From Lama guanicoe (Eukaryota), in assembly GCA_013239625.1 (NCBI GenBank), contig MU053881.1, forward strand, positions 10,778,873-10,842,872: a stretch of 64,000 nt of DNA. The letters run 5' to 3'. Under the pieces are notes generated by a model. It was not told the DNA's origin and did not search any database. It was given only the letters and a program-made list of their open reading frames with translations. The translations under genes and the position numbers were made by a program. This document shows, one piece after another, positions 1 through 64,000 of this stretch. Within the stretch, counting starts at the first letter, position 1, and the number at the start of each line of letters is the position of its first letter.

Positions 1-810
1 AGTGTTTAATTCAGAAATTTCTGGTGATAATGCAAAAAGATATGTGAAGTCCTTCCCACAGTATTGTACAGAGTACAGTGTAGCAAGCGTTTGACAAATT
101 CTGGAAATTTGTGTATGCCATACTGAGAAATTAAGCTTTTTATTGATCAAGAATGGCTTCCATCAAAAGTCTCACTTGAAATGGATTGGGAAATAATGAG
201 GACAGAGGTAATGGACCAAGAATTACATATTATTCAACTAATTATAAAGTATTTTGAAGAACTTTTTGCCATGAGTTTGAGAAGCCTATTAGGCAAGTAT
301 GGACAAAACTCTGCATCAGAAACCAAGAGAAGCTGAAGCATCATAGCCTGTCCTTTGTCCTTGGGAAGCTGATAGCATCTCTGCGGGAAGGACAATCGCA
401 CAACAAACTAGCAAAATGCCCACATCACAGAGGGAATTAACAAATCTTTTAAGAGGTATTACTGGGCAAAAGGAAATATGGAAATATGCCCTGGATGCTA
501 AGCACAGGATCCTGATGATAGACAAATCTGGAATTGATGGAGTGGAATGGGAGAGAGATGTCAAGGAAATCTCACAGGATGTCCATGCTGGAGCCAGAAG
601 AGTTACCCAGATGGGTAAAGAAAAGACCAAAGGGCATTTGAGGGTTGTGGGGAGACATGGAGCCATGATTATTACGGAAGTGGGTTGGTTGAGATCAAAT
701 AAGTAAGTTCATTTGACTTGTTAAGTCTATCCTCACATAGTTTCTGCTTTTGTAAACAAAACAAACACTGGTCAGCAAAAGGATAAAATTTAAAGTTCTG
801 AGTTGGTCAG

Positions 811-1308
811 GATGGTAGACAGAAATGACAGCTTCTCCAAACTGGCCACATCCTAATCTCCAGGATCTGTGACTATGTTACATTACATGGCCAGAGGGGG
901 GATTAAGTTGCAGGGAAAATTCAGATTGCTAATTATCTGATTTTAAAATTAGGAGATTATCCTGGTTTATGTGTTACATTCAGTGTAGTCATCAGAGAAG
1001 AGAGATGCAGAAAAGTCAGTGTCCAAGTGATGAGATTTGAGAGAGAAATCATCTAATGCTGGCTTTGAAAATAGGAGAGAGTGACGAGCCAAGGGATGCA
1101 GGCAGCTTCTGGATGCTGGAAAGAGCAGGAAGCACATTTTCCCCTAGAGTCTCCAGAAAGGAGTCAAGCGCTGCCAACACCTTGATTTTAGCCCAGTGAT
1201 ACCTGTGTCCGATTTCTGGCTTCCAGAACTGTCAAATAATACATTTATATTGTTTGAAGCCACTAACTTTACAGCAATTTGTTACAGCAATAATAGGAAA
1301 TGAACACA
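811..1308 (+). mobile_element. MaLR solo LTR, MLT1D-like (ERVL-MaLR)
   Basis: Starts tggtagacagaaatg..ccacatcctaatctccagg..tgtgactatgttacattacatggc and ends aagccactaac..tttgttacagcaataataggaaatgaacaca, matching MLT1 termini as recalled. Near-TSD gtcag (806-810) / ttcag (1309-1313). Confidence 0.85.
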
Positions 1309-1378
1309 TTCAGCCTTTCTGCTTCTAGGAGGGTGAAGGCAGGAAGCCCACACCATGTATATACATTTGTAGCAAAAC

Positions 1379-1590
1379 AGACTTGCAAATGCTGACTACT
1401 GTGTATAAAATAGATAAACAACAAGTTTCTTTTGTATAGCGCAGGGAACTATATTCAATATCTTGTAGTAACCTATAATGAAAAAGAATATGAAAACAAA
1501 TACATGTATGTATATGTAAGACTGAAACATTATGCTGTACACCAGAAACTACACAACATTGTAAACTGACTCTACTTCAGTTAAAAAAAG
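1379..1590 (+). mobile_element. 5'-truncated young L1 3' end (camelid/artiodactyl type)
   Basis: aaaatagataaacaacaag..cagggaactatattcaatatcttgtagtaacc..attatgctgtacaccagaaa..tgtaaactgac plus A tail. Closely similar blocks recur at ~13.4 kb, 22.7 kb and 61.5 kb. Confidence 0.9.
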
Positions 1591-2486
1591 CAAAGATCAT
1601 AAAACACAATACCTGTTTTAGAGTCAAACTGTTATGTCTCAGACATCTGAATAGCATGAAAAATACAATAAATACTTATGGAATTAAAGAACTAATGAAA
1701 GAATAAACACCAAAAAAAAAAGCAGAATTAGCATAGAGATGAGCCATTTTAACTGCTAAACATTGAAATAGGTTCAGCCTTTTTAGAAGCATCCCAGAAG
1801 TCCCTAAGGATAGGCTTTCTAAATGATGCACGATCAGATCCTCTCAGTATATGCTCCTAGTGATCCAGGATTTAAAGAAGTAGGGCAAACAATTTTGACC
1901 AAGTGCAACCAGAGAGGTTGGCCCTGGCAGCAGCAGAAAGGGAGACTTGCAGAAGCCGAAACAGGAGAATGTAGTAGTGACATCTACACAGTATGCAAAT
2001 TGTAGGGAATACGGAGATGACAATGGAACCAAACTGGGAGAAGAGGGCTGATAGCTTTCACCTTCACAGAGGACAATGCTCACCCCCTGCATGCAAGACA
2101 AAGAACTGAAATTTAGGCTGGTTAAGTCTTAGTGAGGGAGATCAATTGACCTGTAGAGCCGATGAAAACCCCTACTCTAAAACTGTGCTTCTGAGGTTTA
2201 CATACCAGCTCGTTGACTCATAAGTCCCCTGATCTATCCTCTTGACCCTTAGGTAGGTTATTACATAAAGTAGAAGTAACAAGAGGAGCTCTGTCCTATA
2301 ATTATATAATTATTTTGAGAACTGTACCATGTCAGACAGTGAGCATAACGTTAATGAGCTAATAAGTTCTTGCTGTTACTAGATCTAGCTAACAGACCCT
2401 CAGAGATACACTAGACAGGAGTAATTTATGGCTAAAATTCTATTTGTCTTTGTACAGTGTTTTATATATAGCACCCACAGTCCGGA

Positions 2487-2660
2487 ACAAGGCCTCTCAA
2501 AGTCTAGCAGGCATTCGGAACCCCAGAGAGCTTGCTAAAACTGATCGCTAAGCTCCACCCCCCTGGATGGGGCAGGACTAAGGGTTTGAGTTTCTTAACA
2601 AGTAGCCGGATGATGCTGGTGCTACTGGTTCAGGGGTCAGACATTCAGAACACCTGGCCT
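2487..2660. mobile_element. MER5-like hAT-Charlie MITE
   Basis: ctctcaaagtctagcaggcattcggaaccccagagagcttgctaaaa..tttcttaacaagtagccggatgatgctggtgctactggttcagggg..cagaacacctgg follows MER5A layout. Confidence 0.7.
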
Positions 2661-3778
2661 GGACTACATATCTTGAATTTTTGCTATGAATTACTCACCA
2701 TTACGGCGTCCTCACATAAGCCCTTTTAGTATAAGATCTTACAGCAGGTGGTTTCACATCGCACTGGGAAACCAGACACAGGGAGGGAAAAGAGAACCCA
2801 TCTGACTATTCCACTCAGTGAGTTCAGAGAGGAAGGGATGCGTTTTAACGCCAGGCTAAATAATTTGAGAGCCAAGGCGTGACCCTCGAGCTTTCACCAT
2901 CTCTGGTCAGTGCCAAGGAGGCAGTCACGGGGGCCTGGTGCCCCAGATGGTGTGTCTACCAGACGAAGGAGGGTTATGGGCCTGAGGTTTTGCAGGACCC
3001 TCCCCTCACCTAAGGGAACATGTAACGTGAGTGAGAAATAAGCCCTCACCCACTCTCACCAAGGAAATGATACGAATATAATCGTTCCCCATCTCAGTGT
3101 GTTCTACCTCGCAGGAGTCCATGTATGGCTTTGTTTTCCGCCCACAGTTAGAATACTTTATTTTAAACAGTGTCACAGTCAATGAATGTATCCGTATTAG
3201 TTTTTATAAATGTATCCACACACAGCATACGTGTTTCTTTTGAGAACCATCACCTTTGCCTTTCTCTTTGTCTTCTCTCATTCACCTTCCTTCTTTCTTC
3301 CTTGGGAACTGTGGTCTGCACAGATGAGAACAGAACAACTCTTTGGAGCAGACAGAGGAAGGAGGTGCCTGTCCTTGGAGAGACTCTAACAAAGTATTTG
3401 CCTGGATTCATTAGCAACTGTAGTCTGTGACACTGGATCCCTGTTGTAACTTCTTTTTCTGTTATAATCAGCATGAGGATTTTCTAATCTCAGCCCCCGA
3501 ATGATCTCTACCCCAGTCTCCAGATGTTCCACATACCTATCCCCCATTTAAGTCACACGGACGTACAGTATCTTGTCCAGAATTGGCTTGAAGCAAAAGA
3601 TGGAGAAAACTAAGCCTAGTTAAGTCCACTTACTACACTGTCTACCTAGATATTTATAAACATAACCATTTGAAGTCTATTGTATTAGTTTGTGCGACAT
3701 GGTAACGCCACCACCAGAAGGTAACAGTTGGAATCTGTCTTTCTTAAAATCAAAGAAGCTGGTATTCTGTACATAGTA

Positions 3779-3781
<3 letters not shown>

Positions 3782-3815
<34 letters not shown>
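3782..3815. repeat. (AC)n microsatellite, ~17 units
   Basis: Direct reading. Confidence 0.97.
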
Positions 3816-3818
<3 letters not shown>

Positions 3819-5445
3819 ATAGAGTTCCATGACCTTTTATTCTCATGATATGCTTTAATAAATAGAAAGCTAAAAATTCTAGTGTAAAATATTCACAGTC
3901 CTTACAACAGCCTTTTTTTCTTTTTCCCTCTCCACTGGTCTAATTTTTTAGGCTCTTCTTTAAAATAAAATTAAAAAACAAACAAACAAAAAACCTTCCT
4001 TAAAGTTATTTCCCCAAAGAAGCCCCTCTCTTTCAGCAGCTGGGGGAAGGTACAGTGAGTCACAACTAATCAAAATCCCTTTGTGTAGTGTTGTTATTCA
4101 TGCATTGTAAGATTTCACTTTCCCATTTCCTTAATGCCACGTCTACTTTCTACTCTAGATTGTAATTTGCTTGAGGGCAGAGGCTGCACTTTCCCTTTGT
4201 TGAGCACAAGTATTTTGAAGGCGCCTGCGGTAATGTGACCACTCAGTAGAGTTTTGTTGATGGTAGTGATGTTTCTGAAAATGTCTGAGAAAAAAGCTGA
4301 CAACTCTGGCCCGCAGTGGCCTTCCCTTGTTTAATCTAAAGTAAGTACCTTTCCTTCCTCCCATAAACAATAATGTGCCAGGCAGCGCACATGAAGGGAA
4401 GTGAGTCAGAAGAGCAATTCATTCTCCCAATGCCCTTATGTGGCTCCTTCAATGCCCTAGAAGTCTGCTCACAGATTTATTTCAGGCATACCTGGCGGGC
4501 AGTTTCTAGACTCCATCAGCAAGCACAAGACCTGATTCTGCTCTCTCTTCCTCTATCCTCACATTCTTAATGCTTCAACTGTGCCCTTGCGACTTTTCTG
4601 TTAGTTAAGAGATGTACAACATAGGGGCGGAAATCAATCTTAATTAAGGCGAACCCTGGAATTATGATCGAAGGAAGGTACATTAGCCCAGTGCTCCCAG
4701 ACCCCCATACAGTGCTGTTATTGACGTCTGGACAGATGGGGGAAGTGAAACAGGAGTCAATACTTCGATCCACTGTGGTCTCTAAGGATCTGCATTTTTA
4801 ACACATCCGTAATGAGTGCTGGTGGTGTTTAATAAATACACAGCAGCCCCTAAGAGTGGCTTTGCGCGTAAAAGGCCCCGAAAGAGTCCCTGGAGCCTCT
4901 GGTTGGTGGGCCAAAGTGGGCTCAGCCTGGTGGAATTGAGGGGTTAAGAATGGTCTGTCCCAATGTCTTTAATGTCTGGGGAGCCCTTCCCCCAAGGTGA
5001 TCAGTCTACTCACATAACCCATTTGAAGAAGTTAAAAATGCAACTACTTCTCTAATGTAGAGGTGGTAGCCACCTGTCGCCCCATCCAACACACACTCCT
5101 CTCCTCATCTAGGACTGTTACCAGCCCCTTCATGTTCACCTCAGAAGTTTAATTCTACCTCAACCTCAAGTCTCCAGACTCCTGACCACTGTGAAGTGCT
5201 TTATGAATATCCTTTGACCTGAGAAGGCCATCCAATTCTCTTCTCTGGCAAAACTCGTGCTAGGATTCGAGAAGCCTGGCTGGTCTCTGTAACATGACTG
5301 AATGGAGAAGGTGTTTAATCAGAAGTGTCACACTGAAGTATCTACTCTTGACCCTCTTTTACTTGAGATGCAGAGAAACCACTCTGAAGAGAGAAGATGT
5401 GTCCGAAGTGACAAAGAAAAGAGATAAAAAAAAAAACTTCCAGTG

Positions 5446-5663
5446 TTTCAGTCATATAGGAAGATGCATTTATTATTTTTCACCATAAGTTAGTGCAAGA
5501 TTTTAAATATAGTTCCTCATGCTATATAGTATCAACTTGTTGTTTATCTATTTTATATATTTTAGTATCTGCACATCTCAAACTCCCACCTGCTACCGCC
5601 CCCTGGTAACCATAAGTTTGTTTTCTATGTCTGTGAGACTATACTTCAATAAAAATATAGTTT
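5446..5663. mobile_element. Young L1 3' fragment with 5' inversion (twin priming)
   Basis: ~5446-5636 is antisense L1 3'UTR (cttgttgtttatctattttatatat; ggtaaccataagtttgttttctatgtctgtgag). ~5637-5663 is the sense terminus (gactatacttcaataaaaa). TSD aaaaaaa(c/t)ttccagtg at 5430-5445 and 5664-5679. Confidence 0.85.
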
Positions 5664-5939
5664 AAAAAAATTTCCAGTGGTGAGAGCCTGAATCAACCCT
5701 GAGACTGACGACAACTCAGCTGAGGTAAGACTGCACTTTCTAACCCCCAATTGCATGAAATGCTCCTATACTCTGTGTCTCTCTCTCTGATTCTCTCTCT
5801 ATATGTATATACATATATATACATATACACATACATATATATATTTGATTTGCTTAAGCTAGTGTTAGAAAATGTCTACTTCTTGGAATTCAAAGATTTA
5901 ATTAAGTCCACTGCTTCCTCTGTCAAAAATTTGCTGATC

Positions 5940-6350
5940 CTTCAGCAATTTTCTGGGCACCGTGCTGCTATATGGGACACAGAGATACAAAAGACACACT
6001 TTCTGCCTCAGGTAGATCATTGGGTAGTTGGCAAGACAAAAAATAAAGCAAAAAAAAAATTTAACACAATGTTATAAGTGAAATGAAAAGATACTGTGAA
6101 ACCTGAAGGTCGCTTAAAAAAATGAATAGATTGACAATTTAGGTTAGAGTTTCGGAGAGGGAGGTCATCTTTGAGACAGGTTTTTAGTGGTAAAGATAAA
6201 TCCTTTAGGTAAATAAGAAGGATAAGAGCAAATTCTTTGTGGAAGGAATAGAAAGTATAATAACAAAGAGGCCTAAGAAAGTAACACAGATTTAACCAAA
6301 CAAAACAAGACATTTCATGGCTCTTGAGCAAAGAAATTCAGCCAACATAG
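5940..6350 (-). mobile_element. L2 fragment
   Basis: gggcaccgtgctgctatatgggacacagagatacaaaagacacactttctgcctcagg resembles the antisense L2 3' end, followed by purine-rich decayed L2 body. Confidence 0.55.
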
Positions 6351-6944
6351 AAAGCTAAAGAAAGAGAGAAGGGTCAGATCCCATCCCATCCTAAAAAGCT
6401 GGGACTTAAGTTATAATATCATAGGTAGTTTACAGACATATAGACAAAGCTATGCTCACTGCTAAGGAAAATGCCCCAAACGACAGTATCTAAAGAAATA
6501 ACCTTGGGCCAGTGATGGATTCTAATAAATAAGAATGGACTCAGGAATCTCCAAATACCCAGCTGCTTCTCAGGACCTTATGCAGATTGCTAGATCTCCC
6601 ACGGCTTGCACAATCCGGCTGTGCGTCTAGTACATGTGGATTTGGCAAGGATATGTCCTCTCCTCTTGGCTTATGGTCAACCCAAGAATGCCCATTTATC
6701 TTTGCTTTTCACTAAACCTCCATAAGTCTCTGGAAAAGGGAGGGGTTCTGCAGGCAGGGAGTGATCTGCTTTGGCTTAGAGAGATTGAATCCATCTGTCC
6801 ATGATGAACCCTTTCCCAGTTTCCTCATAAGCATTGATTATTCCAAGAAAATTGAGAAATCTTTCAAGATGGAGTTATTTTACGAAGAGTCATGGATCGT
6901 GGAGCACATAGAGACAGTAATAACCTGCATCATTATTACAAAAT

Positions 6945-7085
6945 ATAATAACGACTAACTTGCTATTATTGATATAGTACCAGGTAGCAAGTACTGTGCT
7001 AAATACTTAATGTATACTTTCTAACTTAATCTTTTCAAGAATCCTCTGAGATATATATATAATTTTTACTCCAATTTACAAGACT
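6945..7085 (-). mobile_element. MIR SINE fragment
   Basis: ccagg..tactgtgctaaatactt..cttaatcttttcaagaatcctctgag..ttttactccaatttaca resembles the antisense MIR core. Confidence 0.6.
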
Positions 7086-7380
7086 TAGAGATATTAGGGA
7101 AGTAGATGATTTTATACACCATTAATTCTACATACTGTATGTCTAATTTTCATAATAATGTGAAATGTACTAATACATTTATTTTTATGTTACTGGTAAA
7201 AGAAAAAACTAGACTTAAAGCACTAAGTAATAGCTACTAATTACTAAAAGCTGTTCCTTGTGCTTTGCTTTTACTAGCTCATTTAACCATCGCAAATACA
7301 CAATGAAGCTGATTCCAGTGTTATCATCATAGAAGATTAACAACAGAAAACTAAAGAATCTGTCAATAATAATTAGCACT

Positions 7381-7880
7381 TGTGTAGGAAAATAATAGCC
7401 CTCCAAAGATAAACATATTCTAATCACCAGAACATGTCAATAAGTTAGTTTACATGGCAAAGGAGAGTTCTGGTTGTAGACAGAATTAAGGTTGCTGATC
7501 AGATAACCCTTAACTGGCTAGATCGCCTGGGGTTATCTGGGTGGTTACAACGTAATCACAAGGGTTTGTAAAATGGAAGAAGGTAGCAAAAAAACAGAAC
7601 TAGAGAGAGGTCAACTTGAGAAGGACTTAATCTTACACTGTAGGGTTTATAAGATGGAGGAAGGGTCTATAAGCCAAGAAAAGTAGGTGGTCTCTAGAAG
7701 CTGGAAAAGGCAAGGAAATAAATTCTCTCCTAGGACCTCCAGAAAGGAAAGCACCCCATCAAAAATTTGATTTTACTCAGTAAGATCCATATCAGACTTC
7801 TGCTCTGTGGAAATGTAAGGCATGTTTTAGGCCACTAAATTTGTGATAATTTGTCACAGCTGCCAAAGAAAACCAATGGA
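7381..7880 (+). mobile_element. MaLR solo LTR, MLT1D-like, with exact 5-bp TSD
   Basis: tgtgtaggaaaataatagccctccaaagat..ttacatggcaaagg..gaattaaggttgctgatcag..ctagaagctggaaaaggcaaggaaa..gccactaaatttgtgataatttgtcacagc. TSD gcact at 7376-7380 and 7881-7885. Confidence 0.9.
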
Positions 7881-7885
7881 GCACT

Positions 7886-8040
7886 TTAAAACCATTTTGC
7901 CGCTTAATCCTCACATCAGCCTCACCAAGTTGATATTATTACTTCTCTTTTACAAATAGGAGAATTGAAACTTTAATTCCTCAATTAATGTTTCCAGAGG
8001 TATTTACCTAGTAAACAAACCTGCTCTCCCTGAGCTTAAA
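7886..8040 (-). mobile_element. MIR SINE fragment (host of the MLT1D)
   Basis: cttaatcctcacatcagcctc..tattattacttctcttttacaaataggagaattgaaact matches the antisense MIR core. Confidence 0.65.
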
Positions 8041-9149
8041 ACTTCTTCTGGGCACAAATCGTATTTTGTGTGACCCAACAGTTCTATCAAGTTTCTATGG
8101 GACCATCGGTTGACTTATAGTTGAGTGTTTCAATGCAATAGTTTTCTAAATTCCTTAACTGTACCCCCAACCATTTCTCAAATCAAACGGTAGACCTGTT
8201 GCTGCTCCTCAGAGATATGCTAAGAGTACAAGGAATTTAAAGATAAATGCCTATTATATTACATTTTATCCTTTCCCCCAAACTTCAAAATTTCAGTGAA
8301 AAGTGTGGCATGCTCCAACGCTGTCTAGAAGAAGTATAGGGTTAGCAGAAATTCCTCCACAAGCCCACTTTGCTCTAATGCCCTGAATTTTCTCCTAGTG
8401 GCCAAGTGAATTTTCAGTCCTTTCTAAGAACTTAAACTTATTCTACCTGTAAACTATCTTAACAGCTGTGGGAGTCTACCATAACAGTGTTTCATTTTGT
8501 GTACTGCAGAGTAATTGTTCAGGTAATAAAAGACCTAGGGAAATAAACTACTAACTTTTCTAGTGTTCACTACTTACAAATTTCTTTTAAAGATCCTAAG
8601 GTATCTTTAGAGTGCATTATTTTCCTCAAATAACACCGTACTTATGATCCTTGTAGGACTGAAGGAGGAAATAAAAATGCCTCTATTTACATGACATAAC
8701 TATTCTTCACTAGGAAAAGACAAAAATCCTTGTTCTCTTTCCTATCAACCCACCCAACATCCATCCATCCATCCATCTACCCAATGCATATTTTCAAAAC
8801 TAACATATATGCAAGCCATTTTATTTTAACTTTGGAAATACAAGGTACAAAATATAAAGTGTGTGACCTTAAGGGGTTTATAAACTATTGGACTGGGTAA
8901 ATTAACAATTGTAACAGTGTGGTAAATGATGATTAGAAAAATGTGAGTTTTGTTTAATAGGTTAGTTGTTACATGTAGAAATCAATAAAGCACCCAAAGT
9001 AAAGAAATAAAGTGTCCCTTGAGCGTGAAATCACAATAGCAATCTCTATATGATCAGTAAGGAAATAGTCACTTTATAGGAGGAGAGAAATAACTCTCTG
9101 GCTGGAATAAAATTAATTACCATAAAATTGTCTGGTTTAGGTTTTGAAT

Positions 9150-12100
9150 ATATCACAGTCAGTATACGCCATTCTGTTTCTGCCACTGAGTACAGGTATA
9201 AAACTTAAACAAAATGCATGGATCAGACATCTGGGGTCTCTGATAAGTAAGAAACAGCAGGCAAATTTGGAGTAGGAGGCCAGAGTTCAAACACCCTGAA
9301 CTAGTGGTGAGGTTAGATTTTTTTTTTTTCTGTCCAGTATCTCCTGGCCTAAACTTAATTTACCAGAACCAGGTACTGGGGAACAGAAAGATAAAGCTCT
9401 GTAGTTTTCTCTGTTCTTCTTTGCCCCAGGATCCAAGCAATCCCACAGTGGCAGGAGCATCCAGTAGTAACAGGAGGTTGCAAGAGTCAAACATCTAAAG
9501 ATGAGGACACTTCCTCCCCAGTTGGTAGACCTGTGCCTCCAAGAGAGTGAGGCCAGTTGCTGTTACATTATTCCTCTCTCTCTCTCTCTGGCTTCTCATT
9601 GGTTGGCCTTCGCTGTGGGCATACGTGCAGAAATGTATGGCAGAGTGGAATAACCAGCCCCAGATTTCTAAACGGAGGACAGGAAAGAGGAGACCCAGGC
9701 AACTGGAAAGCAATGGAAAGATTACAGAGAGGGAAACACTTGGAAAAGCAGCCTCATAAAGTTGCTTATGAAATCCCAAGTGTACACCCAAGAAACACAA
9801 ACAAGGATTTGTATTATTCAGCAAAGAAAAGGCTACGAGAGCCAAACTAACAGACAGACCAATCCCCATGATGCAACTGACCATGGGATAATGTGCACAC
9901 CAGGTAAATCCGAATGTTACTGAAAAGACTTTGAAAAATGAACTGATACTGGAATTATAGCCCACAGAAAGCAGTATGGAACTTGGAACCTGTACTTAAC
10001 TAGAGTGACTTAACAGAAAAAAAGTAAGTATTCTGCATAATATTTACACAAAACCCAGAGTCTTATGACATAATATTCATAATTTGCAGGATATATTTCA
10101 ACATTATTCAGCATATAAAAAATCAGACCAATCTAAATTCACATTTAGAAAAATCAACTGATGCCAAATAGGAGATAATACAGATGTCACAATGACTTAA
10201 ACTAGCTATTACAAAAATGCGCAGCAAGTAACTGGGGCCACTGCTGAATCCAACAGAGAAATAAAACTTCTCAGTAGAGAAATAAAAGATATGAATAAGA
10301 ACTAAATGGATATTTTAGAACTGAAAGCTTCAGTAACAAAGATGGGCTGAATGGGCTTCACAGCAGAAGAGTGATGACAGAGAAGTCAGCGAACTTGAAG
10401 ATAGATGGGCAGAAACTATGCAATTTGAAGAACAGAAAGAAGAATTCTGGAAGAATGAAGAGGTCCTTAGTAACTTGTAGGATAATAATGGAAGGTCCAA
10501 TATTTGTGTAATTGGAATCTGAGAAGGAGAGAAATGCATGACGGGACACATATTTGGATGATGATGATGATGATAATAATAATAATAATTATTATTATTA
10601 CAACAACAACAACCCTACATATTCATGAAGCTCAGCAAATGCCAAACAGGAAAAACCTAAGGAAACTCACGCCCAGTTATATCAAAATAAAACTGCTAAA
10701 ACCCTAAAGCAAACAACAAAATTTGAGGGAAAAAAATAAAATAAAACTTGTGAACTTTCCAGCAGGAAACAAGAATTTAAATGAAAACTGAAGATTTCTC
10801 ATCAGAAACTATGAAGGTCCAAAGAAAGTGGCACAGTAGTTTTAAAGTGATGGAAGAAAAGTCTTTCATCCCCAAACGCTATACCCAGTGACAGCATACT
10901 TAAGGAATAAAAGTGAAATAAAGACATTCTCAAATAAAAAAAAAATTAAGAGCACACCCAGCGGCAGCCTATTCTAAAAGCATTATTCCAAGGAATTTTA
11001 TCAGACCGAAGGGAAACCGTACCAGAAGGAAATGCTGAACAACTGTAATGGCGAGCAACAGAGACTATCAATATCTGAATAGATATGACAGATTAGTCTG
11101 TTGCTCTTGATTTCTTTAAACTATGTTTCACAATTAAAAGCAAAACTGTAACATCGTTTGATGTGGCTGTCAATTATCTGTAGCTATACCATATAAGGCA
11201 ACTGTAAGATAAAGGAGGGAGAGGAAAAGCATCTATATGGTAGTAAAATTCCTACATTCCATTAGGAGTGCTAAAATATTGATGTTAAGTAGATCGAAAA
11301 AAAAGTTAAGTATGTACATTGTAATCCCTAGAGTGACAACAAAAAATAACCTATACACACGTTTCAATTTAAAGCACGATATGAAGATTAAAATGGGATA
11401 CGATGATTTTGAAATAGTCATAATAAGGCAAGAAAAGGTAAACAAAAGAACAAAAAGCAGAGGGAATAAACAGAAAGAGAATAATGTGATGGTGGAACTA
11501 AATAAAGACATATTAATAATCATAAATGCAAATGCTCCAAAAACAGCAATTAAAAGATATTATCAGCATGGATTACAAAATTATACATACCAATTATACG
11601 TACCACATACATGATGTGTATAAGAAACTCAGTTAACAGATAATGATACAGGTAGGGTAAAGTAACAAGATGGAAAAAATATACCATATACTAATTGAAA
11701 AACAAACAAACAAACAGGGGTGACTATATCAATATCAGGCAAAGTTGATGTCAGAGCAAAGAAAGTTTCAGGGACAATGGCAGATAGCAAGGGTCAATTA
11801 ATTAGGAAGTCATAACAATGTTAAATAAAAACGTTAAAGTACATGAAGCAAAAAGTGGCAAAACTGCAAGAAGAAACTGACAAACTCATAATTATGGTTG
11901 AAGATTTAAACATCCCTCTTTTAGTAAAAGATACATTGGGTAGGCAGAAAACCAGCAATGTACAGAAATGAGCAAGACCATCAACTGGAAGGAGCCAGGT
12001 GACATTTAAAGCCCCACTAAATAAGAACAAAATACACATTCTTTTCAAGTGCTCACAGAATATTCACCAAGATAGACCGTATCTTGGGCACAAAAAGTAA

Positions 12101-12890
12101 AAATTTAAAATGACTGTTTAAAAAATTGAAATCATAATTCGTATGCACTATGGAATTAAACTTAAAACCAGTATTAACTAGAACAGGTCCCAACATTTGG
12201 AAGCTAACCCACTCTGAATAATCCGTGGGCCAAAAAGAAAGACATAAGGGAAATTAGAAAGAATTTTGAAGTGAATGAAAATGGAAATTCAACAAATCAA
12301 AACTTGTGCAATGTAGCTAAAGTAGTGATAGGAGGGAAATTTATAGCATTAAAAAAGAAATAAGGTCTCAAATCAATCTAATTGAAGCTTCTACCTTAAA
12401 AATGGCAAGAGTAAAGCAAGCTGAAAGCAAGGAGGATGGTAATAGTAAAGATGAGAGCATAAATCAATGAAATTGAAAAGAGAAAAGCAAGAGAAAGCTT
12501 ATTAAACACATTTCAGTCTTTGATAAGATCAATAAAAGAGGACCTTCTGACAAAACTGATAAAGAGAGAAGGCATAAATTACCAGTGTAAGGAATGATAG
12601 ACTACAGACCCAGAGAAACTAAAAGGATAATAAATGTTAATGCAAACAACTATATGAGCAAAAATTTAACAACTAAGATTAAATGAGCCAATTTCTTGAA
12701 AACCAGAAATTACCAACATTCACTCAAGAAGAAATAGAAAATAAGAGTCTGATTCTGATTAAAAAATTGAATCTGAAGTTAAAGACCTGAAAAAGAAATC
12801 TCCAGGCACTGGGGTTTTATATCAAACATTTAAAGAATAAATAGTACCAATTCTGTACAATGTTTTCCAGATAATGGAAGAAGGAAAGGA
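9150..12890 (+). mobile_element. Old L1 (L1M-type) 5' portion: 5'UTR, decayed ORF1 and ORF2 endonuclease domain
   Basis: Hand translation of the + strand gives KYMKQKVAKLQEETDKLIIMVEDLNIPLL (~11836), YTFFSSAHRIFTKIDRILG (~12033) and QNLCNVAKVVIGGKFIAL (~12298), similar to L1 ORF2p. ORF1-like A-rich sequence at ~10150-11050. Many stops and frameshifts; 5' boundary approximate. Confidence 0.88.
10557..10613. repeat. Compound trinucleotide microsatellite (GAT)n(AAT)n(ATT)n(ACA)n
   Basis: Direct reading; lies inside the decayed L1 ORF1. Confidence 0.95.
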
Positions 12891-12976
12891 TTGTGGGATA
12901 ATATGATGGGTTGTTGATATTTAGGGCTGCATCGAAACAAGGATTTGTGTAGTAGCACAAACACATCTTCACTGTA

Positions 12977-13612
12977 GGCAATCCCACTCCTGGGCATATA
13001 TCCAGAGGGAGCCTTAATTCAAAAAGATGCATGCATCCCCAAGTTTATAGCAGCACTATTTATAATAGCCAAGACATGGAAGCAACCTAAATGTCCATTG
13101 ACACATGACTAGATACAAAAGCTGTGGTGTATTTATACAATGGAATACTACTCAGCCTTAAAAAATAATAAAATGATGCCATTTGCAGTGACATGGATTG
13201 ACCTGGAGATCATCATTCTAAGTGAAGTAAGCCAGAAAGAGAAAGAAAAAAATATGATATCACTTATATGTGGAATCTAAAAAAAAAAAGATGAATTCAT
13301 TTACAAAACAGAAACAGACTCACAGACACAGAAAACAAACATGGTTACCAGCAGGGAAAGTGGGTGGGAAGGGATAAATTGGGAGTCTGAGATTTGCAGA
13401 TACTAATATATATATAAAGTAGATAAACAACAAGTTTATACTACATAGCACAGGGAACTATATTCAATATTTTGTAGTAACCTACGGTGAAAAAGAATAT
13501 GAAAACAAATATATGTATGTTCGTATATGATTGAAGCATTATGCTGTACACCAGAAATTGACACGGCATTGTACACTGACTATACATATATATAATACAA
13601 AAATTACGAAAA
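12977..13612 (+). mobile_element. Young L1 3' end (ORF2 C-terminus + 3'UTR), camelid type
   Basis: gcaatcccactcctgggcatatatccaga..gcagcactatttataatagccaagacatggaagcaacctaaatgtcca..ggaatactactcagcc..cagggaactatattcaatat..attatgctgtacaccagaaattgacac. Confidence 0.93.
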
Positions 13613-14049
13613 TTGAGTGAAAGGATTTAAATTATGATTGAAATTGGCTAGCCCTACTCTTATCAAAATTGGCAGGAAAAAAAAGTGTGTTTCTCCAAAT
13701 TATAGATGAAAACAATATGTCTGGAAACTTTCTATGACTTTTGTGGCTTGTGAAATATAAGTGCCCTTGTGGTTGAGTAAATAGTAGTTGGATTTTTCAT
13801 ATTAGTTTGAGAAGAAAATGTCTCAGATGATATGGGCACACTTATTCTATAATAATTTCTCAATAAATTTCTAGATTTTAGATTAAGAAAGGGAAAGGTC
13901 TAATATCCTAACATATTTATTTAGGTACAAATATCTATAAATCTTATAAGACATGGATGAGGAAGTGGAAAGGAATAGGAAAAGAAAAAAAAAGAAAAAT
14001 ATACTATATGATCTCGTATTCCACCAAAAATATTGACGGTGTTTGTAAA

Positions 14050-14210
14050 TAAAGGACTTTGATCTGGCAACTGGGGGACGTGGACTCTTGTCCCCACTTT
14101 GTCCTTTACTAACTGCGTGATCATTGGTAAGGGATGTAATTTTTCTGCCTCAATTAAGGTTTTGCTAAATAAGGGACTTGGACTATGTGTTTTCTAAGTC
14201 CTTTCCTGTT
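14050..14210 (+). mobile_element. MIR (MIRc/MIR3-like) fragment
   Basis: tttactaactgcgtgatcattggtaag..tctgcctca..ggacttggactatgtgttttctaagtcctttcc. Confidence 0.65.
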
Positions 14211-14479
14211 TATGAGCAAATGATTTTGTTTCTATTTTAATCTGCAATACTAAATGATGGATGAAATACCTTAATATTGTGGCTCTTCTTTAATGGGTTT
14301 GGAGGGGGAAAAATAATAATGCGATAAAAATATTTTAAATAAAATAGATAAAAACTAAAAGGCCACATTTAGTTTCAATGGTTGATTTCTTAATGGTTTT
14401 AAATAACGGGGATATACAAGATATATATTGAAATGAAATGAAATCAAAATAAAATGAGGACTGAGAATTGAGTTTTGCA

Positions 14480-15560
14480 GAACAGCAGTATGACTCTGAA
14501 GTTCCCTTTTAGTCTCACAAAACAATCAAAATAAAAATAGGAAGAACAGTAAAACCACACAGGATAAACATCTTCAGTATCACTAGGAGACAGAGAATGG
14601 GCAACCTTCAAATTCCTGGAAGCAGAAGGAAAAAAGAAACACCTTTCTACCGCCCCCACCTGTGGTCCCCATCACAAGACCGTAGGCGGGATACACAGAA
14701 GAAAATAACAGAAAGGGACCGAGTTCATAGGAAGCACAGTTAAAAACCACTTTCAGAAATGAGAAGCAAAACAATAAATGTAAAGAGGCAGGACGTCAAA
14801 AATATTCTTGAACGAGGTACCACACTTGCAAAACAAAAATAAAAGAAAGCAGACTGCATCCACACGAAACTACTGTAAAATGCTAGACATGCAAATACAA
14901 AACCTGCTGAAGAAGACTTCCTCCCAGATATGAAGAAAATTTAAACGCAACACCCCAAATTAAATGACCTCATATGAACGTTTTAGAAGTATAAAAACAC
15001 TTGGCTTCAGAAATGCAAAAACCAAAACCAAAAACAAAAACAAAACCTAAAAGGGGAAATGGAAAAACAATAAAATGGGAAGAATTAAAATTAGGGTTGC
15101 TTGAACTAATGGCATACATGGAAGAAAAAGACAAAATTTCACCGGAAATAAAGACTATCTTGGAAGGTAAACAAGAAAGACCAGAATTAAATAACAAGAC
15201 ATTGAAGAAAATCACAAACAACAAGAGAATGAAAATGATTTCAAAAAAGAAGCAAAAAGGGATGAAGAGAAATTGATTGAAATGGAAAACATGTAAAAAA
15301 GCCAGACATTTATGTTATTGATGTCCCTGAGAAAGAAGATAAAAAACATAAAAATGAACTAATATTTAAAATTACAACTCAAGAAGAAAATCTTGAAATT
15401 AAATCTTAATCTACACATTGAAAGTGCTCATGAGTAGGAGGGAAAATCGATCCAGAATAATCAATTCTGAGACATATCCTAGTAAAAGTACTAAACTTAA
15501 AGATAAAGAAAAATCCCCAGAGGCTCAAGACTAAAATATGTTTGCAATCACTTATGTTTG
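14480..15560 (+). mobile_element. Ancient L1 ORF1-like / HAL1-like fragment
   Basis: Lys/Glu-rich coiled-coil-like remnant (ORF 15001-15276) and gttattgatgtccctgag..aatctacacattgaaagtgctca..gagacatatcctagtaaaa..aaagataaagaaaaatcc, typical of ORF1 sequence. Confidence 0.6.
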
Positions 15561-15609
15561 AGAATTAGTTTCACAACATATTTTTCAAATACACACAAAG
15601 AAAGGCAAG

Positions 15610-18600
15610 AGTGGAACTTTTTCATAAATGGTGTTGAAGCCACTGAACAGTCATATGGTAAAGGACAGAATTGGATCCACTGTCACACCACAAAAGCGTA
15701 ATTTCTAAATATGTGAACAATTTAAGTGTAAAGTGGAATCTCACAAGGGCTAGAAAAAGATGGATAATTCCTCTAGAGCTTCAATGTAGGATAAGACTTT
15801 CTAACCGTAACTAAGAATCCATATGAAATAAAAGAAAATATCAATAAAATTTACTTACTTAATTAAAAAGAAACATGGTAAAAATAAAACACTATCCAAA
15901 GACAAGTAAATATATTTGTAACATTTATCAGAGATTAAGGGTTAATAGTCATGTTTATAAAAACTTTGAAAATTTGAGGCTAATAGGACCAAGAACCCTA
16001 TATTGGAATGAACAAAATATATGAACACACTATTCACAAAAAGAGATGTAATAATGGCCATTAGACCTATGAACAGATATTCAATATCATTTAGAAGAAG
16101 ATAAATACAAATTCAGTGACACCGAGGAACCATTTCTCTTGCATCAGACTGGCAAAAATTTAAAACATTGACAATAACCTCTGTTGGCAGGACTGAGGGG
16201 AAATAGGCCCTTTCATACATCGGTGATGGAAATGTAAATGGCCTGACTTCTGTAGGAGGAATTTGGCAATATCCAGCAAAATATCACAACCACATCTACT
16301 CTTCAATCCAGTAATTCTACTTCCAGCAATTTATCCTGAAGATTCACTTCTAAAAATATAAACATGTACAAATAGGAGTTATTCATTGCAGTATTTGTGA
16401 TTACAAAATACTGTGAGTACTCAGATTTTCAAGTATAAGAGATTGGTTTAATAAACTAAGGTATTTGTAATAAATTATGGAGTACTTCGCAGCTATAACC
16501 ATGAATGAAAAATATTTCCATGAATAATATGGAGTAACTTCCAGAAGATAATTTAAGTGGGAAAAAGTACAAAAAGCATGTAGTACATTACATTTTGTGT
16601 AAGAAAGAGAAAAAAGTTATATATATATTTATACATATGCATATTTATATATTTACTTTTCATTAGAAAAAAATATGTTTACTTTTCATTATAAAATGCA
16701 GCAAAGAAAGAAAGCCAAAAAAGACAAGGTAGTTGGTTATCTACAAGACGTAGGGAATGTGGTGAAAGAGACAGGGCAGGAATAATATTTCTGTGACTGA
16801 AAGTATTATGTATCTTTTGGAAGTTATATTAATAGTCTATACTTTAAAAATTAAACTTTATTGTTTGCTTCAAATAAGAATGGGGAGGCTGAAATGTTTT
16901 AAAACTAGGAGGAAATCAAAAGAGTCTAATTTTATGGCAGATAAAATATAATCACACAGACAGAAAGGATGGAAGGAAGGAAAGAAGGAAGGACAGAGGG
17001 AGGGAGGGAGAAGTCCTAATTCCAATAACTAAGGACCACAGTATTAATCTACATACTTTCTGTATGAGGAGCCCAGGTGGAAGTCTAAACTTTTTTTTTT
17101 TTAGTAGCTTTGCTTATTGTAGTGGTTTGCACATAAAAATTCCAAAACTATTTTAGAATCCTGAATTACGTCTACTAGTTTAGATGTATTATATGATTGA
17201 GCAAAAGAATAAATGTATTGAGGCTGTAGGAAGCCAGGATTCTCACTACAGGGAGACTGGAAACACATATAAGAAATGGGGTAAAGGAAGAAAGCATCTT
17301 GTGAGACTGGTTTGGGATTAAAGGTATAGCTGTGAATACGTAATTTCTAAAATATGTATCTATTTGTCAATTAATGTTGACAAGCACATGTAGGTGCGCA
17401 TGTGTGTAAGTAGAAGTATTTATATGTGTAAGCATATATGTATATGCACGCATGTATTTCCTAGCCCTGACTGCTAAAAGGGCTAAGAAGCCAAGATGCC
17501 TCAGTAGCAATGAACACATCTTGTCCCCGAAACTTGATCGCTACCCTCAGACCCCACCACAGGGAACCAGAGCTGCTAAGAGAAACGGCTGATTCCAAAG
17601 GCAGTGCCGGGCAGGGACAAAATGAACCTGGAACATCATGTTACGCCAGCAAGCAAGGAAGTGCTTAAAAAATGGTGAGGTCGTATCACAAGAACTCAGG
17701 AACTAGACTGAAGGGGTTCCCCATGGCCAAATCAGATACTGTTAGCACCAAAGTGATGGTATAGTAATGGACTGTAAGCCAACAAGACGTAAGAAATGCT
17801 GAGTCCCTAATACCTAATAATAAATAGATCGATAAATGAGAGAGTAGGAAGAGACCCTACTTACAGTAAAATGCTGAAGGACGACTGGTAAATGTGGAAA
17901 GAAGGATGAAGTTGGGAAAACATCATTTTGCAACAATCATGGTAAAGCTTGAATCAGGCAACATTATCATGGATGCTGAGTCTGGGGGAAAATTTTGAAG
18001 GAGAACAGGAAAAATTCATAAATTTCCATTAACGTTTCTCTTCACAGACTGTTTATTAGTTGGCGGGAGAAAAAAATAATAACAGTAATCATGAAATGGA
18101 GAAATCTGATGACACTTTGAATGTGTGAGCAAAATTAAAATAACCAATGAGGGACAGATGGACGTCGCGTGCCTCCAGATGTGATGCTGAGAGATGAACG
18201 TGATATTATTTATTTCAACCAAAAGGAAGGAATGTTGTTTTTTATTAACAAAAATCATGTGTGGCAGGATATATTTGATTTTTAAGAAATATCCATGCCA
18301 TGAAAGACATAAACTTGTGGAAATGTTTCAGAATAAGTAGGCTAAAGAGAGATGATAGTGACATGGACTCACTCACTCTAGTCTAGATCCTGTACTTGGG
18401 CAGTGGCAGGGGATGGAGTGGAGATGGGGCAGGTACAGACATGATCTGTTGATAAATTTGGAGTATGAATGTTAGATTAGGTAAAATTATGATTTTTATA
18501 TAAATGTATGAAGAGGATAACTACGCTATGGTAATATAAGAAAACATTTCTTTTCTTAGGAAATACGCAATGAAGTATTTAGGGTTAATGGGCCATTGAT

Positions 18601-18856
18601 GATATACGTATATATGTAACATAACCTCTAATGCGTGGGAGAAAAAATTACGGGGTGGATGCATGTGTGTGTCTCTGTGTGGTGGGGAATAGGGACAGTG
18701 GGAGAAGGATGAGACACAGAGACAGAGAGGAAGCAAATGGGATAAAAAGTGAGCAGTCAGAGAACATAAGCAAAGGATTTATGGTATGCTTTGCACTATT
18801 GTTACCGTTAGAACTTTTGTAAGTTTGAAATTATTTCCAAATTAAAAAAAAAAAAG
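15610..18856 (+). mobile_element. Old L1 3' region (L1ME/L1MC-type ORF2 end plus long 3'UTR)
   Basis: ttttcataaatggtgttg; catcagactggcaaaaattt; ggaatttggcaatatc; cagtagcaatgaacacatc; ttcttaggaaatacgcaatgaagtatttaggg; terminus ttttgtaagtttgaaattatttccaaattaaaaaaaa. May comprise more than one element. Confidence 0.8.
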
Positions 18857-19419
18857 CATCAACCATTTGGCAACACAGAAGTTTACTGATGACCTGGTCA
18901 CGGTAATTTATGAAGGTGTGGCAGGATGAAGACCACACTGAGGTAGGCTTTAAAACTTTGAGTAAAAAAGTATTTTTCAAGAAGTTTTGCTGCCCAGTAG
19001 AGCACAGAAGTGGATTTTATAGCTGGTAGGAGGGGGTAGAGTTAAGAAAAGTTTTCATCAAAAGTGGGACTAAAAACAGCCTGTTATAAGTAGATTATTC
19101 TTTGGAGAATAAAAAGTAATAATGTAAGAAAGTGAAAGCTAGTGAGAAATGAACAAGTCATTTACTGAAGGCCTGTAATATCCTACATAATACTTTAGGT
19201 ACTAGGGATGGAGTAGTGGACAAGACACAGTGACTTCCTGCCTTCAATGTAAAAAAAAAAAGTATGAGTAATAAGCAAGTATATTTCTGGAGCTTCTCCT
19301 TGCTATGAACAACATGCAACAGGGATAGTTCTAGAGTGTAAATGAGATGAAGTGGAAGCTCTTTGAGTCTGGGTCATTAAAGTAGGTATTGCTGAGTTGA
19401 CATTTAAATTACAGTCTAA

Positions 19420-19565
19420 CTGATTCAAACATTCATTCAACAAATATTTGTTGAGGACCTACTGTATGCTAGGTGTCCTTGTAGGTGCTAGAGAGACAGC
19501 AGAAAACAAAACATAAAAAATCCTATTCTATCAAGTTTTATGTTCTTTTAGGGGAATAGAGCAAA
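19420..19565 (-). mobile_element. L2 3' end
   Basis: attcattcaacaaatatttgttgaggacctactgtatgctagg..gtaggtgctagagagacagc is the antisense L2 tail. Confidence 0.8.
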
Positions 19566-20152
19566 AAGAAAATCAAGTGTATATAAAAGGGAAAATATTC
19601 TAAACAGGGAAGAAACTAAGGCTCAGGGAGATGAATGAAAGACTGAAGATGTGACAGTTAAGAGGTCAAATCTTCAAGGTATGGATGGGGTTAAAGAATA
19701 GATTCAGGGCAAGTAATTAATAAGGAGGCTAAGGGAACGTAAAAATAGGAGGCTCGGTCAGAAAAAAAAGAATGTTTGGATATCAGATTTGAATGGTAAA
19801 TCAGACAAGATCTAGGGAACAGTTATGGATATGAAACTGGATAGAGGTGAAAATTAACAGAGATGAACATGGAAAAGAACTGAGACATCACAATGTTTGG
19901 CTGTTCAAAATCATGGGGTACAAAGAAGGTGAGAGCTGGGTTAGGATGGAGAGTAAGACCAATTGCAAAAGGCTTCAACCAATGAAGAGAAATGTCCATG
20001 ACAGTGATGAAGAGAGAGCAGTTGATGGCAATAATTCTTAAAGGAGGTGGGGATGTTCCAGAAGGTTAGAAGAGCAGACAAGTCATGTCTTGGAAGTCAC
20101 ATTAAAGAGTGATGTCCTTAATGCCAGCCAGGTTTCAGACCAGTCATGGGTG

Positions 20153-20282
20153 TGGTGACCATTTAACTTAATATACAAATAGGGATGCTTTCCTGAGTGC
20201 AAGGAAGAATTATTAATAGTAGGCTGAGATCCCAGGCATAAACTGGAACTATTCTGGGCAGCTCTGGGTATTTGTTCACCCT
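20153..20282. mobile_element. MER94-like hAT-Blackjack MITE
   Basis: Termini ggtgaccat ... ttgttcaccct. Internal tattaata..caggcataaactggaactattctgggca fits the ~130-bp MER94 consensus as recalled. Confidence 0.7.
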
Positions 20283-21269
20283 AATCACAGAGTGGAGGAG
20301 CATTTAGTCAAAATGTTGAGGAATTGAAGATTTGTGTACCTATGAACATTTTTGAATTAATAAATAGGAAATATGTACATTTTATTAGAGATATTTTGTA
20401 AATATCTGCCAATGAAAGAAAAAAAAAACTTTGTCCAAGTTAGCATCTTGCAAAAGAGTCACAGACATGTAGAGCCTCTGTGAGGAAGACATGCAGATAT
20501 ATACAATGTAGAGTCATAATTAAAAAAAAAAGTTTTAACTGCCAATATACTATAAGCAAAATAGCACATTTCAAACTATGGTTGTATTACGTGACTTAAG
20601 ATAAGAACGTGAAACTAAGGAAGTGTGAACTTTTAAGACATCTCATGAGCAGGTAATACAGCAAAATACAAGTCTGTGAGTTACAAGATACAAGTTATCT
20701 ATGAGTTTTAAAAATATTTTTTATTGGACACAGAACACTGGGTCTAGACATATCCATCAAGGTTGACAGGATATTAATCACTTTATGTAACATTTATTTT
20801 TAATAGCAGTAATAAGGAAAGTGGCCATACTTGTACTTTTTGCTTAATTCTCTTAAACTCCATCTTTAAAAGAAAAGACAGAAATTTGAGGCGAGGCTGT
20901 AGACTCTCTCCAAACGTCTTGGTCTTGCTGATGTATCCAGCAACCAGGATTAATGAGAAAATGTTTGCAGCCACCAGAAACTACATGCTATTCCGTGATA
21001 TGTTAAGCTTCACATCCCATTTGAGGCCATTTAAATGGTAACAGAGTGAAGCTGAGTCGATAGGCTGTTAAAAATTCTTCATTAACTCTTCTCTCTTTAG
21101 GAATGGCTTCTTTCATTGGCTATTTCAGAGCTTATTTCTTCAGTGCATTAGATTTTCTATCACACCACTTAGGCTGGGAGTTGATTGGGAACAAAAGAAA
21201 AAAAGAAATACAACCCCCAAGGAGAAAAGGAGAAAGGACTGTGATCTATCTTCCTCAGGCACCATTTCT

Positions 21270-21592
21270 GGAGGAAGGTCCAAGGTTTTCATTTGTTTCC
21301 TCTCTCCCTTCTTCTTTAAAACTTCGGCAGTACCCCTCACAGATCCACCATCTGCCTAGCTCCATTCTCCCTTTCTTTTGTAATTTAGTATATATATATA
21401 TATATTTGTATTTATTTATATATTTATACAGTATGTATTTTTCTTATTATGATTATTGCTTATTGTCTGTTTTTTTCCCCCACTAGGATTTCAGTTTCTT
21501 GAGAGTAAGAGTCATTGTTTTGTTTATCAATGTACCAAAGTGTCTAGGACAGTTCCTTATGGAACTCCAAATAGATATGTGTTGAATGAATA
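21270..21592 (+). mobile_element. L2 3' end
   Basis: tttcttgagagtaagagtcattg..gtgtctaggacagttcc..atgtgttgaatgaata. Confidence 0.7.
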
Positions 21593-22522
21593 CATTTTCC
21601 TTAAAATCACATCACTGCATTTGTCAGGAGAGCCACATCATCAACAAACTGATAGATCAGTAAACATTAGAAGAATGGCTAAAATCAGATGAATTAAAGG
21701 CTTTATGGGGATATAACCTACCTTTTTCTTAAATGGATGTATAAAAATAATAGGTGTTACAGGTTTTCCCTACATGTGGGCGAATGGGAGAAGGCAAAAT
21801 CCTATTTCAACAGCTAGGACCACGAAAATGGTTTTGTAAAAAACAATTTAAAATCCTGCTACCCAGTTAACAATGCCAAGCAAAATTCTAACAATAAAAC
21901 ACCATTGTAACTAAATAATATGGATTATGTTAATAATTCTTTGGAATTGTATCCACATCGACAAGCATTTGTTGTGTATCTAATATAAACTCGGAACTGA
22001 GCTAATACTGAGCAAACAATGTGGGTATTATTGGTTTCAATCCTCAAAGAACTTACACTTCCAGGCAGACATCATGAGTTCCTAAACAATGAATACTGCA
22101 TAATGAAGAAAAGGGAATGACTGAGGTTTTCAACTGACTGGACACAGCTAATGAGGACACTGTTAGTTTAATAATAATGATAATAATAACATAGGTTAGA
22201 AGATCGAGTTTGAGGATAAAAACAGTGTGATCGGTTGAGGTGGGGTAAGGCTAAAATGCACCTAAGGGAGAGGATTCTAGTAGATCAAAATACAGTGTGA
22301 TACCTAGACACACACTAGAAGAGTGGACAGTTCGGACTGTACCTGTGAATAAGACCCCTCTAAGAGAATGCATAAAGGAGAAAGATACAAGGATTGGAGG
22401 AGATGTTTATGAAAGAGAAGATCTAAACATAAAGGTAAGATTATAATCAGCTTTAATAGAAAAAGGAGTAATTAAGTGTCAGGCTATGGGATGAAATAAA
22501 ATAAGAATTAAAGATAGCATGT

Positions 22523-22880
22523 TATATGTGGAATTAAAAAAAGGCAAATGAACTTATTTACTAGACAGAAAGAGACTTACAGGCATAGAAAACAAACTTA
22601 TGGTTATCAGTGGGAAGAGGGTGGAAAGGGATAAATTGGGAGTTTGAGATTTGCAGGTACTAATATATATAAAATAGATAAACAACAAGTTCATACTGTA
22701 CAGCACAGGGAACTATATTCAATATCTTGTAGTAACTTATGGTGAAAATATAAAAATGAATATATGTATGTTCATGTATGACTGAAGCATTATTTATGCG
22801 CTACACCAGAAATTGACACCTTATAAACTGGCTATATTTCAATAAAAATATATATATACAAAATAAAAATGAAAAAAATT
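22523..22880 (+). mobile_element. Young L1 3' end (head of the putative transduction)
   Basis: tatatgtggaatt..atagaaaacaaacttatggtta..gggataaattgggagtttgagatttgcag..cagggaactatattcaatatcttgtagtaac..tatatttcaataaaaa; same family as 12977-13612. Confidence 0.92.
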
Positions 22881-22888
22881 AAGAACAG

Positions 22889-23545
22889 AAAGATCCATGC
22901 CCCCAGTGTTCATAGCAGCACTATTTACAATTGCCAAGATATGGAAATAACTGGTGTCCGTTGACAGATGAATGCATAAAGAAGTGCATACACACACACA
23001 CTATGTGTACACACGGTGGAATACTATTCAGCCATAAAAAAGACATCTTACCATTTGCAACAACTTGGATGGATCTTGAGGGCACAGGGCTAAGTAAAAT
23101 AAGTTAGAGAAAGACAAATACCATATAATCTCATTTACATTTGGAATCTAAACAAACAAATAAAGAAACAAAGAAAAAAACAAGCTCATAGATACAGAGA
23201 AGGGACTGGTGGTTGCCAGGGGTGAGGGTGGGAGGGGGTGTGAAAAATGGCTGAAGGGAATCAAAAGGTACCAACTTTCAGGTATGAGATAACTAAGTCA
23301 CGGGAATATAATGCACAGCATGGTGACTATAGTTAATAATACTCTATTACATATTTGAAAGTTGCTAAGAGAGCAGATTTTAAAAGTTCTCATTGCAAGA
23401 AAGAAATTCTGTAACCATATGGTGACAGATACAAACTAGATGTATTGTGGTGATCATTTCACAATATACACACATATCGAATCATTATGTTGTATACCAG
23501 AAACTAATATAATGTTATATGTCAATTATACTTCAAGAAACAAAA
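22889..23545 (+). mobile_element. L1MA9-like 3' end
   Basis: gttcatagcagcactatttacaattgccaagatatggaaa..catggtgactatagttaataat..tttgaaagttgctaagagag..tgtggtgatcatttcacaatata..aatgttatatgtcaattata. Confidence 0.85.
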
Positions 23546-25191
23546 GACATATCTTTTTGGATTTTAGTGATGGACAGAAGCCTCATCATATATGTTAATG
23601 CTACTACAAAATGTATACAGAATGTGGGCCAACTATATTATAATTCAAGGGCCAATGACCTTGACTGTTCCTTGAACCAATGTCAATAATAAATTAAATC
23701 TGTTCTGTATGGACAAAAAAAGAAAAAAAAATAGCATGTGGTGGTTAGTCATTTCCTGATGACTTTTACAGTAGCCTTTCCACTCATGGAAATGTGAAAG
23801 GAAAATGGACGTTTTTAATGATAAATCTGATACAGGGGTTCAGTGGCCACATGGCTCCATAAAACGGACGTACCCAGTTTTCTTTACTGATAAATATCTC
23901 AGTTTACTTATGTTCTATGCGCTGGCATAATCTAAATGCTTAGGGAAATGAGTGTCTTGAAGAGTTAATGAACTTCCTTAAGCACCTGAGTGATAAACTC
24001 ACTGGGGAAAACAAGATACCATATGCCTATTTGGGAAATTCATAATGCACGTAATTATTCACATTACAGTGTCACGTATGAGTGAATTCTCACTAACAAG
24101 TCTAAGATTAGGCCTCCCATAATACAGTATTATCTAAAGAAGAAAGACTAGGTAAATTAGTTATGAAGAAACCAACTTTCAAGTCCTCCTCCAAAGTTAA
24201 CATAACAGAATGAAGAGCAAGGAACAATTTTAGTCAGAAGCAATCAAGGAGAATATTATAAGTAATAAAGTACACATTTTAATTGCAAGCAAAACCACAT
24301 TTTATTTTAGGAACAAAGGTAAAAATTTTTAATCATATTCCCACACCCTCCTTTTTTTTTTTTTTCCTCTTGCAATTTCACAGTTTGGTTTTTTTGAATG
24401 TCATGATATTTGAAGTTAATTTTCTAAATTTCTATGAACACAAATGAAATAAAAGCAGATTATTCTGATAATTTTTTTTTCTTTGTCACCTTTTCAAATT
24501 GGAATTCATGTATATTAGGTGAAAGATGTTGTAGACAAAGATTGTTAGTGGGGCTCCTGGGGCCTTTTTTTCTGGTTTTGAATTCCTGGCAAACAGATTG
24601 CTGCCGTTCTGACAGTAAAAATAGCAGATGGGATTAATTAAGTGGGTGACAACTCTTCAGACCTACCTAAATTAATATTTTTCTCCAAACAATGTATTCT
24701 GATTATCATAAAACTAAGTGACGTTTATAGAAATAGATTTTGGTCCCACTGATTTTCAAAATGTATTGGGAGCTTTTTTTTTTTCCCTTTATAAGAGCTG
24801 GCTTAGTCTGTTATTTGCATGTTAATCTCTCTAATCATTTTCTTGAAGGAAGCAATCATATCCAAGGAAATACATCTTGTTTGTAATGCTAGAGTTTGTC
24901 CTGACCTCAGACACTCCTTCCTCTGCAAGAATAAAAGGTGCACAAGATTAATTTATTCACAGAAATTCTTCTCAAACCCAAACCTCCAAGGAGCAATTAA
25001 TTATCTTCTGTATGAAAACTGCAAATCAACACATCAATATTACATTTTCACCAGGGCTGTTTAAACTATACAGGGTCTTACGGAAAAAGGTCATTTTGTT
25101 TAAAAAAAGTACCATATTTTATCAAATCCAGTACACCATAGACTGACAGAAAAATCGTAATTTCATAGATCTTAAAGTATATATACCCATC

Positions 25192-25207
25192 TTCTCTCTC
25201 TCTCTCC

Positions 25208-25262
<55 letters not shown>
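25192..25262. repeat. Compound (TC)n(TA)n(CA)n microsatellite
   Basis: Direct reading. Confidence 0.95.
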
Positions 25263-25264
<2 letters not shown>

Positions 25265-25933
25265 GTTCAGAAAGGAAAATCTCTTATTTCATAGTAAATG
25301 TACATATATATAGTATACAGATATTTCATAGAATATGAGCTATACATATGTATATATTTATATTCAATGAAACTTACTATTTTCTATGAAATCATATATA
25401 CTATATATATTATATATACATAGAAATTCTGTGAAATATGGGAATTTTAAGACCCATTTGCAGGAGTGACATTTAAATAACACCTTCCACAGGATTGCAA
25501 AAACTAGTATAACACTTTTGTTAGTAAGAGGCATAACTTTTAATTTGGGGCCATTTCATGTCTGACATGATTAACTCTCTTTACATTGAGAGACACTAAC
25601 ATGAAAAGCATTATGAATTCATTCATTTGTTGTGTAAATACTATTGAGAACTGTCTTCTTTCTCACTCAACTGCAGTGTCCTAGCTATGAAGCTGAGTAG
25701 GAAATAAATTTTCTTTCAAGCCAAGAAAAAGCTTTGTTCAGCCCGTGAGAAATGACATTTAATTGACTGATTAGATTTCCCTCCGTGCTTTGATGGCCAA
25801 GGAGCATAGTATCATATTTGTTGCTAATTTTTATAACATTTAGAAACATTGTCTTATCTGAATTCTAACTTTTCCTTTGGTATTGAGGTCCTGTTTTACT
25901 TTAGAATTCCATTTGATAATTTTTTCTAAAGTT

Positions 25934-26120
25934 GTATATACATACAAGTGTGTGTATATATATATATACACACACACACACATACACACATATATAAACA
26001 CATATATAATTTATTAATTTAAAATTATGATTCTTTTAATCTATAGGCATATATACATATATAGAAGTGAATGTACCTTCTATATATGTATATATACCTA
26101 TAGATTTTATATATATATAA
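25934..26120. repeat. (TA)/(CA)-rich low-complexity tract
   Basis: Direct reading. Confidence 0.8.
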
Positions 26121-27688
26121 AAGAGGTTGGCAAAACAAGGAAAGAACAAAAAAACAGAATTTTGGGTCCCTAAACAATGCTTTTTAAGAGGAGATTCCTT
26201 ACCACTTACAAACAGTAATTTCAAAAATACGTTTTTCATTGTTTTCTTTTCTCTTTCTCTCCTTTTCTCCTTTTCTTCCTTTCTTCCTCCTTTCTCTCTC
26301 TCTCTTGCTCTCATTTTTTTGGGGGGAGTGGGGGTGAAGATGGCCCTGAAGTGACAATATTCTTTCCCCACGGGCTCTACCCTCACCTCAAATGTAGATT
26401 TAAATGTTGATCTTTAGCTATACCTTCTTTTGTTATTAACAAATAAATGCCGAAATCACAGCCATGAAACTAACCAGAGAAAGAGGAGGGCAAGGAGAAT
26501 GGAAAGAAGGGAGCTGTTTCCTCCTTTAATGAAATCTGCAACAAAGTGTCAGGAAGAGCCTTCCTAAAATGCTTTACACAAGAGAGACGGTTTATTAAAG
26601 ATTGTGTTTCAGAATAAGCTAATTTGTACTATGTTCTTTACTTCAGATATCTCTATTAACTCATTCAAGCCCCAAGGGCACTATTTAGCAAATGCCTGCC
26701 CTAGTCAACTAGCTAAGTAATGCAAAGGAACTTTAGATGTAGCACAGGGGAAAAAAAAAGTTACAAGTACAGACTATAATTTTAGCCAGAAACTCCTAGT
26801 TCTCTTCTGCTTAATATTTTATCAAGTTTTCTTAGCTTTAAAATATTACTGTTTTCTCCTGCATCTGCTATTTTCAAGGAGATCCATTAATAAGGGATAA
26901 GGGAGTGAAAATGGAATAAGAAAGAATATTTTAAGGGAAACCTCCAGCTCAGGCTCTTTTGAGGTTAACTTCCTTCACTTCTCTGGGCATCTGATTTACT
27001 TTGACTTGGTAGTTCGGACCATCCTTCTTTGCAAACAATACCTATTCTGATCCATGTTAAAATAGGTAATTAGTGTTTGAATAGTTGCATTAAATATAAT
27101 CTCTACATTTATATGAAAAATATAAAACTAGTTTTTTTTTAAAACATAAAATATTACAATAATATATGACTTTTTTAATCAGTGACAATAGCCCAATCAC
27201 AAGCCAAGTTCCTTAGGCCCATTTTCATTCTCACAAGTTCTGACTTAAAAGATTGCAGCTAATTTTGAATATTAAAAATATTAAAATTATGAACACCTGG
27301 AGTAACATAGTTTCCACTATAACAGAATTTCTTAAAATAAAACTGTTAATTTATGTTATTTGAAAAAATGTTTTTAAGTGTTAATTTCCTTTGTATCCAG
27401 CTTTTAAATGACAAGCCAGAAGCTTACAGATTTTTCCAGCAATTTTTTTCTATTCCTACAACTCTTCCTGAGTCTCCCTCAAGCCACCCCAGATTGAATA
27501 TCTAGGCAATACATTATAATTCCATGTTCCCATTATAATTAACAAGAATCATTAGCAGACATTCATTATTCTCTAGGTCCATAAGGCTTTCTAGATGTAT
27601 TATTAGGCATTCTACTTATGGAAAGAAATCCTATTTTATTTACTTATCTCAATGTGGCTTCATTAATGTTCATGTAATTCAATTATTT

Positions 27689-27862
27689 AAAAATATTTTA
27701 TTTATTTATTATTGTATTGTTTAATTTTTTTTTTTTTTTGGTGGGGGAAGGGAGAGAGGTAATTATGTTTATTTATTTTTAGAGGAGGTACTGGGGATTG
27801 AACCCAGAACCTCGTGCATGCTAAGCATGAGCTCTACCACTGGAGCTATACCCTCCCCAACT
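27689..27862 (-). mobile_element. tRNA-derived SINE (camelid Vic-1-like)
   Basis: Reverse complement reads ggggagggtatagctccagtggtagagctcatgcttagcatgcacgaggttctgggttcaatcccc (Pol III A and B boxes) plus A-rich tail. TSD attcaattattt at 27677-27688 and 27863-27874. Confidence 0.92.
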
Positions 27863-28039
27863 ATTCAATTATTTTTAATTCATCACTATTGGGTGCTCAG
27901 ATTGTCCGAGATAGGAACAGAGAACGCATTTTCAAAATGGATCCTTATACACACCTACGTTTTTATCTGCCCAGTTTTATCCTCTCCTGCAAATTTCTCA
28001 GAAATGCTTTCCTCCCACTTCCATGTACTTAGTTCATGT

Positions 28040-28230
28040 GGAGCAGCCATGCTTTTGCAGTGGGATGCTGAGAAACTGGACATGGTTTATTGTTCTACGA
28101 ATGGGCATGTGGCCCAAACTAGAGAAATTAAAGTTACCTCCGCAGATGCCATGGGCTGACTTGTCAATGGGTGTGCATTAAACCCTAGCTGGGCCAATGG
28201 AATTTCGGCTCAGGATTTGGAAATGAAATT
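28040..28230 (+). mobile_element. Ancient ERVL/MaLR LTR fragment (MLT1K/LTR16-like)
   Basis: gggcatgtggcccaaact and ccctagctgggccaatggaatttc..ggatttgg motifs typical of old MaLR/ERVL LTRs. Confidence 0.45.
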
Positions 28231-29756
28231 AAATGATCCTAATTTCAACTCAGCAGGTCCCTTGAATAGAAGATGAATTAATTTTTCAGTAATGAGTGAC
28301 AAACACTTGGGCACAGTTTAATTTACCTTTTGAACACCCTGCCACAGTGCATACGTGACAAATACTATATCTCCCTTTAATGTTTCTTTATTTCTTGCTG
28401 CTAAACAAGACCTAGGCTGGCAGATGTTCAGTCTACAGTCCTTTGCCTTTAAATCCTGAAGATCCTTAATGCTCTTTACAAAGAGCCCTTAGGTAATATT
28501 CTTTACACTTATGATTTCTAGCTTACACTTTCCTAATCCTGTTCCTCATACTAACAGGACAACCACTGTGTATTTTTCCCTCCATCGTAAAATTCTATCC
28601 ATTCTTCCGGTTTGCCTGATTTAGAATATTCTTCCTGATGTCCTGTGCTCTGAAAGTGGAAGAGAAAACCAAAGCAGACCTGAATCCCACTCTAAGTCAA
28701 CAACTTGGGGCAGGGAAAGAAGTTACAGTCTTTGCTAAAGGAAATGTTGGTAGTGACAGCAAGAATCAGATGACACTGTTTTTTGGCCTTTTACTACTGT
28801 ATGAAATAGTAAAATACTATGTTACTAAAATACTATTGTATGAAATAATAAAATTGTATTACTATATTCATTTTGACTTCCCTTTTTGGCATTCACCTCT
28901 CCATATACCTTAGGAATAGCTAGCTATGCCTCACACTCCAGGAAAGAAGCTGATTGGCCTAATGTAATTCTCCTCAATATCTAGTGATTATTTCAGAGAT
29001 GTGAAGTTGACTAAATTGTAAGGTAAATCAGGTACAAGAAGATACGTGCTTAGAGCTTCTGGGAAAATAATTTCTCATATGTTTATGAAATCTACCTAGA
29101 TTGATAGCCTCTTCTTTCTGTATGTGAACAAGCAAAAATATAGCCACTACAGTCTTCTGAATGTGTCCTATAGAGGCAAGGAGCTAATATTAGGGTGAAT
29201 AATGTCTAGTATCAGGTTTCTTTGAAGATTTTACTATGTCACTGGATCAAGCCTCACCTGCAGTCCATTTTTCCTACCTCTATATATTTTAGTCAATCCC
29301 ATTTACTGTTGAAGCCACAAAGTGGGATTCTCTGTTACTTACAATGGAAAGTTTCTTGAAAGACTTCATACCAAATGTAGTTGTTTGGAGGATGGTATCA
29401 AATTGCACAATATTGATAAGGAACTTAATAATTATTGGTTCTATTTTTTCTTGGGTTAGAGGGAAAGGGAAAGCCAAAGGAAGAAAAGATTGATGCATTT
29501 AAATATCTACATTGGTTCATCTTGATGGAAAATTATTAGGATTATAGTTCTGCTCGTATCAGTGCCCCCAGAAGCAGAGAAAGAAAAATGTCAACCTGAT
29601 TAAAGCTATCACGAGAGAAGCAAATTTTGGATTTAAATTAGATAATTATGAGAGAAAAAGGAATATATAGGGAGTCAAAATACTCTAGTTCTGTGCTCTC
29701 AAGCCAGTTACACAAGGTTTTATTGGCTCCTGCTTAGAATGAATAAAAGTTTACAC

Positions 29757-29950
29757 CACTGCTTCTAAAATCTTAAATGTCAAAAGAAGTCTTTGAGGCA
29801 TTTATAAAAATGGTTTCACTTGATCTCCACCTTCAAATATATTTTTACTTAATTGTTTTGGGGTAGAGCCAAGGCATCTGCCTTTTTAGCAGCTTCCCCT
29901 GATTATTCTATTGCAGATGTTTCAAGAACCACATTTTACAAAATACTGCC
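29757..29950. mobile_element. MER5-like hAT-Charlie MITE
   Basis: ggggtagagccaaggcatctgcctttttagcagcttcccctgattattct..gaaccacattttacaaaatactgc. Confidence 0.7.
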
Positions 29951-31270
29951 TTCGAGAAATGTAGATGTTAACTTCTTTCTTTATACCCAAAGGATTCCAA
30001 CAGGGTCCCTCAACAGATGCCTTCCTGCCTAGGGCCTGGCTGAACTAAAGCATTCCAGGGAGAGGTGAGTTAACTTCCCGAGGCTTCTTCAAGGCTCTAG
30101 GCAATAATCAGTCAAACAGAAATTCAACATTTTAATGAAGAGAAGGAACAAGGCAGCATATTCCTCTTCTATGCAGCAAACCTGAACCCAAACTGTAGAC
30201 CCTTGAAAGGAGAGTTTTGGTGAGGACCAAGGCCCTTCCCCTTAAACAGTGAGAAGGGGCTTTGTGTCCTGCTTTGCTTGGTCTTCATTTAACTGTCTAA
30301 TTAATTTACAAGAGAATATCAAGATTGGAAATTCTGTCACTTAATTGTAGAAAGGAACCAAAAGAAATGTGAATGATGTGCCAAGGACAAAGGTTACAGG
30401 AATTACAAAAGTTACTGCTACAAGTTGAAACCTGAAACACTAACCTCAAGATACATTTTAAACTTCAGGGAAAGGGTTATTTACACTCTTGCAAAGAGTT
30501 CTTATGAAAATATGATAGCAAACTGTGCTTTGGTTCTTTCTCTGAAAAATCCGGATTAGCAGTTTATCTTACAGTGCCTATTTTTATATTGTTTCCACTG
30601 TAAGTAACATTTATTTTTTTAAAAAACATTAGCAAATAAAAAAATAGAATTAAAGGAAAATAAAATTACTCATGGTCTCATTCCAAAAAATCATAAAATT
30701 AAATTTTGGGAGAGTTACTTATTTAACAAAAAGTAACTCATCCTACATAAAAGAAATCTGCTATCAAGTGATAATTTTTTACTTTCATCTTTAAAGTTAG
30801 CATGAACTTGTAGGGGGAAAAAGGAGACGACAGTTGTCGAATTTACTATTTTTTTAAAAAAATTAACAAAACATTTCAATGATTACATTTTTAAACAGGT
30901 GGAAGGTAGCTTGATATTCCTCTGCCACTTTCTCCGTCACCACACTGGTTTTGCACGAAAGAGGGAACTAAGAAAACTGGTCTCAAAGTTAACAAAGACA
31001 AGAAGAAAAAAATTAAAATGGTTGATTTCTTCTAATTGAAAAGTCTCACTGTTTTTCCTGAACTTTAAGGGGGATCAAAAAAAACACAAGGATGACCTCA
31101 GGCCCTCCAGGGCTAGAGGCACCTACAGATTGGAAGTGGGTGCGAAGGAGTCACAAAAAGCCTTACCTAGCAGATTAGGGGTCTTCAAAAACAGACATGA
31201 GAGCAAGCAGGCAGTGGCTAACGAGGACACAGCTTTCCTCTTTGATCAAGGACTGTATCTTGTATTTTTC

Positions 31271-31304
31271 TCAGCCCCCTGGTGCCGCTTAGCAGAGCAC
31301 TGCA
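31271..31304 (-). promoter_or_regulatory. Candidate CTCF site with upstream motif
   Basis: Minus strand tgcagtgctc-tgctaa-gcggcaccagggggctga: close to the core CCACCAGGGGGCGC, plus a TGCAG-type upstream motif. Confidence 0.55.
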
Positions 31305-33085
31305 TCTATGCATTCTCTGTAAATATGTGACCATAGACTAGTATCAGCATCATTGAACAGATGGAACTCCTGCAATAAACCCTTCGTATTGTGGCTAAGC
31401 TATTTTCTGGATATAAACCATTTTTGGACCCATGAATTCAAGTGTTATCAAAACATCCCCTTTGTAAGATTAGAAAAGGAGACAAAACGCTACTTATAAC
31501 CATGAAACAGCTTCAATCTTTTCCATCCTTCTTTCTACAGTAACATAGAGATTTTAGGGAGAGAATAATCTTTCTTAACTAGGAGCGGGTTATATTTGGA
31601 GTGGGTTAGACTTTAATACTTCCCCCCCCTTTTTATACTCTTTCTCTAAAATCAGAAATTGCCTTTACATGGTGATTTTTTTCTTTTTACCTGCCCAAAT
31701 AGTCCTAAAACCACTACTAAGAAAATGCTTACATATATAAAATTGCTACCTTGGGTTGGATCAATTATGGAAGAAAAGCTATCATTCTCATACCCTTAAA
31801 AATGACATTTTCAACTGCCTCACACAGAGCCTGCCCCAGGGGGTTCTTGGAGACTCTGAAGAAAAAAATTATCCATTTTCATTTCTTAAAATTTTATAAG
31901 TATGAGGCAGATTTCCCTTAAATCTCTTCACCAAAAATTGCAAAAATAATCTGCTATGACTTTGTACTCATGAAATAATGCTCAGTCACACTTCCTTCCT
32001 GGTCAGGAATATATTATTTTTGATGTAAGACCTACCCATAGGCATTCATGTGCATTCTTGGAAAAGGGTAAAATTGAAAAAAAGGACTGTACATAATTTA
32101 CTAAAGTAAATGAATTCAGGTTAAATAGTGATAACGAAGGGAAGGGTTATGAGAAGGAAAGGAAATTGGATATAAATAAATTTAGTTAATTTTTACATCA
32201 GGACTTGACTGAAGAAATTAGACAAGGAACACATTAATAAAATATTAATTGGTAATATTTAATGTCTAAAAATTGTGTTATGTATTAATTCTCTAATTGA
32301 AAAAGAGAAAATAGAAATGATACAGTCTGAGCGAAGCTTAGATATCATGTGTAGAAAAAACAAAACAAAATAAAGTTTCTCTTTTCAAACAGCTTTGGGG
32401 TTCAGTGAATTCTACTTATTCTACGCTAATCAGGATATATTTACTATACTAAAGTCTTCTGAGGAATCCTGAAGGAAATAAACATTTAACTGTATCCAAG
32501 TACTTGCCAAGCCTGATTATGGACTGTGTTTTTGATGAAACATCAAAAACACGATTTGTGCAGCTAATTCTGTGGTCCATGGTTTGGTAAACACTGAACT
32601 AGAATGATACCCATATTAATAGATGCAGAAATTGACAGTTAGGGTGCCTCCTCAACCACAGTTATAGGGGCATTTAAACAAGTCAGTAATACGGCAAAAT
32701 AACACAGGCTAAAACTTCCATGTCCCATTAATTAAACCAGACATTGTATTAAAATATATGAATTTCACCAGATGTCTTGGCTCAGAAATTTTTTACTACT
32801 AATCTCTCTACTAGTCTCAATGTTAGATAGATAGTTACATACAAATAAATCTTGTATTAGAGATAAATTATATTCTTCAGCAAAAGCTAAGATACTGAAT
32901 GTGTTTGGTAGAAGCAAAATGAATTAAAGCCACTGAGGTCTAGGCAGATATCATGGCAGGTGAGAACGTGAAAACGAGACTACAGTGTGTCCACACACTT
33001 TTAAAGAGAAGAATGAATGATGCGAGTGGAGAGCTCCAGGTGGACGAGAGCAGGAAGCACGATGAAAAGCTGCAAATATGGTCCT

Positions 33086-34260
33086 TGATGGGGTTCAAGA
33101 AATGCTACCCCAAAATATGCCACCTTGGCATGCTGAATATTTCAAGCTGAAGGAATCTGAAAAATAGCAAGTGCAGGAAAGAATTTCTGAACTCTGCTAG
33201 CCCTCTCCCCTGAAGACCCTCATATTGTTAGAGCAGGCAGATAACTAGGTATGAGCAGAAAAGGGGAACATACACCAAATGGCAGGATTTGGGCAGAAAG
33301 GAGGGGCACAGGCCAAATACAGAAAAACATACATTATGGAGGCACTAGGGGTCCCGGGGCAGAGAAAGAAAAGCAGGAACTTTTGGGTTGATAAGGGGTC
33401 ACATCTTTTGGGATGATGAGTGGCCTGGAGGCCGACAAAGAAAGGTGAGAAAAGGCAGGAATCTCCAGTGTCCGAATGTAACCTTTTGCTTATTATGCCC
33501 TCATTTCAATAAAATTAGCCTTGCAGATCAGAAGTACCCATCATGCACCGAGGCCATGACACTTCCGATTCAGAGTAAATAAGGACAAAAATTCCTCCTC
33601 CCTTCGGGAAGGTGGAGTTGGGATGATAATCAGGGAATACGACCCCAAACCCTTCCCTCCCCAATGAATATTCCGCCCATTCATTTTTACACCCTATATA
33701 ATAACTTGCCAAAGAAACTCAGGGCAGCCACTCAACTGAGCCTGCCTGCTCTTCTCCTGAGAGTGTACTATTCATCCTTTAATAAATCCTCACTTTACTT
33801 TTTTTAACCACTACGTCTTGTCTCTGAATTCTTTCTGGGGGGGGACAAGAACCTGCAACACTGGTTGCATCCACCGGCAACAATATGAGAGGTGCCCTCC
33901 CTATGCCCAGAGAAAAAGAGCATCCTTATATTGGAAGATGGAGGGATACCGAGAGGAATGTGAACAGATAGGCGTTACTGAGTTTCCCTCAGTTTACAAC
34001 CATGAGCCCATTCTCTTTTGATATTTTCACATTTTCACATTTTCCCCTGACTTCCCACTCTGGATCTCAGCCAGCATAAACGTGTTCAGGCTTAACTGTA
34101 TCTGCAAACCTTCATTTCCTCATTAAGGCTCTTGTGTCACATAAAATTTGTATTAAACAAATGTGTGTGCTTTTCTCTTATTAATCTTTCATCAGTCCAA
34201 TTGATAGGGTTCCAGCCAGGGAACCTATGACCAGGAGAGAAAGATTTTCCCTCCCCTACA
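33086..34260 (+). mobile_element. MER34-family ERV1 solo LTR, split by a younger LTR
   Basis: tgatggggttcaagaaatgctaccccaaaatatgccaccttggcatg..agctgaagg.. to ..ttttccctcccctaca. The halves rejoin (gaccctcatat|gagaggtgccctccct) when 33226-33886 is removed. Confidence 0.8.
33226..33882 (+). mobile_element. Younger ERV solo LTR (657 bp, probably ERV1 class)
   Basis: TGTT...AACA inverted termini; 4-bp TSD atat (33222-33225, 33883-33886); CCAAT 33661, GC box 33673, TATA-like 33695, AATAAA 33781. Confidence 0.85.
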
Positions 34261-34884
34261 CACTCCCCATTACCTCAATTACTAGGCTCCCTCTTCGTGT
34301 TAATAATAGAAGAATTAAAAATGCTACATCACATCAACTACAGAATGGGACATGGTATTATATCTAACCTAACTGGTTTTTAAGTTTACAGGAAGCACGG
34401 CATAGAGTCTGAAAGAGGTTTACATAAAGGATAGGCATTATCTTGGTCCACAAAGGCATTTCACAGGGGCTCTGAGCTTTGCCAGCCTCTTGAGCATCAC
34501 TTACCTGGGTCTGCTAATGTGGCTGTCACTGGTGTAAGTAAGAAGCATTGCTATAATTCCACATTGTTTCACCTCCTGTCTAGGGGGAACTCCCAGAACT
34601 GACCACTGCTGTGACTCTGGTAAAGTGACTTCAGTTATCAGCAATTATAGCAGCTTCAGTCCATAATTATTTCCCTTTGCCCTTGATGCTACCAAGGAAG
34701 TCGTTCTAGACCAAAGAGGTTATAGAACCAGATATCAAAATCATCTTGTCTCTCTAGCCCTAACTACATTTTGGTTCTACAGTTATAAAAGCTCAGATCC
34801 CAATGAAATCAGCTAGCTTCTATAAGACTTTGACAAATGGCAGCTCCTTAACTACGCTTGGTAATACAGAACAGTGTTCAGTAA

Positions 34885-35110
34885 ATAGAATAGTGAACAT
34901 CTGTGTGTTATTCGCTAGCACATTATATGAATTATATTCTTAAATTCTTGTACGATTCAGTGAGATGGGTACTACTATTAATATACACTTATCCCCAAAG
35001 AAATCTCTGAAATACACAGAAAGGCATAATTTGCCCAATTATCATAGCTACAGAGAGTAGTCAGTTTTCAAACAGAAACAGTTTGACTCTAGAGCTTGTC
35101 GGCATACACA
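34885..35110 (-). mobile_element. MIR fragment
   Basis: cagtgagatgggtactactatt..cataatttgcccaattatcatagcta..cagtttgactctagagc. Confidence 0.6.
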
Positions 35111-35120
35111 TTATCCTGCG

Positions 35121-35606
35121 TGAATTATTTTTCTGTGACTGCTGTTCACAAATCCCCACACACGTGGTTGTTTAAAACAACAAGTATCCATTCCCTCATG
35201 GGCCTGGAGGCCAGACATCCGGGGTTCGTATCACCAGGCTGATAGCTGGGTGTCAGCACGGGGGGCTCCCTCTGGAGGCTCTAGTGGAGAACCCCTGCCT
35301 TGCCCCTTGCAGCTTCTGGCAGCTGCTGGCCTTCCTTGGCAGGTGGCTGCCCGGCTCCTCGCTCTGCTTCCATGATCACATTATCTTCTCCAATTCTGTC
35401 TCTGAAGCCTCCCTCTGCCTCCCTCCTAGCTGAACATTTGTGATGACATTTAAAGCCCCTGAGATCACCCAGGATAACCCCTCCATCTCAAAATCATTCA
35501 CTTAGGTTATAATAACTGCAAATAACCTTAGTCCATGTGAGGTAGCATTTACTGGTGCCAGGGGTTAAGACACAATACCTTTATGGACATTATTCAACCG
35601 CCCACA
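35121..35606 (-). mobile_element. MaLR solo LTR, MLT1B/C-like
   Basis: ttaaaacaacaag..ctggaggccagacatcc..ctccctctggaggctctagtggagaa..gcagcttctgg..caggataacccctccatctcaaaatc..cattattcaaccgcccaca. Confidence 0.85.
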
Positions 35607-36164
35607 AAAATACGTTCTATCACATGCCTTATGCATCTCTAACTTAAGACTCTAATGACGTCAACAACAATCACTTTCCTTCAGTCAGTTAGGAAGAAAG
35701 CATAAAGACTGGTGAAGTTGTTCTTACCCTGTGTTTGGTAGAGAGACTACATTGGGCAGTAGACGAAGTTAACAAAGGGGGTTTTTAACAAATTCCCCAA
35801 GAAGAATAGAAAAGATGGACCTGGATTTCCTTTCCAGCAGGCTAAACCCAGAGCTTCATACCTAATGAATAAGGTGACAAAGCAAGGGATTTTGGAATAT
35901 CCAAACACAGCATGCTACTTGGGATGATTCAAAAAAAATCTAGCCAGGCAATCCTACATGACATTAGCCAAAATAAGAGATAGAGAAGCAAGGTAAAGTA
36001 AACAATTTTGGAAAAGAGGGTAGGTGTAAAGGCTGGACATAATCTCTGAGACACTGGAGAATAGCTCTGAGTCTTTTTTAGAACAAAGGTGGAGGCTGAG
36101 GGCAGGATAAAGAAAGTGGAAACGAGTAGGAAAACAAAAGTGGGAAGAAGCAGTCTGGGAAGTG

Positions 36165-36400
36165 AATTCAGTGCTTCTTATCTTTGTTAGTGGCACCAAC
36201 ATCTATTCAATTTCTCCAAAAACAAACCTGGGAGTCATACTGTGGCGTCTTCCTCTCTCTCTCCATCTATATCCAATCCATCCCCCAGGACTGTGGATTT
36301 TAGCTCTGAAACAGCTCTCAAACCCATTTATCATCCACACTGTCTTTCCTATGCTAAGAATATCTCTTGCCAGGATAATTTTAACAGTCTCCTAGAAAGC
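36165..36400 (+). mobile_element. L2 fragment
   Basis: tggcaccaacatctattcaattt..aaacctgggagtcatac..atccaatccatcccc..tgtggattttagctc. Confidence 0.65.
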
Positions 36401-37345
36401 ATTCAAAGTGAGGCACAGTCTATCCTTTATTGATATATTAGAAGCTCAATGTATGTCGTACAGCTTAATAAACTGGAGTGGTTATAGTCCCCAAACAGTT
36501 GAACAAGAATCCTCTAGTAATACTTGACGTTCAGAAGAAGAACATTTTTCAATTCAGATATAAACTACTATGTGAAAATTAAAATTAAGGAGAAGTTAGA
36601 TGTGAACATCATGAGAAATGGCACCAAAAATACGTGAAAACACATTGTTATAATATTAAACTAATGTTTTCTCCTCAAAAAAAAAAACCCATTAAAAATA
36701 AGGAAGGGTGAGCTTGTGCCCTTTGTAGAAATTTATTATATGATTTGCTAAATTATATTAAGCTCCTGCAAGAAATGACACATATGGGATGACTTTCTAT
36801 TTGAATTTTTGTTTCTTCTACCAGGGTTCATCAAGCTGTTTCATATTTATTTCTCTGATTAATGATATGTCAAAATTCTAATTCTAGTACCAATTTATGG
36901 TGTGTTGGCAACTGGAGAATAAAACAGCAATGCAAACAACAGGCAAAATTGACTTGTATCCATCTTCTTTGAATTCCAGTAAATGTTTCCCAAATGTGCT
37001 TTTCTGTTTCAACCAAACGAAACAGTATAGTCCTATTTCTCTCAATTAATTCTCTCAATTAATTATGTTACTTCTGAGAGTCAAGAATTTCTTAAAGCAC
37101 AACAGTATGGCTGGATGATATGATATAATGTGTTAGTCATTTTGAATTAGAGGTTGCATATTTAAGAGTTTCTATTATTAAGTTTCCTCATTCATAAAGA
37201 CACACCAAATCTTTAAAAGGTTATTTAGTGCAAATGGGTTTCATAGGAATCTTTAAAATGAACATGAATGCTCTGAATTAATAAGAAGTGAAATACAATG
37301 GGATGATTATATTGCATGTGGAGTCAATCAGAAAATGAGAAAAGA

Positions 37346-37493
37346 GGGGGGAAGGTATAGCTCAGAGGTTGAATGCACGCTTAGCATACATGAAGTCCTG
37401 GGTTCAATCCTCAGTCCCGCCATCAAAATAAATAAATAAACCTAATTACCTTCCCCTAAGATTAAAAAAAAATTAAAAAGTAGGTTAAAAAAA
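37346..37493 (+). mobile_element. tRNA-derived SINE (camelid Vic-1-like)
   Basis: ggggggaaggtatagctcagaggttgaatgcacgcttagcatacatgaagtcctgggttcaatcc, with B box ggttcaatcc at 37401-37410, then aaataaataaacctaattacc and A tail. Confidence 0.92.
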
Positions 37494-40400
37494 GAAAGTG
37501 AAAGAAGAAATGAGCTAATGAAAAACAAAACAGAAAGCAAATATGAGAAAGAAAAAGAAACAAACAAAGTGCATGGAAAACACAGAGCTCACCTATTCAG
37601 AAGGTGAAACATCTATTCTTCCACCTGCTTAGCAGGTAAGATAATAACAAGAGAGTTCTAAAGAAATAAACACTTTTTCCAGAGGCAACCATAGCACCAT
37701 CAAAATGGAGATCAGGACGTTGAAACTGCTGTGTTTTCAATGTTCTTGTGAATTCAGGGCATGAACTATGAAGTCAGACAAGAAAAATATCTATTGGCAT
37801 TCATGGCAAAATGCTAACAAAACCAACTTCTTATTCTCTTTTTTATATCAAGTGGTATTAACAAATAAACCTAAAACTTGTTTGTAAAGATTAACGAGCA
37901 TATTCCTTCAGACACAACCATCTCTGTCGAAGTTCAAATAGTGCAACCGTGCTTAACAACACACTATTCACAGAAATGACAAAATTGTTGTTTCAACAGT
38001 ATTTATCACACAAGACTCCTTGGAGACCTGATGATAATGGGATTTTGAATGTTGACTACGGGGAATGCTGCTTAGTCCATTTCAAATCACTGTTTCAACA
38101 AGTCATCTTATTCCACCAGGAGTTTAGCTTATACAACAGTTAATTGGTGACACAGAGGTTCACCTTCCTTCCATTAGTCAAGGAGAAACTAGAGTCCTGC
38201 ATGCTCCATCCGTACGCGTCTAGGGATTAGGGCAGAATGAAATGGAATGTGACTCAAACTGAGGGTCTTAGAAGTTTGAGAGATACCTGATTAGTTTTTC
38301 AAACAGGATGTACTTCGGGTGCAGACGCAAGAAGAAAACATAAGTCCGTGTAGCTCAAAAGTACTGAGCACATCCCTTGTAGAGCTAGTTCATAACACTG
38401 TGAAGATTTCTCATTCGGGGTCACTCGGGTTCAGTCTCCCCTTTCATCTCCCCCGTTTTCTTTTGGGGGGAATTACCTCTTCATCCCAGTGTGTGGGCTT
38501 GCTGGGAAGGTGCCATCTCTTGCAAGCTTCCCAGATTGGAAGATGAAAGGACTGAGTTGTAATTCAGACCCTTTAATCCTCTCCTGTCTGAGATCTAGGG
38601 GGCCGGTTTATGATGTATACACTGTTAATCTCTCAGGTGCTATAGAGCAAAGGGGAGGTGATAAAGCAGGTCACTCAGCAGTAAGCCCTCCATCCAATGC
38701 CTTGACCGCGTTGTTTCAGTCACAAGATCATCACTAGGCTTGCTGGTTCTTAACTTCTTCTGATTTCCAAGGTTGGTCCCTCGGCTTCCTACTGGTTGTC
38801 GGAGCCTCCGTAATACTTCCAATAAATTCGTTTTACTTTGATGCAGATACCATCAGTGAATTCACATTGAAATGAGCAAAACAGAAAACATTAGAAATGA
38901 CATCACAGCCATGTGAATAACCTCTAACATTAGCACGTTGAGTTAGATTTGGATTTTGTTCACTTTACAAAATAAACAATTCATTCTTCAATAGTATAAT
39001 CATAGACTTTTATAAATAAAAATGACCCTTAAAACTTCCTACTCTGTTCTTTCATGTGTGGTTCCCATGGCTCTGATGAACAATGGCAGTGATGTAAGTC
39101 TAAGAATGTGAAGTATCTTAAAAAAAAAAAGTCACAAACTCTGTGTTTGGAAGGAGGAATAAAAATTCAATTATATTTATTTCTATACCTTAGGAAGGAT
39201 ACATTCAAAAGAGAGACAATCAATGCTTTTCTTATTCTGTTAAAAGTTTTGATGTGTTTTATACAACTGGAGCAGTGCAAGAGATTCTTTTACTTCAGGA
39301 TCCTAATTCATGAAAGCAGGTATATAGAAACAACCTGGGTTAAACATTTAATTTTTAAAAATATTTTCAATCCATTAACAGTATTTACTGAGCAACTGCC
39401 ATGGGATTGACTCTGATAGACAAAAAAGCAAGCAACAAAGGAACAGTCAATGCTCCATATATCTTATTACCCAATGGAACACGTGGGGGATTGAGGTGTC
39501 TTATTCACTAGTTCTGCAGAGCATCACTATTAAGACTGTAAGTGCTGAGAACAGAATGAACTACAGCAAAAACCTATGTATTTCATGGGCCATGCAGAAC
39601 CTCCTGCATAACATGGTAGAAACCGAAATAGACCAGCAGGTTTAAACTACATGAAAGTAGAGTTGCAGCTTGAGAAAACAAGTGTGTACAATAAGAAGTC
39701 TTCCAGCAGAAAACAAAGCAAGCAGATGATACCCATCTCACACCACCAAGCCCTTCAGCACTGCTACTTGTCTTTTACAGTTGCCTTTATATCCTAGCCA
39801 GATGAACTCTACAGATCTGTCACCAGGGGTCTTGAAGTCTACAGCTTTTTGGTAAGTGGACACGTATTTCAAATCAGAATGAGTTGGTTCAAAAACTGTT
39901 TAAAGAGAATACTGAGTGTGTTCCCATTATGGTTTTGGAAAACACTTGGTGCTGATGGGGTTGAAGACCACAGCCTGGCAAGTAGCAGTGTGAGAGCTGA
40001 TGATAGTGCCCAGAAGCTTAGGAGAAGGATCAGCATTTTCATAAAAATGGCTCTGAATCTTCCTTGTCAACCTCTACCAAACTGAGAACATATCTCGTTC
40101 TGTCTTTCTTTCTCCCTTTCTCTCTCTCTGTGAAAAAAACTCTTCTGTACTCTTGCCTAATTGAAACACTGGACAGAAAATATGGCATCTGCTTAAAAAT
40201 GCACATAGAGACTCAGGAATATATTGGAAGGAGAAAAGCTTCCACGAAGCTAAGCAAGAGGGTGCATCTGTGATTGGAGGAGTCAGACAGATGCACCTGA
40301 TGCTCAACCAACTTCTGAGGAGCCTTGGAAAAAGCAACATACTTTCTTTTTCATTGGGAATGAATCATAACCATTCTCTGCTTATGGTGCTGGAACACAG

Positions 40401-40720
40401 TTTCCCATTTTTATTACAAAGATGCACTATCTGTCAAGAAAATGAAACAATCTCCATGCACTTAAAGAAAACAAGTGGAAAAGAAATAGGCATTAATTGA
40501 CACTTCTTAACAAGTTCCTCCACATCTCGATTTTAATTTTTTTCATCATCACCTCTTCTGAATGAGTCTTTTTCTTCTCTGTTCTTTCCGAGTTATTGCT
40601 TGAATTAATGCTGTTCTTTTACATTGATGAAAGCAAATGTAAATGAAGGCACAAATAGAAAAGCATCATTTTCTTTGGATACTGGCATTCAGGTATCTTA
40701 GGTCATGATCCCCAGAATTA

Positions 40721-40867
40721 TTTATTATTGTATTATTTAATTATTTTATTTTGGCAGAGGTGGGGATAATGAGGATTATTTATTTTTAGAGGAGGTGCTG
40801 GGGATTGAACCCAGGACCTTCTGCATGCTAAGCATGTGCTCTACCACTTGAACTATACCCTCCGCCT
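40721..40867 (-). mobile_element. tRNA-derived SINE (camelid Vic-1-like) with exact 18-bp TSD
   Basis: ggggattgaacccaggaccttctgcatgctaagcatgtgctctaccacttgaactataccc. TSD tcatgatccccagaatta at 40703-40720 and 40868-40885. Confidence 0.95.
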
Positions 40868-41859
40868 TCATGATCCCCAGAATTAAACAAAGAGAGGTAT
40901 AACAATTATTTTTCTTAAGGAATTGGAAAATATAGTACAGAAATCATGGTCCTCTATTATTCCTACCAGTGCACTTCAAGGTGCACGGCTCTATTTCTTG
41001 AAATTAGCTTTTGAACAATCTTGGTCAGCTCCATCGTTATCTTTAATGTCCTCTTCAAATCCTACCTATACCTGGTTCTTGAACTTGGCTTAAATCTCCT
41101 TGATTTTGACTCCCCTATTTTTCCACTTGTAATTCACACCCTGGCTCATTCCTAGTCTGAACGCGTTGAGAAGCAGCTCACCCGATGGAAGCCCTGGCAC
41201 TCGGGACCCTTCCCCATCCAGCCTGCTGGGTTGGTTTACATCACATCCCCACCTGACGCCCCCTGCCCATCTAGCCAAATGTATGATGGGACAATAAGCA
41301 ATTCAATATTTTAAAATGTGTTCCATATTCTGAATACCAGGAAGGTGAACAAATTCAGTGGGGACAATCATAGGAAATTCAAAGTAGATTCTTGTTGGCA
41401 TAATGTTTGCTTTAATATTTTAGATTTCCATATATTTGAAATTGTGATAAGGAGGATAGTCTGAATCTAGATGAATAAAATGAAAATAGAAGTCATTCAT
41501 CTAATAGATTATAATTATTAGCATACTCTTTGTAGAATGTATTCATTTAATTAACCATTTGATCAGCATAGTTGGTTCTAAGTAATTCTTACTATGAGAA
41601 TAGTATTACTTTGTGATAATGATCACAGTTCCCTGCAGTATTTTTGACTTATGGTAGCAGTAATGTTGCAAAGAGTTGATTATTTACTACTTTATAGTAA
41701 GAGTAGAGTTCTTTACCATGGTCTATTTACAGATCTGACCATATTTTTGTTTTGACATTCTTCTCCTTCTGTGCTTTGATACAAAATCTTTGATTGAATG
41801 AAATAATTTAGACTTTTGGGAAACATTGTGCTTTTTCACTTACCATTTATCAGCAAAAA

Positions 41860-42200
41860 CCCCCCTCTTCTCCTTTCATGATCCTGATGAATTATTATTA
41901 AATCACCTCTCAAGACATTTCAGCCATCATTGTCTTTGGAAGCCTCCCTTGACCAAGCCCCCAACCAGAACCCCTAGTATGATTACTTTCCTCTTTCTGT
42001 CCTTAAAGTATGTCCCATATATTCTCCTATCACTCACAGAATGTATGGCACCAAAGTGTAGGTACAGTTTTTTTTCTCTATCACCTCCTATTTGATGCCA
42101 GCCAAATTTAAATTTCTGGATCTTACTTATTTCTTTCAATATTGTCAAATCCAGCACAATATCTGACACACAAGAGGCACTCAATAAATGTTAAATTGAT
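41860..42200 (+). mobile_element. L2 3' end
   Basis: ggaagcctcccttgacc..ccagcacaatatctgacacacaagaggcactcaataaatgtt. Confidence 0.7.
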
Positions 42201-42341
42201 GTATGAGGCTTTTGAAGTTATTTATAGTGATATTTAGGATTTGCTTATGATTCTTTACTTTTCAATGCATTACATCTTATGTGGTTATTAATGTTTCAAC
42301 AAATTTTTAAAAATAATTCATATGAAGATTGACAGGATGAC

Positions 42342-42866
42342 ATGGTGGTTTTTAAAATACATCTACAAATCATGTGATGTTACTCCTTCTAAGAAGTGGA
42401 GTTTAATACCTCTCCCCTTGAACGTGAGCTGGACTTAATTAATGACTTGCTTCAACAGATGATGAAATGGTAACATGTAACTTCTAAGATTAGGTCACGT
42501 AGGCATTGTGGCTTCCTTCTTGGCTCTGTCTTGGATCACCTGTTCTGAGGGGAGCTACCTGCCATGATGTGACAACACTCGGCAGTCTATGGAGAGATCC
42601 GTGTAGCATGGAACTTCGGCCTCCTGCCGACAGCCATGAGAATGAACCACCTTGGAAGCGAGTGTTCTAGCCCCAGTCCAACCGTCAGATAAGAGCAGGT
42701 CCTGCTGACATCCTGACTGCAAATTCATGAGAGACCCTGATCTAGAACCACACAGATAAGTCACTCCTGATTTTTCATCCCCTGAAACTGTAAGGTAATA
42801 TAAGTATGGGCCACTAAACTTGGGCTAAAACAACACATTTTTTTTGTAGCAATAAAGAATTAATAA
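42342..42866 (+). mobile_element. MaLR solo LTR, MLT1F-like
   Basis: tggtggtttttaaaatacatctacaaa..agaagtggagtttaat..ctccccttgaa..tgacttgctt..ctagccccagtcca..actgcaaattcatgagagaccctga. Possible TSD atgac/atgac. Confidence 0.85.
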
Positions 42867-43377
42867 ATGACCTTTAAATAATACTTAACTAGTATACTGT
42901 ATACCTCATTAGTCTTTTTTTTTTCCAGTAATGGCTAAATATTGTTGTAAGTAGAAGGACACAAGAAGAGTTATGAGATCATACACTTATATAAAGGGAG
43001 AAAAGTTTGAGTCCAGAGGCTTTTTATTATTTAAAGGGCAATAATAGTATCAAACATTAGAGCGGATTACCTGAAGGTTTTTGCTGCTTCTCCCTATGCT
43101 TCTTAAAATAAGAGAAGGAATTTTGCCTGTATATGACCTTCAGTAAAAGTTCCAAAGATCTTAATGCTATATAACATCAAAATTAACTATTTCTATAACT
43201 TGATATATGAGTTACAGTTCTGTCATGTCTGTCATGTTGTAAATGATGAATGAATATTTAATTTCACATCACTGAAACTCAACAAATAAAGTGAAACATG
43301 TAGTTTTTTTTTAACCTACGTGGTAAAAATAAATATGGTGAAATGAATGGACTTGTTAAATACCCACATAAATTTGG

Positions 43378-43805
43378 AATGTGGTCCACAATCCTGGCTG
43401 CATGTTAGAATTACTTGGGGAAATTTAAATAAGAATGATGAATGGACCTCACTCTTACAGAATCTGATTCATTAGGTTAGGGAGAAGCTTGGGTATTTGG
43501 ATCTTAGAAATTTCCCAAGATGATTCAAATGTGCAGCTCTTTTTGAAAGCCAGTGATTCAGAATAGCCTCATTAATACCTATTTACAGCTCTGAAATGGC
43601 TTACCAAATTACACACCACTAGTTCAAGAATGTTAGGGTACATGAGAATCACTTGCAGAATCTGTGAGATATACAGCATTTTGAGCCATGCCTCTAAGAG
43701 GTGTCAATCCATTAGATCTGGAATTGGGTCAAAAATACTGTAATTAAGAAACATCTCAGAGGATTTTTTGATGCATGTGGGACATAAAATCTGAAACAAT
43801 GACCT
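43378..43805. mobile_element. Two adjacent MER5-like hAT-Charlie MITEs (~43378-43560, ~43618-43805)
   Basis: cctggctgcatgttagaattacttgggga..cccaagatgattcaaatgtgcagc, and gtacatgagaatcacttgcagaatct..attagatctggaattgggtc..tgatgcatgtgg. Confidence 0.65.
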
Positions 43806-43819
43806 ATATACAAAAGAGA

Positions 43820-46290
43820 CCATTAAGCTCATCAGAGACCACTTAAAACTCAACAATTAACAGAAAGAAAAAAAACCCTCCAACTTAAAAATGGGCAAAA
43901 TATCTGTATAGACACCTCACCAAAAAAGATACACAGAAGGCAAATAAACATTACTCAACATTAGAGAAATGCAACTTAAAACAGTGATAAATACTACTAT
44001 AAATTTACCAGAAATTGCTAAAATTAAAAACATTGGTAATAACAAGTGCTGACAATAGCAACTAACAAAAAAGCTGGTAGTAACAAAAGCAACATGAACA
44101 CTCATTTGTTACTGAAGAGAATGAAAAATGATGCAGCCACTTTCCAAGATAGTTTGGCTCATTCTTACAAAGCAAAACACAGACTTAACACAGAACCCAG
44201 TAATTGCCACCCTAGATTTTAACCCAAATGATTTGAAAATGTGTGTCCATACAAAAACCCTTGCCACTTTACTCATAACCACAAAAAACTGGAAACAACC
44301 AAGATGTCCTTTGATAGTATGTGATGTGTCCATACTTGGCAGTAGTCAAAAGGAATAAGCTATTAATTCACACAAAAACATGAATGAATCTGAAATGCAA
44401 ATTGCTAAGTAAAGGAAGCCAGTGTGAGAGAGCTTGGAGGAGTAAGACAGATGCAGTATGGGTCCATGTGTATGGCATTCTGGAAAAGACAAAACTAGAG
44501 AGACTGCAAACAGATGATTTGTTGATAGGAGTCTGGAGGAGCATTAAATGCAAGGAGCACAGGAGATATTTCGATATTTCAGAACTGTGAGACGCATTGG
44601 TACAGTACTCTAATTGAGGACCCATGACACTAACCACTTGCCATAACCCAAAGAACTCTACCAAACTAAGTTTAACATATGCAAAAAATAAAAAAATTAA
44701 AATCATTTAGAATAGAGACAGAGATCACAAGATGGAATGCAGACTGTGACAAAGGAATTTAACGGTATTACAAATATATGACATAATCTTACTGATGGGA
44801 ACGAAGTAGGGAAAAGCTGTGCTGACCCAAGAAGCTTTGGAAATGAATGAATACAGGTGGACTAGAGACAGAAAGGAGCTGTCTGTAAGCGGTATACTCT
44901 AGTCGGTAGCTATTTTTCATGGGAGTGTGGGTTAATAATTCTGAAACTGCTGTAAATGTGTACCAGAGTTGAATAAATATGTAAATGGATGTCAGCTGGA
45001 GGGAGCTAGACTCTCACTGTGGGAGTGTTTGGAAGTTACAGACAAGGCAAGGGGGGAAGGCTAGACTGAACCAAGGTGAACCATACGATAGTGGTTTGGA
45101 ATAAGAGACATCACTATAAACTCAGATTTAGCTTAACAAAGATAATGATATACGTACATATATGTCCCAGCTTTTTCCACTGAGAAGCTCTGGACGCAAG
45201 GATATCCCAGTAGCAATGAGTTCATCCAGTGTCCAGCTCTTTGTATCTAATACCATCCTCCAATAAAAAAGGAACCTGAGATTCTTTAAGAAATGGTTAA
45301 TTCTGGAGCTGGGACAAGGAACATACAATGTTACTCTGGCATGTCTATTAGTGCCAGAAAGTAACTAAATGACAAAACAAACAAAAACCAAATATAAGGG
45401 TATGCCAAAGGGACACAAAGGCCAACTGAAATAATACCAAATGGCAAAGTTACAACAAAATTAGTAATATAGTATGGGATTATAACCCAAAATATAGAGT
45501 AAATACCCATGAATCCGTATTGATACAAACAAAAACACTCAATCAATCAATCAGTCCACAGCGGGGAGTGACATATTTCCAGTGCGGAAGAATTCCAGAC
45601 AGTTTACGCAGATACTCCTCACTCAAGAAAGTGGAATATAAATCTTCACCCCTTGACTGTGGGCTGCACCTAGTAATTTGCTTCCAAAGAGCACAGTATA
45701 GAATAAGCAAAGTACAAAAGGAACTTGACTCTGGAGAAGCCCTGCAAAGACGACAGCAGCCAGGTGGACAAGGTTAGCATCACCAGTATTAAGTCATGTT
45801 AACAAGACATATCCTATACTATGCACGGAGTGCTGTGCTGAGAGCAGAACTCTACTTCTCTGGTCATCCTCCTAAAAAACCATAATCCCAGTCTAACCAC
45901 AGGAAAAACATCAGCTAAGCTCAAACTGAGGGACGTTCTGGGAAATACCTGATGAGTGCTCTTTACAACTGTCAAGATGATCAAAACATGAGAAAAGCAT
46001 GAAGAACTAGGCCACTTGGAAGAGTCTAAGGAAACACAATGACTAAATGGAGTACCCTGGATGGGGTCCTCGCACAGACAAGGGCCAGTATGGAAAAAGG
46101 AAACCCTGAATAATATATGGAGTTTGGTTAACATCACTGGATCAATATTTGTCCACTGATTAGAACAAATGAACCCTTGTGCTATATTAACAATAAGAGA
46201 CATTACATTCAGGATGTATAGGAATTCTCTGCACCATCTTTGCAACTTTTCTATAAATCTAAAACTCGCCTAAAATAAAAATTTTGTTTA
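43820..46290 (+). mobile_element. L1MD-like 3' end (~2.5 kb)
   Basis: aaaaatgggcaaaatatctgtatagacacctcaccaaaaaagata..aaactggaaacaaccaagatgtcc..gatggaatgcagactgtgacaaa..tataggaattctctgcaccatctttgcaacttttctataaatctaaaact..aaataaaa. Confidence 0.88.
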
Positions 46291-47899
46291 GAAGAGATCG
46301 GCCCAATTCCCCTTGCCCGTGGCATGCGGCAAAGCACTGTCCCAGTAAATTACAGTAGAGGCAGTAGCCTTAATTAAGCTCTCTCCCCAGACTTGAGGGC
46401 TGACCTTGGCCTAACGTTTTATTGAAAAGCAATGAGTGAGTTTGCTCACTGTGGCAGCCGTTTGTCAAGTTCACACCGCTCTAACAGAAATCTATTAAAG
46501 ATAAAAAGAAGCTTAAACAGCCTATATTACTACTTCTTGCTTTTGTTTATACACAGTGAAGAGTATTCAGAATGGACCTCACCTCAAGCTTGCACTAATC
46601 CTTAAATAATTACAATTCATCTATTCGATGCTGGAAACACCTCCTGGAATGTGACTCTGTTCTGCTGGCTTGTCTAATCCCGTTCAATTACTTCAGTTCC
46701 CTCTCCCAGAGGCTTCGCGCTCAGAAACTGAGCTCTGTGTGGAAAGCAGAACTTGGGAGGGGGTGATTTAGTTTCAGGAGAAATGAGCTGAACATTAAAA
46801 AAAAAAAATTTTTTTTTTTTAGTGCTTTTCCAAATATCAGTCCATCAATAAACATGAGAAATAGCTTGTAATTCACATTGCTTCCAGCAACTCCGTTGTG
46901 ATAAGCGCAGATTGGTCTGGCTGAAGAAATGCTAGAGATGAGACTAGTTCACTGGCTTGGACCAATTCGAAATGGATGGAAATCACAAACGTCCCTGAAG
47001 CTGGAAAAGATGAAGCCCTGAAGCTGGCAGCAACTTGTCATCTGCATGCAGAAAGCGGCAGAGATATTACAGATTTCCGGTACAAAGGGAAATCCTTCAG
47101 TTACCTGTAAAGCATTCCTTGTCAATTAGGGCCTTCAGAGAAAGGCTGCAGCAACTAAGGGATGCCTCCTTCCTTTCCTTGCCAAGAACAGCCACCTGCC
47201 CGGAATTAAAACTCTGATTCAAAAAGTGAATAAAATATCAGAGTTCAGTGATTGCTCAACAGAAAATCCATAAAAGAAAGTGCAATTCGAAAGAGCAGGG
47301 AGGCAAAGCACATGCTGTATCACGTGTAAGGATGGGTTTCAGGCTGTGTGATCTCCTCACGATGAAAAGACCAAGGCCTTAATTAATCACCAACTTTCTT
47401 TGCCAGCAGTCAATGATATAATGAAATAAGAGAGTATTGTCACTGTCTCTCATGCCCAATTCCTGAACCTTTGTTACACTACTTTCAGTGAATCATGTCT
47501 TTTATCTCAAAATCATCTTCATCACTTTCCTAAGCTGCCTACAAATTTACAATTGAAGAATGAATAATGAAACGTGGGGATGCACGAGAGATGAATTTAG
47601 ACAGTAATCTGTAAATGGAAATTTGTGTCTTTGTCCAGGTTCCTGCCTATAGTGGAAGTGGAGGAAAATTCACTCCTCAGAGTTAAAAATGTATTTTGAT
47701 GCTGTTATCTTCTGGGTAATTGGCAAACTTTCATGGATGCTTTTAAAAGCAGCTAAACATTCCAAAATAAATGCTGCTGTATTGAAAGACACCATGAACA
47801 TTTTCAATTCAGGACGCTAAATTCTCTTCCCTGACGCTGAGGTACGACAGTAGATAGATTATCGGGAAGGGGAAACAGCAGAGCACAAATTAAAGAGTT

Positions 47900-48090
47900 G
47901 TTTCCAAAAGCAGAGAGACAGGTTGCTGTCTCACTGCATATCTGAGGCTCTAAATGCGTAAGTTCTCTTAGCCTCAGCTACCTGCAAAATGGTGACAACA
48001 GTGATACTCAATATAGCGTGAGGATTAAATAAATAATGTGTATTAAGTGTTCACCTGCAGAACCTATTACATACAAAGTACCCAATCTTA
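47900..48090 (+). mobile_element. MIR fragment
   Basis: ctcttagcctcagctacctgcaaaatgg..gtgaggattaaataaataatgtgtattaagtg. Confidence 0.65.
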
Positions 48091-48631
48091 TATTCTGGAA
48101 GAAAACTATGCTTCTACCACGGCGAATGTCTCAAATAAGTAAGACACTAAGCACCACACAAACCCCCAAATAAACTTAAAAACTAGTGGGTAACACAAAC
48201 AGAAAGAAAATGTAATTCATTAATTTATTATTTCATTTATTCTGAAAATGTTTACTCAGGCCCTCTACGTACACAGCACTTTGTGATGCTGAGGAGAATG
48301 TAGCAATAAAAAAAAAAAGACACGATCACTGTACCCAAGGAAATTACATTATGGAGTAATATGCTATGGTATTAAACCAAATGTCCTAAAACTTCAAAAT
48401 ATTCTTGTAAATAGACTATTTATGTCATTACTGTTCTTTTGATCTTTCCCAGCAACTATCTGAGATAGTATTTAGAGAACCCAATTTTTACTGTGCACTT
48501 CAACCAAGTTGGTTTTACTGTCACACACTAAGGGATGAGGAAGTTTGATTAAGAGTTTTCAGAGATGACAAGGTTTTGAATCAGTTTTCTTACAGAGATA
48601 TCTTGCATTTTATATATATCTTTTATCACTC

Positions 48632-48865
48632 CAAGTGGTTCTCAAGAAAACCTCAGTCCTTCTGAAATGCAGCCACTTAAAGGGGTGAAATTAGTAGCAC
48701 GTTAGGGTACTGCGGAGATGTTTTCACTAAATTTCCAGGCGGACTTCTATTTATAGAGAGATTCCAAATTGCACAAGCTCTCAAAAGATCACATTTGAAC
48801 CCTGACAGGGAATCCACTAAAGACTAAAGCATCTTTCCAAGGAGTCTAAGTTGCTGAACCACAAA
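48632..48865. mobile_element. Possible hAT-Charlie MITE
   Basis: Starts caagtggttctcaa and ends gttgctgaaccac, resembling Charlie-type TIRs ~230 bp apart. Confidence 0.4.
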
Positions 48866-49379
48866 TGGACTAAAGCATTACAAAACAAGTTCTGTAAGGA
48901 GGAAGAGCCTTGCCCTTCAGTTTGTGAGTATCTTCTTTTAGTAGACAAAACAAGCACTGACATTAATGTTCAATCACCAGTTCTTCAATGATAAGGACTA
49001 AAATAAAATCCTCAGTAAAATACACCAACATAAATTTCAGCCCTCTGAGTTTATGTAGCAGTTAACAGAATAAAATTTAATTTTTTCTTCTATTGGAATT
49101 GCTCCTTCATGGTGCCAAAAATAAATAGATGCTGTATTATTAATTAGTAAATCTGTTATAAAGTTTATAACTTCTCTTGATATGAGTTCAGCTCAAGTAA
49201 AGCATTCAACTCCTGGCCAGTGTGTGCTAATACTGGAATGTTGTATGTTATGAGTTAAGGCATCATAATAGTTCCTCTTTATTTGGGGGTAAGAGTTAAG
49301 AGACATAGAATTGTTTCACATTATACTCATGTATAGATAGAAAGATCTGCTCAGGGAAAGGACTAACAATTAGTTTCAT

Positions 49380-50200
49380 AGATATTAAAAACAAAACAAA
49401 CATTGATGAATAGTAATCACTTAAGATGAACACAATTCCTAGATAAAAACTAGAAATAGAACAACTATATTAAAGTTGATAAAGGATATCTACCACAAAG
49501 CTACCAAGATCTTACACAATAATAATTTATATTTATCATATAATTTATAGTAATGTATTGTAATTTATAATAATGGATGCTCCTCCTTGAAATTTAATAA
49601 GACAAAGATAACACTATCTCTGTTTGTATTCAACACTGGTCTGGAATAAAGCATGAAAAGTAAAATGAGTAAAAGGATTGAAGTAAAGAAAAAAAATCTT
49701 CATTATTTTACAGGTAATAATGCATGATTACTTCTACTGATATCCAGAGGAAATTTCACATAAAACATTAAAAGTAACATGAATTTTCATTGAGAAATCT
49801 AGATTAGATATATATTCAGTATTTTGAAAAGCCAATACAACTCTTTCTCAGCACCAATGATTAGAAATACTTTTCTAATGATGAATCCACCGAACAACAA
49901 TGTACTTAGAGAATAAATGAAACAAAAATGTGCAGTTAGATAAATGGAAATATTATCCATTTTCTTGTCTTGGTATGGCTAAAAATCACACAGATAATCC
50001 ATTTTTACATATCAGTCTACTAAATTCAAGCAGTACCACTAGAACCCTCCTCAGAACTTTTCCACAGTGTCCCAAAGTTTCCTAAAAATAGTGTAACATG
50101 GAAGCACTCAAAAGTAACACAGCAAATTTTGAAGAATAAAGTGTGTGGTTTACATGACAGATATAAAGGCTTCCTAGATAGGGCTTCTGGTATAGTTCTA
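49380..50200 (+). mobile_element. Highly decayed L1 ORF2 fragment (L1ME-like)
   Basis: gttgataaaggatatctacc..ataagacaaagataacactatc..tattcaacactggtctggaa..cattatttacagg..atgatt. Confidence 0.6.
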
Positions 50201-50395
50201 AGGTTAGGGTAAAAAATATGTACTAATTTGGACTATAAGTTTCTCACATATTTACAGGCAAAGTATTAGATGTCTGTGTATTTTAGAAGTAACCATTTCA
50301 GAAGGAAGGAAGGGAAGGAGGGGCTATGAATACACAGAATTATTTTTTATCATTCAATTCTAATCTGAATGGCATCTCTCCTTTGTAGCATTCCT

Positions 50396-50566
50396 ACACA
50401 TTCAGCCCCCTGGATGGAAGTTGGTTAAATCCAAGAATGCAGACCCGGGGGATACAGAGGGTCACCCGAACTGTGCCATTTTATGTAAGTAACTAGAGCA
50501 TCCTGGATTTTGGTAGCCACCGGAGGTCCTGGAACCAGTCACCCAGGATACCAAGGAAGGACTATA
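50396..50566. mobile_element. MER2(B)-like TcMar-Tigger MITE
   Basis: ggttaaatccaagaatgcagaccc..ggatacagagggtc..gccattttatgtaag..gagcatcctggattttggta..ggtcctggaaccagtc..ggataccaagg..actata. Confidence 0.8.
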
Positions 50567-52309
50567 CTTCTTTCAGCAGGTTTCAATATGCCCTGCTCTT
50601 TGCTACCATTTAACCCAAATCTGCTATGGTATTTTATATTGTATACTTTAATTATATTCTCACTTACCTTTCTCTCTTAACAGATTAAGAGCCTATTCAA
50701 AGCAAGATCTAGGTCATAATAATATTTATATCACCAAATTCATCCAAAGAATCTGTATTCATCGAAATGTCTGATGAAGTGTGTATTTTATGGAAATAAA
50801 CACAACTCTGGACACAGAGGTCATTCTTCCAGGGAATTAAGCATGACCTTCTCTGTATTTCTAAGAGTGAGAAAAACAACAAACACACTTATAGACCCAG
50901 AAATAGTCTTTTAGATACTCTCTATATGAATATATATAGTGTATGTGTACACATATGTGCATATGCATATATTATATACATGTGTATGTATATGTTCTAT
51001 ACATGCACACACATACAGATTTACCTACTACATTAAGCAAACATGTATGCATATATGGGTATACTTGTATGCATTTATGTGGATACATAGGTAATCTCAT
51101 TTGACCTAATCTAATATTCACATCACTTAAAATGAATTTTACTCTCAATACTACAAGCCTCATTCTCCCTCTGTCTCAGTCAGGGAGCTTCCCCTCCACA
51201 CTTCTTCAATTCCCTCATTTTTGCTCCTCAGCCCTTATTCTCTGTCCCTCTGTCTGCCTTTTAAGTTAACACTCTCAAAAACCTTCTTTTAAATGTTTAC
51301 TAAAGCTAGCATCAGACCATGTTTCTTCCCTGGTGTTACATCAACACTTCCCACTCCATCTAGTTTTTGACTGCTGAGTTTAACACTGGGAGGAGGTGAG
51401 GATTTCTGTGCCTGCCAATTGGCACTGCTTGGGAGGAAATCTGGCATCAGAACAATTGCACATTTAAAGTCGATGCCACCAGGCCTCTTTTCACTGGGCA
51501 TTTTCCGTGTTCTTTTCATGGACTTTTGTTCCCCTGAAACTTCAGATGACTCCCACGAAGGATAATAAAATGAGTGTTAGGCTTTCTAGAAATTATATTT
51601 TACACAGAAATGGAATGTGTTATCTGAGCATGATGGAACAGAAAATCAGAAGTCTCGTGAGAAAAATGCTTATGTTTCTATACGGTTTAAAAAAAACCCC
51701 AAACTGTATCTAGATAAGAATAAGCTTTTTTAAACATAAGTGGAAACACTTGGTAACTTGACAACTGAAGGTCAAGAAAATGAGACGATACACTTTGAAA
51801 CAGTGATCATTCTGAGATCTGTCTTTCTGGCTTGGAGATGGTAGGTTAACATTTCCACTGTAAGATTCAGGAATAAAACTGGATAATTTGTAACAGTATT
51901 TTTAAGCGATCACATTGCTGAGGGAAAACAAATACTTGACAGATTAAAGATTGGAGAGAAGAAACAGCCCTTGCCTGGAAGGCTGACGATTATTGCGGAC
52001 CTTTGCTAATTCTGGCTATAAGCTAAAGATGAGGCTTGGGCTGAGCGGAACAACTAAACTAAGGGAAAGAAAAATTAGCTAATTACTGACAGTCTGACAG
52101 GCTAGCATAACAGGCTGAAATCTAGAAAAGTCCCTAAAGCAGGGTCAGTGTTTCCTAATTGAAACTGCTGAGTTCTGAGGCAACATGAGAAATCAGGGGG
52201 GTTATGCGGAAACTGGTAAAAGGCAGGGAGAAATCTACATACTACATTAAGAGTCTCACAGGCTGAACACAGTTTAGGATAATATATTTGTAACAGAAAA
52301 TTGACAAAA

Positions 52310-53275
52310 TTCATGAATCTAGAATATATACATTTTAAACTTTTATAAAAAAAAAGAAAAAGACAACTGAAAAGTTTGCAAAAGCATTGAACAATTTACC
52401 AAAGAGTACGTACAAATGCCCAACAAACAAATAAGAAGGTTTTTTTTTAAACTTCATCAGTAACTAAGAAATACAATGTAAAGCAAAAAAATAACAGTAC
52501 ACATAAATTAGAGTACCTAAAATTAATCATATGACCAAGAAAAAGAGTTGCGGAGGGTATGAAATAAGTGGAATTCACATGCAACTGTTGGTGGAAGTGT
52601 TATAGTGGAATGATTGTCATGAAAAGTATTTTAGCATAATCTGTGAAAGCTGGAGATAGATACATCTCTGTGCAAGTATATTTAGTCCTTGGCATATCCC
52701 CTTAAAGATGCATACACCTGTGTACCCAGAGAGATGTACAAATATGCTTGTAACAGCAATATTTACTAACAAGAGAGCAAAACTGGAAACAACCCTAAAG
52801 TCCATCGATAGTAAAATGTATTAATAACCTGTGATACATTTATAAAATAAAATGTTATATAGCAATGGAAACAACTACATACCTACATGTGTTTTACATG
52901 AATCAAATAACTATACCGAGTAACTGATGTCAGACATAGAAGAATATATATTGTTGTCTTTCTATAACTGTAAAGAAAAAGCCGAGAGTATTAAATTGTA
53001 GTGCGTGTGAATGCATGCTTAAGTGGCTAAATTATAATTTTAAAAAACCTAGAAAAGATCACCATAAAGCCAGGAAAGTGATTGCTTGGTGGGGAAAGGA
53101 GAGGTATATTATAAGGGGAAGAGGGAGGCTTAAGGAGTCTACAAACATCTAATTTCTTAATGTCTGTGATGATCACAAAAGTGTTCCTGTAATATTTCAC
53201 AGAAATTTACATCTACGTTTTATACCTTTTTCTGTACTGGTGTTATACTTGACATTGAAAAGATGAAATAATAAT
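52310..53275 (+). mobile_element. L1ME-like 3' end
   Basis: aaaagacaactgaaaagtttgcaaaag..actgttggtggaagtgt..aaactggaaacaaccctaaagtccatc..tttttctgtactggtgttatact. Confidence 0.75.
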
Positions 53276-53619
53276 AAGACATTTCTGTAGAATTCAATGT
53301 CATATCACCTATATTTGGTAGATGACAAAGGCAATTTTTTGTGTGAATGAAAATATCTAATGAGGGAAAACATTAAAACATAAGTAAGAATCACTGATTT
53401 TTAAAGGAATCTCAGCATAGGGATATAAACATGAAAAGATTTTAATTTTTCCAATGATGACCTCTTAATTTCCTATATTAAAGTCCACCTTCTTGCTGGG
53501 AAGTAGTTTCTTACTGTCATTTTGTCGCAGTTCTGTAACTCTTCATCCAAGTTCAGTTCTTAGACTGGCCTTATCCTACTACTGAAGAATCTGTCTCTGT
53601 GGCGTCGGCTACCTACTTC

Positions 53620-53992
53620 TTCATGAAACCCATTCACTGTTTCTCTAGCGCATGTGGATAGAATACATATGCACTTATTTAGTCCCCTGTAGTTAGTTGT
53701 GAATAAATGTGTTATCTCTGGCCAATGGATCTGATGCGTTCCACTTACAGGATAAGCCCTTAGAAACCACCCATGCAGAATCTTGAACGTCAACTGATAG
53801 TAATGTTCATGGTGATCTTGGACGTCACGTGGACAGATGCAAAGCCTCTGCCAGCCTTGTTTCCTGAATGGCAATTGGAACAATTTACCCACCCCATCTC
53901 CTACCCCATGCCGATAGGAGTTAATGAAAGCAAGAAGAAAGTCTGTCAACTTGAGACAATGAGATTTTAGTATTTGTTATAGAAAGTAGCAT
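53620..53992 (+). mobile_element. Ancient MaLR LTR (MLT1J-like)
   Basis: tagtcccctgtagttag..tctctggccaatggatctga..cacgtggacagatg..gagacaatgagattttagtatttgttatag. Confidence 0.55.
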
Positions 53993-55339
53993 TATTGTCA
54001 TTAAAACTTCAAACTTGCGCTTGATTCAAAGCTCTTTTTCTCTACCCTTAGCACTCTGCAGCAGCAGCTAAGGGTCTTGGGTGGAGGGGAAAGAATGGCA
54101 TGGGCTGAAGGATTCCAGAAACCTCTTTCCTGTGTCACTTGTAGACTCCTACAAGGTTAGACTACGTAGTTTTTAGCCATGTTTCCCATAAAGCAGGAAA
54201 TTTTTACTTGGTGCAAAACAGAATTCTATTACATCAGCAAAAATTTGAAAAAGAACTCCACAAAATAATTCCAAGAGGGATGCAATTATGGACTCCAAAT
54301 TTTAGCATCTGAATTCCCTTAAATGTTTTCTGCAGAAAAATAAAATCTCCAGGTTCATTAGGTAATTAGTGAATGAATATTTTAAATGATAAATCCTGCT
54401 TTGAGTGACATGTGGTGACCCTTCTTTTTTACCCAAAAAAATGGCTCTAGAAATGTTTTGAACAAAGCCTCCTAGTGATGCATTAAGATCATTGCCTTGT
54501 TGTAGTGGTTGCTGTTTATTAGAGTATCAAGGAAATCACTGAGATGCATCGTCGTGGTCTGTCAAAGTAAGCTCCTTTCAATCTGTTCCTGTCTGCCAGC
54601 AGAAGACAGGGAGCACCCACTAGGGACAAGAGGATGCAGGCTGGAATAGTAAACAAGATTGTGATATTTTTGATAAATATTGAGAGCCTATAAAACCTGA
54701 AGGAGAGGGCAATTTATTCCCTAATAACCAAATTAAACCCACCAGAAGTGCTGAGGCCTTTAAAAAACCTGTATTATAAAAACATGTCCCTGAAGATGAA
54801 GATTAAAAAAATGGAAACAAAACAAAAGATGAATTTATTTATCCATATTTGAGGTAAGCAAATGAATATTACCTTTTTTTTTCTATTCAGGTTACCACAC
54901 AGGCATAGCTACAGTACACACACACACGTACATACAGACTCATGCAAACACACACACACACACACAATTGTAATAAGCAATCTGCTGGTCAGGAAACTGT
55001 CCAACAATCTAATCTGCCTCTCTTCCAAGTCCTATAATGTATGGCACCTTTGGGGAGATCACTTGAGGAATTGTTCAAAACTGCATTTTTTTTTATGTTA
55101 TGTTTAAATCTATGATGTTGTTTTACATGCTTGATGGAGAAATGCCTTTAAGGTAAGACTGTCTGACAAAGGAACTTCTATGGGCAGAGTCAAGATGGTA
55201 AGCTACATGGATGGAACAGAGTTAATCAGCAAGGCAAAGAAACACCAAGAGCAGACAAATAGGATATGGCAGACATCCTGGATCAACTATTAGAGAACTG
55301 AAAGGTGTTTTCTGCAGGGGCTGGTACTTTTAAATAAAT

Positions 55340-56175
55340 GTCTCTAGGAAGTATCTTAAATGCAACATGTTCAAAATTAAATTCAATATGTTGTTCACCC
55401 CAGAGTAGCTCCTTTTCATGGTCTTTATCTTAATGAATGGCCACAACCAAGCTTGACCAAGATGGAAATTTAGGAGGCCTGGTCACATTTTATTAATTCT
55501 ATTTACTTTAGATCTCAGGCAACTGTCTCTTTTGCTCCATCTCTAAGCCATCCAGGGCACCTCTCAACTCACCCCCACTGGTGACCTCGAAGTTACCTTC
55601 CTACTTTCCAGTCTCTCAATTTTCCAATGATTCACCACATTTCTTCCAAATACATGTTCCTAAAATATAATACCTAAAACCTTTAGTGGACTATCTATGG
55701 TCTGGAGGATAATTCAAAATTATTTCCTAGTCAAATTATGATGATCAGTATTCATCATATCACCATCATCTTTTCTCTAAGTAACTCCAATCTTCTCTCT
55801 TACATCTTACTTGATCTCCCCCTTAACTTCTTGAACTGTTTATCTAAACTGGTGGTTCCTTGAGTGACTTCTCTCCTTTATTTACACTGTTTCCTCTTCC
55901 TAGAATGCCATTCTCTTCTTGCCAAACTAGTTTATATCTACCCATGGTTTAGTCCACAACACTTACTGATCCCGCATGTAGACATAACCATGTCTCTTGG
56001 GTGGGCTGCACACAGTACAAAGTACATGGCACTGTAATACCATAACATCCCACTTCATGTTGCATATTTCATTCTTCATCTGCTAGTTTTTATCATTATT
56101 ATGACCACTTATATTGCTTAGATATGGAATAGGTTATCTTCAAATCTGCATTCAGTGAATGAACAAATGAATGCA
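55340..56175 (+). mobile_element. L2 fragment(s) ending in the L2 tail
   Basis: tatcttaaatgcaacatgttcaaaattaaattc..actgtttcctcttcctagaatgcc..gtgaatgaacaaatgaatg. Confidence 0.65.
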
Positions 56176-56182
56176 CAGGCAC

Positions 56183-56211
56183 ATGGATGGATGGATGGAT
56201 GGATGGATGGA
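56183..56211. repeat. (ATGG)n tetranucleotide microsatellite
   Basis: Direct reading. Confidence 0.95.
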
Positions 56212-58044
56212 CATGCAGATGCATGAATAGTTCTTTCCTAATCTAAAATTTCATTATTTCAAGAGCTCTTAGTGCAATTCAGCTTTAAGTTGTGATCATA
56301 TTGAATCATGGGACTGAGAGAAAAATGCAGTGTATTAAGCCCCTTAGAAGAAAAGGACAAAATCACAGGATCTTTCCTTTCCAGAAGTAGAAATCTCGAT
56401 GGTAAGAAGAGGTTAGAAAGGTATACATTAGGCACCTTCTCTTTCTTATTGTAAGCATTGAGTTACCATGTGAACTAGGATGAGAACAGGCCCAGAATAT
56501 CTCACACCTTCAGTGTGACTGACACCAAGCAAAAGACATTCAATTTTTTATTAAAAACAAAAATTCATTTGAAAGGCTTTGGTTCTGAAACCTCATCAGC
56601 TCCACATGGAAATGTTTTTTTCAGAGAATTCAGGACAAAATACTGACTCAATTCCTTCAAAGAGCTTAAAGCCCAGTAGGGAAGACAGATTTAAATAATC
56701 CCATGAGATATATTTAATTTTTCCCTGTAGTGAGAATTAGAGGAGAGTTTCAGGGTATTAGGAGAACATGAGAGGAAGGGGTAATTTTAAGTGTTATTAG
56801 GAAGTTCGGAGAAGTATGATTTCAGCTGGGATGTGAAGAATGAGAAAAAAGCTAAGCAGGTTGAAATGAAGGTGTTGTAGTGGGTAGGTGGGAGGTGGAA
56901 ATGACGTATGTCTTCACTAACTCAAGAGATTTCATGACACCAGTTCCATGATCACTGCCCATGATTTGCAATAAAAGTCATCAGACAAAAAAGAGACTCC
57001 TTGGTTGTCAGTGGATTTTGGTTATAATGAATAATAATAGTCTGAATTTAAGTGGAATTTAGATAGCTTCCTGTAATTTGGAGATTTTATTACAATTTAT
57101 TTTTATAGAATGAGATTTTGACCCATATTAAATTGACCATCACCTCTGCCACCAAGTCAGTGCTAATTAATGGAAAGGCTGTGATTTTCAAATCAAGTAA
57201 TATTCAGAGTTAGACTCTACCGCTCTGTTTGATAAACAGCAGTCTGACCAAGATGGACTATTGAGAGATTATTTTCTCTCGAACAATTATGAAATTGGCC
57301 CAGCATAAGTACACTAATTTAACTAGATAGAGTATGTTTGGTTTATTGAAATGAATCTTATCAGTAGCAGAAAAAAAACACCCTTGAGAATGTTGTTAAG
57401 ACAATATAACAAGTTAGATTAATATAGATTTGACCAGCAAATGGTTCTTCACTTACTGGCCTTTGGATTTCAATAATATTTAGCCAGAGGCTGTTTTTCA
57501 AGTACTGTCACTTGGGCTTTTTATAATGAAAAGCAGAAAGGAAGCTTTAATGAGCTCCATCCAAGTTCATAACATTCAGACTCCAAACCCAGAAAACAAA
57601 GCCAGCCACCTGTAAATGTTTGACCTATTGTTCAGAAGGGAATTCTTTGAAGAGAGGTAGAGATTTGCAGAATACAGAAGTGAAAGCAGGAAAATACCAG
57701 AAGACAAAACTTTCCTACTTGAAAATTTAACAAAGCCAGCCTGATTCTACCCTTTTAAAAAGGTACAGTGATTCAGGAATATATTCCCAGAGTGATATGG
57801 AAAAATAGTTTGCATGGAAAGTCACGTTCAATGTGTTAATCTGTTATTCCCAAAGTCATAGTGAACGTGTTAAATATTTTTTTCTGATAACCCTAAATTC
57901 TGGAATTTTTTGAAATATCTTTACAGGGAGTAAATTAGGCTGTGTTTCAAGGGTCTCAATTCTGCATCTACCTCTTGCTCAGGTGGGGCTGATACGTATT
58001 AGGAAAGGGGAGAAAGGGCCTTATGGTAATACGAAAATAAAATG

Positions 58045-58225
58045 TTCCATTTATGAAGTGCTTAATATGAGCACTTGGCAAAATATTTTGTCATGGGCAC
58101 TCTATAAGGGAGGTGTTTCTATTTTACAGAACAGGAAAGTGAAGCTCTGAGAGGTGGGTAACTTGCACAAGGCCATGTGACTAGTAACTAGGAAGGCTGG
58201 AGTTCAAACTTAGAATTTTCTCTGG
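58045..58225 (-). mobile_element. MIR fragment
   Basis: attttacagaacaggaaagtgaagctctgagaggtgggtaacttgcacaaggccatgtgactagtaa. Confidence 0.8.
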
Positions 58226-59149
58226 TATGACCTTAAGTCATTTTCCCTAAATGTGAGTCCACTGAATTATGTCACTTAGAAAAAATTGTTGAAATTTTAA
58301 GAATACATTTAAAGTAATTCAGTGGGATCTGAGTAGCAAATATATTCTTCGCATTTGCCTTTTGTTTTTTGTTTATGGTAGATTTTGTTTGTTTGGTTGT
58401 TTTGCCATGCACTCCAGCCTGCCTTCACCTGTACCTTGTATTTCCAAATCCAAAGTTTCTCTGATTCGGCATTTTAAAGTCTTCTAAAGAGTGTAGGGAG
58501 AAGCCAGTGGTCTGACTGTGCAGTTCACAACCTGCTGTCCTCATGTTCTATCTAATCTGTTTGCCATCCTCTGGAAGCAAACATTCCTGAGACTGTTTGT
58601 GTTTCGAACTAATAAATCTGGTTGTTTTCAGCTCCTCACTGTAGCTGTCTGCTAAGTGATGAAGGACTCAAACACTGCTCTCATTTCCAAAATTGTACTT
58701 TTGTCGTCTATCCTGTTCTTTCTTTCCACGTATACCCCCTGGTGCCCTTTTTACCCTTTGTGTTTTTGTTTTGTAAAAATAATGGGATAAATGTGTTCTG
58801 TGTGACTTGCCTCCAAGGTGAGATCATTAACCCTTTTAAAATTTAAATATACATACAAAAGAGTACAAAACTCAAAAGTATACAGCTCAGGGAATGGTCA
58901 CAAATTACGCACTCTGGCTTGCCTTCCAGAGAAGTTCTACCTCCAGAATCACAGTATCATCCAATTCGAGAAAACATTTATAGACAACAGCACAACAGAG
59001 TAATTAGGATAATATTATTTGAATGTTCTCTGAAGTCCAATGGGTCAAACCTTGATTCTGACATTTTATTAGTTTTGTGACCTTAATGTACCATAAATAA
59101 AAAAGTAACTCTTTGCTGCGTTCTATGTGCTTTAAAAATCATAGCTCTG

Positions 59150-59580
59150 CTGGCCACTCTTTCTATCACTGTATCTCATGTCACTGTCTTCAAATCATAC
59201 TATGTCCCAGCCACGCTGATCTTACAACAATTCTTCCAGTACACTGTTTTTTTTTTCTTGTCTCAGAGACTTTGCTCATTATCTCCCTGACTTTCTGCAA
59301 GACTGGCTCTTTTCCATCTTTCAAGTCTCACCTTAGGTGGTATCTCTGCAGAGAGGCCTTCCTGCTGACCTATCTAGATAGATCGCCTCCTCCACCTGCC
59401 TCCAAAACCACAACTTACAATTATCCATTTCTTTCTATCTTTGCTTTCTGTCTCTCTCATAATTCTGCTGGCTACTTGAGGGCAGGGACCCTGTCTGGTT
59501 CACTTAGCGATACTTACTAATCATTTAGGCCTGCTTTTGGCACGTAAAATCTGCTAAATAAGTACTTTAAAATTAAAAAA
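59150..59580 (+). mobile_element. L2 3' end
   Basis: ctttcaagtctcaccttagg..tctgcagagaggccttcctg..cttgagggcagggaccctgtctggttcac..ggcacgta..ctaaataagtactt. Confidence 0.75.
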
Positions 59581-60874
59581 ATAGATATGTCCAAATTGTC
59601 TCAAATAATAGTCTCTGCCTTAAAAGGATGAATGTGGATATTAAATAAAATAGTGCTCACAGAGTAGATTGCTATACACTTGACACAGTCTAAGTGATTA
59701 ATAACTGGTAGTTATTTTTTTACATCTATCTGACAATATTCTTGTGAAATGATCATATTCTTGAGGGATACAGTCTTAGAATAATATTCTTTTAGGAAAC
59801 CAACAAACAAAGAAAGGCAGTCACCTTTGAAGAGCCTTTTGGATGTTTGTTATTACTAAAACCAACCCCCCTCCCACTCAGGTTTTCCTAACACACCCTT
59901 TTCATCCATAAGGACAGCCCTCGATTTTGTGATTAATACATTCTGTAAATACATTAACCCTTTTAGTCTTAATTTAATCGACCATCTACCATTTGCTTCA
60001 AGACCAGATATCCCATCCTTGCCCATCAGTCTTCTTCCATTTCGTCCTCCCCTTCATTCCTCTTTCTCTCATTCTTCCTCCCTACTTTTTAATATCCCTT
60101 ATACCCAGTATTAATTAACCTCAAAAAACTAAACATCATAATTCCTCCGTTTATTAATTACTTTTTCAAGCTCCTATTTTCTCTCCTCTTCCTGTTCCTC
60201 TGTTTCTCCCAAATTTTGCCTTGACAGTTATTCTCCCAGATCACTATCAGCTTCAGAAGAGGCAAAAATCTTTCACCGGTAAACAAAAACAAAGAGAACA
60301 GAGTATTAGAAAGAACAGAGACAGTGTGGCCATCTTGAATTTCTTTTTTTCTGCCATTGGCACCATTAGTAGAGCATGACTGGGATGTTTTAAATTGCGA
60401 AATTCATGTTGCAATTTATGATCATTAAGCACACAGTCGGCAAGCACTCAGATCTTTTCATCAAGAGTTTCATTCCATCTTCTTTCACAGTTATTCCCTG
60501 ACCAATTACTGCATGTAAAGTACTATGCTAAGCCCCAAGGTGGGAGGCATGCTTCTCAATTAGTCAGGGACATAAATACAGATCAATGAGATAAACCTCT
60601 TAAGGACATTAGGAATATATACAGGAAGTGTTACGAATACTTGGAATAAGAAAAGATCAATTATACAGGAGAATCAATAAGGTGTGGTAGAAATGATGGC
60701 TTCGGAGGTAGGTTATGAAGGATGACTCATAAATGTACGTAAGTAATAAAGAGACTACTAATGCTCTTACCTACTCCCTGTAGAACATATTTTGTTGTTT
60801 AGGAATTTCAAAAGATCTTTCTATTTATTGGCTGTAGACCAGTCTCATACAGACCTTTTGATAACAATCCTGAA

Positions 60875-61190
60875 TTAGTCAGCTCTAAGTGATACCACAG
60901 TAACAAATGATTTCAAAATCTCAGTAGGTTACATTTACAGAGATTTATTTCTTCCTGTCACGACATGTACTTCGCAGACTGGCTGTAACTTTGCCCCACA
61001 TCTTATTTATTCTACCACCAAGATTTAAAGTAGATTTCTTACTAAGGGAGTGGCTAGGTGTGCAGGGGAAAGGAACGTGGTAGGGCAGAGAAATCGCTCT
61101 TCAAGCGGCTGCTCAGGATTGGTATGTGTCACCTCTACTCACGTTCACTGGTCAGAGCAAGTCACATGGGAAAGCCTAATGTTCACAGCC
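60875..61190 (-). mobile_element. MaLR LTR fragment (MLT1J-like)
   Basis: cagtaacaaatgatttcaaaatctcagt..agatttatttctt..tgtcacctctactcacgttcactggtcagagcaagtcacatgg. Confidence 0.7.
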
Positions 61191-61465
61191 ACCCTGGAAG
61201 GTGGACACTAATAGTACCGTTTTACAAATACGGAAACTTGACTGAGACATCACATCAATGAAAAGAGAAAACTTTATGCAGCAACTAATTGGTGGAGCCT
61301 GGGTTGCAAACCCATGTAGAGCACATTTCAAATTATCTTCCCAAGACCATGTAGTATTGTTTATTACAGGGAATAAAACAGACAGATTTAAATTTTGATC
61401 TAATCTAAGTTAAAGTCTTCTGAGTTTAACTTTGTTCTGTCTAATCATAGAAATGCAGCGTCTGA

Positions 61466-61587
61466 TCTTATAGTAGAGTGAAAAAGAATATTAAAAAGAA
61501 TGTATGTATGTATATGTATGACAGAAACATTATGCTGTACACCAGAAATTGACAGAACAGTGTAAACTGATTATACTTCAGTTTAAA
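61466..61587 (+). mobile_element. Very short 5'-truncated young L1 with TSD
   Basis: gtgaaaaagaatat..tatgtatgacagaaacattatgctgtacaccagaaattgaca..tgtaaactgattatacttca. TSD aaatgcag(cg/aa)tctga at 61451-61465 and 61588-61602. Confidence 0.88.
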
Positions 61588-63689
61588 AAATGCAGAATCT
61601 GAAACTAGAAGGACCTTACAAACCATGTCCACTGCCTTAGCACCTGATTAAATACAGTTATATAATTTTTAAACTCCTGCAATGGAAAAATATTACAACT
61701 AATTTCTTAAAACTCTATCTTAAAGGAAAGATCCCAAAGAAAAAACAGCTTTTATTTTTGTTCTCTTTCATTTTAGGTGTCAATTTTCCAAAGGCCAAAG
61801 CATATCACAGAAGGAGCAGGGTAGAATTTTCATGACAAATGTTTGTGAACTTCTAGACAGTAATTTCTCTTATTTAGCCATTTGTGCATACTACATGAAT
61901 CACAAGAAAGGCAAGATCCAGCTGGGTAATTAGTTTAAAATTATTATTATTACTGTTATTGTTATAATTGTTAATACAGTTCATAGTGTATTACAATTGT
62001 TTTTTATATTATAAGAAACATACAACCCTGTGTCCTTTGCAAAACATTAATAATAGAGAGATTATCATATGAAAAAGCCACTAGAAACAGGGTGTTGCCG
62101 AAGTGTTTTCTTCCCCTATTCATGTGACACTAATGCAACCTTCAACTCTATATACCAATTACTAAGATGGACTTTGCTTTTATGTTGTTGTTTTGTTGCA
62201 ATTCTTTATAATGGGCAATTACAATATTACTGAGACATAATTTTTAGGTTATGTACCTCTTTTTTAAATCAAAGGAAAAGAAAACAATCAAGTTTGTCTT
62301 AATAGCCCACTAGCTTTTATATTATAGTTCTCTAATTATATAACAAAAAGCACACCAGAAATTGTTCTAGATTATTTTCACATGTAATAATAATTTTATA
62401 TACATAATTCTTCTTTTAGGAACCAATAATAATTCAAGCATACAACAGCGAGGTTAATAAAGCACCTCCTTTGATGTCATTAGTCCATTATAGTATTTTG
62501 TGTCTTCTGTCAGTTCTGTTCTCTGGCCTCATCAAAAGCTTCTATCAGCAATAACTTCCTCATTTTTAAAGTAAGACCTTGCCTAAGGATGTTAGCATTC
62601 TGCTCTGCATTTATCATGTGGAAGGGAACAGACAAAAACAGACTAGATGATCTGTATTACAAGGACACAGTTAAGAACGGGCTGGTTTAAAACATCTGAA
62701 ACTTCAGGAATGCCCTTGAACTTCAATCTCTGCGTTTTAAAATATAATTCTGAAGTAACATGCATAAAAATGCAGAAAGAGAAATAACATATTCAGAACG
62801 AAATAAATCAAAATTATTTCAGATTATTTTATCTCTAAATCGTAAAGTGCATAGCTGATGTATGATGAAGTAAAAAGAAAAGACTTGGTTTGAATCCTCT
62901 CTCTAGTTACTAGCTGTGGCTCTGGGCACTTGCATAACATGGACAAAAAGATGTCTCTAGAGTGATGTACGAGTACATGAATCACAGCCCCTGATGTGGA
63001 GTAGTTTGTTGGTTACTGGGCGCTACTTTCTCCCTTACGTCTGCATTTTCTATTTCTCTGTTCCTAAGACTTCTGTTATCTTGGACTCTTGCTTCATCCT
63101 TTGTTCTGCATCTACGCTATGCACACCGGCCCTCTGCAAATTCATTCACTCTTCTCCAACCCCACTGCCCCTGCTCCTCTCAATGGAACTGCTCCACCAG
63201 ACTTTTAATCTAACCTGCTCCACTGCACCTGCTTTTCTCAGTCTGTTATATAACTTTCAAAGACTTCAATAATCGTATATCAACCAACTATTCTGATTGG
63301 GCCCTTCTAAATTCTGTCATCTATGTTATGCTCAGAAAAAATTGTATTCACCGTGTCCCACAAAACTGTTCCAAGCCCTCTGTCTCAAATGCTCTGCTGT
63401 TTACAAGGCTGTAAACATCACTCAACTCATAGGGAAATGCCATTTTCTTTACAAAGAATTTCCAAATCTTCTTAGTTTTGAGTAATCTAATCCTCCTCTT
63501 AATTTTCAAATTTCAAGATAATATTATTTTCCTATAAGAAAATGTACTCTAGTTAATCTGGAAGGTACACAAAAGCATGTGATAAATTAAAATCATTTGT
63601 AATTCTACAACTGAAGGACACTATTAGTATATAGACCTGTATGCCTCTAGAGGAATAAACTACACAATGTATGTTCTTTTTTATATGTC

Positions 63690-63990
63690 TCTCCATTTGA
63701 TTATTTTAGGACACATGTGCAGAATTAAATTGCTAAGAAGAAACATTTCAAAAATTCAAAAACTTTTATTATATGTTGATAAAGTGACCTCAAAATGGCA
63801 CACACATTTATACTCCATCACCAATGTTTGCTAATCCCTATATACTCCCACATTTGCCATCACTGGAAAGTATATTAAAATGTTTCTGTATTTAAATCTT
63901 TCATACTTAAAATATTTGCCAGATTAATAACTGAAAAAATTTCCCCAAAGCTGTTTCAAAGTTCATTTCTTTGGATATTAGTGAAGCTAA
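63690..63990 (-). mobile_element. Old L1 (L1ME-like) antisense fragment
   Basis: ttattttaggacacat..aaattgct..catttatactccatcaccaatg..ctcccacatttgccatcactgg..catttctttg. Confidence 0.55.
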
Positions 63991-64000
63991 GTAATTTACC

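Follow-up and report, generated by a model that had tools for sequence, protein, structure and literature searches.

L1 transcript read-through and target-primed reverse transcription are established processes, and 3′ transduction, itself textbook knowledge, is the commonest known route to an L1, a tail, a piece of flanking DNA and a second tail within one duplication. Partnered L1 3′ transductions were reportedly described by Moran in 1999 and by Goodier and by Pickeral in 2000. According to the available parts of the primate and canine surveys, transductions accompany 2.5–8.8% of the non-reference L1 insertions in three primates, where they are 51–1,570 bp long and mostly lie behind short L1 pieces (PMC4862182), and 322 transduction loci are counted in canines (PMC13103737). 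In the accessible sections of a camelid repeat survey, transduction is mentioned once, as general background (PMC8605555), and a camelid transduction catalogue may be missing from the literature searched.

The locus described here lies in a 64 kb window (the whole stretch of DNA analyzed) of AT-rich, repeat-rich, mammal-like DNA, in which 1,217 bp separate two 13-mers (22510–22522 and 23727–23739) and hold L1 pieces, a tag, an AATAAA and A-tails. More specifically, the insert comprises, on the plus strand, (i) a 5′-truncated L1 3′ end of camelid type with its own AATAAA and a decayed A-rich tail (22523–22879, the body extending to ~22841); (ii) an older L1 3′ end in the same orientation, made of the end of ORF2, the 3′UTR and a tail remnant (22880–23545); (iii) a tag of 169 bp and 34% GC, presumably the transduced flank of the source locus (23546–23714); (iv) an AATAAA polyadenylation signal (23688–23693); and (v) the remnant of a second poly(A) tail (23715–23726), whose A-run extends into the right 13-mer up to 23730. 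This organization is that of the partnered L1 3′ transductions outlined in the available parts of the primate and canine papers, i.e. a 5′-truncated L1, an internal tail, a flank, a new AATAAA and a second tail in one duplication (PMC4862182, PMC13103737), and the carried length of ~835 bp (~0.85 kb) falls inside the primate range, as given in the accessible text (PMC4862182). Unlike the primate and canine cases, the event is old, it occurred in a probable camelid and its cargo is mostly older L1. Furthermore, in what those two papers make available the source locus serves as proof (PMC4862182, PMC13103737), whereas here a transduction is proposed from the structure of the insert. Altogether, the locus displays four of the six defining features of a 3′ transduction: a duplication around the whole insert, a sense-oriented L1 3′ end with its own tail on the 5′ side, a new poly(A) signal with a second tail beyond the carried sequence, and an endonuclease-type insertion site.

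The duplication is 13 bp long, within the 4–25 bp typical of a transduction, and its two plus-strand copies are identical at 12 of 13 positions, the last nine being exact; the coordinates and the exact 9-bp core proposed in a first-pass annotation are thus confirmed. Over 22523–24500, no ungapped stretch matches the left 13-mer better than the right copy does, the runner-up reaching 10/13, and the shared 9-mer is found on the plus strand of the 64 kb at positions 22514 and 23731 only. Since TT precedes the left copy, the insertion site reads TT/AAAG (22508–22513), a variant that is one base away from the L1 endonuclease motif TT/AAAA cited in the available part of a study of L1 chimeras (10.1101/2025.02.02.635956), such sites being common in AT-rich DNA and weak evidence by themselves. 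As a chance control, each window position was used as an anchor, an exact copy of its 9-mer was sought 300–1,500 bp downstream and an A-run was then sought before that copy: 656 of 62,400 anchors had a downstream 9-mer, and six of them also had the A-run. In the loosest version of this control (3 bp slack, 3 kb range), the corresponding counts were 6,016 and 50 out of 60,900, so that overall the exact 9-mer alone concerns 1–10% of the anchors and the 9-mer plus A-run 0.01–0.08%. At the 3′ end of the insert, the AATAAA and the poly(A) from 23715 claimed earlier are indeed present, the A-tail starting 21 nt past the signal; only 3 of the 121 AATAAA on the plus strand of the window are trailed by an A-run within 10–30 nt. 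Given the rarity of anchors with both a 9-mer and an A-run, the small number of signal/A-run pairs and the 10/13 score of the runner-up, it is very unlikely that the bracket arose by chance. A second of these three signals is found at 10906–10945; there, the A-run lies at the start of an A-rich region and comes 19 nt after the AATAAA.

The first L1 was identified by its relatives in the window, the subfamily names being assumed. Self-comparison of the window showed that 22523–22836 is 82.5% identical to a copy at 13265–13584 and that the first L1 is 78–79% identical to three further copies; its mismatch to these four relatives is 12.7, 16.8, 14.2 and 15.6%. The description of this piece as a young L1 3′ end therefore holds as regards the L1 3′ end and its own A-rich tail, but with a mismatch of 12.7–16.8% it is young only in a relative sense. 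In the alignment, the left duplication copy ends at the 5′ truncation point of the first L1. A search for a duplication belonging to the first L1 alone yielded no convincing one, all the candidates being A-rich. Among three same-type L1 copies examined in the window, two display duplications (15/16 and 13/15), and none was obtained at the third or at the copy near 12985. The outer duplication of the insert (12/13) has decayed to a similar extent, suggesting that it and the first L1 are of the same age. From the rarity of the bracket, together with a first L1 devoid of a convincing duplication of its own, we infer that a single L1-made insertion is likely, rather than two. Note that the same-type L1 at 5430–5679 carries a 5′ inversion, its body (5444–5640) lying on the minus strand and its 3′ end (~5639–5670) on the plus strand; it sits inside a 16-bp duplication (5430 and 5664, 15/16) and is a typical twin-priming product. 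Another short same-type L1 3′ end, at 61451–61602, has a 15-bp duplication (13/15).

The next piece is similar, over 370 columns and with 67% identity, to 13020–13368, in the window copy that also matches the first L1 at 82.5%; the similarity involves residues 22886–23236 and the ORF2-end/3′UTR part of that copy, with divergence in the 3′UTR. Judged by this alignment, 22886–23236 represents another L1 3′ end, more distant than the first, which we take to be L1MA9-like; the L1 nature of the piece claimed in the first-pass annotation is hence borne out, the L1MA9 name being tentative. The tag was previously considered as ~170 bp of non-repetitive DNA, which is correct on the scale of the window, where it has no relative beyond chance matches of 13–24 bp; it may be an unrecognized old repeat.

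Both flanks, i.e. 21960–22509 on the left and 23740–23830 on the right, resemble by eye a decayed antisense L2 on the minus strand, the right flank looking like a continuation of the left one. DNA alignment of the flanks with L2-like stretches of the window gave z < 2 throughout (best z 1.8), and none of nine frames matched a Pfam family. For protein-level comparisons, we used 120 metagenome loci with an L2-clade reverse-transcriptase motif (17 with long open frames, up to ~460 aa in the range read; the motif search returned 0 viral contigs), from which reverse-transcriptase profiles were built, the first with 16 non-redundant proteins of 17 and the next with 58 of 60. In free alignment the profile missed both flanks as well as all three control stretches, which makes this assay insensitive rather than negative. 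The forced alignment is colinear across the junction, but 325 of 500 shuffles reached equally high values, as did 607 of 1,420 window tiles. Of the earlier statement that the flanks rejoin as one L2, what remains is thus a colinearity that appears under forced alignment and does not exceed chance, the free alignment being blind to control L2-like stretches. A blastn comparison of the left flank with the 120 metagenome loci gave 12 matches, all short and mostly due to its AAT repeat; the tag, the right flank and a control gave no match to these loci. Elsewhere in the window, a segment of ~4.4 kb at 14480–18850, A-rich and old L1-like, seems by eye to break a further stretch resembling a decayed antisense L2, at roughly the L2 position of the focal insert, with alignments that are not above chance.

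We consider that the insert is probably the fixed fossil of a partnered L1 3′ transduction. If so, an active camelid-lineage L1 would have resided, at a source locus, just upstream of, and probably inside, an older L1 fragment of the same orientation. Transcription would have proceeded past the poly(A) signal of this L1 and through the old L1 (~665 bp) and the flank (169 bp). With the AATAAA now at 23688 as signal, cleavage and polyadenylation of the transcript would have taken place 21 nt further on. L1 ORF2p would then have nicked the target at TT/AAAG and primed on the new tail, and reverse transcription of 1.2 kb would have halted ~320 bp into the L1 body, causing the 5′ truncation and leaving the 13-bp duplication. 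The layout, the duplication and the signal-to-tail spacing can be read directly from the locus; the three pieces would have been contiguous at one source locus, which presumably still exists. Regarding the 3′ transduction as one insertion put forward in the first-pass annotation, the single L1-mediated insertion in one duplication is upheld, and the mechanism is supported in part, as the probable best one.

An unlikely alternative is that one insertion drew on two RNAs, ORF2p starting on a polyadenylated non-L1 transcript (old L1 plus tag) before a template switch or an RNA ligation to the tail of an L1 RNA, which would place the L1 at the 5′ side and the cellular RNA at the 3′ side. Such a course predicts the same single duplication, tail and signal, and the available part of the chimera study documents L1 chimeras formed by template switching or RNA ligation, in which, as here, several pieces share one duplication and the site is an endonuclease motif (10.1101/2025.02.02.635956). 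However, the chimeras described there carry the non-L1 RNA 5′ of the L1 (10.1101/2025.02.02.635956, in the sections accessible), the opposite of the present order, in which the L1 is on the 5′ side with its own tail preserved; in addition, the junction coincides with the tail of the L1 itself, the position expected from read-through. The corresponding reverse-order chimera, in which a cellular polyadenylated RNA was copied first with a switch to the tail of an L1 RNA, and in which no first-type L1 would lie upstream of the tag at its source, is distinctly improbable. If reverse-order chimeras do exist, only an inspection of the source would tell them apart from ordinary 3′ transductions.

It is just as doubtful that two insertions followed each other, the old L1 and tag being the earlier arrival, together with the outer duplication, and an L1 of the first type landing later at the 5′ junction by re-using TT/AAAG. 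The end of the first A-tail and the start of the old L1 do align loosely with 22495–22522, the left duplication region, but this match needs two gaps and, with a score of 12, falls short of the outer match (17); moreover, 34 of the 520 A-rich tiles tested do as well or better. The bases of this candidate inner duplication also align to ordinary L1 sequence at 13014–13035, and the duplication that should be the older is the better preserved. Finally, that the first L1 alone was inserted between ancestral residents, with the outer duplication, the signal and the A-run being coincidental, is highly improbable: although the L2 alignments across the flanks are no better than chance (with a method insensitive to its controls) and exact 9-mers alone concern 1–10% of the anchors, 9-mers with an A-run are rare, both the spacing of the AATAAA and the TT/AAAG site fit as well, and the first L1 would be left without a clear duplication.

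The pairwise mismatch of the first L1 corresponds to a divergence of ~6–8% per lineage. With a slower mutation rate near 2e-9 per year, the insertion would be 30–40 million years old. With the rate of 2.5e-8 per five-year generation, found in the available text of the camelid repeat survey, it would date back roughly 13–17 million years (PMC8605555). Regarding its spread, the best 14 of the 24 sequencing runs listed for 21900–24400 hold 0.71–0.84 of 256 sampled words and represent four organism labels and seven studies. The insert accounts for 49% of this interval, and the old L1, tag and tail for 34%; in view of these shares, all four organism labels appear to carry the insert, the runs being the best holders and hence indicative of spread, not of fixation everywhere. 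The 13–17% mismatch of the L1 and the four organism labels apparently carrying the insert indicate that the insertion event is old. The RNA rows for 21900–24400, with unaligned word shares of 0.06–0.25, were left out of this assessment; the share of 0.25 recorded for one RNA run could stem from intronic transcripts, from carry-over of DNA or from words in repeats.

If confirmed, the insertion would tag one ancient camelid source L1 and provide a presence/absence marker of lineage; as a single fossil case of a known process, it brings no new mechanism and is of little import alone. Besides the L1 pieces, the window contains SINE copies. The only Rfam matches in the window are two tRNA-like SINE heads, both away from the insertion, at 27782–27855 and 40789–40862, and of tRNA-Ala type. 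Three related tRNA-Ala-derived SINE copies, which we take to be camelid Vic-1 elements, are located at 27702–27860, 37344–37451 and 40718–40869 and are 76–83% identical.
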